Assembly (NCBI GenBank): GCA_030264375.1
Contig: JASCQW010000190.1
Location: 43,278,870 to 43,342,869, forward strand
DNA: 64,000 nt
DNA from: Carcharhinus longimanus
Lineage: Eukaryota
Reading direction: 5' to 3'
In this document: piece by piece, positions 1-64,000 of the stretch
How the letters are laid out: each line of letters opens with the position of its first letter
Numbering within the stretch: the stretch's first letter is position 1
Position numbers and translations under genes: made by a program
Notes under the pieces: generated by a model
The model's input: the letters and a program-made list of their open reading frames with translations, nothing else
Databases searched by the model: none
What the model was told of the DNA's origin: nothing

Positions 1-356
1 TTATGGCTCCCTCAGAATTGAATAGGCCAACAGTCACTGTCAAAGTGCACATAATCGCTATCTGGACAAGATATCAGAAAGCAACTGGAATATAACTAAG
101 TTCAGCAAGTTGCCAACATGTTGGTGGGTGGGGAGGAGCGGCTGGAGAGAGGAGTTGTTTTTAAATGCATTGCAATACAATGCAGGATATAGAGAATCCT
201 AGTGAAAACATTTGACAATGTTACATTTATGTTCCTGATGGAGGGAAACTCCCTTAATAAATGTACATTTCTGATAACTTCAGTTATAAGGAAAAGGCTT
301 ATGTAGCACGCACACACACACAGAGGCTTGAATTACTCCGTTTCTATTCAGCTCAC

Positions 357-408
357 CTTGACTGTATACTGACACCTACCTTTTGTGAATCATCAGCTGG
401 AGAAGGAT
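357..408 (-). other. Probable short exon with two alternative donors (29 or 52 nt)
   Basis: Acceptor aaatcacag|ATCC at 408; donors AAG|GTAGGT (380) and AAG|GTGAGC (357). The phase-1 frame reads DPSPADDSQK(VGVSIQS). Confidence 0.4.
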
Positions 409-1176
409 CTGTGATTTTTACAGCCTCAAGGAACAAAAACTCACCCCACCGTCACACCGACGCGCACCGCCCTTGCCCTGCGGTTGTGTGACTACCTTCA
501 TACACACACACATCTGCCAAGATGTGGAAGCTTCTCCTTTCCCACAGCGCCAAACCTCCCAGCAGAGAAACTTACAAAAACTATAATCCCCAAGCTAGCT
601 TCATCCAGGCACGAAATACCAAACGGGACAAGAAATGTATCAACTATGTGTTTGGGGGGGGNNNNNNCACAGTGCTCGAAAATAACTGATACTATTCTCT
701 GTTAGATTTACTCATCAGAACAAATGTAAAACAGAGGCAGAAGAAAATACAATGTCTCTGATTTCAAGAGCCGAGCAACCCCACCTTTCCAACATGTACC
801 TTGCCACTGAAGGCTGCTGCCCGCTCTGGTTGAATGTGGTTAGGATCGGGAACCTCTTTGAGCACAGAGAGATCGGGGTTGATCTCCTCTCGGACAAGAG
901 CGGGACAAACTCTGTAAAATCAGGCCCCGGGTTTTTAAAAACAGAAAGCTCTCCGCCCCCCCCCCCCTCCCCCCCAAGGTAGAAGTAGACCTTTGGCTTC
1001 TGATATATGATTTACAACAACACAAGCAGCAATCTGGATAGACTTTCCTTGAACCGCCAGTGAGGATCCTTCTTCAGCCGGCAACACAAGAGAGAGAAAA
1101 AAAGGATTCCGATGCTAACCCTTTCAGACACGGTATCACTAGAGCAGTCACATATACACACACACACAGCACTCAC

Positions 1177-1270
1177 CAAGTAGTTCATCATCGCTTCTTC
1201 TTTCATTCCGTGATGTGAAAAGCACTCCAGACACCCCAGTCCCTGAAAACCAAGCTCCTTCACCACTCTC
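1177..1270 (-). other. Probable 5' exon of an unidentified minus-strand gene that continues left of the window
   Basis: Consensus donor TTG|GTGAGT at 1177/1176 in unique sequence just downstream of promoter motifs. Could encode MKEEAMMNYL (ATG 1206) or, in another frame, ...RNERRSDDELL. Confidence 0.5.
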
Positions 1271-1299
1271 CTGCAGTGTGTTTAAAAGTTTAATACATC

Positions 1300-1460
1300 A
1301 TCCAGTAGTGTGACCTCACTTGCGTGGTATGAAGTCCTGGGAGCTGCCTTTGCGAGCTGCACTGACTGGGAGGGAATGCTCGGGAGGTAATCTTATACTT
1401 TCCATGGATTCAGACAGACTCCCGAGGCCCCTGACTGCAATCCGATTGGTCACAGTCAGC
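1300..1460 (-). promoter_or_regulatory. Putative promoter: NF-Y CCAAT box, CRE-like/nuclear-receptor half-site and XRE core
   Basis: Minus-strand GACCAATCGG (1442-1451) matches the NF-Y consensus. TGACCTCA at 1311-1318 and TTGCGTG (TNGCGTG) at 1320-1326. All lie directly upstream of the 1177 exon. Confidence 0.4.
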
Positions 1461-1625
1461 CTTTTCATTTAAATGAGCTTCCACTTAAAAAGACTATTGA
1501 TTGTAAGAGAACTCTGCCGCTGAATGGCGCTGTGTGGAACTAACAGCACAAAGAGGAGTGCTCTCTATAAGGAGACAGTATCCTGTCTCTCTACACCACT
1601 ACCCCCATCTAATAATCTGACAAAT

Positions 1626-1692
1626 AGGGGGTTTCACAGTAACTTCATTGCAGTGTTAATGTAAGCGTACTTGTGACTAATAAATAAACTTT
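1626..1692 (+). mobile_element. V-SINE alternative-tail 3' fragment
   Basis: tttcacagtaacttcattgcagtgttaatgtaagc..ttgtgactaataaataaac, the same tail as the full copies. Confidence 0.8.
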
Positions 1693-1834
1693 AGGATTTG
1701 AGGGGGCTCTATGGTATGAAATTTAAAAAGCATCTCACCTTTGCTTTACACACTTTATAGCTCAACACATTGAATCTATTGCCCAAATAACCGTACGTGG
1801 GCAATGGCAGTGCCAAAAACCTGATTCACCCTAA

Positions 1835-1930
1835 GGGCACAGTAAGAAGTCTCACAACACAAGGTTAAAGTCCAACAGGTTTATTTGGTATCATGAGCTT
1901 TCAGAGCACTGCTCCTTCATCAGGTGAGTG
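1835..1930 (-). mobile_element. Penelope-like element terminal repeat fragment
   Basis: cacagtaagaagtctcacaacac..gtccaacaggtttatttgg..; the same family appears at 10272-10378 and 42839-42870; carries a hammerhead motif. Confidence 0.7.
1891..1926 (-). ncRNA. Minimal type-I hammerhead ribozyme motif (degenerate)
   Basis: Minus strand CAC-CTGATGA-A-GGAGC(AGT)GCTCT-GAAA-GCTC-ATGA: catalytic boxes CUGAUGA and GAAA flanking a stem II hairpin. Confidence 0.65.
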
Positions 1931-2017
1931 ATCCTAAAGGCACCACAACATTTATTAGAAAGTGTAAATAATGGGCTTAGACTCAGTTGTGATGGGCCAA
2001 ATGGTCCCCATCCTCCT

Positions 2018-2320
2018 AGAATCATAGAATCCTACAGTGCAGAAGGAGGCCATTCAGCCCATCAAGTCTGCACCAAACACAGACCCTATTCCTGTGGCCC
2101 CTTATATTTATCTTGCAAATCACCCTGACACTGAGGTGGCCAAATTAACCTAACCCACACATCTTTGGACCGTGGAAGAAAACTGGAGCACCTGGAGGAA
2201 ACCTACATAGACACGGGGAGAGTGTGCAAACTCCACACTGACAGTGACCCAAGACAGTAATTGAACCTGAGCCCCTTTTGCTGTGAGGCAATAGTGCTAA
2301 CCACTGTGCCACCATGTCGC
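2018..2320 (-). mobile_element. HE1-type V-SINE
   Basis: tRNA-like head GGTGGCACAGTGGTTAGCAC, V-domain TGTGGAGTTTGCAC..TCTCCCCGTGTCT, tail GGCCTCCTTCTGCACTGTAGGATTCTATG. Confidence 0.9.
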
Positions 2321-3174
2321 GCTGTTTTGTATGATTCTGATTTTTGGGAAAATACCAGAGAACAACCAGTGCTTGGTGACAGCACACCACGGTGTGTAGC
2401 CTTACCCACTGGGAAGTAAAGAGAGTTTTCATTTCCTTGTCTGTCTTGGCCTATCTCAGAAGCTTCATGTATCACTGCAGTGATCCCTGTCTGAGTGCCT
2501 GAGAGGCTTACATCTTTCCTTTTGCCAATTTTCTTCTCTCATTGCTGTAATGTCCTTCCACAAACACTGCTCATCCTTACCCAAGAATCATACAGAACTG
2601 AAGGAGGCCATTCAGCCCATCATAAAAATGGCTGTTTTGGGCATATGTAGATGAAAGTCTAAAAGGTAAACATCAACAAGCTATTTGGCTTGACAGAGTG
2701 TGTGGGGGGTGTGATGAGGAGTGGCTTCGCAGCCTAATCTCTTTTTCTTGTCTGTCAGCCACACATAGGCACTTCCAGCAAGTGTGGGGCAGTGATCAGG
2801 ATAATTTAGTTTATTTTGTCTTTCACAGTCAAAAGAACGTTGAAGACCCCAAATCATCATGAATCCCCACAGACTCAGCAGGTCCAGGCATTGAAACTCG
2901 GTCTTCATTTCTATAAGGTTCAAAACTTCAGTCAAGCCTTAGTGAACTTCACTTAGCAAGAGTTTACTCCACAGCTCCATCACTGATTCCACTCCTTCAC
3001 TCTGTGCCATCAAATTAACATTGAAATATCAGATGTCCTCCATAATCCATCCCTTGCATCTTTTATTCATTGTGTCTCAAATCCAACCCCCTTCCCCCAC
3101 CTTCCCACTGCCCCAGTACCTCACCATAGTCCAAAAGACGTGCTGGTTTGGCACACTGTCCAGAGAGTCATCAA

Positions 3175-3553
3175 TATAGGAGCAAAATTAGGCCATCTGG
3201 CCCATCAGGTCTACTTCACGATTCAATCATGGCTGATATGATTCTCATCCCCATTCTCCTGCCTTCTCCCCGTAACCCTTAATATCCTTATAGATCAAGA
3301 ACCTATCCAACTCTTTCTTAAAGACACGCAAAGACCTGGCTTCCACAGCCCTCTGTGGCAATGAGTTCCACAGATTCACCACCCTCAGACTGAAGAAATT
3401 CCTCCTCATCTCAATTTTAAAGAAACGTGCCTTCACTCTGAGATTGTGCCCTTGAGTTCTAGTCTCTCCCACTCATGGAAACATCCTCTCCAAGTCTACT
3501 CTATCTAGGCCTCTTGGGATTCTGTAAGTTTCAGTTAGATATCCCCTTATCAT
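3175..3553 (-). mobile_element. CR1/HER1 LINE 3' fragment
   Basis: ORF2 C-terminal motif TRGHNL..MRRNFFSLRVVNLWNSLPQRAVEA. Confidence 0.9.
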
Positions 3554-4370
3554 NNNNNNNNNNNNNNNNNNNNNNNNNNNNNNNNNNNNNNNNNNNNNNN
3601 NNNNNNNNNNNNNNNNNNNNNNNNNNNNNNNNNNNNNNNNNNNNNNNNNNNNNNNNNNNNNNNNNNNNNNNNNNNNNNNNNNNNNNNNNNNNNNNNNNNN
3701 NNNNNNNNNNNNNNNNNNNNNNNNNNNNNNNNNNNNNNNNNNNNNNNNNNNNNNNNNNNNNNNNNNNNNNNNNNNNNNNNNNNNNNNNNNNNNNNNNNNN
3801 NNNNNNNNNNNNNNNNNNNNNNNNNNNNNNNNNNNNNNNNNNNNNNNNNNNNNNNNNNNNNNNNNNNNNNNNNNNNNNNNNNNNNNNNNNNNNNNNNNNN
3901 NNNNNNNNNNNNNNNNNNNNNNNNNNNNNNNNNNNNNNNNNNNNNNNNNNNNNNNNNNNNNNNNNNNNNNNNNNNNNNNNNNNNNNNNNNNNNNNNNNNN
4001 NNNNNNNNNNNNNNNNNNNNNNNNNNNNNNNNNNNNNNNNNNNNNNNNNNNNNNNNNNNNNNNNNNNNNNNNNNNNNNNNNNNNNNNNNNNNNNNNNNNN
4101 NNNNNNNNNNNNNNNNNNNNNNNNNNNNNNNNNNNNNNNNNNNNNNNNNNNNNNNNNNNNNNNNNNNNNNNNNNNNNNNNNNNNNNNNNNNNNNNNNNNN
4201 NNNNNNNNNNNNNNNNNNNNNNNNNNNNNNNNNNNNNNNNNNNNNNNNNNNNNNNNNNNNNNNNNNNNNNNNNNNNNNNNNNNNNNNNNNNNNNNNNNNN
4301 NNNNNNNNNNNNNNNNNNNNNNNNNNNNNNNNNNNNNNNNNNNNNNNNNNNNNNNNNNNNNNNNNNNNNN
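3554..4370. other. Assembly gap (817 N); several smaller gaps elsewhere, many of exactly 100 N
   Basis: Runs of N. Confidence 1.
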
Positions 4371-4611
4371 NAATTATCCACCATATACCAAATCAAATCA
4401 AAAAATAGACAAGTAACAAACTGAAGAATTTGCTGGATGTATTGGGGTACAATAGTGAGTTTTCTTGTAAATCAAAAAAAAGCATTCAAAATTTTAAGAA
4501 TATGTCTAAAGAGCCAGTTTAATATTCAGAGCCTCATCAAAGGCCCACAAAAATGTACAATTAGCAGAAGTTCCCAATGACAATTAATTCTTCCTTAGGG
4601 GAGAGGCGGTT

Positions 4612-4942
4612 TTTTAAAAATTCATTTGTGGGACATGGTTATCACTGTCTGGCCAGCATTTATTGCCCCTCCCTAGTTGCCTGAAGGCAGTTGAGAACCA
4701 ACCACATTGCTGTGGCTTTGGAGCCACATGTAGTCCAAACTAGGTAAGGACGTCAGATTTCCTACCCTAAAGGACATTAGCGAACCAGGTGGATTTTTCC
4801 AACAATTGGCAGTGGTTTCATGGTCATCAGTACATACTTAATTCCAGATATTATTTATTGAATACAAATTGCACCATCTACCATAGTGAGATTTGAAGGT
4901 TCCTAGAACATTAGTGATAATACCACTGGCCCATCGCCTCCT
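4612..4942 (-). mobile_element. tRNA-headed SINE with L2-group (Crack/L2B-like) LINE tail
   Basis: Reverse complement of the 20759 family; tail GGGCAATAAATGCTGGCCAG..CCC. Confidence 0.75.
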
Positions 4943-6039
4943 CAGTTTAGTCCATGGTGCCAGCTTCTTGTGCCATACATTTTAAACCAGCTCAAAAGGT
5001 GGTGGAAACCTGAATTGTGCTGAACATAATTTGCATTTAAAACTCCATAAGCATTTGTACCAATTGCCAGCATGATGCGCCGCAGGAGAACAGTGCCAGA
5101 GAGAGGAATCGCTACTCCCACCATCTCCAGCTCCACCTTTGAAGCTGGAAATGTTTCCCATCCAGTACAATTCAATAACTCGTACTTCTCCAGATCAAGA
5201 CGAAGAGCAAATAGGCAAAATTTACTAGCCAATTAGGGCAGAAAGGAAATATGGGATTGGAGCTTGCTGTTGGTAAAATCCTATATTTAGAATCAAAACT
5301 TTTCCAACATGGAAATTTAAGATGTGGAAATATTTAAAGCGTAATTGGGACTGGCCATACATTTAATTTTGCTACTGATTTAGAATTAATCTGAGCCCTC
5401 CTTGCAAACACAGTCTTTAATCTCTTATAAATGGTAAAAGCTGTCCCTGACCACAGCTGCAGCACTACCAATCAAAAAAGCATCACGACAGCTCACATGG
5501 CCCCGTTCTGTCACAATTTTGTGTGATGCTGGGAAAGCAAGCCGACAGTCTTCTGAATACCTAGAGCAGTGTGTCAGAATGCTGATAAGACCATCTTGTC
5601 AGGCTTCAAACCCCCTTGGGTTTCCACAGCTCATCCTCTGTTTTTTTCCTCTCTCGATACTCCATATAGCTCCAGCCATTATTTAAAATAATGCCTAGGA
5701 CAGGGAATTAATGTTGACTGCTGCTGACACGCTGTGACCTGCCTGAAAAACTGTAATGTTTAAGGTGAAATCCACACTAAATACACACCATTTGCAAATA
5801 CATGTATTGGCATCTCCATTACTGTAGAAGCTGCAGAATTTTCCGTCATAAAATTTTACTTTTTTTGTGCTGATTGCATCGGGAATTTAATTTATGATTT
5901 TTTTTGATAAGCAAATGCTCTGCCTGTCTCTCAGGTAAGAATCAAACAGGAGCAGGAAGGCTTCTTCCTGACATCCACTTAGTTTAAAAAACAAGGTATC
6001 AATTTAGGCCGACATCTGGGTCATCATCGTCAGCTGCCC

Positions 6040-6430
6040 AAATCATGCAAAAGGAACCTTGGCATCATTTTGATGAAAAGCAGGGGAGATCTCCCTCATG
6101 CCATGTCCAATATTTATCTCTCAAGCAATATAACAAACTTTGGGCAGAATTTTACTGTCCTGCCACCAGGGGAATTGTGACAAAGACCATGCAAAGGTCC
6201 ATTGACCTCGGGCAGGATTTTCCCGCCTTGGGATGAGTGTGGCTGGAAAATCCTGCCTATTCTCTGGTCCTTACTACAATGTGGCATGTTGGATCTTGCT
6301 GTGCACAAACTGGATGTCATGGTTCCAAGAATACAACAATAACAACATTTTAAAAGTACTTAATTGGTAGTAAAGTGTTTTGGGCCATCCTTTGCTTAAA
6401 CAGATGCTATATAAAGCCAGTCTTTCTATC
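6040..6430 (+). mobile_element. SacSINE1/DeuSINE-like fragment interrupted by a MITE
   Basis: Deu-domain-like CCAATATTTATC.CTCAA, ATCTTGCTGTGCACAAA, and tail AAAAGTACTTAATTGG..CTATATAAAGCCAGTCTTTC. Confidence 0.65.
6142..6258. mobile_element. MITE with GGGCRGRATTTT terminal inverted repeats
   Basis: gggcagaattttac...ggaaaatcctgcct. Confidence 0.7.
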
Positions 6431-6449
6431 ATTTTGTTTTTAAAATCGA

Positions 6450-6815
6450 TATTTGATTTGATTTATTATTGTCACATGTACTGGCATACAGTGAAAAGTA
6501 TTGTTTCTTGTGAGTTATACAGACAAAGCATACTATTCGTAGAGTACATAGGGGAGAGGGAACATGCAGAATGTAGTGTTACCATCATAGCTAGGGTCAA
6601 GGGAAAGATCAGCTTAAATATGGTAAGTCCATTAAAAGTCTAATGGCAACAGGGAAGAAGCTGTTTTTGAAACGATTGGTACATGATCTCAGACTTATGT
6701 ATCTTTTTCCCAATGGGAGAAGGTGGAAGTGAGTACGTCTGGGGTGCGTGGGGTCCTTGGTTATGCTGGCTGCTTTTCCAAGGCAGCTGAAGATGTATAC
6801 AGAGTCAATGGATAG
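6450..6815 (-). mobile_element. Rex1/Babar-like LINE 3' fragment
   Basis: ORF remnant CLGKAASITKDPTHP..HLLPLGKRY.SLRSCTNRFKNSFFPVAIRLL; 3' end ..gtgacaataataaatcaaatcaaa. Confidence 0.8.
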
Positions 6816-6819
6816 AACG

Positions 6820-7465
6820 AAGAACAAAGAAAATTACAGCACAGGAACAGGCCCTTCGGCCCTCCAAGCCTGCACCAACCATGCTGCCCAATTTAACTAA
6901 AACCCCCTACCCTTCTGGGGATCATATCCCTCTATTCCCATCCTATTTGTGTACTTGTCAAGATGCCCCTTAGAAGTCACTACCATATCCACTTCCACTA
7001 CCTCCTCCAGCAATGAATTCCAGGCACCCAATACTCTGTGTAAAAAATCTGCCTCGTACATCTCCTTTAAACCTTGCCCCTCGCACCTTAAATCTATGCC
7101 GCCTAGTAAGGCTAAAATAATGACTCTTCCGCCCTGGGAAAAAGCTTCTGACTATCCACTCTGTCCATGCCTCTCATAATCTTGTAGACTTCTATCANNN
7201 NNNNNNNNNNNNNNNNNNNNNNNNNNNNNNNNNNNNNNNNNNNNNNNNNNNNNNNNNNNNNNNNNNNNNNNNNNNNNNNNNNNNNNNNNNNNNNNNNGAA
7301 AAAGCTTCTGACTATCCACTCTGTCCATGCCTCTCATAATCTTGTAGACTTCTATCAGGTCTCTCCTCAACCTCTGTCACTCCAGTGAGAACAAACCAAG
7401 TTTCTCCAACTCGCCTCATAGCTAATGCCCTCCATACCAGGCAACTCCTGGTAAATCTTTTCTGA
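6820..7465 (-). mobile_element. CR1/HER1 LINE 3' fragment spanning a gap
   Basis: RRDLIEVYKIMRGMDRVDSQKLF motif and CR1-type 3' tail. Confidence 0.85.
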
Positions 7466-7499
7466 TGGTTAGTATATATGGGTAGTAGAGCCTATATGG

Positions 7500-9960
7500 T
7501 TAGAAATGGCCTAGCAAGTCACTTAGTTGTAACAAGCCAGTAAAATGTCTAAAAGGAATGAAACCAAATGGACCATCTGGCATCAACCTACACACCAGAA
7601 ACAACAGCATCAAACCCATCCCTGTTGACCCTGCAAAATTCTCCTTATGAGCATCTTGGGGTTTTGACAAAATTAGGAGAGCTGTCCCACAGACTTGTCA
7701 AGCAGACCTAACATAGCCATACTGACAGAATCACACCATTCAATGCTCCACCACCATGATGCCTAGCTATGTGCTGTGCCATCAACACAACAGATCTAAT
7801 AGGGGCGGCAGCAGAGGGGAAGTCCACATCATTGATTTCAGGCCACATGAAGTCTCATGGCACCAGGTCAAACATGGACAAGGAAACCTACTGTACTGCC
7901 CTCCCCGACCCCCAATATTCCTCCAAGTTAACACCATTTGGAGGAGTCATTGAGGGTGGCAAGGAGACAGAATGTAATCTGGGCGAAAAGCCTCAATGTC
8001 CATCACTAAGAGTTGCTCGGTAATACCACAACTGACCAAGCTGGCCAGGTCTTAAAAGGACAGAGCTGCTAGACTGGGTATTGGTAGGAGTGACGCAGCA
8101 AAATCCTTATGGAGAGGAACTCCCATTTTCACATCAAGGAAACCCTCCATCATGTTTTGTGGCATTACCACCAAGCTAAATGGATTTCAAAAAGATCTAA
8201 CAACTCAAACCCTGGCATTCTATGATTCTATGATGATGATCCATGAGGTGCTGTGGGCCATCAGCAACAGCAGAATTGTATTCAACCGTAATCTATAACC
8301 TCATGGCCCGGCATATCCCCATTCCGGCATTACCATCAAACCAGGGATCACTCCTGGTTCAATGAAGAGTGCAGGAGGGCATGCCAGGAGCAACACAAGA
8401 CATACCTAAAAATGAGCTGTCAACCTGGTGAAGCTACAACACAGGACAACTTGCATGTCAAAAAGCATAAACAGCAAGGGACTTGCTGAGTAATTCTACA
8501 ATCAACAGACTAGATCTAAACTCTCTAGACCTGCCACACCCAGTCATGAATGATACATAACTCATTCCAAAAACATCCCCCATCCTCAGTGCTGGAGAAG
8601 TCCAGCACATCAATGCATATGATAAGGCGGAAATATTCACAACAATTTTCAGCCAGAAATTTTCAGCTGAATGAGAATCCATCTCAGCCTCCTCTGGAGG
8701 CCTCTAACATCACAGATGCCAGTCTTCAGTCAACTTGATTCATTCCTCAGGATACCAATAAATGGTTGAAGGCATTAGATAATGCCAAGCCTATGGGGTC
8801 CTGTTAATATTCCAGCAATACTTCTGAAGTCTTGTGCTCCAGAACTCGCTTCACCCCTCAACAAGCTGTTCCAGCACAGCTATGACACTGACATCTATCC
8901 AGTAATGTGGAAAATTGCTGCATTTGAATGGTGGCACACTGGTTAGCACTGCTGCCTCACAGCGCCAGTGACCAGGGTTCGATTCCTGAATCAGAGGAAA
9001 AATTGACCATCTAGCACAAAAGAAGATAGTTAGTTGGAGGTCAATCATTTTAGTTCCAGGACATCACTGCAAGAGTTCCTCAGGGTAGTGTCCAAGGTCC
9101 AACTATCCTTAGCTGCTTCATCAATGACCTTCCTTCCATCATAAGGTCACAATGACTGCACAATGTTCAGTAGCATTCGTGACTCTTCAGCTATTGAAAC
9201 AGTCCATGTTTGCTTTTGTTTATTTATTAGTGTCACAAGTAGGCTTACATTAACACTGCAATGAAGTTACTGTGAAAATCCTCTAGTCGCCACANNNNNN
9301 NNNNNNNNNNNNNNNNNNNNNNNNNNNNNNAGCATGGCCAATGCACCTAACCAGCATGTCCTTTGGACTGTGGGAGAAAACCAGAACACCCAGAGGAAAC
9401 CCACACAGACACAGGGAGAATGTGCAGACTCTGCACAGACAGTGACCCAAGTCAGGAATTGAACCAGGTCCCTGGGGCTGTGAGGCAGCAGTGCTAACCA
9501 CTGTGTCGCCATTCAAATGCAGCAAGACCTGGACAATATCCAGGCTTCGGCTGACAAGTGGCAAGTAACACACATGCTGCACAAGTGCCAAGCAATGACC
9601 ATCTCCAACAAGAGAGGATTTAACTATCGTCACTGCTTGCCATTCAATGTCATTACCACTGCTGAATGCCCCACTATCAACATCCTGGAGGTTACCATTA
9701 ACCGGAAACTGAAACAGACAAGCCACATAAATACTGGGGCTACAAGAAAAGGTCAGAGGCTGGGAATCTTGTGGTGAGTACCCACCCCCAACTCCTCAAA
9801 GCCCCCTATCAACAGGGCACAAGCCAGGAGTGTAATGGAATAATCCCTGCTTGCCTGGATGGGTGCAGCTCCAACACCACCTAAGAAACTTGACACCATC
9901 CAGGACAAAGCAGCCTGCCTGATTGGCACTCCTTCCACAAACATTCACTCCCTCCACCAC
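7500..9960 (+). mobile_element. Degraded, internally deleted L2-group (Crack/L2B-like) LINE with endonuclease and RT remnants
   Basis: Remnants ..KLGELSHRLVKQ.. (endonuclease N-terminus), GVPQGSV-like gttcctcagggtagtgtc, MQQDLDNIQA.ADKWQV, KLDTIQDKAACLIGTPSTNIHSLHH; interrupted by SINEs. Confidence 0.8.
9219..9510 (-). mobile_element. V-SINE, alternative tail, nested in the LINE
   Basis: HE1-like head and V-domain with ..TCACAGTAACTTCATTGCAG.. tail. Confidence 0.9.
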
Positions 9961-10271
9961 CATATAATTATTTTATATGGTGGATTTTTAAAAACAAAAT
10001 CAACAAAATCACAACAGTGTATTTCACACAGGAGGAAATTATTGGTTCAGCCTTTGGCTCATCCAACTATATGCTCTCTCTTAAAATGAATTTATAAAAT
10101 CACTTTTCAAATTTAATAACCTCAGACCGTTCTATTTCCCCTCTATAAAGCCTTCACATTTATCTGACACACTCAATGTTTGTTCCACCTTTCTGCTTAA
10201 CAAATATCATCCAATTGCTCATTTAGATATAATTCCTTGCCTTGATTGGATGCCCTGTGGTTGTCGAATTC

Positions 10272-10378
10272 ATGATGTGGGAATGCCGGCGTTGGACTGG
10301 CGTAAACACAGTAAAAAGTCTGACAACACCAGGTTTGTCGGTTGGACTAAAACCTGGTGTTGTCAGACTTTTTACTGT
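10272..10378. mobile_element. Miniature Penelope-like insertion with 29-bp perfect inverted repeat and 12-bp TSD
   Basis: Arms 10308-10336 and 10350-10378; flanks gttgtcgaattc and gttgtagaattc. Confidence 0.75.
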
Positions 10379-11874
10379 TGTAGAATTCTGCATGCAGCAG
10401 AAAATCGTACTCATTTCCAATTTACTGAACGTCTCCATAATTTTCAAAACTATCAGGAAAATCCTGATATCAGTTCACACAATGATTCTTTAGCCATTAT
10501 TTAACCCTGTACAGTAACAAAATGTACACTTCTGAACACAAGGGGCCAAAACTGAAAGCCAGGTGGTGTTCAATTTCAAAAACTGAATGGAAATTCTACA
10601 CCCCCCCTTTGTAAAGTGGAAACCGGAGAGACAGTGGGAGGCAAAGGCAATACTGAACAGCTTCATAGCTTGAAATAGTAACTCCACGATGAGGAGACGC
10701 CAGATTTTGTGCGGTGTTATCAGTGATCTTCCTGGAATTTCAGCCAGAGGGCCACCTCTCTGATGTTTTCCCCAAAGTTATTGCAGAAGGCCAGTGGCAA
10801 CCTTGTGGAATTAGTGGCTCTCTGGCCTATCGTACGAAGGTTGCCTTTAGAGAGCCTGGATGATGCATTGCCAGTGTACAGCAGCTGCCACATGATTCAT
10901 CTCTTCCCATGTAACACCGCTGAAAGGTTCTGTTTGCAAGCCATTAATTCCAGATGGCCATGTCCTTTTAAATGCATTTCGAAGTCCCCTGCAGTAACCA
11001 TGGGCACTTAACAGCACTCGGTGATAGGTATGACAGAATTTACCGAGAACTGAGTAGCAAGTAGTCATCCAAATTACTCCATTGTAGCCACCAGTTCCAT
11101 ATTTTGTAAAAGCCCATGGAATGCACTTTTCATTTATTTAATCTTCTAACCAAATATTCAACTCAGAATGAACTTGAAGAGCTAGCATTGCACTTAGCCA
11201 ACACTGTATATGACCTCCATTAATTCAGTTACGGAGAATTGTCAATGTTTTCCCCAGGGAGTCTCAACAGGAGATGTCCTTCACAATGGGTTTTCCTGGG
11301 AAAATGCATTCTTTTAAACAGACTCTTTCTCCTCGGTTTACAGTCAGATTTCCTCTTAACATTAACAAGGAAATGAAGAAAAACGACCACTTCGCTTTTT
11401 GTTATGGTGATTACATTTCAAACCAGTAGTTTCAGCATATTGCTTGGAGTATATAGAATCTAAAAATAGAAGTACTTTTTTAAATGAAACTCAAATCCTA
11501 CAGTTTTATTTAGCCAGATGTAAATGGATGCAGATTAAATTGCTACCTTACAGAAATTTATTTTTCCCCGTTGCATTATAAACATTTCATCAACATAAAA
11601 GCAATCTTCATTTAAAGAAATTATCTTTCCCCCATACTGTTGCACACCCTTCTCAAAGAACAGTATGAAATTCTTCAGCCACTGTTTCTGACATACAGCA
11701 ACATCCTGCTTGCCTTCAAGGAGCTAGATCAGTTCTTGGTTGGAGCAGAGGTCATATTAGATGCAAGGCCTTTATATATGACACTTGGTCTAGACTGGAC
11801 CAGATAAATTCTGATGGGGTTTGGACAGGAATCTTCCAGAGTATTTTTTTTCTTTACTGCCCTTGGGTTTGATA

Positions 11875-12370
11875 TTTTGATCTAATTTATTATTGTCACA
11901 CATATTGGAATACAGTGAAAAGTATGGTTTCTTGTGCACCAAACAGACAAAACATACCATTCATAGACCACATAGAAGAGTAGAAAAGGAGAGGGTGCAG
12001 AAAGTAATGTTACAGTCATAGCTAGGATGTAAAGAAATATCAACTTAATGCAAGGTAGGTCCATTCAGAAGTCTGATAGCAGCAGGGAAGCAGCTGTCCT
12101 TGAGGTGGTTGGCATGTGACCTCAGACTTTTGCACCTTTTTCTCGATGGAAAAAGGTGGAAGAGAGTATGTGCATGGTCCTTGATTATTCTGGCTGCTTT
12201 TTCAAGGCAACAGGAAGTGTAGACAGAGTCAATGGATGGGAGGCTGGTTTGCATGATGGACTGGGCTATGTCCACAATCTTTTTTTAGTTTCTTGCAGTC
12301 TTGGTCAGCGCAGAAGCCATATCAAGCTGTGACACATCCAGAAAAGATGCTTTCTCTGGTGCATCTGGTT
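11875..12370 (-). mobile_element. Rex1/Babar-like LINE 3' fragment
   Basis: AQSIMQTSLPSIDSVYTSCCLEKAARIIKD..LFPSRKR..KDSCFPAAIRLLNG. Confidence 0.85.
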
Positions 12371-12908
12371 TTAATCTCTTTTCTTGGTCTTTCCCAGGAG
12401 ATTACAATGGAGGTGGCTGGTCAGGGGTACAAAGAGAAAGGGGAAAGAAAGGAATGGTGCTTCCACCATCACAAAATGTAGGTTAGGCTTGATGGGGCAC
12501 CTAGTTTTTCCTTGCCCATTCGCATTCTTACAAAAATAAAGAAATTTTCCCTTCATTTTTAATTCCAACCCCTGTACTCCTTTTCACACATCTGCAGACA
12601 AACTATGTTGGGTTGTCTCTGACTTGAACTCATCCCTTTAGTCCAACAGTTGGGGAAAAGCTATCTTTAGCTGATGGACTTTTATCATTCAGATGAGAGG
12701 GACAGGAGGGAGGCAAGTCTACAGCTCACCATTCTATACCTAATGTGTCAGTGGAAATGGTCAAAAGGCTTCCCTCCCTTTAAAGAGTTCTGTTCTCACG
12801 TTTTCTTTTTTGCCAGCTGGTTTATCTAAGCAATTAAGTTAATGAATAACAATGTTAGCATATAACCTTTTCCCATCTAAGCTTGCGAACTTTGGCTGCG
12901 ACAAAGCA

Positions 12909-13226
12909 GGACAGTGGCACAGTGATTAGCACTGCTGCCTCATAGTGCTAGAGACTCAGGTTCGATTCTGATTTCAGATGGCTAGCTGTGCCAAGTTTGC
13001 ATGTTCTCCCCATGTCTGTGTGGCTTTCCTCCGGAAGCTCCAGTTTCCTCCCACACTCCAAAGGTGTGCAGGTTAGTTTGACTGGCCATACTAAATTGCC
13101 CCTTTGTGTCAGGGGGATTTGCAGGGTAAATACGTGGCATTATGTGGATAGGACCTGGATGGAATTCTTGTCAGTGCAGGCTCAATGGGCCGACTGGCCT
13201 CCCTCTGCATTGTATTCTACGATTCT
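12909..13226 (+). mobile_element. HE1-type V-SINE
   Basis: Head with A and B boxes, V-domain, HER1-type tail. Confidence 0.9.
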
Positions 13227-14577
13227 AAACTCCTGGAGGTTTGATCACATGACCTCCAACTGCTCTATCCAATGAAACAGATGTATCCTCAGCATCCCCC
13301 CCCATCTTTTTCAAGCTAATAAACAAATGTATTCCTATCACCTTTCTCACACCAGTGTCCATCAAATTAACTTTTAATTCCTGCAGTCTTCAGGCCAATA
13401 GTGAAAAGTTGGCAATTATATTCTTCATTAATACGTTTTCTTTGGACCTCATGGCACTTAGTGCAAATTTACCAGAACTCTCTTGGAAAGAAGTTAATGG
13501 GTAACAGCAAGCAGCAATAATAGGTACAGCGAGTTGTGTGTTGCTTAAAATAAAAGAGATAAATGTGCTCAGGGCTTCAGTTCGATTCAGTTAGATCAAG
13601 GACTTTCTCCCAGACTTTGTACAATTGCCTCTCCTCTGTCCATTCAGAAACGAACTGATGTGAACATTTGAGGAATGTGTTTACTTTCCCAAAGAAATGC
13701 ATCGCATCCCAGGAATGGAGGGAATGGCATTTCCTCTCTCGGGACATGGTTCTCTGGAGTTACCTTTGCTATTTGGTAATGAGCTCTCGAGCACAACGTA
13801 CTAGTAAATTAAAGACATGGAGGTCCTCCCACAACCCATCCACTGCTTTCAGCTTTTGGAAGGCTGGGGAGGAAGCTTTGGAGAATCATAAAGCAGGGGA
13901 AGAACTTTTGCAAGTCACTTGGACTCTATGCTGGAATCTAGAGAGTATGGACTGACCCTCACTCTGCTTTCTCCATCACAGAACAAAAAATACAACATTT
14001 ATTTAATAAATAGTGTGCTGTCAATGAAATAAAATTTCATTCAGGTAAATGGTTATACATTACTGGCTAGGTTACCTACACAATGTAAAACTATGCATTA
14101 CATACAACATGGTTTTACTTTACATGCTGCAAGGTATGGGATAAAAAGTCTTGAAGGGGCATATACCTGAACCACATAGAGGGGATTGCCCACTTTTAAC
14201 TGTACCAACAAAGCCTTATATTCAGAATACCACGGTTCAAATGCTAACCTGGGCTGTTTAAGGGTGAGTCACTGCTTTGGTCAACTTCAGCTAGCTGGGA
14301 ATAACAGCAGGCGGCACTGCGGGGGTGGGGGGGAGGGGGTGGTTTACACTGCAACTACCACCCCACCCCTTCCCTGCCCCCACTCCAACTTCCCCAACAG
14401 ATGGGAGGGAGTCAAGTTCTCCTTTCAAAAAATCAATAAAGGGGAACCAGATCGCAAACAGTTTTAGCAGAGGTGCATTTGCAGGGAGGGGTATGCACAG
14501 GTTTACAACCTGTTCACCACAGGCTATTGTAATGAGCCTGCATGCCTCAGAGTTTAGTTCCTGCAGGCAGAGTTTTC

Positions 14578-15269
14578 CATCACCTGCTCTGCTTCCCTGT
14601 AAATATCAAGGCTGTCGGAATATTCCACGTAAGGGGAAGTAACAAAAAGATGCCTTTGGCAAAATACTAGGTCGCATGGTATCTCAGAAAGTTCCTCCAG
14701 GCATCCAAACAGGCGATCCAAGTGTGCTGTGGCACTGAAGGGAAGAAGTGCCAGATCCAGCAGATAATTACTTTCCCGCTCTGCTTTCTGCCAGAAGGCA
14801 CATGTATGATTTGCCCACCTACCCCCATCCNNNNNNNNNNCAAGTTAATCTGCTTGAAAGCTACACTTGAAACCCCACAATTAGATTCCAACCAAATGTA
14901 TCCCACACTCACAACCGATTAATGATCCATGATGTTCTATATGCCCCCAATGTTATCCGCTGCCAGTTGTTGATGACCTGTGATTGCTCTCTCCTTCCCT
15001 GTCCCTGGCTGTAGCCAAGTGACACAAGCCCTCTCACCATACAGCTGGACACGGGCTGCTACCTGAATAATGGAATCAAGATATCTCTGAGCTCTCCAGC
15101 TGCTACATCTAACCTCATCGCCTGCTCTGCTTCCCTGTAAATATCAAGGCCTTTGGAATATTCCATGTAAGGGGAAATAAAGAAAAAATGCCCATGACAA
15201 AATACTAGGTCCCCTAGTATCTCAGAAAGTTCCTCCAGTCAGTCAAACAGGCGACCCAAGTGTGCTGTG
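14578..15269 (+). repeat. Ungapped 154-bp direct duplication (14578-14731 and 15116-15269)
   Basis: Manual alignment: about 19 mismatches in 154 bp, no indels; not a repeat family seen elsewhere in the window. Confidence 0.9.
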
Positions 15270-17140
15270 TTCATTAATTTTAGGCAAAGTGATATCACAG
15301 TTAGCCTTAGGTTCTATCCAGCTTCCTCACTGGCAGTGTGTGTATGTACGGGAACAGGATTGTGATGCTTCCTGCAACAGATTAACCTACCAGCAATCAC
15401 ACATCAATAATGGGCAACATACCATAGGGGTACGCAAACCTATAGAATCTTAACATAGCAAAAAGTCAACAGCTTCAGGAGACATAGGTGGGAAGCAGTG
15501 CTGATAAAACCACACAAGAATGCAAGGGCCACTCCACCTATTTCACCCAACATTACCCAACAGAAAACATTACACCCTCAGCATGAGTGCAGAGTGAGCA
15601 GATCACATGGAACCAAAAAGATTTGAGGAAAAGATACCCGTGCTATGAAATCTCATTCTGCATCTTGACCTTGTGCTTATTTGGGAATCCAGTTGGACAG
15701 ATTGACAGAGTCTGGACCTCTGATTGCCAGCAGTCTATGAGGTGGGAGGTACATGATCCTGACAGGTTAACCTGGAGAACGTGATTATTTGTTGCAGAAA
15801 AGGGGTTAAATCCTGAGCAATTTGTGGCGGTATGCATCAATCGACAAAGAACTTGCCCATTGCCCAATTTCCCGATTCCCTCACCCGCACATAGAAAACA
15901 CACTCGTTTATCAGTGTGGTTTCAGGTGATTGCTTATCTTTAATGCAGTAATAAGTTGATGTACGGTAAAGCACACTAATATTACCCTATGTTTGCTTGC
16001 ACAATACCTGTTAAAGAGTAGTACTAAATTCTAAATTTAGCCTGCAGGGAAAAAAATCATGAATGTCGAAGTTCACGTTCACTGCAAGATTATCATGTAA
16101 ACCATATATAAATCCAAGGACAGTCAAGTACAAGCCAGGGAAAAAAAATGTCACCCTATCATAAGGCATTCTGCTACCATCTATCTCATTATCTCTAAAT
16201 TCAGCACAATTGAAATCCAGCCTCATGTGACTCTTCCAAGAGAAAAGGGGAAGCCGAGGGAGGTATTCCATTTAAATGGAGCTTTTTGCTCCTGGGCTTT
16301 TTATTCTCATCTAAATGTCAGTGTCTTTGTTATTATATGCAAGGACATTAAGCATCAATGAGAGAGGATACCAGACCCGGCAGAATGCATCCTTACCCCT
16401 GAACAATGGCACAGCCCTGCCACGTTCGACTACAAATGCATTCAGAATAATTGCATCAAGTTGAAAAGCAAACTGCAGTAAAGCTGCTCAAGAACCGGGG
16501 GTGCAACTGGGGAAAGCCAAATCTCAAGATTATTAGTTTTTTTGCGTAACATTCTGGCCGTCAAATAAAGACTCAGGGCCTTTGAGGAAGCTGATTACTG
16601 GTGATGGTCTGGAACCAGGAGCAATTGCTAGTTCATAACATCCTGCTTTATGTCCGCAAAGGTCTGATTAAACACGTGCACAGACAGGTGCTGACAAAAC
16701 CTAGTGAATGTGTGCAAGTCCAGTAAATATTTAACCTTCAGATGAAAAAGTACTCACCTCACTGCTTTACTTTCTATATCACTGGTGGAATTTTGTCAGT
16801 TATTGGTCCTGCTACTTTCTGATCCTATTCTATATTTTTGGGAATATAGTATGGTTAAGTGAAATTTGGAAAACATGACAACATAAGAACATAAGAACCA
16901 CCACTCCGGCCTTCAATCATCACTTCTGTTCTGTTTGGAGTTGGTCGAACACTTCCCGTCATTCTCAGAAGTGATCCAGATTTTTAAAAAGGCAAGGGAA
17001 AAAAAACCACAGAAATTTGTTAAAATGCCCATGCTTTTAGTCAGCCATTGCACAAATCAATGCAACAGCATCATCTTACTGACCTCAGAGGCTGCCATTT
17101 AAAAGGTCTCGTAGCACACGTGGAGAGAAATAGAATTAAT

Positions 17141-17266
17141 GGCCAGGATTTTACTGCCCCTTACACCACGGAATTGGAGCTGACCAGGGGTAGACAATGG
17201 AAATGTCTCTTGACCTCGGGTGGGATTTTACAGTTTCAGGACAAGCGAAGCCATAAAATCCCACCC
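17141..17266. mobile_element. GGGC-TIR MITE
   Basis: ggccaggattttac...ataaaatcccaccc with internal ttgacctcgggtgggatttt, as in the 6142 copy. Confidence 0.7.
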
Positions 17267-17454
17267 ATTATTTTGGGCCAATAATCCTACATCAGATTTC
17301 AACTTTGGTGAGGATCTATAAGGGAATCAGGACTCGGAGTGATTGGGCTTTGAAAATCATGCTTCCAGAGGACACCTCGGGATTCCGTTGTTTGCAGGAC
17401 TGTTTGCAATTCTCAAATTTCCAGTGGGAGGAGGGAGCAAGAATGCACCCACCT

Positions 17455-17990
17455 TAAGGTACCCATTTAGAAGAATGAGGGGAGATCAAATTGAGGTATA
17501 TAAGATGATAAAAGTTATGGATANNNNNNNNNNNNNNNNNNNNNNNNNNNNNNNNNNNNNNNNNNNNNNNNNNNNNNNNNNNNNNNNNNNNNNNNNNNNN
17601 NNNNNNNNNNNNNNNNNNNNNNNTATTGAATGGCGGGGCAGGCTCGAAGGGCTAGTTGGCCTACTCCTGCTCCTATTTCTTATGTTCTTATGTTCTAAAT
17701 GGCCTTCTTCGGCACTGTAGGGATTCTATGATTCTATGAAGCTGAGATTGTTCTCCTTAAAGCAGATGGTAGTGAATGTGTGGAATTCACGACCACAAAA
17801 TGTAGTTGAGACCAAAACGTCGGCTGATTTCAAGAAGATATTAGGTATAGTTCTTGGGGCCAAAGCGATCAAGGGATATGGGAGGAAGGGGGGATCAGGA
17901 TATAGAATTCAATGATCAGCCATAATCAAGATGAGTGGCAGAATAGACCTGGTGGGCTGAATGGCCTACTCCTGCTTCTATATTGACCAT
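17455..17990 (+). mobile_element. Stacked CR1/HER1 3' fragments
   Basis: RMRGDQIEVYKMIK motif; tails cctactcctgctcctatttcttatg; GTGAATGTGTGGAATTCA. Confidence 0.8.
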
Positions 17991-18835
17991 TTTTATGTGC
18001 TCAATCTGAATGGCATATGTTGGCATGTTCAAACTAGCAGACTGTCAAAGTCAAGTCTATTCTTATCCTCACTCGCACACATTCTGGCAATGACAGGCAG
18101 TGGATTGCAACGGGGAGTCAGAAGCCTGTGCGACTCCCTCGTCGATGTGGGGATGCAGGATCTGGGTTGGTTGTACCCCGTAGCATCCGCCTGGGGACAT
18201 CTCTCGTCGGTGTGGCTCACCGTCACCAAGTTGTTGGAGAGTGTTTGTGTGTGATAAATGAAGGGTTCAGAGGAAGCCTGGCTGTGCCCATTTTTGTTTG
18301 GTTTGCCAGTACCCAAGTGCCCTGTTCCAGCGTGAGAATGTGTATTTCAGTGCACGCTCTCACGCTGCTGCTTCCCAGGAAAATTTGAATTGGAGCCCCG
18401 ATGGTTAAAGTGTAAAATGGAAGCAAGCTGGGTTTGTTTTAATAATCGGACTTCTGTACGGACCGCTGGATTTGAACTTAATATTAAATCCATTACCTGT
18501 GGATTTGTGCTGTGACTTGCAGTGATTGTCAATCATCGCTGCCCTGTGCCAGTCCCTTCATATTAAGGAGGCAACACAATTCTGTTGGCAATGCAATCAA
18601 GTGTTAAGAGCTCATTGTGTGTACCCAATGCCCTTGCATTTGAGTCTTGGTTGTTGACTGACTGGAGCACAGCTGCCAGTCATTGCGGTTAAGGTCTCTC
18701 GCTAGAATTGCTTACCTCCAGCAGTAAGACAGCGAAAAACAACAACGTCAAAACTATTCCTGTAAAAAAAATGTGACATTGTCTCTTCTGACTGATACTC
18801 TCCTATCATCCTTGCCCAGTCTGGATAAAGTAGAC

Positions 18836-19485
18836 TGTGATGACTTCAGTCAGGCTAATGAGGTTGGCTTGCTGGAGCATGAACTATCTGATGAGTCATT
18901 CGCCTGGCAGGGAGCGGAGGTCGGGAGGAGGATCTCCTCGTGAACCTGCTCCTGGGCCTGTCGAGGCACGCCATCAACAGGACCAGGCAGTGGGCGATCG
19001 ACAGGGTCGTCCATCCTGACTGTCTGCCCTTCAACCGCGGCTATATTCACGGCCAGGTGCCCCTGGAGAGGGAGCACGCGGTGTCCACGGGTGCAGTCTA
19101 CGCCTTCCGTGCCCGCTGGGCACCGCAGGGGCTGGTGTGCGTTATAGACCCTCACAACCACATTTTGATTTAATGTTTTAAGTTTCCTTTGGACTTTGGT
19201 TTCTGTTCGGGCCGTTTCCCCGCCCCCCTTCCTTTTTGGGGGGGCTGCCCCTCTTAATTTGTCCCTAAGTTAATTTGAGTTGGTTTTACTCGTTTGGCGC
19301 GTGAAAAGAACTACCTGATGAGTCCTAATTGATGGTTAAATCAGGGAGTCTCATGGTCCCTATTTAAAGCAGGTGAGTCAGACTCTCAGCCTGCATCCAG
19401 CAACTGGAGAGCTGGCTGCGTACAGATGTATGGTGTAAATAAAGTAACTTGGTGATGGGACTTTTGCCTCCCTGAAGCTATTACA
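18836..19485 (+). mobile_element. Solo LTR (about 220 bp net) with 5-bp TSD TAGAC, interrupted by a Tx1 fragment
   Basis: Inverted termini TGTGATGACTTCAG...CTGAAGCTATTACA; TAGAC at 18831-18835 and 19486-19490; internal TATTTAAA and AATAAA. Confidence 0.8.
18898..19307 (+). mobile_element. Tx1/L1-clade LINE 3' fragment with 17-bp TSD
   Basis: ORF2 C-terminus LLVNLLLGLSRHAINRTR..DCLPF.RGYI...LEREHAVSTG...FRARWAPQG; TSD gaactatctgatgagtc (18881-18897) and gaactacctgatgagtc (19308-19324). Confidence 0.85.
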
Positions 19486-19812
19486 TAGACGCGGAGCGGA
19501 TGCTTCTGCTGGTAGGACGAGAGCTCATAGTCTTCATATAAGGGGTAGCAAATTTAAAACAGAGTTCAAGAGAAACTACTTCTCCCAAAGGGTTGTGAAT
19601 CTGTGGAATTCACTACCCCAAAAGTGTGGTGGATGCTGGGACAGTGAGTAAATTTAAGGAGGAGTTAGACAGATTTTTACTTGGTAATGGGTTGAAGGGT
19701 TATGGAGAGAAGGCAGGAAAATGGGGATGAGGAGCATATCCACCATGATTGAATAGTGGAGTGGACTCAATGGGCCAAATGGTCTAATTCTGCTCCTATA
19801 TCTTATGAACTT
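19486..19812 (+). mobile_element. CR1 LINE 3' fragment hosting the solo LTR
   Basis: ctggataaagtagac|gcggagcggatg reads LDKVD|AERM across the LTR, followed by RNYFSQRVVNLWNSLP. Confidence 0.85.
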
Positions 19813-20014
19813 ATTTGTTCCCGAGTGTGATTTCAGCCTTTTTTATAGCAAATCCAAGCAGTCTTGCAGATCTCATTGCACAGCTGTAAGGTCAGCCGTG
19901 AGGCCCCAGGTAGATTTCTCTGCAGTTGTCTTTGAGACAGATCTGTGGGGCCAACTAGCCTGGGCATAAGCAACTGGTCCTAACTTTGTCATGCAAGGCC
20001 AATATTCGTCTTAC

Positions 20015-20580
20015 TTCATCATATATAAATGATTTGGAGGAAAATGTGACTGGTTTGATTAGTAAGTTTGCGGACAACACAAAGGTTGGTGGATTTGTGG
20101 ATGTGATGAGGACCACCAAAGGATGCAGCAGAATATAGATCAGTTGGAGACTTGGGCAGAGAGATAGTAGATGGAGTTTAATCCGGACAAATGTGAGATA
20201 ATGCATTTTGGAAGCTCTAATACAGATAGGAAATAGTAAATGACAGAATCATTGAGAATATTGATAGGCAGGAGGATCTGATTGGGCAGATGGAAGAAAG
20301 GGGACACAGGTTTAAGATACGAGAGGCAACATTTAAAGGAGATGTATGAGGCAAGGTTTTTTTACACAGAGGGTGGTGGGTGCCTGGAACTTCTGCTGTG
20401 GGAGGCAGTGGAAGCGGATGTGATGATGACTTCTAATGGGCATCTTGACAAATACATGAATGGGATGGGAATGGGAATGGAGGGATATGGTCCCCGGAAG
20501 GATAGGGGGTTTTTGTTCAGTTGGGCAGCATGGCGGGTACAGACTTGGAGGGCCAAAGGGTCTTTTTCTGTACTGTATTT
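20015..20580 (+). mobile_element. CR1 LINE RT and 3' fragment with internal deletion
   Basis: YINDLEENVTGLISKFADNTK...MEFNPDKCE.MHFG motifs. Confidence 0.85.
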
Positions 20581-20758
20581 ACACTTTATTCTTTATCTCC
20601 ATGGTCTGCCCAGAGTTGTCTACTTCAATCGGCAAGGCAGGGGAATCCCCTAATATGGCTGCCACCAGCCAGGCAGCTGAGGGCCTCTCTGAGTACTGAG
20701 CTCATCTCCTGGCCAATTAGACTATTTATTTAAGAAATCACATCACAAGTGTGAGAGG

Positions 20759-21410
20759 GGGAGGTGGTGGCGTAGTGGTATCATCACGGGAGTAATAATC
20801 CAGAGACCCAGGAGAATGCTCCGGGAATCTGGGTTTGAATCCCACCATGGCTGATGGTGAAATTTGAATTCAATAAAAAAAAGTCTACTGATGACCATGA
20901 AACCATTGTCAATTTGTGGTTAAAAACCCCTCTGGTTCACTAACATCTTTTAGGGAAGGAAACATGCCATCCTCCCCTTGTCTAGCTGATGTGTGACTCT
21001 AGATCCACAGCAATTTGTCTGATTCTTAACTGCCCTCTGAAATGGCCTAGTGAGCATTCAAGGGCAATTAAAGTTGAAGTTTATTTATTTGTGTCACAAG
21101 TAGGCTTACATTAAAACTGCAATGAAGTTACTGTAAAAATCCTCTAGTTGCCACACTCTGGATCGGGTACACTGAGGGAAAATTTAGCATGACAAATGCA
21201 TCTGCACATTTTGGACTGTGGAAGGAAACTGGGACAACCGGAGGAAACCCCCACACGGGGAGAACGTGCAAACTCCACACAGACAGTGACCCAAGCCAGG
21301 TCCCTGGCGCTGTGAGGCAGCAGTGTTAACCACTATACCACTGTGCCAGCAATGGGTTGGGCAACGTAGCCCCACCTGCAATGCCCATGTCCCATAAATG
21401 AATGAGAAAA
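20759..21410 (+). mobile_element. tRNA-headed SINE with L2-group tail, split by a V-SINE
   Basis: Head GGTGGCGTAGTGGTAT..GGGTTTGAATCCCACC; tail resumes at about 21349 after the nested element. Confidence 0.75.
21073..21345 (-). mobile_element. V-SINE, alternative tail
   Basis: Head, V-domain and alternative tail. Confidence 0.85.
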
Positions 21411-21801
21411 TGACCTGGAATTTGTCCAGATATCAGGTTCTGCATCAAAAATCTGTCCCACTTATTCGGTTTCTCTCTGCTAGACCTGTGGAGTGTTTCC
21501 GGCATTATTTCGATTTCTAACATCCAGCTGGTAATAGTGTAAACAACACAGGATGCTGCAGGCAGCCCAGGGCAATGCAGAATAGAATACATCCATCAAA
21601 CAGATTACTCCAAAAGGTGGCAATAGCAAGAATAATTAGTATGCCTACACCATTTATGACAAGACTGACTCTGTTCACAAGAGCTTGGCAAAGGCTGAAC
21701 ATCTGACACAGAAGAAAGACACACTCAGAGGATCAGTCAGTATCAGTGAAGAAGAAAAAGTTTGCAACACAATCCTTCATCAAAACTGAAAGCTGAGAGG
21801 A

Positions 21802-22103
21802 TAGAATCATCATAGAATCCCTACAGTGTAGAAGGAGGCCATTCGTGTCTGCACCGATCACTTCCCACAAAGCCCCTATTCCCGTAAACCCACACATTTA
21901 CTCTGCTAATCCCCCTGACACTAGGGTCAATTCAGCACAGCCAATCAACCTAACGTGCATATCTTTGGACTGGGGGAGGAAACCCACGAAGATATGGGGA
22001 GAATGTGCAAACTCCACACAAACACTGATCTGAGGCCAGACTTGAACCCGGATCCCTGGCGCAGTCAAGCAGAATTGCTAACCACAGTGCCACCATACTG
22101 CCC
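21802..22103 (-). mobile_element. HE1-type V-SINE
   Basis: Full head-to-tail match. Confidence 0.9.
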
Positions 22104-22772
22104 CTGAGCATTTTAGTCAAGTTGGAAGAGCAGGAAACCACGCCAAGAAAAAAAAAGCGTTCTGAAATTAAGTCAGAAAAAGCTGGTAAATCACAGTAAA
22201 GTTAATCTTAACCATACAAACCAACCTCAGAAGTGTGCAAAAATGGATAAACAGATTCAAGAAGGCTGACTCAGCCCACAAAATGCTGATGACTCAAATG
22301 GGCCCCTAATTATAAACCTTTGACTTATTTAAACAAGTGGTTAAATAGGCTTTACACCTTATGCAATAAATATAGGCTACATTTCTTGGTTTTACATTGG
22401 AGGGCAATTCATGAAATACAGGCTTGGTGCCACAATTCTAATGGTCAATTTTCAGACAGGACGAGGAGGATAGGGTCCCAGGGCCACACACCCACAAGAG
22501 ATTACCAGTGTTTCCATTTAAAATGGTGCTTTCTGATTGATTTTAAGCACTGTTGTATTCACACTGGATAGATTCTTAATCTGGAAAGCAAAAGTATAAG
22601 ACAAAATGATATTTGGATCTTCAACAGACCAATAAAACAATCATTTCTGGTCACTCCCCCAAAAGTTAATCTCCTGTGTCCAAACTCTCCTAGCCCATCA
22701 CAGGCACAACCAACAATAAATTGGAATCATTAGCATCCTTTTTTTAGGTGCTACAAATACCATTAGAACACC

Positions 22773-23020
22773 AATATGACTTCCTCAGTTGACCTCAATG
22801 AAACCCATAAGGGGGGGGGCTCTTGAAGTATGAGCTCCCTGATTGAGAAAGTGGTTGCCTGCGCAATCAGAGAGTCTTACCTGTGTATATAATGAGGAGT
22901 GTTAGGGCTACTAGCATTCTGGGTTCTGACTTTGTACCTGAAGCACACGCACGGGTGGAGATAAGTTTATAAATAAAAGGAATCTGGTGAAGGGACACCG
23001 GCTTCTGAAGAGTTACCTCA
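22773..23020 (+). mobile_element. Older solo LTR related to the 18836 LTR
   Basis: Shared order of motifs: tgacttc, gtatgagctccctgat, aatcagagagtct, TATATAA, AATAAA, tggtgaagggac, ctgaag..CA. Termini are degenerate. Confidence 0.55.
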
Positions 23021-25117
23021 ATGCACACTTGTAGAGTTACTTAGTCGATACAGATACCCACGCATGTGGAGTGAACATCCACCAGAAGTCTGCAGAGTAG
23101 ATAAATCACAATGTCAATATAGTGTCCAACACTGATTTGAAGCCTGTATTACAATTTTGGAGATCAACACTGCAGCCAAAGCCCTCCTTAACCATACACA
23201 GCTGAACACATGTTCGGCAACAGAAATGAACCCTTGCCTCCCCCCACCCACCCAAACTCACCCAAGCTATTGGGGCTCATCATCTCTTACAGGTTAGTTG
23301 CTAGTTGACTTTTTCTGATTGTTACTACAATTTTACAAGCATTTGATATTTTTTACAGTTGCTTCAAATTGTGAAAGATTACACAAAGTGAGGAGATAGC
23401 TATTGGCTTCACGGTTTCTGAACAAACTAGTTGCTCCAAGACAGAGGTGCACTGAAAGGTATTTCCCTTGTGGTACAGCATGATTTGGAGAATTGGCAGA
23501 GGGCACAGTGATCAGGGCGAGCTGCTGGAAGAGGGAGGGGGAAAGTGAGCAAGAGAGAGAAAGGCTCTCACAGCAAGAGGCCATATGCATCCAGGGTGTA
23601 CAGTGAGCAATTCTCCTATCTGAACCTCAGTGAGAAACTGTGTCAGATGCCTATCCTTCATCAAAGATACCCTCACAGTGATCTACCACCTGCAGATTTA
23701 AAGTTTAAAGTTTTTAAAGTTTATTTATTAGTGCCACAAGTAGGCTTACATTAACACTGCAATGAAGTTACAGTGAAAATCCCCTAGATTTGAACAGTGG
23801 CGAGATTACTGCTGCAGTTGGTGGGTTATGGTATTTGAAGATGCATTCACTGACCTTGATCACTCATGAGGTCATTGATCTTCTTGTGGCACAACATCCA
23901 GATCTCCAGGGTTTGACTGTCCACCTGAAAACCTTGGAGTCCTCTCTCAAGTCCACTATGTCAGGCTTCCCCCTTTCCCAACACTTGTTCCCGCCACAAT
24001 GCACCTCCCCTTTAAGAAGTGCAATCTAGATTTCCGTGGTGCTAGCCTTGCATAATGCTGAACCCCTGCAGATGTGCCCAGCTAACAACACATTTAGACC
24101 TGGTTGATGTAGATTGTTCAAATGAGTGGGCAGTGAGTAGCCTGCAGTGCCTTCACCTGCGGGCGCAAGTTAACCACACATTGTATTTCGCATACCTATT
24201 ATAGAAGCCTATCCAATTTAACCTCCAATGTAAGCCATCCTATTCTTTTCTCTTTCAATTCTTTCAGTTCACACTGGCATCTTTCTTCATTTCTCATATC
24301 AACCAGGCAGCTTCTGCCAATGCCTGCCCATAGAATGCAGTGACTTATTTCCAGAAACGGGGGAGCTCAGCACTGAGGGGGCAAGATGCCCAGTCCACAA
24401 GTATTTGCCCACCAGCACAAAGCAGATCCACTGCTCAGGCTGGGTCAAACTGGGACAGTTGGCACGTCCATCTAACAGCCATTAAATCAGTGGACTGCTG
24501 CATAACTACAGGGTGCGTATGGCCACCAGGTGCCTGGCTTTCTTTGTGGGCTCGGCCCGATTATGCTGATATGTCACACACAAAAACCTGTGAGTGGGGC
24601 TTGCAATCCAGCAGCTCTACCTCTCTGTGCATTTGTAACATGGCCTGCCAAAAATATTTCTTCAAGCTGAAACTAGTCCAATTCGCAAATCCAGCCCTGG
24701 TACAAACAATAGTTTCACTTTCCAGAGAGGTCATTGCACACACTCGTGGAAACAAGGTTTCAATTTCATAAAACACTAATTAAGCTCCCACCTAGTGTGC
24801 AATTTCTAAAAGAATAAATTCAGAACACGTTATTAAAGCCAAGCTGTTTGTTTCTCATGATTGAATCATGAATCGTGTGCAGCAAGAAGCCATTCTGTCC
24901 ATCAAGTCTGTGTCGGCTCTTTCGGAGATCAACTGCATTAGTTCCAATCCCCAGCTCTTTCCCCACCTCCTTGGATCCTTCTCTTCTCCTCAAGAGCCAA
25001 TAAATGAAGAGAAACTAACCCCACTGCGACCTCAGGCTACAAGGGTGATTTTGAGGTTGAGCAGGCAGTCTTGCCTGTCTGTCCTAGGTGGAGGAAACCT
25101 GGGTCTCCCATCGTTTA

Positions 25118-25905
25118 GAACATAAGAACATAAGAAATAGGAGCAGGAGTAGGCCATCTAGCCCCTCGAGCCTGCCCCGCCATTCAATANNNNNNNNNNN
25201 NNNNNNNNNNNNNNNCTTGAGGCTGTGCCCCCTAGTCCTACTGTCCTTTCTGAGCGGGAAGAGTCTCTCCACCTCTATCCTATCCATCCCAGCTATTTGG
25301 AATTTAAAAGAAAAATATTTTTTCTTTCCGATTTTCCCTCCCAGGCCCTTCACTGGGAAAAATGGAAAGAACAAACAGAGGATAAATGTATACTCTTCAC
25401 AACTGATCACCTTTGCCCAGGAAGGGAATTTTAGATTAAGAAATTAAGCAAGAATCAACGGGCTTTGATTGACAAATAAAACTGGATGAAAAAATGAGCA
25501 CCGTGTGGATTCAACATAAGAACTGGGAGCAGGACTAGGCCATCTGGCCCCTTCAGCCTGTTTTGCCATTCAATAAGATCATGGCTGATCTTTATGTGGA
25601 CTCAGCTCCACTTACCACCCACTCACCATAATTCTTAATTCCTTTACTGTTTAAAAAATTACCTATCCTTGCCTTCAATGAGATAGCCTGAATTGCTTCA
25701 CTAGGCAGGGAATTCCACAGATTCACAACCCATGGGATGAAGAAGTTCCTCCTCAACTCAGTCTTAAATCCGCTCCCCCTTATTTTGAGGCCATGCCCCC
25801 CAGTTCTAGTTTCACCTGCCAGTGGAAACAACTTCTCTGTTTCTATCTTATCTATTCCCTTCATAATCTTACATGTTTCTATAAGATCTCCCCTTTATCC
25901 TCTGA
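25118..25905 (-). mobile_element. Two CR1/HER1 3' fragments (25118-25290 and 25515-25905)
   Basis: GIDKIETEKLFPLAGETRTGGHGLKIRG..RRNFF..VVNLWNSLP. Confidence 0.85.
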
Positions 25906-27304
25906 ATTCAACGAATGAATCAGCCAGAAGTCTCCTTGATAGGAACTGAACATAAGTATTGATCCATCGCTGTGAACTCCTTATAGGGTAAGCAAAGCAA
26001 TTAAACCAGCAGATAGAAAGCTGGAACATATTGCAAGCGCAGTAGAAAGCAGGCCCACAGAGTTAAAGTTTAATGAACCACCAGTTACAATCAGACTTGG
26101 GATTATTGTGTTCAGTTCTGGGCACCATGCCATACAATGAAGGTACAGGCACTGGAAGGATGTAGAGGGTGAAGAACAGCAAGAATTCTCCCAAGTGTAA
26201 ATGAAGGAAGATGAGAAAAATTCAAGCCACGCACTCCAGAAGGTGGCTAAAGGGTGACCTCACCAAGGTATTAAAATGAAACAGACATACAGAAAGTAAA
26301 TATTGCAATTGAGCTAAAAAGGACTTCAGGACACAAATTGAAATAAGGCAAAGTGAACTTAAAATATTAGAAAAAATATATTTGCTAAAAGGACGATTAG
26401 ATTTTGAATCATTCATCTTCCATAATAATGATGCAGGAAGCATGTGATGGGTGCACTGAAGATGAACGCTGACTTCTATCAGGGACTTGTTCTGATGGAC
26501 ACGTGTAACACTGGATGAGAACAGGACTAGGCTCAGCACTAATAGTTCCCATCACTTCCATCAGTCACTCTCTGGCCTCACCTTATGAAGAGATATTGGA
26601 GGGTCACTGGTACATCTGAAACGGAATGACAGAATGGCTCATTCCTTTTTAGCAGAGGAAAGGCCAAAGTCCACTGGAAGAAAATGCCGCACCATTTTTG
26701 CATGACTAATTATTGTAAACATCCTACACCCGTTTCTACTTCCCAGCAACCCTTATGCAATAGAGTTCAGGCAAGTCACTGTGTCACCTGAAGACTGGAA
26801 TCCATGTGTCTGAAAATTATTGCCACTCATCTGAAGGGCAGAGAATTGAGTACAAACGAGGCTATGTTCACAGTGCTGAGGTGAGACTGGGTTTAAAGAC
26901 AGGCAGTGGGAGAGGAATACAGGAGCAGAATGAACAATCTATGCAGCAAAAATCCGACCACAGTTGGGTCGATGTACAGTTTTTCCAAATTGAGTGTAGA
27001 CCGATTGATTCTATTTTCAGTTTTTAACTGCTCACCTATCGGGTCTGATGGCAGTACAACCACACCCGCACTGCAGCAGTTTCATTCGCATTAACTGGAT
27101 ATTTCCAGTAAGAGGGCAGGGAACGGTACAAACATAATATTAACTTAACAGGTACCTGCTGCGTAATTAACTAGAACTGAGAACAAACTACTTATTAAAT
27201 CACCAAAGACATGCTGGTGGGAGATTTTACTGAAGATAGGATGAGTGGTTTCATCAATTAGTGGCTGGATTTTCCTCTGGGGAGAATGTTTTGTGAGTCT
27301 TCCA

Positions 27305-28548
27305 CAGTTTGCAAACTGCAATCCCTGTGCTCGCTGATCTTCATTGGCTCCCTTTGCCTAGATTTAAAAATTCTCGTTCTTGTTTTCAAATCCCTCCAGA
27401 GACTCGTGCCCGCTGCATCCTCCCATCCCCCCTTTCCCTACCTTCTTGTGAACCCCTCCAGCCCCACAACCCTCCTCTAGTTCTGGCCTGTTAGCATTGC
27501 CAACATTAATTGCTGCACCATTGGTGGCCATTCAATTGTCTAGGCAGAAACAGTTCAGAGAAAACTACTGCCAAGAACAACTGGGTTGTCTTATGGGAGA
27601 GGTTGGAGAGGTTAGGTTTGTATCCACTAGAGTTTCAAAGAGTAAGACATGACTTAATTGAAACTTTTAAGATCCTGAGGGGTATTGGCAAGGTCGATGT
27701 GGAGAGGATGTTAACTCTTGTGGGAGAATCTACAATCAGGGGTCATTGTTTAAGGATAAGGGCCTCTCATTCAAGACAGGGATGAGGAGAATCCTCTTTC
27801 TCTCAGAGGATGGTGAGTCTTTGGAACTCCCTTCCTCACAAGGCAGTGGAAGCAGAGTTTTCAAATATTTTTAAGGCAGATAGATTCTTGATTAACAAGG
27901 GGGTGAAAGGTCATTGGGGTAGGCAGGAATGTGGGGTTGAAGTTACAATCAAACCAGCCATGATCTTAAAGTAAAGTTTTAAAAGTTTATTTATTAATCA
28001 CAAGTAAGGCTCACATTAACACTGCAATGAAGTTACTGTGAAATTCCCCTAGTTGTCACATTTCGACACTTGTTCAGGTCAATGCATCTAAACAGCACGT
28101 CTTTCAGACTGAGAGAGGAAACCGGAGCACCTGGAGGAAACGCATGCAAACACAGGGAGAATGTGCAAACTCCACACAGACAGTGATCCAAGCCAGAATT
28201 GAACCCGGGTCTCTGGCACTCTGAGACATCAGTGTTAATCACTGTGCCGCCCCATATCTTATTGAATGGTGGAGTGGGGTTATAGGGCCAAGTGGTCTAC
28301 TCCTGCTCCTAATTCTTATGTTCATACATAGGCTTCAAATTCAGGAATTCTCTTCCTCATATCTCTTTACCCCACCACTTCTCTCTTCTCTTTTAAGACA
28401 CTCCTTAAATCTTATCTCTTTGACCAAGCCTTCAGCCATCTGACTTAGCATCTCGCGCGGCATGGTGTCATTTTCTGCTAATGGTAATGGGAAGCATCTT
28501 GGGACTTTTTGTTAAAATGCTATATTAATACAAGTTGCTGTTGTTGAT
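27305..28548 (+). mobile_element. L2 3' fragment interrupted by CR1 (27590-28325), itself interrupted by an alternative-tail V-SINE (27977-28253, minus)
   Basis: PVLADLHWLP..FKILVLVFKSL (L2); LERLGLYPLEFQRVRHDLIETFKIL (CR1); V-SINE motifs. Confidence 0.75.
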
Positions 28549-29414
28549 AAGGTGCCATAGTATCGGTCCCAGAATTTCACATTGTCGGTACCTAATGTTG
28601 ACGGGCATGGAAAGTACTCACTAAGGACAGGCCATTCTACTGCGGTCAAAATGTGAACCACTTGAATTAGTTAGGAAAGTTAGTGCCTATGGAACACAAT
28701 GTCAAACAGACTCAAGACTGTCAGTATAAGAGGGTGAAAGCTGGCAAGAAAACGCAGGTCAGCGGTGCCAATCCAAACTCTGCAATTCACATATTCACTA
28801 AAAATACCGCTTCCAATCTAGGATTTTACTTTGTTCATCCAATACACCCTCCCATTTTCAATCTATTTTTCCTTATCCACAGATGCTGCTGTGCATTGTA
28901 AAGAAAAAGGGTGACCTGGCATGCTCCAAGGTCTCTCTGCCCAACCTCTTCAAAACAATCAATGCTCAGATTGGAAAAAATTTACGGCAGACCCAACCTA
29001 ACAGGAGTGAGGTATAACAGAGAATATAAGGGAACCGTCAGTGAGATACAGAAAATACCGGCGGATAAGAATGAGTTACACAGAGATTTCAAAATGGCTG
29101 GGCATGAATGCACTGTGAAACAACAACTAGCTTTTTTGGTACCTTTAGGTAAAAAACATACTCTCAAGATACCTCATGACAAAGAATAAAGGATGGTTCA
29201 TATTGTATTATACATCGAGAGGGAATAAAGAACTGCTATGATGTTGGACAGGATGGTCTAATTGTTTTGAGCTTGTCTTAGGGGCACAGATTAATGTCAC
29301 ATTGCTGTTTGCTGCAGGAAGTATGAACGCTGTCACAAATGACCCTCAAGCGAGGTGCTGTGGTCATCTACTAGTAGTTCACGTTAGATTGAAAACCCTT
29401 TGTTAATAGCTCGA

Positions 29415-29640
29415 CAGCAACAACAAATGTATAGCACATTTCAGTCAGTGAAACTTCCCATAGCACGTCACAGGAGCATTACAGAACAAAATCTGACACC
29501 AAGTCCAACTAGAGGGCATTAGAACAGGTGATCAAAAGCTTGATCAAAGCGGTAGGTTTTAAGGTGCAACTTAAAAGGGAGAGAGAGGTGCTAAGATTTA
29601 GGGAGGGAATTCCAAGGCTTAGGGCCTAAGGCAACTGAAT
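29415..29640 (-). mobile_element. L2 LINE 3' end
   Basis: Reverse complement of an L2 tail (..ccttggaattccctccctaaa..cctaccgctttgatcaagcttttg..). Confidence 0.6.
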
Positions 29641-30112
29641 AATATCTCAAGTTAGGAGTGGAATGGTTAAGAAGCTGAACTGAACTGGTTCTACTCTACA
29701 CTCAATTTGGTTGACATCTGGAACAGATGGTGGAGCAACATAGGAGTGGCGGACAACTAATGTGATATGAGAGAGCACTAACATGGCATCTGCCACGTAA
29801 TCAGTGATTTTACTGCTACTAAATTATAGACAGAAGGGGGAGAGACACTGGCTAGACCACAGGGGTGACTTGTACTATGTGGAATTCCTCTAGAAACAGT
29901 CAAAACGTTTCAGGAAATGAAAGGCATCTTTGTGAAAATAACTCTGCTACAGCACACTGCACCACAGAACAGCAAAGCCCCCACTGTATACAACTTGCCA
30001 AGTCACTCCTTTAAAAACAAAAACAAATCTCCGTATCCATCTGTCCTACTGTGCCTGAAAAGTGAGAAGCAAGCTCCTCCTTTTTAAATGTTAATGAAGA
30101 CGGGTTACTTAC

Positions 30113-30427
30113 CTTGTCCTCGGTTTCAATCTATATACTTAAGGCCAATTTGCTTTTCCTTCTGAAGGTCCTCATACTTTAGGCACGGCAATGACAAACC
30201 TCTGGGTGACCAGCCATAGGTTTGCATGCGTGCGGTGCAGAGTTCTCGCTTTCAGCCACGTGGCTGCACAGGGATGTTGTGCCGGACCAAGCGAGGGGGC
30301 AACAAAGAACTGGACATAGGGGTTGCTGCTGGCCCACTTTGTTAGCCTCCAAACAGCAGCCATGAATGCTTGGGAGAAGACCATCTGCCTAACCCTTCCC
30401 CCAGGCTAGCACAAGAGGGGGCTGAAG
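30113..30427 (-). other. Candidate non-coding exon (315 nt)
   Basis: Acceptor attcttttacctgcag and perfect donor AAG|GTAAGT around unique, CpG-retaining sequence; all three frames contain stops. Confidence 0.35.
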
Positions 30428-31867
30428 CTGCAGGTAAAAGAATTTTAAACCTTTCTAAAGAGAGGAATGTGTCCAAACACAAGGCCCTACCATTTGCAAA
30501 CATGCACAATTATCTATACAGACTGTAAATCATTACCTTAAATAAAAATAACCTTTACTGTTATATATGAAACAAGAATAGTCATGTACAGAAATGAATG
30601 GGGATGTTAAAATATGCGCATATAGCTAACGGCACAATCTTAAAGGATTATGGTTAAATATAAATGTTTTACTGATCTTTATTCTGCTTGGTGGTTTTTG
30701 TGTGCAATTTTACTTTAGGTTTAAAACACTTTTACACCAGTATATCCTCTCCTGAAGGGGCTGGATTTAACTGCCCTATAGTTCTACAGGTACCAGTAGT
30801 CCCTGATACTCTCCATGGCCATTCCCCAAGTGGGAATCCAGCCACTTTATGTTTGTTGTGCAATTTTGACCCTAGAGAGGAGCAAAATTGAACACAATCC
30901 AGTTCTCACACAATGGCCATGTGTATGTCCTTCCTTTTTGTTTTAGAAAAGTAAGAGGGGATCGCCTAGAAACTTATAAAATTCTAACAGGGTTAGACAG
31001 GGTAGATTCAGAAAGATCACTATTGGCTCTGGTATCACTTTGTGGTTTAACTTCTTGGGACCTATAGCAACCATTGCTGAAATTACTTGTGGCATTTAGA
31101 CATTTCAAACCTTCTCCCCACACAAGGCTTCCCTGGCTCCTGGCTCCTTCAGCAACCCAGTGCATGGAACTCTCAGCAGCTGCTCCAGTATCCTGCCAAT
31201 AGGTACTTCCGGGCAACAATTCCTATTCCATCCATTCCCACTGCTGAGATGATAGCACTGCCATCCAGAAAAACACAGACCATACAGCCACTAAACAAAA
31301 GAAACTCATTTACTGTGCATAGCAGGTGGATTTGGAAATCAGTTGGTAATCAGAATCGCAGGAGTGGGGAAAGGGTCTTGTGTGGCAGTGCCAAACGGGC
31401 AATAGTGAATCTACAACCTGTACACAGCCACCCAGCATTCTTTTACATTGTACTTCGTGGATTTTTTTTCTCCCCCAAGGCAGGATTCAAATGCTTTGCC
31501 ATGCTGGGGCTGCTCTATTGACAAACCGAGGTAGGAGGTTAAAGGCCAGGGCGCAGATCGCCAGAGTTGCAAAGAGATGAAACAATGCTTCAGTAAAGTT
31601 TATTATTAGAGGCTTAAGTCTTGTGACTATGAAGATCCAAGACTATATCACTGCTGTGTGTGAAGTTAGCAAATCTCACCGTGACCGTACCAGCAACACG
31701 GCAACTGGCTCAGGGAGGGAAAGCTTAGACAGTGCTGCTGTTCGTGACCACCAGCCAGTGACTGGGGGTATGTATTCTCAATGGCTCGTGAAGACAGCAT
31801 CGCTCTCATGTTGCTATGGCCCTCATGACCCCACAGTCAAATAGTTTGATGACACTCCAGCTGATTA

Positions 31868-32010
31868 GTCATGCTAAATTGATCATTAGTGTCAGGGGGA
31901 CTGGCAGGGTAAATACGTAGGGTTACAGAGATAGAGCCTGGGTGGGATTGATGTCAGTGCAGGCTCGATGAGCCAAATGTTCTCCTTCTGCCCTGTAGGG
32001 ATTCTATGAT
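31868..32010 (+). mobile_element. HE1 V-SINE 3' half
   Basis: catgctaaattg..gggattctatg. Confidence 0.85.
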
Positions 32011-32136
32011 TTTATGCCTCACCAGCAATGCTGGATTCCTGAATAAAGGCCTCATGATTGAGACGTTACAGGGAATTTGGCACTTGAAAACTGGAGAGAA
32101 GATAAAAATAAGTGATGAAAATTTAAGAGAAAAATA

Positions 32137-32462
32137 TAGAATCATAGAATCTGCAGTGCAGAAGGAGGTCAGTTGGCCTGTCAAGTCTGCACTGACAACA
32201 ATCACACCCAGGCCTTATCCCCGTAACCCCCCACGTATTTACCCTCCTAATCTCCCTGACACTAAGGGGCAATTTAGTGCAGTCAATCAACTTAACCACA
32301 CATCCTTGGACTGTGGGAGGAAACCAGAGCACCTGGAGGAAACCCACGCAGACACGGGAGAATATGAAAACTCCACACGGACAGTGACCCGAGGCCAGAA
32401 TTGAACTTGCGTCCCCGGCGCTGTGAGGCAACAGTGCTAACCACTGTGTCACCACGCCTCCC
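32137..32462 (-). mobile_element. HE1-type V-SINE
   Basis: Full copy. Confidence 0.9.
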
Positions 32463-34426
32463 ATGTAGGACAGAGGGAGAGAACACTGTAATCCAGGAAG
32501 CAGTAAGAGAGTGAGGCAGGAAGTGGTACGAAGGTGACACTGGACTTGTATGTTTACAAGAATATAAGTTGCGGGATACTGGAAGGCAATTAAATTATCA
32601 GTTTTGAGGCCTGGCAAAATCATGTTGACCTATTGAATAAAGATCCAACCAAAGCACAATATTATAATCAGAGATGCATCACGATCACCTGCTATAGTTT
32701 AATGTTTCAATGACGTGCCTCAAGCAACACTTATGGTCATAAATGCCAAAATATATAGGGTAGCAAAGGCACCCTTCACAACAATGAATAGGTTTCACCT
32801 CATTAATTCACACAATGGAGCCTGCAAGACATTGCTTCCATCATAATAAAGAGATCAAGCCTGAGGTGATTCCATGGAGAAAGAAACGTCTCAGAATAAC
32901 ATTGAATGAGTGTGTTCCATTGGAAATGAAGAGAAAGGAAGTTGGTCAGATGTTATGTCTGCAAGGGGCTGTCAATGCAAGTGCACCTCAAACACTGAAG
33001 GAAGTTTGGGGTCAGCAACATACATATTGCGTACTGTTGCTTAGTAATACAGAACATTTCACCAACTGGAATGATGTTAAAGTAATATCATCACCACTTT
33101 GAGCAATGCTCTATCCTCAGGAGAAATACAGGATTTCCAATGCCAGTAAGACAACTACAGGCAGCTGGGTACCAATTAATTGCTGTATGTCACTGTTCCT
33201 TATCTAAAATCAAAACCATTGTGGCCCAATAGTTTCTTGTTGCTGCAGGAACACACATTAGGAGAGCTGGACACCACAGTGCCTTTTCTCAAAGATTTTG
33301 CTGTCGTACTTTTGGATACAGCCACCTGACATATCCACAAAAGGGGTCTGACGGACTCCGCCAGCCACACACAGAGATCAAGTTCAAATTTTACTCAGCG
33401 TGCAATGCATTTTATGGGAACGTTTTCAGGTGAACTTTCTTTGTTGCACTGGTGGGTGGAAAGGGAATGCCCTCGTGCCCCAGGCTGGCTCCTATGTGTC
33501 GCCAATGTGCAGTGCACATTACAGGTCTCCCACAGCGACTTGAGAAAACTCCAGGCATACACCAGTCTGATGATGAATAAATTATAACCGTGGCAATCAA
33601 TCAAATTTGTCAAGGTGAAATTATTCATCTAAAAATAAATTAAACGGCAGAAGGATTAGGAGAATGGACTTTGACATCGCTTGGTAATTTGTTTTGTATG
33701 TAAATAGCACCCAACTGGCTTCCCAAATCTCAGAGTCCATGCAAGAGCATCGGAAAATGAGATAGTGATCCATTTCCATGTCATATATATTCTTGTGTGG
33801 CTTCTTTCGTAAATCTCTTCAATCCTAACAAAAACACAAAGCAAGCTGCAGCTTTGTTGTCATGGACACTGAACTATATGCTGACAGAATCGGACAGATT
33901 TTATATTAGATTTCACACCTCTGCTACAGCCACAGTGAATTTGGTAGAAGTGCTTTTTTTATTAATAATAGGCACGAGAGCATTTTTAAATGAGAAATAC
34001 TGTTGATTGACAGCATTTGTTAGCTGGGTTATTAAGGGTTACGGAAGCAAAACAGGTAGGTGGAGGTCAGCCGTGATGTAACTGAATGGTGGAATCAGTT
34101 CAAAAGGCTGAGAAAGGCCTAACCCTCTTCCTGTGCTCCATGTCCAAGGTACCACTGGATAGCTCAGTGTGCTGATCCAGTGAGGCATACACACCAGTTT
34201 GTACTGAACTAACTGATCTCACCTGGAGTGCCAACTGTTAGGGTCAGCACTCAATTGCGGATTGGAAGGAAAGAATCACCTGAGATTTCTGTTCCTGATC
34301 ACTGAGGAAGAAGACAAGTAAATGAGAAATGGAAAATGGTACAGCTGCTTCAATCTGATTGTTGACAGCTTGAGCAAATGTCTAAGCAACACTCTGAGTG
34401 TAGTGAGTCTCTTCTAATTCTGTCCA

Positions 34427-34722
34427 GGTGGCACAGTGGATAGCACTGCTGCCTCACAGCGCCAAGGACCCAGGTTCGATTCCTAGCTTGGGTCACTGTC
34501 TGTGTGGAGTCTGCACGTTCTCCCCATGTCTGTGTGGGATTCCTCTGGGTGCTCTGGTTTCCCCCCCACAGTCCGAAAGATGTGCTGGTGAGGCGCATTG
34601 GCCATACTAAATTCTCCCTCAGAGTAGCCAAACAGGCACCGGAGTGTGGCCACTAGGGGATTTTCACAGTAACTTCATTGCAGTGTTAATGTAAACCTAC
34701 TTGTGACACTATTCAATAAACA
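34427..34722 (+). mobile_element. V-SINE, alternative tail (good reference copy)
   Basis: GGTGGCACAGTGGATAGC...CGGAGTGTGGCCACTAGGGGATTTTCACAGTAACTTCATTGCAGTGTTAATGTAAACCTACTTGTGACAC. Confidence 0.9.
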
Positions 34723-34774
34723 TTTAAAACAATGTCCTTTGCTTTCTTCCCCTCCTTGCCAGTTGTCGAAATAG

Positions 34775-35058
34775 AAAATCAGAACTAGAGGTCATAGTTT
34801 GAGATAAGGTGAAGAGAAATTTCTTCACCCAGAGAGCGATGAATGTGTGGAATTCACTGCCACAGAAAGTAGTTGAGGCCAAAATGTTGTGTGATTTCAT
34901 GAAGAAATTGGATGTGGTTCTTGGGCTTAAAGTGATCAAGGATATGGGGGGAAGGCAGGATCAGGATATTGAATTTGATGATCAGCCATGATCAAAATGA
35001 ATGGTGGAGCAGGCTGGGGCTGAATGGTCTACTCCTGCTTCTAGTTTCTATGTTTCTA
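34775..35058 (+). mobile_element. CR1 LINE 3' fragment
   Basis: KRNFFTQRAMNVWNSLPQKVVEAK. Confidence 0.85.
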
Positions 35059-36611
35059 AAAGAAAAGTGATCATTCTTTAGGTGTTTGTGATAATTGGCA
35101 GTACACCCATATTCAGATCTCACCTGATATCCATGCAATCATTACAGGGGCATTTTTTCCCACTTACACATGTTCTCTTCCATTCAGCCTCCAGCCAACA
35201 GCAGGGATTGCCTTTTGAAAATGGATGTTTTCCCCATGTAAAAGCTACTTCCCAAAATGAAAAGATAATAATGCTTCACCAATGTTAACAATGCAGTTGA
35301 TCACTGCAGCTCTTTGATCCATCGAATGCTCCTCCCACACTATTGAGCATTTCCACAGATATCTTCCATCACACCCCTTCCTTGTCTGCATGCACACACT
35401 TCCAAGTATCTGTGGTGTCGTGCCAATGGAAGTTTATTATTCAGCATGATCAGAAGTAGGAAAACTGGATTGATTTCTCTACTTTGAGCCTTGAAGCACT
35501 GCTCCATATTGAGGTATTGTACCAATCCCCAACGGAGATCACGAGGAGTCTAATCTGGAACCTATCTAAAAAAGACATTTTTGTACAAAGGCATTGCAGG
35601 GAAAGCTAGCATTTGATGCCATCCCTGTAATGTTCAACAAAGGTAGTGAGATTACAAGGCCATCCTCTTGAACCTCTGTCAGAAACTCCTGCAGTGCCAG
35701 TACTGAGAGTGTTGTAGGATTGACTTTGTGATAATGAAGAAACAATAAAATATGTCCAAGTCCAGATGGTGTGTGAATTGGAAGGGAAATTGGAGGTAGT
35801 GGTTCCATGCATCTGTTTTCAGCTGATCGGGGGGCTGGGAGATGCTGCTAAATATGCTTTGGTGCTGTACATCCTATAGATGTGTACCCTGCAACCACAT
35901 GACCCACTTGCACACCATATGGACAGCAGTGTTTCAAGGTGGCAGCTCATCAGCACCTTTCAATGGAAATTGGAGATGGGCAATAAATGCTGGCCTTGGA
36001 AGAGCTGCCGACAACTCATGAAGGGATGAAAAGTTTACCACACAATTATTGTTGCCACTTTTAGCCCACAACATTGATAAGGGTGAGAGCGGGCGTTGGT
36101 GAGATCTAAAAACAAACCCTTTCATTTAACTAAAGCAATTGCAAGCACAAAAAACATGGAACTGCTTCTTTTGATCACAATTACAAATTGTTCCTTAATG
36201 ATAGGAAGTAATTTTCCGCTCAAACATACTTTACTGCCAGGAATACTATTCAAAAAGCTTTAAATAAACTAGATTCACAATTGTAAATATGTTCATCAAA
36301 CTGAAGGCTCTTTGTATGTGCTGGAAGCAGCAGGTATTACTTATGTGCCATAGCAAGGAATTACTTTGGCAGAACTCTCTCCCTCAAATTGCTTTTTTGT
36401 CATATTAATTATCATGTCAATTTTCAGATAATTAAACACAAATGTTTCACTCTTTGCCACTTGCTTAAGCCTTGACTTAGATTTATTACTTAGACCCCGA
36501 TCTTATTAACTGTTCTGTACAACTCCCCAGGTACAAGAATTGGGATTTCTACATGGGTGACACTATATTTCCCTATGTAAAACAGCAACTAGTCCGCAAT
36601 TAGTTCCCAAT

Positions 36612-36975
36612 GGGTGGCATAGTGACACAGTGGTAAACACTGCTGCCCCACAGAACCAGAGACCCAGGTTCAATTCCAGCCTTTGGTGACTGCCTGTGTG
36701 GAGTTTGCACGTTCTCCCTATGTCTGCGTGTGTTTCCTCTGGGGGCTCCAGTTTCCACCCGCAGTCCAAAAATGTGCGGGTCAGGTGGATTGACCATGCT
36801 AAATTGCCCCTTAGTAGTCCAAAATGTGTAGGTAAGATGGATTAGCCATGATAAATGTGTGGGATTATAGGGATAGGGCAGGGAAAATAGGGCAGGGTAA
36901 GGTGTTCTGTCAGAATTAGTGCAGATTCAATGGGCCAAATAGCCTCCTTTTGCACTATAGGGATTCTATGATTCT
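36612..36975 (+). mobile_element. HE1-type V-SINE
   Basis: Full copy ending gggattctatgattct. Confidence 0.9.
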
Positions 36976-38235
36976 GATTCAATAAGCTTGCATTAGCAGG
37001 GCGCAGTAGATAGTTGGAGCGCTTGCATGCAGGCAGGGAAAGGGAGAGGTGCAGTGCCCACACAGGTAAAGTACATTCATTTCATTGCAGCAGTATCCAT
37101 CAAATAGGAAAAAAAAAATCCAATTTCAAAATAGAAAGACAGCTTCTGGTCTCGGCACACAATTTAAGCCGATCTGTATGGGTGAAAACCCACAAGGATC
37201 TTCCTGGTCTGGTCAAAACAATTTACTTGGAGGGACTCTGGGTATTAATAATACTGATCTATTACTGAAGGTTGCATCAGAGATTACTTGATTTTACTAA
37301 GATAGTACACTACAATCAATAATACATAGGGGTTGGGTTCAAAAGTAGGTTACTGTGCAATTTGCTCTGCTCATGCACAAAGTACAAAGTTCTCCAAAGA
37401 TTGCTTGAGCACTGCATTCTTTATGGTCATCACCAATATTAATGCTGTGGTACCAGAGTAAGCACAACATTTTTGTGGTAAATCGAACCGCAGTGCTTGT
37501 GTCTATGGTTACAATACCAAATGTTCGAACACAAGCAATAGTGGGAAATCTTGGGACTGAACTTTCTTTGTTCTTTAGTGATTTTTAAGGGGCATCTTGA
37601 CAAGTACATGAATAAGATGGGAATAGAGGGGTATGGTCCCCGGAAGGACAGGGGCTTTTAGTTCAGACGGGCAACATGGTCAGTGCTGGCTTGAAATGTC
37701 CTGTTCCTGTGCTGTAATTTTCTTCATTCTTTGAATCGGAGGAGTCATCCAAGAGCTCTGTGGATTCTGAACAGAAACCCTGAAACAAAGTATCATCTTC
37801 AACAGAAGCTGGTTGCCAAATATCTGTCCTGACACCTCTACAATCCATAGCTGGGCTACCTCAGTCCCCTCAGAATAGAGCTCCTCCTGTTCCTCCACAT
37901 ATGCATCTCTTGCTGCAGTACCATTCTTTGTTCAATGAGAGTACCTTTGGGACCAGGGGTGTCACACCGACTGAAGCCACTTGAATCATATCAGTCTCTC
38001 AGGTCTTCAGGGTCCATGGGATTGTGTTGCTGGACTGCGTCACGCGTATCTTTGTAGAAATGGAATGGTCTGAAACTTTTCACAGCTGAATGTTTCTGTA
38101 AATTTGGTTGCTGAAGTTATAATAAGTAAATCTCAAAATAAAAGCAAAACATTGGGGATACTGGAAACCTGAAATAAAAACAGAAAATGCTGGAAAAACC
38201 CAGCAGGCCTGGCAGCATGTATGGAGAAAGAAACA

Positions 38236-38276
38236 GAGTTATGGTTTCAAGTCGAATATGACTCTTCATCAGAGCT
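38236..38276 (-). ncRNA. Minimal hammerhead ribozyme motif in the Penelope terminal repeat (degenerate stem III)
   Basis: Minus strand CTGATGA-A-GAGTC(ATATTC)GACTT-GAAA-CCAT. Confidence 0.65.
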
Positions 38277-38410
38277 GAAGAGAGGTGAAAATGTGATGGG
38301 TTTTATGCTGTTAAAGAAGTGGGAGGGCAGGTAGAGGGCAAATAGGTCAGGGAGAGGGTGGAGGTCAGGAGAATTTGAATGACAAAGATGTCATTGAACA
38401 TGAGACCAAG

Positions 38411-38688
38411 GTTTAAAGTTTATTAATTAATGTCACAAGAAGGCTTACATTAACACTGCAATGAAGTTACTGTGAACATCCCCGAGTTGACACACTTTGG
38501 CACTTGTTCAGGTACACTGAGGGAGAATTTAGCATGGCCAACGCACCTAACCAGCACGTCTTTCGGACTGTGAGAAGAAACCGGAGGAAACCCACACAGA
38601 CATGGGCGGTGACCCAAGCCGGAAATCAAACCCACATCCCTGGCGCTGTGAGGCAGCAGTGTAAATCATTGTGCCACCATGCTGCCCA
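38411..38688 (-). mobile_element. V-SINE, alternative tail, nested in Penelope
   Basis: Head, V-domain and alternative tail. Confidence 0.85.
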
Positions 38689-39289
38689 GGAGTGATAAAT
38701 ATATATTAAAGACCAAAGCAGGTGCTAATAGAAGAATGAGGGTCAACATTGTCAGAAAGCAAAACATGAAAACAAGATACAAACTGGCACTTGGGCATGG
38801 GGTGGCATGGGGGGGAAGGGAAATCAAAATGGCAGACAGAGTCATGGTCTGATGTTGTTGAATTCAACGCGGATCTCGGAAGACTGTAAAGTGCCTAAGC
38901 AGGAGATGAGGTGCTGTCCCTCCAGTTTGAGTTGGGCTTCACTGGAACATTGCATCATGTCAGGGACAGAAACATGAGCATAAGAGCAAGATAATGAATT
39001 GAAATGGCAAGTGGCAGGGTTGAGCTTGCAGGCTGAGCGAAGGTGGTCCACAAAGGAGTCACCAAGTCCACATTTAGTCTCACCCCATGGCATTTTTGCA
39101 GAGGTGGGAAGAACTATTGTCTCTCCCCACTGATCCTGCTATATCTGCTGAGTCTTTCCAGCATTTGATTCCTGCTTTCACTGCTGTGCACAAGATTGGT
39201 GGCTGCATTTCTCTACATCACAAGAAAGAAAGTCACAGATCCAAGTTTGCTGCTGACAAACATTGTAACCAGTCCAGATACAAGAATAA

Positions 39290-40310
39290 TGATACAAAGA
39301 GATATTGATAGATAAAGTGAATGGGCAAAACTGTGGCAAATGGATTTTAATATAGGCAAATGCGAAGTGATCTACTTTGCACCTATGGATGGAATAAGGT
39401 ACTTACTCAATGGTGAAAAGTTAGAAATAGTGGCAGGTAGATGCCATTCTTCAGCTACATAAAGCCCTGGTCAGGCACTTTCATTACTATGGTCAGCTCT
39501 GGGCACCACACCTTTGGAGTTATGTATTGGTCGTGGAAGGAGTGCTGCACAAGTTTACCTGGAGTTTAGAAGGTTAAGGGGTAATTAGAGTGAGATTTTC
39601 ATAATGTTAAGGGGAAAAATAGGATAGACTAAAGGAAACTACTTCTGTTGGTTGAGAACATAAGAATTGGAAGCATAATTAGGAAAATTCAGTCCTTTGA
39701 GTCTACTCTGCCATTCAATCAGATCATGGCTGATCTCTCCCTGGTCTCAAATCCACCCTCCCAACCTGTTCCCATGTCCCTCTTTCCATTTTTTATTAGA
39801 AATGTGTCTATCTCCTTCTTGAAACCATTCAATGATTCAGATTCCACTGCGCTATGGAGCAGCGAGTTCCATAAATTCACCACCCTCTGCGAGAAGCAGT
39901 TCCTCCTCATCTAGGTTTTAAATCTATCACCTCTCAATGCATACCTGTGACTTCTTGTTCTAGACTGTCCCATAAGAGGAAGCACTTGGCCTACATTTAC
40001 TTTAGTCACAATTCCAAGTCCAGAACGAGAGGACAGAATCTAAAAGTCAGAGACAGACCTTTCATGGGTGATATTAGGAAACAGAAGGTTGGCAGAAGTT
40101 TGGACACAAATTCTCACCAATAGCAACTGATGCTTGATTAGCTGTAAATTTTGAATTTAAAATTGATAAGATTTTTGTTATTTAGAGTATTAAGAGATAT
40201 CGTGGCAATGAAGATATATGGAGTTAAGTCACATATTAGCTAAAATCTTATTAAATGGCAAAACAGATCCACGGAGCTAAACGGCCTCCTTCTGTTTCCA
40301 TGTTTCTATA
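39290..40310 (+). mobile_element. Degraded CR1 with an inverted CR1 3' fragment nested at 39655-40005
   Basis: LQRDIDR.SEWAKLWQMDFN.GKCEV on plus; MRRNCFSQRVVNLWNSL on minus. Confidence 0.75.
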
Positions 40311-41119
40311 AAGCACTAGATTCACTGTAAAGCATTTTGGGACATCTCGTGGTCAAAAAAAGATGTTATTTGAAAGCAAATTATCTTCCTTTCTTCTTTC
40401 CTTTGAATTTTAAGAATGGTGAATTTGAGGCACCTTTTTTTAATTCCCAAACTATTACATCAATATCTGACAGAAGTTCAACTCTCCTTCCCCACATGTC
40501 CTGAATAGAATTATGGAAAAATTCTTGAATGAATAATCAAAGAGGGAGTCCATACACGTGGTGCATCTGTTAGACAAAGCATGCCTTTGTGTATATTCAT
40601 TATTAGCCAAGGTGAAGAACAACCTTGAAACCACATCCAACAGTTCTTCATTATGTCCAGATTCTGGAGTTCCGAAATTGCCTTTTGATTGGTCTATTGA
40701 CCTTTGTGGTTCTGGCTAAACAATGCATTCCAGATGGGGATTCCAGCACCAAATCCTGTGCTGACCAGAATAGGTTCAGTTTTCTCTTAACTCTCAAAAC
40801 ATTCCTTTAATATTGCGTATCAATATTAAAACCTTAAATCTCAAAAACCTTTTTCCTTTTGTAGTTTTAAGCCATGGAAGCAAACAACACTGGAGGTGAC
40901 CATTCAGCCCATTGTGCCTCTGCCACCTCTTTGATACATCCTTCCATCTCAGACACTTCCCTTTTGAAAGGTAATACTGAATTCACTTCTACAACCATTT
41001 CAGAAAGCTCATTCCAGATTATTAGATCCTAACTAACTCCAATTTAATTCAATTCCCTGAAACAACTTTAATTAGATTTTGTAACGGACCAATAGTCTAC
41101 AGAATGGAAGTTGTGAGAG

Positions 41120-41512
41120 ACAGGTAATTGCTGCCTCTGAAACAGGATATTGAGGTTCAACACCCACCCCAGAGTCTTGAGTACATAATCTAGACTGACA
41201 ATCAATGGCAATACTGAGAGAGTGCTGCACTGTCAGAGGTGTAACCTTTCTGATGGGATGTAATCCAAGGCCCTGCCTGAAGTCTCAGGTGGACCACCCA
41301 TGGCATTCTTTCGCAGAGCTCACCCTGGACAATATTTACCCCTCACCAAACAGCTAAAAACATTGATTGTGGGAGCTTGCTGTGCACAACTGGCTGCCGC
41401 ATTTTCTATATTCCAATTTTATTGCACTTTATAAATACTCCCTTGGCTGTAAAGCACATTGGACACATCCCGAGGTCATGAAAAGCATTACTGAAATGCA
41501 AGTCTTTCTTTA
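41120..41512 (+). mobile_element. SacSINE1/DeuSINE-like element, near full length
   Basis: gagtgctgcactgtcagaggtg, cctggacaatatttaccc.tca, gtgggagcttgctgtgcac, ttggctgtaaagc, aaatgcaagtctttcttt. Confidence 0.75.
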
Positions 41513-42139
41513 TTTCTAGTTCCAGAAGCCACTATTTATATTGCTTACTTCTAAATACAGAAATCAAGTAGAAGAGACTCTTTGTGTCTTGCTCCTCACT
41601 AGCTTGCCAGTGGCAGCCACATCCTGAGAATGACAAGATCTCACCATGCACTGTAGTTAAGGGAAGGAACTCTAACAAATCTATCCCTTCTTAAACAGTG
41701 CTCAATGCAGTGCTGGATAAACCGTAAACAGCATTTCATTGCAGACTTTGCCTTAATGCCTCCTAAGATAGTAAACATTCACCAGAAAGTTACCTATAGG
41801 GCTGAGATGTTCTAAAAGGTGCAAGCAGATGCACCCTGAAATTCATGTTGAGATGGGAGATTTCCAGCACAAACCACCCACTGAACATCTGCTCTGGTGG
41901 ATTTTCAGTCAATTCCCTGTCAATCTTTATCTGGTAATACTCCTTACTCCTGTGAAGCATCTTACGATGTTTTACTCTGTTGAAGGCCTTTAGGTAATTG
42001 TAAATTTGTTGTTAACTCTGGATTTAAATAGCTTTTAACATGACAATAAGTTGATCATTAAATCCAAATTTTTTACTCAGCATCCCACAACATTGTCAAA
42101 CCCCCACTGTGCATATAATCCACATCAATGACACCCCCA

Positions 42140-42738
42140 TTTTTAAAGTTCATTCATGGGACATCGGCATTGCTGGCTGGCCAGCATTTATTACCCATCC
42201 CTGGTTGCCCTTAAGATGGCGGTGAGCTGCCTTCTTGAATTGCTGCACCCACGTGCTGTGGGTTGACCCACAGTGCCATTAGGGAGGGAATTTCAGGGTT
42301 TTGAGCCAGCAACTGTGAAGGAATGGCGATATATTTTCAAGTTAGGAAGGTGAGTGGCTTGGAGGGGAACTTGCAGATATTGTTGTTCTCATGTATCCGT
42401 TGCCCTTGTCCTTCTAGATGGAAGCTGCCATGGGTTTGGAAGGTGCTGTCTAAAGATCTTTAGTGAATTGCTGCAGTGCATCTTGTAGATAGTACACACT
42501 GCTGCTACTGAGCACCGGTGGTGGAGGATTTGAATGTTTGAAGATGTAGTGCTAATGAAGCAGGCTGCACCCATCCAGGCAAGTGGCGAGTATTCCATCA
42601 CACTCCTGACTTGTGCATTGTAGATGGTGGATAAGCCTGGGGGAGTCAGGAGGTGAGTTACTCGCTCAGTATACCTAGCCTCCAACCTGCTCTTGTAGCC
42701 ATTGTGTTTATGTGGTGAGTCCAGTTGAGTTTCTGGTC
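42140..42738 (-). mobile_element. L2-group (Crack/L2B-like) LINE 3' fragment
   Basis: LSTIYNAQVRSVMEYSPLAWMGA..VAAVCTIYKMHCSNS. Confidence 0.85.
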
Positions 42739-43514
42739 NNNNNNNNNNNNNNNNNNNNNNNNNNNNNNNNNNNNNNNNNNNNNNNNNNNNNNNNNNNNNN
42801 NNNNNNNNNNNNNNNNNNNNNNNNNNNNNNNNNNNNNNAAACCTGTTGGACTTTAACCTGGTGTTGCAATATAACAATAAGTGGCCAAATCTCCTGACAC
42901 ACGATCAAAAGATCGGGCTTGTTCATTGAAACCTCTCCACATTATGTTGAACTGCTTCCCTTCACTGCTCATTAGCTGCCTTAGTGCTGTCTGAAACGTC
43001 TGATTTGTTGAAGTGGTGAGACCTGCCCTGATACTCACGGATGGCAATCTTACTCTCCTTGATCTCGTGAATCCAGGAGTCAATGAAATTCAGCAATAAA
43101 TCAGATCTCCCGCCCAGATTGAGCGCCCCCACAGATGCCTCCTGTAGTAGTTGAACTTGGTGGTGAAGTTCTTCTCACAATGAAGACAGCAGCGAGCAGT
43201 CCTCGGCATGGCAAGGAGGATGAGGAAGGCAGATGTAATCACAAGCTCCTGCACCATGACTGCGAAGGATCCAACAGTCACTGTGTATGGCATGAGGGGT
43301 AATAGGGACAGACATGAGGGCAACCAGGGATATGAGGGGCACTGGGGAGTGGCTGCCAGTATCCCATGCCTCTTAGAATCCCCCCTGATTCTTTTGAGTC
43401 ACAATGCAATCCTTGGAGACCAGAACCTTTATAACCAAACACTGTGTCAGCGAACAATAATCTTCAAATCTTCCTTCTTCAACAGGGACAACCCCAGGTA
43501 ATCTGCTTTCACTG

Positions 43515-44362
43515 TTTTTTTATTCATTTGTGGGATATGGGCATCGCTGGCTGGCCAGCATTTATTGCCCATCCCTAGTTGCCTTTGAGAAGGTGGTAGT
43601 GAGCTGCCTTCTTGAATCGCTGCAGTCCACGTGCTGTGGGTTAACCCACAATGCCATTAGGGAGAGAATTCCAGGATTTTGACCCAGTGACTGCAAAGGA
43701 ACAGTGATATATTTCCAAGTCAGGATGGTAAATGGCTTGGAGGGGAACTTGCTGCTTGTGGGGTTCCATGTATCCACTGCCTTTGTCCTTCTAGATGGAA
43801 GTGGTCGTGGGTTTGGAAGGTGCTGTCTAAGGATCTTTGGTGAATTGCTGCTGTGCATCTTGTAGATGGTACACACTGCTGCTACTGAGTGTCAGTGGTA
43901 GAGGAGTGGATGTTTGTAGATGTGGTGCCAATCAAACAGGCTGCTTAATCCTGGATGGTGTCAAGCTTCTTGAGTGTTGTTGGAGCTGCACCCATTCAGG
44001 CAAGTGGGGAGTATTCCATCACATACCTGACTTGTGCCTTGTAGATGGTGGATAGACTTTGGGGAGTCAGGAGGTGAGTTACTCTCTGCAGTATTCCTAG
44101 CCTCTGACCTGCTCTTGTAGACACCGTGTTTATGTGGTGAGTCCAGTTGAGTTTCTGGTCAATGGTAACCCCAAGGGTGTTGACAGTGGAGGATTCAGTG
44201 ATGGTAACGCTATTGATTATCAAAGGAATGGTGGTTAGAGTGTCTCTTTTTGGTGATGGTCATTGTCTGGTATTTGTGTGACATGAATGTTACTTGCCAT
44301 TTGTCAGCCCAAGCCTGGATATTGTCTAGATCTTGTTGTATTTAAACGTGGGCTGCTTCAGG
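43515..44362 (-). mobile_element. L2-group (Crack/L2B-like) LINE 3' fragment
   Basis: LGVTIDQKLNWTHHIN..RAGQRLGIL..LSTIYKAQVR.VMEYSPLA. Confidence 0.9.
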
Positions 44363-45455
44363 TACTGATACTGCCCCTGTGGGCAGTATCAGTGGAGAGA
44401 GGGTATAGAAAATATAGAGAAGTTGGAATACCCGGCCCCAAACAGCTTGTAGTTGCTGGCAGCACAGTTCATGTTTTCTACTGGAGTAAACAGTGTGACA
44501 TTCCCACCATTGGGAAAGCTGGTGCAGCAGTGTACCCTTGCAATTTGGTTATTGCCTGTAGAAAGATGAACTTTCCACAGTGCACCAGCATGACCATTGA
44601 GCATTCTTGTTATTATTTCAGAAATGTGAATTAGGGCACTAACAATAACACAATATAAAATGAATTTCAATAGCTCGTCAGATGCCCACCCATCCCCAAT
44701 GTTTCCCACTCCAGTCCTTTTGTCTGTTCTTTGCCAAACATTGATGACTTCACTTGCCCCATATTCAGCCCTGCAATACCTCTTCCAATGGTCATTCTTC
44801 TAATGTCACCCTTGAAAATTAATATTGAGAGAACTTGTCGACTGCAGGCAGTGCCTCAATCCAGCCTGATTGTTGCAAGAGTTACTGGATTGGAATCAAC
44901 AGTGAAAGCACAGTTTGAACCCAGGGGCACTGAGCCCAACTGTGACTCCCTCACTGCCAGTTCAACAGATATAACTCAGCACAGACTAATCATCTAACCT
45001 AGGTTCAAAGATTAACTAGCAAAACATACTCAGCTTAAAAGCCCTTACAATAATGTAAGCTCAAGCTTTCTTTGGATTTTTTAAAACATCATTAAAATCA
45101 TTACATGCCACATTCTGTATGTCGGGTACTCTGAAGAAAGGAATCCGATCACTGTGGTCACATCAGACTCTTGGAAACAGCAGGATTCACCATTTGAAAA
45201 TTCCGAAAGCAGGGGTGTATGAATCAGCCAGATTGGACAATGTGGAGAGTCAGCACAAGTCACACTTACACACTGACTAACTGCAGCAATAGTCCAATAC
45301 CTTCTTGGTTCAGGTTAAAAGCATGTTACAACAGATATATCTCTTGATGCAATTACGTTACTCAACACATACCTTGGTTTTTGTACCTGGCTGTGTGTGT
45401 TGCAAGATCACTAATCTAGAATTATGAATGGTTACAGCACAGGAGGCAACCATCT

Positions 45456-45752
45456 CATAGAATCCCTACAGTGCAGAAGGAGGCCATTTGACCCATTAAG
45501 TCTGCACCGACCACAATCCCACTCAAGCCCCATCCCCTCACCCCATCCATTTAGCCTNNNNNNATTTATCATAGCCAATCAACCTAACCCACACATCTTT
45601 GCAGTGTGGGAGGAAACTGGAGCACCTGGAGGAAACCCACGCAGGGGAAAACGTGCAAACTCCATACAGACAGTGACCCAAGACCGGAATTGAACCTAGG
45701 TCCCTGGGGCTGTGAGGCAGCAGTGCTAACCACTCTGTCACCGTGCTGCCCA
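45456..45752 (-). mobile_element. HE1-type V-SINE
   Basis: Full copy. Confidence 0.9.
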
Positions 45753-47078
45753 CCCCATTGTGTCTGTGCCAGCTCTCTGCAACTCACCTACTCCCATGCC
45801 CTTACCTTTATTATGTAGCCCATAACTTTTTTACTTCAGATAATGATCCAATCCCTTTCAGAAATTGAATCTACTTCCAATATACTCTGACAACGCATTC
45901 CAGATGCTAACTACATGCAGCAAAATAAAAGCTTTTCCTCATGTCTCCTGTGATTCCTTTGCCATTCATCTTAAATCAGTGTCCTCTGCTTCTCAACCCT
46001 TCTGCCAATGGGAACCAGTTTCTCTCCACTTGTGCTGGCCTGAACCCGCATGATGTTGAACACCTCCACCACATCGACCTTGGACAGAGATGTGCAAAGT
46101 CCCAAGGGGTCTGGGCAAAGTTTGTAGACAGAAACATGAATTTGAACTTAGAAATTTTATTCCAGTTTACAAGCAATTTAGGTGACTTAGATGGAAGGGA
46201 ATTTTATCCAGAGATGCAGTTACATGCAAACTTTCAATACTCTGAAGATTTAGGGATGTGAAGGAACTCCAGTCAGAGTTGGGGAGTTCGAGCAGAATTC
46301 CTGTGAAAAGGTTAAAATGTACGTTACCGTCCCACTAAGAAAAATGAACTTGTATTGGCAAGAGAAAAACCACAACAAAACCTTGCACTGAATTCAAGCA
46401 ATCTTACATTAACAAGGATTTCAGAGTCCTGGCTTCATCCATCATTTGGAGCAAGTCAGACTGAGGGCAAAACACTTATTCTCCCATATAGTAAAAATTA
46501 TATTGATTGGGTCAGGAGGGATTCTCTGCAGCAGCCACATCAAAAGAAGTCCTAGGATTAAGATTTCTGAGGTGCAGCCTCAGTTGAATATATCACGCAT
46601 ACAATCCGTTGCTTCCTGTTCACATCCATCGTCACGAGCTGAAGAGAGGACAATTTCCATTGTGTGCAAGTATTTTCTCTATGGACTGTTTCATAGGGTC
46701 AGAACTCTGATAATAAAGTGCCCTGCTCAGTAGCAGAGAGCATTGTGTAGGCACAGAGAATGGTTTGTTTAATGCTAGCCAACAGCTGTACAGATGTGAT
46801 ACAAGCATTTGTGTTTCCGGATGATTCATGCTAGGACAGGTTAGAAGTGACTCCTTTTCTCCGTTTTAGTGTCGCTGGCCTTTTAGTGCAGTTTACACAG
46901 AAGCTGCGGGGGCACTGATGCAGACAATACCACCTGCAGGCTCATCCCATCAGAGTGCTGTCTGCTTTCAGCACATTCAGGAGATGGCAGCTGTACCAGT
47001 AAACATAAGGCAGAGCTTTTACTATCTGTCCCTCCCCTCCCAAATGTATTGTTCCACTTCAGAGAAGGACAGTCGGGC

Positions 47079-47365
47079 TGTGTGTGTGTGAGTGGGGGTG
47101 TGTGTGTGTATGTAAGAGAGAGAGAGTGTGTATGTATGTGTGTGTGAACGAGTCTGTGTGACAGTGTGTGTGTATATCTGTGTGTGTGTGTGTGTGTGTG
47201 AGAGAGTGAGTATGTATATGAGAGTGAATGTGTGTATATGTGTGTGAGCGAGTCTGTGTGTGGAAGTGAGTCTGTGTATATGTGGGGGTCTGTGAGTGTG
47301 TACGTGTGCGCGCGAACGAGTCTATGTGTGAGTCTGAGTGTATACGTGTGTGTACACCCTGTGAG
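47079..47365. repeat. Degenerate (TG)n/(GA)n microsatellite
   Basis: Alternating TG tract of about 290 bp. Confidence 0.95.
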
Positions 47366-47674
47366 CAAGACAAGAGAAGGAATTGGAACTTTCTTTCCTC
47401 AGTAGCATTGTGACAGTGCCATGGTTAACTGCTGCTGGCTTGGACTGAAAGATCATCTGCATCACAGACCTCACCTAGAGAGATTTGGGAAATCCAAATA
47501 AACTCCTCGGAATGGCATTTACAAGCATCTTTAGGAAACAGTTACCTCCTAAAATTTGTCTGCAAATTCTTGAAGGTAATTATTGCCATTCTCTCCCCGC
47601 TGGTATGATCATTTTGGTTCATGTTTGCGCACAAAGCATTGCAGCCTGTAGGAACACACTGGTGCCTCATTCTC

Positions 47675-48056
47675 ATAGATCATAGAACCCTACAGTGCAG
47701 AAAGCGGTCCTTCGGCCCATCGAGTCTGCACCAAAGACAATCCCACCCCGGCCCGACCCCCATATCCCTACATATTATACCCACTAATCCCTCTAACCTC
47801 CGCTACCCTGGACATTAAGGGGCAATTTCTTAGCATGGCCAATCAACCTAACCNNNNNNNNNNNNNNNNNNNNNNNNNNNNNNNNNNNNNNNNNNNNNNN
47901 NNNNNNNNNNNNNNNNNNNNNNNNNNNNNNNNNNNNNNNNNNNNNNNNNNNNNGAATGTGCAAACTCCACACAGACAGTGACCCGAGCCAGGAATCGAAC
48001 CCAGGACCCTGGAGCTGTGAAGCAGCAGTGTTAACCACTGTGCTATCATGTTGCCC
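47675..48056 (-). mobile_element. HE1-type V-SINE containing a gap
   Basis: Head and tail present on either side of 100 N. Confidence 0.85.
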
Positions 48057-49103
48057 TTTGGATTGCACTAGGAAGTGTTGATGATTTGGAACATCTCTTT
48101 TGTTCATTACTGGTATATTTGCAGCTGATCTCCAACAGCGTACCAGCCGAATGTAATGAAGCAGAATGGTTAAAGAAATAAATTATCTAGAATTCCCTGT
48201 GTCACCTTTGATTATTTTCTGACATTGAATGGGGAGAGAGTAAAAATCCTGTTTCATTACCTCAGTAATGAACTTGAGATTCAGTGAGGCAATTGGCTGC
48301 ATCTTGGCAGGCCAAATAAAATACTGTTAGCGCAAGTAGATATGTTCTGACTCCAACTAATTTTTAAAATAACATAAGTGAAGGAGTAGGGAGTTGGGGG
48401 GGGGGGGGGTGCAGAATCATGAGAAAAAAAAACGGCAGAGAAAACTCTTGTAAAGGCACTGACTCGAGCATCTGACAGCTGTAGCCAGTGAGTGGCATCA
48501 GCCACTATGCCAACTAGCCAGCTGGCACAGGAGGAGGCAGGGGAGGGTCATCAGACATCTAAGAGAAATCATGTTTCCAATGGGGAATTTACTGCTGCAC
48601 CATAAGCAAGACAACTCCTGAAAAATTAATAATGATTTGAGTCAAAAGGCTGAGAGAGCTTGGGGGGGTGGGCAATGTCGAATAGGTTGGGAGGGACCAG
48701 CACTCCCATACCCGATGGTGTGATGTCCCTGGGTGAACAAAAAAACCCCAGATTCTTGTGATCTATCAATAGCACAGCTCCAAAAATTTTCATGCATGAG
48801 GTATTGCCTGATAATAGTGGTTCTAGGCAAGCTTTACTGCTCAATAGCGGGCCAATGTTAATACCTACTCATAGTGATACTATACTATTCTCGGACAAAA
48901 GCTAGCGTTTAAAGCTCTCCTCTCTCCACCACATTCTTCCCTGAAGACAATGGTTCAAGCCATGGCTCCTGACACTGAAAGCTGTGGTTTCCAGGCCTTA
49001 GGTTCCTGTTAGTACATTGGACAAAGGCATTATTATTGCAAGTATCTCATCTTTATCAGGCAAATGTAGATCATATTCATCACCACCCACCACCACTGTC
49101 ATC

Positions 49104-49385
49104 ACGGTGGCACTGCGGATAACACTGCTGCCTCAAAGCGCCAGGGACCCAGGTTCAATTCCTGGCCTGGGTCACTGTCTGTGCGGAATCTGCATGTTCT
49201 CTCTGTGTCTACATGGGTTTCCTCCCACAGTCCAAAAGACGTGCTGGTTGGGTGCACTGGCCATGTTACATTCTCCCTCAGTGTACCCAAACCGGTGCCG
49301 AGGTGTAGAGACTAGGGGATTTTCATAGTAACTTCATTGCAATGTTAATATAAGCCTATTTGTGACACTAGTAAAATAAACTTTG
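49104..49385 (+). mobile_element. V-SINE, alternative tail
   Basis: Full copy. Confidence 0.9.
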
Positions 49386-49691
49386 AACTAATAAATAAAG
49401 TTTAAAACTAAGTGTCAGGAGGTTACTCTGGGAGCAGCTGGATGTCATCTGCCCAATTACCAAGGTTTCCATTTGCTTTTGGAAAAGGGTTCCAAGTGGA
49501 ACCTTCCATTTATACTCGTCAGTGTGCCATTACAGGTCAGACATAGATGGTGGGTTTAGGCAAATTAACAGCCTCCCCTCGTGATCTCTTGGCAATGTTC
49601 TACAACCATTTCAATAAATGGGTGGACCCACCACAGGATCTCTGCTAATATCACAGTTGGCAACTCAGCTGATTCATTGCCTTCCTGCGGA

Positions 49692-49985
49692 AAGTTTATT
49701 AGCTTTAGTGTCACAAGTGGGCTTACATTAACATTGCAATGAAATTACTGTGAAAATCCCCTAGTCCCCACACTCCGGCGCCTTTCGGGTACACCGAGGG
49801 AGAATTAGCATGACCAATGCTCCTAACCAGCACTATTTCAGACCGTGGGAGGAAACTGGAGCACCCGGAGGAAACCCATGCAGACAGGGAGAGAACATGC
49901 AGATTCCACACAGACAGTCACCCAAGCCGGGAATCGAACCCGGGTCCTTGGTGCTGTGAGGCAGAACTGCTAACAACTGTAGCAC
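49692..49985 (-). mobile_element. V-SINE, alternative tail
   Basis: Full copy. Confidence 0.9.
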
Positions 49986-50958
49986 TATGCAGGTTGTGCC
50001 TGCTTAGTGGCAGCAACTTGGAACTTCCTGGATATTCCGACTTGCATGGATTTTAACATCCTACCTACACTGTTCTTCTCAAGATGTCCCTGAGGAAATG
50101 CCGCTTCAGCCAGTCACAGAGTCAACTGAAATATGTTGGTCTCAATTGAGACTGGTGAAGTGATTTTCCTCTGACTCAGCTGTGGTTAATGTTGGAATAG
50201 CCTCCAGCACCCCCTTCAGACAAGACCTCAAAAAACTAAATAGAAGCATCAATGTAAAAATATACAGTTGCTCCAGCTTGACCATTCTTTCAAATTAACC
50301 CTGCATCTGACATTTTTCACTTCAGTTTTCTCAACTCAGTGTGATGCAACAATTCAGTCCAAATGCAAGGGTCTCCCCCTTAAGGTGGCAAATCATCACC
50401 ACATTCGTTCTTCCTCACTTCTTTGCAAGCTCCTGCCTCAGTTGACCTAACCTTTCCTTGCCATCTGTGTTTCCCTGACCCAGCTCCATATGTACTAACT
50501 GAACTAGTTACTTGCTGCTCCATCTGGTACCTGCTGCAGGAAGGTCGGCAGCCCACTGGAGAGGTTCCTGTCAGACATCATTATTTCCAGAAAGAACATC
50601 ACCGAAATGTGCTTCTCAGTGCAGGGGAAGAATCACTTCCAACTTTCACTTTGAAAAAAAAAGATCGATTGAAGAAATGATCATGGAAGATAATTAAGGC
50701 CTTTTTATTCCCCCAGTTATACATAAAGGGGGGGCAAGAGCCCAAGGATTGAGTAGGAACATCTCTTGATCTCTCACGTTCAGGGTTAATAGCCTATTAA
50801 TCTTGCGCGATTGACTGCTGTTTGTCAATGTCCACATCTGGTGAAGCAAAGCGAAAAANNNNNNNNNNNNNNNNNNNNNNNNNNNNNNNNNNNNNNNNNN
50901 NNNNNNNNNNNNNNNNNNNNNNNNNNNNNNNNNNNNNNNNNNNNNNNNNNNNNNNNNN

Positions 50959-51100
50959 GTGCTCTGGTTTTCTCCCACATCCTGAAAGACATACTGATTA
51001 GGTGCATTAACCTGAACAGGCACCAGACTGTGGCGACAGTTTCACAGTAACTTAATTGTAGTGTTAATGTAAGCTTATTTGTGACTAATATAAAACTTTA
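50959..51100 (+). mobile_element. V-SINE alternative-tail 3' part after a gap
   Basis: gtgctctggttttctcccaca..ttcacagtaactt. Confidence 0.8.
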
Positions 51101-51520
51101 AATGATGCACCCTCTCATCTAATCTTGCTAAGTGTACATAAAGACCAGAATCTTACCAATGTTCATGTTGGCTGGACTTTTCCATCCTGCTGGGGTGAAC
51201 AGAGATTTGTCTGACCGCCAAGTTCTCTGACCTCGCTGCAGCGGGAGCATGGTGGTAAGATTGTGCCCAAATTGTCTGTATGCTGCTAGATTGGTGGACA
51301 TACTGTACTTAGATTTCCATTTGGCTCTTTGAGCCTGCTCTGCCATTCAATCTGATTCTGTCTGATCCTGGATCACAGTGACATATTCCCACTTTTTCTC
51401 CATACCCCTCAAAGCCATCAAAATCTAAAAAAATGTCTCTGTCTCGAATCCATTCATCGACTATATGGTTTTCTATCCTCTTTGGCTGGAAATTGCTAGC
51501 TCCTTTTTGGTTACAGACAT

Positions 51521-51710
51521 TGGGTGGGATTTTCCACACAACTTGCTGTGTTTTTTGTGGCAGCAGAGGCAGTCCGTCATTGGCTGATGGCAAGATCTTC
51601 AATGGGGTTTCCCAACAAATGCCCACCTTTCCACCGGGAAACCGGTGGGGGTGCACCATTGGCGGGACCAAATGTTGCCACAAGTGTGAATGGCTGGAAA
51701 ATTCCCGCCA
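51521..51710. mobile_element. GGGC-TIR MITE (another decayed copy at about 51170-51270)
   Basis: gggtgggattttcc...ggaaaattcccgcc. Confidence 0.7.
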
Positions 51711-52999
51711 ATGTATCTTGCTCCAATATATCTTGATTTATGATAGTTGACTCAAATTGCAATAATTAACTTCTGCTCTGCTGATGGTTTGATCCTTTGT
51801 ATGCACCATACTGTGCTGATATGCCAAGCCCTGACACTAAATGCACACATTCAGACCTGTAAAGCATTCCATTCATGGGCACCTGTAAGTAGATATTTTA
51901 CTCAATCCCTCACTTAGTCCATGTGCTGAAAATGATGCATCGACAAGGACAGCCATTAACTATTGGATGTGTCTATCACAGCTCCTGCTGGACATGTAGG
52001 GAAGCCTTTGGTTTTCTACTGTTAATATCATAGTGAAGAACTTTACCCACTTCTGAAATTCATCTACAATGTTCCTTGCCATTCAAATAGCAAGCTTCCC
52101 TCCCGTTGAGTCTCAGGGCACCAGCAACAGGAGCGGCATTGGTCTCACTGAACACAGTCTTAGAGCTGTGAAGATGGTGCGCAGCAAGTAATGGCTTTGA
52201 TGATGCATGCCCAGGCTGCACACTCACCAATTATGGTCAGTGCTTAATTATGCATACGTGAGATTACTGGATAATCATAATGTTGATCATGTGAGGGAAA
52301 TGTCTCCAAAGGAGTTCATTATCAGACTCTGATGGAGGCTCAAACAAACAAGGTGAAGAGAATTAACAGTGACTTTTCAAAGGAACATAATGAGATCCGA
52401 AGAATGAATGGGATTTGAGGCTCATCTATCTAGAGAAATAAATTATAACATGTTCATGTTGGAATGACAAGTACCGGTGTTTCCTGTGTTGAACTTACAT
52501 CAGATCCTTAAATTACATTCTTTGCATGAGTTTGCAACAGTAGTGACAAAATAAGCACCATGAAGTGTAGTGTATAGTACTGACTACATAATGCAGTAGT
52601 ACTGTAATGCCAGTTATATAAATGTTTGCTTATGTACCTGCTGCAAACTGGAAGTACTCAGCTTCTGTTTTTGTACCACTTAATTTCTGGCCTGCAGATG
52701 GTTCAGTTATGTTGCTGATGTGCAAGTTTAATTGTAAATAAAGATTTGTTCAATGACAAATAAAAATCCACATTTTTAAATGGCCATGGATATTGAAACA
52801 ACTGGCAGCAGAATGGAATTCACAGAAAACATTGCAAATGAACACATCTTTACAAGTACCAGAAGTATATAAAATGGTTGTACACCATGAAGCCTGTATG
52901 ACTTCCAAATCTTTTTATTTTTCTTTGTGTACTGCTATGTGTAGTTGCAGTCCAGACATCCACAGCCTAGGCAGAGATAGCCTGCTGACTGCTATGTCT

Positions 53000-54840
53000 T
53001 GGTGACTGTGATGAGTTTAGTGGGACTCTTCTGGTGTCCCCAGCAATATAGGACCCCGACCTGCTAAGGGTTGCCTGCACAGGTCTGGGTTTGCCCTTCT
53101 AGGCCTTGCCTGCTGGAGGTGATGGGGTCACTCAAGATGTGAAGTAACATGGCACCCTTTGAGTGTCGTGGCCTGAAGCCACCAGTATGGCTTTCTGGTG
53201 TTCCTCCCTCCTTAGGGTGCTTGATGGCACCTCTCTGACTTCTTAAGGAGAAGGAGCACCTGGAGGGAGGTGCCCACTACCACCTCGCCAACCCCTGCTG
53301 TACCATGCCCATGTAGTGCAAGTTTGAGTGCATATCCAGCAGTCACAGTGTGTTCTGCTGGAACACATCCTTTCCATAGGGTCAGCCAAGCATTGGCATG
53401 CCAGAACTACAATACCAGACAGAACATGAACAGACCCTCCAGCCTGTGCGAGGCTTTAGGCATCTCTACCTGATGTTACCTTGCCTGTCTTTGCATCTCC
53501 AACATGGCACTTAAGCACCGAGTCCAAAGGCTCATCAGCTACATGGGGTAAGCAGGGCACTGGTCTCCAGTGTCCTCCGAGTATCAGATATTTTGGCTGT
53601 CAATTACTCTGCCAGCTGCAGACCTGGGTCAGTGATGTGTTCACCAGATTGAGATCCTGAACCTACTCTAGAACTTTCACCCACCAAGGTGACTGTATCT
53701 GTGTTGGTGGTGGGTACTGGGTGACGGTGCATCCTCTGAGGCATCCTCCTCAGAGTGGGGTTGGGGCTGGTTGTGTGGTGGTTTGCATTCTGGGCCTCAG
53801 CCTTTTCTTGCTGGTAACTGGAATAGAGAGAATAAAGATTTTGTGACCTTCTAGGCACGGTCCTTCATTAAACGAAAATGTATTACTTTGTGAGTATAAC
53901 TGACAAATGCAGACAGCAAGCATTGTCACTGACTTCCTGGGAAAGTTCTATCTTGCAGACAACACAGACATGGTCCTGCTCCCTGGCTAGCTTGGGCGCC
54001 TGGTCCTCACAAGGGTTGTGGAGTCTGATGCTTGGGATTCTGTCTCTGATCTTGGTTCAGTCCTGCGTGGGTGGGTGTTCTTGTTCTGTGGACAGAGTAT
54101 AGAGTTTCATCTCAATGGTTGCATGGACAGTTCAGGAACATGCATTGCCTATGGCAGCTGGTAAACCTTCCCCAGTAAGTGATTAAGAGGCAGAATGTCC
54201 TGCAACTGATAGAAGATTGAGAGCATAGAAAGGCTGGAACACGTTCAGTCCTAACAGCATTGTGTCCTGACATCACAGGGACTGCAGTGATTCAAGACGA
54301 TTCACAATCACTTTCTCAAGGGGAGTTAGGGATGGGCAATAAATGCCGATCCAGCCAGCAATGCCCACATCACTTGAGGCATAAAAAAATGTCTCCCCTG
54401 CTTCCTAGTTCTGCAACCCAAACTCATATTTGACATCCCTGTATATTCACACTCTCACATTGCCCTTATGAGTGTCAGTTTTCAGTGACTAGATGGTGCC
54501 ACTTACCGTGGTGGAGCTTTTCTTTGGTGGATGCAACCTCCATCCAGGTCACTGTGGTCGGGTGGAAGCATCTACTGCTACCACCCTGGAGGTGAAGCAT
54601 CTTCTGCCTTTCCTGGAAAATCTGGAGGTGAATCGCTCAGAAACTTTGGCTGAACTGTGGGGCTGCACATTGTTGATTCTTCTTTGACATTGTGGTTGAG
54701 GCAGATTATGGAGCGTCCAGTCTGCAGTGAGTGAATGGCTTCTTCAGGTGCCTTTTAAATATGGTGCCCAAAGCATCAACCCCTCATGGTAACGACAGGG
54801 ATGGCATCTTTCTCCCTGCTCGTGGCATGAGATTCGGTGA
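53000..54840 (-). mobile_element. Possible highly decayed PIF/Harbinger-like DNA transposon remnant
   Basis: GC-richer patchwork resembling recalled shark Harbinger Myb/SANT-gene fragments; no intact ORF or TIR confirmed. Confidence 0.3.
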
Positions 54841-54854
54841 ACTCGTTGGTACAT

Positions 54855-55035
54855 GAGGGTCTGTTTGGCTCAGTTGGCTGGACATTTGGTTAGTGATGCA
54901 GAGTGTGGGTTCAATTTCTGTGTCGGCTGAGGTTATTCATGCATTTTCAATCTTTTCTCCTTCGCCTGAGGTGTGGTGATCCTCAGATTAAATCACCACC
55001 TATGATCATCTGGGATCATGACAACTTTACCTTTC
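54855..55035 (+). mobile_element. Short tRNA-derived SINE of a further family
   Basis: A box TGGCTCAGTTGG, B box GGGTTCAATT, tail gcctgaggtgtggtgatcctcag.ttaaatcaccacc. Confidence 0.55.
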
Positions 55036-55120
55036 TGGTCCCATGCTGTAATAGTTAGCACTCTGGACTTTGAATCCAGCAATCCGAGTTCAAAACTCAG
55101 TGGGTCCACAACATGTTTTG

Positions 55121-55438
55121 GGGCGACACGGTGGCAGAGTGGTTAGCGCTGCTGCCTCACAGTGCCAGGGATGTAGGTTCGGTTCCGGCCTCAAGTCACT
55201 GTCTGTCTGGAGCTTGCATGTTCTCCCTGTGTCTGCGTGGGTTTCCTCCAGGTGCTCCGGTTTCCTCCCACAGTCCAAAGATGTGTGGGTTAAGTGGATT
55301 GGCTATGCTAAATTGACCCTAGAGTCAAAGGAATAAACAGAGTAAATGGGGGTTACGGGAATAGGGCTTGGGTGGGTTTGTGGTTGGTACAGACTCAATG
55401 GGCCGAATGGCCTCCTTCTGTACTGTAAGGATTCTATG
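55121..55438 (+). mobile_element. HE1-type V-SINE
   Basis: Full copy. Confidence 0.9.
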
Positions 55439-56233
55439 AAATCCCAGCCACTGCTTTCTACCTTTGGCAAAAGGGTTGGCTAATATTATGCTTGACAAAA
55501 GTTGAAACGGATAGTCCTGGGGCTCTCCACAACTGCTTTCTCTGCCATTCCGTAACTTGTATGGCGGGCCAACATTTCTTTAATCTTGTTTCTTACATTT
55601 ATAGCTTGTAAGTAGCCTGACTAAACACTCAAAGTTGTTGCTCAACAGTGCAAGTCAGGTTCAATTGCTAGGACTCAAAACCACCTGGGTTGGAGATTCA
55701 TACTTGTCTGATCAACTGATACTTGTTCATTGGCACATTCATTGAATACAAAATGAGCCAGTTCATGTACTTCAACTGCTTGTACTAATGTTGACCTATA
55801 GGCGCTGCCAGGTGACACTGAAATGGACATTGTAACAGGGTAAAGTCAGGCTCTCAACTTCCAGGATACTCTGCAACCACAAACAATGCTCCAATCCATG
55901 CCACCTGTCCTAACAAGCAATGATAATAATGCAAATACAAACAAGGAATTCATTGTTAAGCTTACTAAAAAAAATGCAAGCTATTGAAAATATGACAAGA
56001 TTTTTAATAGCAATATTTGGTACCAACATAGTTGTACGTTTTCAAATCTTTCATTCACACAATGCGCAATCTTCGACTATCCCACCCTTGAACCAGCACT
56101 TGGGAACTTCTATGTTTCTTATTATCTGATAACCAGTTATCATTAAAAAAATGGTATCTTTGGGAGAATATTGTGTTCAAGATGATGGCATAACATCTGT
56201 ATGTGTGCAGAGGCCTGTGCCTGGGAGTAGAAC

Positions 56234-56885
56234 CTAGTTCATGACGACAGAACAGGAACTTTCAACATCTTTTGTAACAGCAGGGTTCTGATAGTAACTC
56301 TGTTGGAGCACATGAGAATTAAATGGTGCCTTTCCGGCATATTGATAATCATGTTTTTGGTCACAAGTTTGTGCCTGTCCAGGATTATGTCCAAGATCGT
56401 GGCTCTGCCCATGCTCAGGTGGGTGTCCAAGGTCATGGCTGTGCCCGTGTCCAGATGGGTGTCCAAGATCGTGGCTGTGCCCATGCCCAGATGGGTATCC
56501 CAGACCATGGCTGTGCCCATGTCCAGATGGGGGTCCAAGACCATGGCTGTGCTGCCCATGTCCAGGTGTGTGTCCAAGATCGTGGCTATGCCCATGTCCA
56601 GATGTGTGTCCAAGATCCTGGCCATGCCCGTGTCCAGATGTGTGCCCAACAAAATGGTTGTGTCCATGTTGTGATCTGTAACCGAGATCATGGTTGTGTC
56701 CAGGTCCAACATCATATTTAAGGTTTGGAGCGTATGCAAAACCATAATTGAAAGGTTGTTGATGACTGGGTCCAAACCAATGTACCTGTTCGTTTGCAAG
56801 CTGTGAATATTGGTAGTAATGGGAATCAGTGGCTGAAGGAAAGTAATATGTTTGAGTGGGATAGGACCCTGGTTTAGGATTGCAC
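56234..56885 (-). CDS. Terminal coding exon (216 aa) of an unidentified protein with a Tyr/Gln/Pro-rich segment and nine His/Gly-rich 12-aa tandem repeats
   Basis: Strong acceptor ttttttctctttattttag|G TGC AAT at 56885 (phase 2), open to TAG at 56234. Repeat units differ by many synonymous third-position changes in the His frame (CAC/CAT, CTT/CTG/CTC, GGA/GGG/GGT, GAT/GAC), and the only indel is 3 nt (CAG). Confidence 0.8.
56375..56701 (-). repeat. 36-bp coding minisatellite, 9 units, consensus GGGCACAGCCACGATCTTGGACACCCATCTGGACAT
   Basis: Direct periodicity of 36 nt (one 39-nt unit), translating to GHSHDLGHPSGH variants. Confidence 0.95.
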
Positions 56886-57819
56886 CTAAAATAAAGAGAA
56901 AAAAATGTTGAACTGCGGTATATACACATTTATCCAGCATGCATTGTCTGCAGATACGCAAGCCAACATCATGTTTAGTTTCGATGTGAAATTGTAGAAA
57001 ACAATATGAATCACAATGTCCAGGATCAATGCCAACAGGCTATTTAAAAAAACACATATTTCATTCGCAAGAAACCAATTCCTAATGTAACACTTTCCAT
57101 TCCAATCACACCAAGTATCCCATATATGGTTGGATGGTGCAGGAATGTTTGGCAACAGCTACCCCAGTGAAAATATATACAGGCAAGTCCGTCTGTGTTG
57201 TATAAACACTGAATAAATTGCTGGAGCTGTGCAAGGCAAACGACAAGCAGTCAGAAATCACATCAACCATTGTCCGAATAGTGAATGCACCCAAATTGAA
57301 TCCTTCAGACGCTTGTCAGATTCTGAAGCTGTTATTTTGCAATATGCGTTAAAAACCAGCAAGATTTTACAGTGATACAGTCCAAATATAACTTCCAAAA
57401 TTAACCCTGTGCTCCCTCTTTCTGGCATCTCCTTGACCTATAGGATGAAGCTTCAATATGTAAACTCGTGTTGCTCCCAGCAGATTCAATTATCATAGAA
57501 GCTTACGGTCACGATAGCATGCGATTAAAATGCACAATAAGTTCATGTCACTTGTATGGAAGAACATAAATCTGATTGAAGAAACTAATGTTCAGCTGTG
57601 AAGCTAATAAAACCATGGGAAAGTTACCAAAGACTGATTAATAAAGTCAGTAGATGCAACATTTAGAACCAGGAATGTTCCAGTTCCATGCTAAGTTAGC
57701 TGACCTCAGGTAGGTCAGAATGGAGCAATCATCTTTGGTTAGTGCTGAGAAAATTGGGCAGGCTCTGGCATTACAGGCTGGAATCGGACATGTAGGTAAT
57801 GAATGAGGGCCTGACTAGA

Positions 57820-58260
57820 ATATTGCTGAAAAGAGAGACACGTTTTTCATCTTGAACTCATCAGAATGTCAAATTTCAAAGGAGAATTACAGGAGAAAAC
57901 ACTGATTGGTTGGCAAGTCAGCTCTAATTGACTGAAACGTTGCAATGGAGAAAGGGCAACAAGAAAACACAGGCTCCCCAAGTTCCTGCTAATTCAAAAA
58001 TGGCACAATGCTTGAACATATTCCTTTTGTTTGCAAAGAACAGCGCACTATATGTGGATGTACATTGCTTCTCGCAAGTGTAGATAGATGACCCATGTTA
58101 TGAGCTTGACTAATTATCTTAAATTGGTTGTTAGGGTTGGTATTAGTGCCCTCAGGATTGCTTAGCAAGTGCTGCCCAATTACAGAATCACATCTAATAG
58201 TAGGAGTTTTGTTTTGGATTTTGTAAGTGTGGGTTGGTTGAGGATGGTTTGTAAACAACT
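57820..58260 (-). mobile_element. Penelope-like element 3' fragment (second family), with degenerate hammerhead at about 57840-57866
   Basis: GIY-YIG C-terminal remnant CDSVIGQHLLSNPE..NNQFKIISQAHN..HL; downstream CTGATGAG-TTCAAGAT-GAAA. Confidence 0.75.
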
Positions 58261-58615
58261 GAATAGCCTGTTAATGTGCACTGTATGCATGCAGCATAAC
58301 AAGTTAGCTAAGGTGCCTGTGAAACACAAAGTCAATATGTTCAGAAGAGATGATTTTTAATAATCCAAAAAAATCACGGAGTTAATCAACAAATTTTAGA
58401 AGTGCATTTTATTCTTATGGATGTTATTAAAATAAGTCAGTTAGAACGTTCTATATATAATTACCTAAGTTTATCACTTTTTCATGACATCTTCTGAATT
58501 CAAAATATGGCAAAGTTTATTAAACTGTTCTCCTCGATGGAACTGAGTGTTGGATCCTGAATTCCCAGTTTCAGCAGAATGTAATTCAGCTCCAAAAGGG
58601 GATGGGTGTAAGAGA

Positions 58616-58798
58616 GGGCAGAATTTTATTGCCCCCTTATGCCAGCGGGATTTCTGAGTGGCTCAGTGTGTTTTCTAACCAGGCGGTAAAATTTCGAAAA
58701 GTATCCCTCCATTTTACACAGCAAGTTGCTCCGCAGTCCATCGACTTTAGCAGGAATGGAAAATCCTGTCAGCATAAGGGACTGTAAAATTCCACCCC
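58616..58798. mobile_element. GGGC-TIR MITE
   Basis: gggcagaatttta...taaaattccaccc. Confidence 0.7.
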
Positions 58799-58887
58799 TG
58801 TAGGCTTGCCGCCAATTAGATGCAACAATGACACAATTGTTGTGTTCATGGCAAGGCCCACACGTTGGAAGAAGGGAACACGATACA

Positions 58888-59207
58888 GCATAGTGGCACA
58901 GTGGTTAGCACTGCTGCCTCACAGGGTCAGGGACCCAGGTTCAATTCTGGCCTTGGGTCACTGTCTGTGTGGAGTTTGGACATTTCCCCCATGTCTGTGT
59001 GGGGTTTCCTCCAGGTGCTCCAGTTTCCTCTCACAGTCCAAAGATGTGCGGGGTAGGTTGATTGGCCATGGTAAATTGCCCCTAGTATCAGGGGGATTAG
59101 AAGGGTGAACATGTGGGATTACAGGAGTAGGACCCTGGGTGGGATTGTGGTCGGTGAAGACTCAATGGGCCGAATGGCCTCTTTCTGCACTGTAGGGATT
59201 CTATGAT
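58888..59207 (+). mobile_element. HE1-type V-SINE
   Basis: Full copy. Confidence 0.9.
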
Positions 59208-59701
59208 TTTAGATCGGCAGAGCCCAAAAAATGAATTTTGAAATTGAATATTTGCAATTCAAAAAATGTATGAAACTCTAAAGTTCTATTGTTAAAAATT
59301 GGGTAGGAGTTGGTGCTCTAGTTTTTGGAGTTCATTTTAACAGGACTGCTGGGGGAAATGGGGTATGGGAGGGGGAATAATGGCGGGGTGCTGAGTTGGA
59401 GGTTGACTGTCATTTAGATTTAGAATTTACGTTTACTCACCCAGTTGTCTAGCAAGTTTAAACAGTGACTGGGTGAGCTACAGGGACCTAAGTGATCATT
59501 CCCCAGTGAGCCCTGCTGGAGAGCGACGCGGATAATTGATCATGCTGTGATTGGACTTTGCTGTGACCTCCAGGTAAGCACATCGATCCCCACTGTCAAG
59601 ATTCACAGAACAGTGACTGTGTGGAAGAGGTACACATAAGCAGATGTGGAGCTGGAATTCAGTAAGAAACACTTGAGATGAGAAGAAGAGACAGAAAACT
59701 G

Positions 59702-59992
59702 TTTAAAGTTTATTTATTAGTGTCACAAGTAGGCTTACATTGACACTGCAATGAAGTTACTGGGAAAATTCCCTAGTCACCCCACTCTGGTGTGTGTTCA
59801 GGTACACAGAGGGAGAATTTAGCATGTCCAATGCATTTAACCAGCATGTCTTTTAGACTTTTGGAAGGAAACTGGAGAACCAGGAGGAAACCCATGCAGC
59901 CATGGGAAGGACATGGAGACTCCGCACAGACAGTGACCCAAGCCAGGAGTTGAACCCAGATCCCTAGCACTGTGAGGCAGCAGTGCTAACCA
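59702..59992 (-). mobile_element. V-SINE, alternative tail
   Basis: Near-full copy. Confidence 0.85.
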
Positions 59993-60039
59993 GTATCTCC
60001 CTGCGACGCTACTACATAGTTACATCGAGGAGATATGGA

Positions 60040-60425
60040 TTCCCTTGAGTATAAAGAGTGTTCTAATTGATAAAGAGTGTTCTAATTGTGTTGTTTAAAA
60101 GAATTAAAGAAATTGAGAGGGTTGAAACTATTTCCTTTGATGGGGACATCCGTAGTGAGGGCAGAACCTTAAAGTCAGAGCTTGGCCACTCAGGGATAAT
60201 GTCAGGAAGTACATCTTCACGCAAAGTGTCGTGGGAATCAGAACGCGCTCCAAAAACAGTGAGGCGTGATCAGTTGATAATTTCAGAACTGAGATTGACA
60301 GGTTTTTATCAGGTAAGTGTAGCAAGGGATTTGTATCAAAGGTGGCTTTGAGGTAAGCCTCAGCCTTGAGCTAAATAAATGATGGAATATGCTCGAGGGG
60401 CTGAACAGCCTACTCCTGTTCCTGT
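60040..60425 (+). mobile_element. Old CR1 3' fragment
   Basis: Decayed ORF2 C-terminus and tail gctcgaggggctgaacagcctactcctgttcct. Confidence 0.65.
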
Positions 60426-61609
60426 ATCCCTGAAGTAGATGATACAAACGTGAGGACAGTCATGAAGGAGATATATTCCTACAAGCTCTAAAAGGAAAGC
60501 TTGGATAGAGACAAAGAAACATCGAACGAATATCTCCTGGTGCTCCGCACTGATTCCAGAGCCTTCAGGCCAATCCAGATTGAAACTGGTTTTAACAGAG
60601 ATAATTGGAGGATTGGGAGTTTGCAAATATTTAAATTGATCAGAGGAAAGTAACTGCAGTTTTTTTCACCTCAAAACAAGAAGCCTGGCCCATGTCAGTT
60701 GATAAGTTGATAAAACAGAGACAATTTCCATCACAGGTGCCACAGGGAATTGGTGCTGTGAAACTGTGCTGAGGAGGAAATGATTTGATGCTAATTCTGT
60801 CAAAGTAGACTCAGTAGATTACATTTACAGTGCATCTGTCACACACAGTTAGAACGTCCCTGGCAGTAAACAGTTGTGACAGAAGATCTGTCAGAATCAA
60901 AGTTCCAGAGCGGACACTGGCAGCAGAGGACAAAATAAACTGTAAGTAGATTTGGGAAATCGGAGGAGCGGCTTGCAGATTTGACAGCCAGATCAATGAG
61001 ACGTATCCTCGTGATTGCCAGGTGTGCCAGCCAGCAACTCCCCATCACTACCTTGTGTTTAAATAAAAGACAAGAAAGACACTTCCACTGTCAGCTCTAG
61101 GCAGCGAAACAGAAACTTCGCAGCTGGCTCAGTCTTCCCTCAGCGATCTCTGTCACAGCTGGAACAATGTTAGTCAAAATGGGGAATGTGAATCAGTCAG
61201 TAATTTCAGGTAATGGCTCAGGCTGATTGTTATCAGTCAGCCCCTCCAAGCACTGTATGGAAACACCTGACTTTCATACACAGTGCATCGTCTATAAAGC
61301 AGATGTGACCATTATCATCAAAACCATCAATTTTCATTGCACACAGTCTTCAGTGTGAAACTAGGATTTATGAGGCAAGATACAGCAACCACAATGAAGT
61401 GCAAACATCTTTAACTTCGAAGAAAAATTAAAGAACTTGAGCGTGATTGTTTTAAACATTTATAAACTCCCTGGAAAAACATAATCTTGCAAACCTTGTT
61501 GGAAACAAATCTGTTGCCTTTCAGGAAAAGATATCTGGGAATGGTAGAAACTATATATTCTAGATTGATAAATTGATTCCAATTCATTCCTTCAGAAATG
61601 TGACTGAGA

Positions 61610-62125
61610 AAAAACCTTTTCACACATTGGGTTCAGGATCTGCAATGCTCCGCCTGGCAGTGTGATGGAGGCAGTTCTTCAAGAGGGCATTAGATGATTA
61701 CTTGAATAGAAACAAAGTGCAGGCATGTGGGGAAAAGGCAGGGGATTGGCAATGAATCATGATGTTCATTTAGAGAGTTGGTGCAGACACAATGAGCCAA
61801 TTGGTCTCCTTCTGCACTGTAACCATTCATCATACATCATAGAATCCCCACAGTGCAGAAAGAGGCCATTTGGCCCATCAAGTCTGCACTGACAACAATC
61901 CCACTCAGGCCCTATCCCCGTAACCCTGCGTATTTAGGCTGCTAACCTCCCTGCCACAAAATGAAAATTTATCATGGCCAATCAATCTAACCCATACATC
62001 TCTGGACTGTGGGGGGAAACCAGAGGGAACTCATGCAGACACAGGGAAAACATGCAAACTCCACATAGATAGTCACCCAAGACTGGAATTGAACCCGGGT
62101 CCCTGGTGCTGTGCTGCTGTGCCAC
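61610..62125. mobile_element. HER1/CR1 3' end (+, 61610-61830) abutting an HE1 SINE (-, 61838-62125) tail-to-tail
   Basis: Both end in the shared tail CCTTCTGCACTGT. Confidence 0.8.
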
Positions 62126-62210
62126 CTCCATAAAGAAATATAATTTTTTATTGATTAAAATAATTTAATTTCCACACTCCAGAGGTACAGAAAGGTAAGG
62201 GGGTAACTAC

Positions 62211-62324
62211 CTTAATGAGATACAGAAATGGTACAGAAAATGGATGGAGATCCTTGCGACTGCATTGCAGTAAGGCACGCGAGTAGATTGCGAATCCACT
62301 CCCTCTGAGAGCTCTCCTTGGTTA
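62211..62324 (-). CDS. Candidate upstream internal exon (114 nt, phase 2-2) of the His-repeat gene
   Basis: Branch-like gctaac plus actcatttacag acceptor and AAG|gtagtt donor. The only fully open frame (NQGELSEGVDSQSTRVPYCNAVARISIHFLYHFCISL) is phase-compatible with the 56885 acceptor. No recognisable domain. Confidence 0.3.
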
Positions 62325-63304
62325 CTGTAAATGAGTGTTAGCAACCAAAGTGGTGTTTGACAACTGCAGCTAAACTTTACTGCACCATTTTTTTCCTCCA
62401 GCATCCAATACATTTTAAAGGTTTCTACATAAAGTGCAAGTGTCTCTAATAATGTAATAATGTCAATGTGTCAGGAAATGCTATTCAATCCATTTTATCT
62501 TGTTGCCTGCTATCCATTCAACAAATAATCTAAAACGTTTGGGTAAATTGGATCTGCTAAAACTGATGTGGATTCTATTTCCGTTCAAGAATCTGCTCAG
62601 AAAATGAAATCTTCTGGCATTTTATCCATTGTCAAAGGAGAAATGTAAAAGGCACCTTCCTAAGATTAGAAATACATCCACTACCTCCAACAAAAGCATT
62701 TAGATGAGCACTTGAAATGCCAAAGCATACAAGACTATGGACCAAGTGCTGGAAAGTGGGATTAGATTAGAATAGCTTGATGGTTGGTACAGACATGATG
62801 GGCCAAAGGGCTTATTTTTGTGCTGTAAAACTCTATGGCTCTGTAACACCCAACCCTCGCTACAATAAACCAGAAAGCACTAGAGTCTACTGTACCTATA
62901 CCAGCAGTAACAAAGCAAGAACTTAGCTCCAGATACCATTCTATGTACAGACTTTAATTACTAATGATTTCATAAGCTGACATTTTTTCCCACTTTTAGT
63001 CATTTAGTTTTGGATATTATTCCTTGGCCTATTATTAATAATAATTTGCATAGAGCATATAAAAATAGCCCAACAGCCTTCACAGAAGCAGAATAAGAAG
63101 TATAAACCAAAGAAGGGAGATCATAAAGGAGGAGACAAAAGGTTTTGTCAAAGGTGAGCTTCAAGGGGAAAAGCGATAAGACTTGCATTTAAATAGCAGC
63201 TTTCACAACCTCAGGACATCCCAAGGCACTTTCCAGTCAATGAAGTACTTCTGCAGGGTCGTCACTTTGATAAAGTGGCAGCCAGTCTGAACCTTCAGAA
63301 CTTG

Positions 63305-63660
63305 TAGGGATGAGGAGCAGGATTTGGTGTTGACATCAAGATGGAAGTGGCAGAAATGGAGGAAGATGATGTTTTGAATATAGGTGTCAGCCACCCACTG
63401 ACACCTATATTCAAAACATCANNNNNNNNNNNNNNNNNNNNNNNNNNNNNNNNNNNNNNNNNNNNNNNNNNNNNNNNNNNNNNNNNNNNNNNNNNNNNNN
63501 NNNNNNNNNNNNNNNNNNNNNTGCTCCTCATCCCTATCCCTCTCAGCATTCCAAAAAGGATCATTCCTCAATCCCAAAACCTCCTCCCCTTTTCACAGCA
63601 CCTTTCCATGCAAATGCAGGAGGTGCAATACCCACCCTCTACCTTCACTCCTGTCAGCCT
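63305..63660 (+). mobile_element. Penelope-like ORF fragment with fold-back inversion
   Basis: Reconstructed frame PTDTYIQNIIFLHFCHFHLDVNTKSCSSSLSLSAFQ and remnant HSTFPCKCRRCNT; arms 63305-63390 and 63398-63536 (partly gap). Confidence 0.65.
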
Positions 63661-63749
63661 ACAAGGCTCCAGCTACTCGGTGTATGTAGCCGCACACCTC
63701 AGTGTGAAAATCCATTAGTACAACATCTCCTGAAGCCTTTGTTTGTTCA

Positions 63750-64000
63750 CAGCAGTGGAGTAGTGCTATCGGAGATTCAAGATAATGCACTGGGGACCCA
63801 CGTTTGAATCCCACCACAGCAGCTAGTGAAATTTAAATTGGAATTTTGGAATTAGAAGTCTAATGATGACCATGAAACCACTGTGAAAAAAAAAACCATC
63901 AGGTTCACTTTGGGAAGGAAATCTGCCATTCTTACCTGGTCTGGCCTATAGTGACTCCGGACCCACAGCTAAATGGTTAACTCTTAAATGCCCTGTGAAA
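63750..64000 (+). mobile_element. tRNA-headed SINE (20759 family), cut by the window end
   Basis: gtttgaatcccacc..gatgaccatgaaacca..gggaaggaaatctgcc. Confidence 0.8.

Follow-up and report, generated by a model that had tools for sequence, protein, structure and literature searches.

Results

The locus and its terminal exon

The window analysed is a stretch of 64,000 nucleotides from Carcharhinus longimanus, and the features found in it are collected in Table 1. A coding exon on the minus strand ends with the stop codon at 56234-56236 and encodes 216 amino acids in the frame carrying its histidines, here called the His frame. Its acceptor scored 12.5 with an approximate matrix of our own making and ranked 1 out of 4118 among the minus-strand AG sites of the window. 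Arg stands directly before C/Y-x-P-K/R-P-G at the exon start in all 12 protein matches, and since the orthologues read R/CNPKPG or a near variant at the junction, the intron is in phase 2. The spliced terminal exon and phase-2 intron proposed in the initial annotation are supported by the acceptor and by the orthologous junctions. The motif NPxPGSYPxQ follows the junction in the window exon, and conservation in its P-x-P-G-S-Y-P-x-Q columns reaches 90% or more across an alignment of 25 rows; a human RHBDD2 peptide reported in PMC8140740 starts with LNPVPGSYPTQ.

Table 1. Positions of the rhbdd2 features in the 64,000-nucleotide window
Feature	Position	Strand	Details
Terminal rhbdd2 exon, coding part	56234..56885	-	1 nt + 216 codons + TAG; C-terminal tail
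Polypyrimidine tract and AG acceptor of the last rhbdd2 intron	56886..56910	-	Phase 2, AG/G = Arg
Exon-opening motif CNPKPGSYPTQTYY, conserved in jawed-vertebrate RHBDD2	56843..56884	-	Alignment
Nine 36-bp / 12-aa units, consensus GHSHDLGHTSGH	56375..56701	-	13 HxH, all with small x
One inserted codon, Gln 111, within the array	56552..56554	-	Unit alignment
C-terminal end ESSCSVVMN	56237..56263	-	Kept as S-C/F-S-V-V/L-M/V in elasmobranchs
Candidate polyadenylation signal ATTAAA	56003..56008	-	226 nt past the stop
Intron; rhomboid-domain exons beyond the window end	56886..64000	-	tblastn, splice-site scan

Searching the window by tblastn with 12 full-length orthologues gave the terminal exon as the sole match, so the rhomboid exons lie beyond position 64000. 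No strong open exon between an acceptor and a donor was detected by the splice-site scan of the window upstream of the exon, and the intron holds a 100-N gap at 63422-63521. Downstream, a second candidate polyadenylation signal is found at 55584 (minus strand). The RHBDD2 of Heptranchias has the C-terminal motif but continues beyond the stop position, with Gln replacing the stop found in the window. The 19 codons that follow the stop in the window (56177-56236, minus strand; VLLPGTGLCTHTDVMPSS and then a further stop) are similar to the Heptranchias extension (QVLPPGPLLAQAAAQHGGAVPSS), and judging from the two sequences one of these states is the product of a single gain or loss of a stop.

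Pfam gave no match for 44 selected open reading frames and candidate exons across the window, and no neighbouring gene was identified. No gene was found at 1-55000, where many open reading frames contain SINE- or LINE-like text; the window has ten N gaps and a TG-rich microsatellite at 47079-47301. An Rfam tRNA match of 45 bits (55037-55108, plus strand) lies about 1.1 kb past the stop and adjoins a SINE-like repeat, and may be the head of a tRNA-derived SINE.

The exon belongs to RHBDD2

By homology the exon almost certainly belongs to RHBDD2, also called RHBDL7, a vertebrate inactive rhomboid pseudoprotease. When longer proteins were searched, 12 out of 12 protein matches of the exon carried the rhomboid domain PF01694 (E 1e-64 to 2e-21). 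Eleven of them, from sharks and rays, were named rhbdd2 or RHBDD2 and one was without a name, and the best matches are RHBDD2 along the entire exon. The closest record found was Mustelus asterias RHBDD2 (XP_078081268.1), which shares the exon junction and the opening motif; its isoform X1 is 89% identical over the exon, with 54/60 and 42/45 identical residues in the two flanks of the repeat, and Pfam recognises Rhomboid in full-length X1 at E 3e-20. The exon tail is without a Pfam match of its own. Eight frames near the exon gave just two weak sub-threshold Pfam matches, and the exon by itself, compared with PDB sequences, found a single match, with E 7.2.

The protein had initially been left unassigned, with a loose resemblance to the RHBDD1 tail; the rhomboid superfamily was right, the paralogue was not. 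The His frame had been taken as the coding frame, and the orthologous RHBDD2 proteins do align along the exon in it.

Active rhomboid proteases have a Ser-His dyad, with GxSG in TM4 and His in TM6. This dyad is absent here: all 16 full-length elasmobranch proteins have QGFT in TM4, and the 15 in which the pattern could be located in TM6 have GN(V/I)(C/S)G there, with Asn at the dyad position. A recent preprint likewise describes RHBDD2 as lacking the catalytic Ser; it places the protein at the Golgi, reports that, when p97 is inhibited, it is bound to misfolded Golgi proteins that carry ubiquitin, and finds Golgi compactness altered by overexpression of human RHBDD2 (10.64898/2026.02.04.703791).

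The repeat array in the window

The array occupies amino acids 62-170 of the exon, and its nine 12-mer units with 30 His and 28 Gly in 109 residues reproduce the counts made initially, as does its single indel of one codon, an in-frame insertion of Gln at amino acid 111. Tandem Repeats Finder gave a period of 36 bp, 8.8 copies and 79% matches, and the self-identity of the window tail at lag 12 reached z = 20.8 against shuffles. The tail is rich in Gly, His, Tyr and Gln, the array has four exact copies of GHGHSH, and the regular spacing of its units is GxGxxxxLG. The middle residue is small in 13/13 HxH of the window tail (shuffle mean 2.0, p = 0.001), although small x is weak evidence because both transitions of AGC at codon positions 1-2 would yield small residues.

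Other reading frames and isoforms

The minus strand has a further frame without a stop along the entire exon (ORF 56239-57039), not remarked on in the initial annotation. As the main product this frame, reading LDTHLDMG..., was rejected: 5/30 of its unit variants are synonymous, with no enrichment, and it occurs in the Mustelus X2 and X3 models alone. In X2 the frame switches within the repeat, and X3 joins the exon at the identical base, but in the other frame, while X1 keeps the His frame intact. The X1 and X3 frames can be read from a single DNA sequence at each of the 203 codons; X1 being intact and the two mutually consistent, the gene is not broken in Mustelus, and the apparent frameshift is a matter of isoform models and not of gene damage. 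The antisense frame was likewise rejected as a second gene. Its 15/30 synonymous variants are on par with the His frame, as expected because third positions are shared. On the plus strand all three frames are open across the array (56231-56721), one of them reading a Cys-Pro repeat. The extra open frames probably follow from the sequence of the unit itself.

Gene models of Pristiophorus, Pristis, Mustelus and Callorhinchus include a short RHBDD2 isoform that has no tail and ends in R-WFARWD, R-WFDRWE or R-WFRMWE; such an ending is not present in the window. That the chimaera and elasmobranch models end alike hints that read-through into the last intron may be conserved and would give tail-on and tail-off forms.

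Distribution of the array across vertebrates

The comparison covered 26 tails: that of the window, those of 16 named elasmobranch species and of 8 named bony vertebrates, and that of Callorhinchus milii. The comparison left out an unnamed match (array present), Pristiophorus (short isoform only), Apteryx (isoform without the tail motif), Psilopogon (partial) and duplicate isoforms; from the wider orthologue search 10 of 150 matches were examined. A period of 12 residues was the best lag and significant in 17/17 elasmobranch tails (z 4.1-20.8), and was found in 0/9 of the others, the chimaera included, among which Rhinatrema gave p = 0.033 at lag 16. Elasmobranch RHBDD2 tails have 153-216 residues and 16-35 His, whereas those of bony vertebrates and the chimaera have 92-165 residues and 6-13 His. 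When units were counted at 6/12 identity, the window had 9, the most of the 17, Mustelus 8, the other elasmobranchs 3-6 and Callorhinchus 0. The units are degenerate in rays and bamboo sharks, and bamboo sharks are without many of the third histidines.

Beyond the opening motif the tail aligns poorly across vertebrates. A lone GHGHSH-like copy, a possible seed, is found in Polyodon, Nanorana and Synaphobranchus. HxH with small x is not found in the tails of Callorhinchus, Caretta and Polypterus, so RHBDD2 can do without the motif.

The initial suggestion of an elasmobranch-specific repeat expansion agrees with this distribution and is very probably correct as far as the compared tails go. The simplest history would be that an old, His-bearing seed was amplified in the ancestor of sharks and rays and that units have been gained and lost since. 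With one chimaera in the comparison, loss of the array in chimaeras may be an alternative history.

In the orectolobiforms Stegostoma and Chiloscyllium a poly-His/poly-Gln run is also seen at the N-terminus of RHBDD2. The C-terminal array of bamboo sharks is among the most degenerate.

Selection on the repeat

The evidence for selection on the array is mixed. Against the consensus the units hold 30 distinct variants, 13 of them synonymous, where 22-27% is expected (P = 0.008-0.036); three of the 13 are in CpG context. The units had initially been described as diverging largely at synonymous sites, which overstates the case with 17/30 variants non-synonymous, while the enrichment of synonymous variants over expectation holds. 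The pN/pS was 0.41 over the nine units and 0.48 over units 3-9 (P = 0.04-0.11). Seven units, of uncertain orthology, were aligned between the window and Mustelus and differ by 4 synonymous and 14 non-synonymous changes. The comparison of dN/dS between orthologues that had been proposed as a check gave 0.98 in the units and 0.44 in the flanks against Mustelus, both from small counts and neither significantly different from 1. Frameshifts or stops in orthologous repeats had also been named as a possible objection; in each of the 17 elasmobranch tails the reading frame is kept through the array and the C-terminal S-C/F-S-V motif.

Retention of the histidines was compared in units defined by their non-His columns only. 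The three His of HxHxH were retained above the lone His of the unit in 16/17 tails, with one tie, and were kept in 48, 56 and 50 of 65 distinct units against 25/65 for the lone His, a control which presumes an ancestral His in that column and is drawn from related, non-independent units. At column 11 of the orthologous units, Cys replaces the lone His in 12 of the 65 distinct units and Tyr does so in 10; the change from His to Cys requires two base changes and preserves a metal ligand.

Fold and topology

In the six-helix rhomboid fold both termini should lie on the cytosolic side. A structure model of Mustelus X1, made from the 25-row alignment (mean pLDDT 56.4, pTM 0.50), has six long helices within residues 31-208, and residues 263-457 are at pLDDT<50. 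An earlier model with a frame-shifted isoform as top row and a shallow alignment (pLDDT 38.8) was set aside. The best 25 PDB structure matches of the X1 model at E<=0.001 were all GlpG rhomboids, with a TM-score to the target of about 0.65. The hydropathy scan recognised four segments only, and in the tail there was no hydrophobic segment (maximum KD -0.09). Since simple hydropathy gives four segments, the six-helix topology rests on our model and on that of the preprint, which also has six helices (10.64898/2026.02.04.703791), and from it we infer the cytosolic side. With this model the RHBDD2 tail is likely to be disordered and cytosolic.

Histidine methylation and metal binding

The hexapeptide GHGHSH occurs exactly in peptides of SLC30A1, SLC30A5 and SLC30A7 that METTL9 methylates in vitro (PMC13027442). 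According to the same source, His methylation lowers Zn binding, HxH is necessary and not sufficient for METTL9, acidic or aliphatic flanks are disfavoured, with Asp or Leu after the last His being poor, and the enzyme also acts on lumen-facing regions of ZIP7. The number of HxH is there described as lineage-variable in NDUFB3 and S100A9. The His loop of ZnT7 is cytosolic and flexible and adds about 2 Zn (10.1101/2022.03.23.485435). The window tail has the features of a METTL9 substrate motif, namely HxH with small x in a disordered region, which are necessary and not sufficient.

Human RHBDD2 is listed as His-methylated in cells (PMC13027442 Table 2), with METTL9 named there as putative enzyme only. 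The sites H260, H262 and H267 come from one peptide, which begins at the NPxPGSYPTQ motif, in at least 10 rows (PMC8140740 Table S1), with site probabilities of 0.50-0.89 in five cell lines and one fractionated sample, and as these probabilities repeat identically between cell lines the rows are not independent. The human methylated HxH directly follows PTQ, where sharks are without His, so this site is not positionally equivalent to the array.

Discussion

A tentative model of the array

By homology and modelling, the exon encodes the disordered C-terminal tail of the six-helix rhomboid pseudoprotease RHBDD2. Comparison of the tails indicates that a 36-bp stretch with a His-Gly-His-Ser-His seed was tandemly amplified in the shark-ray ancestor, after the chimaera split, and that copy number was still changing afterwards, giving 3-9 units. 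The tail most likely faces the cytosol at the Golgi, presenting in each unit an HxHxH triad that resembles the cytosolic His loops of ZnT1/5/7. The array may then bind Zn2+ (or Cu/Ni) weakly and multivalently, methylation by METTL9 would reduce this binding, and binding tuned by methylation could adjust the clustering of RHBDD2 or its recruitment of partners in Golgi protein quality control. Metal binding, which the initial annotation suggested, is plausible, and that the array binds Zn in vitro is predicted with good confidence. An amplified cytosolic, zinc-binding and methylation-tunable HxH array is the leading reading, though a tentative one at slightly worse than even chances, and a selected physiological role in metal binding or methylation likewise falls a little short of evens. 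A broader proposal, in which the RHBDD2 tail is a Zn/His-methylation switch on Golgi quality control throughout jawed vertebrates, is unlikely, as is its corollary that the human protein has a minimal version (methylated H260/H262) and sharks and rays an amplified one.

Alternative explanations

The main rival is a near-neutral coding minisatellite, in which a 36-bp unit slips or crosses over unequally within a tolerant disordered tail, the frame and the two flanking motifs alone are selected, and the many His come along incidentally with the seed. The dN/dS of 0.98 in the units, the 17/30 non-synonymous unit variants, the 3-9 copies with degenerate units in rays and bamboo sharks, the poor alignment of the tail after the opening motif and the tail-less isoform models in four chondrichthyans all fit this explanation. 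It accords less well with an array kept in 17/17 shark and ray tails, with HxHxH histidines that outlast the lone His in 16/17, and with the enrichment of synonymous variants among the units (P = 0.008-0.036), and it is a real possibility, if a less probable one than the zinc-binding array. The tail may instead be a low-complexity sticker/spacer region, self-associating or binding partners at the Golgi surface in a pH- or metal-dependent manner and shaping the Golgi over any regulation by zinc. Its disorder and its Gly/His/Tyr/Gln-rich composition would suit such a role, but at cytosolic pH His is mostly uncharged. The shift of Golgi compactness upon RHBDD2 overexpression (10.64898/2026.02.04.703791) points the same way, yet comes from the human protein, which is without the array, and the sticker/spacer explanation is improbable.

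Three further explanations have still lower probability. With an odd number of helices the tail would be luminal and its histidines a Golgi sensor of pH or zinc. The four clear segments by hydropathy alone leave some room for this, but the six helices and GlpG-like fold of the model, the six helices of the preprint model and the lack of a hydrophobic segment in the tail make a luminal tail quite improbable; as METTL9 acts on lumen-facing ZIP7 (PMC13027442), methylation does not settle topology. The Gly-His repeats could also be degenerate SHP boxes recruiting p97 in the manner of a derlin tail, since Derlin-1 binds p97 by means of an SHP box at its C-terminus in which two Gly are invariant (PMC5042407), RHBDD2 is involved in the p97 pathway (10.64898/2026.02.04.703791) and a single GxGxxLG is present in 8/17 elasmobranch tails. 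Neither SHP boxes nor PPxY motifs were detected in the elasmobranch tails. The SHP pattern [FW]x(0-1)GxGxxL occurs in 0/26 tails, the key aromatics being absent and the spacing being GxGxxxxLG, and degenerate boxes are accordingly very unlikely. The Ufd1 box in PMC5042407 is consistent with this pattern. A stand-alone or secreted antimicrobial or structural His-rich protein of a new class was suggested by the initial annotation, with kininogen domain 5, histidine-rich glycoprotein (HRG) and squid beak proteins as models, and the His/Gly regions of HRG and kininogen are indeed similar in composition. This suggestion is abandoned, with next to no probability left to it: all 12 matches are rhomboid-domain proteins, no match at E<=0.001 was found among 4469 candidate proteins of 118-378 amino acids, the first Met of the His frame is the second-last residue of the exon, and the full-length orthologues carry the rhomboid domain alone, without a cystatin domain. 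The exon encodes the C-terminal tail of a pseudoprotease that spans the membrane several times.

Novelty and significance

Public NCBI gene models already include the array for 16 shark and ray species, so the sequence itself is not new. Among the papers listed from the literature searched, which lies mostly outside subscription journals, none described a His repeat for the shark protein or for a rhomboid pseudoprotease. The array is a real feature of a known gene and apparently an undescribed, lineage-specific variant. RHBDD2 is poorly characterised, its link to Golgi quality control is recent (10.64898/2026.02.04.703791), and it gets passing mention in two rhomboid reviews (PMC12615303; PMC12476590), which describe regulatory modules (UIM, UBA, SHP) in the tails of related proteins. 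A lineage that has multiplied one tail motif suggests a possible role for that motif, and offers a reagent with strong signal for zinc or METTL9 control. If the switch proposal were true, RHBDD2 would be the first rhomboid pseudoprotease with a metal-sensing tail, and the shark array a natural tool for exposing it. If it reflects mere drift, a known gene has simply acquired an ordinary coding minisatellite, and the array is of little significance.

Comparison with known systems

HRG and domain 5 of HMW kininogen have tandem His/Gly motifs, as the array does, but they are secreted plasma proteins of cystatin fold and the shark array is the tail of a membrane protein. The METTL9 substrates NDUFB3 and cow and horse S100A9 likewise have a lineage-variable HxH count in a disordered terminal region, while methylation of the shark array is putative and its last His is followed by Asp or Leu. 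The His loops of ZnT1/SLC30A1, ZnT5/SLC30A5 and ZnT7/SLC30A7 (and ZIP7) share GHGHSH, flexibility and a place in a membrane protein of the secretory pathway. The shark array is not homologous to these loops, is without a transporter domain and is a regular 12-mer in a C-terminal tail; the identity is one of motif. If the inference from these loops holds, the array would be a case of an RHBDD2 member acting like a ZnT/ZIP His loop while being unrelated to one.
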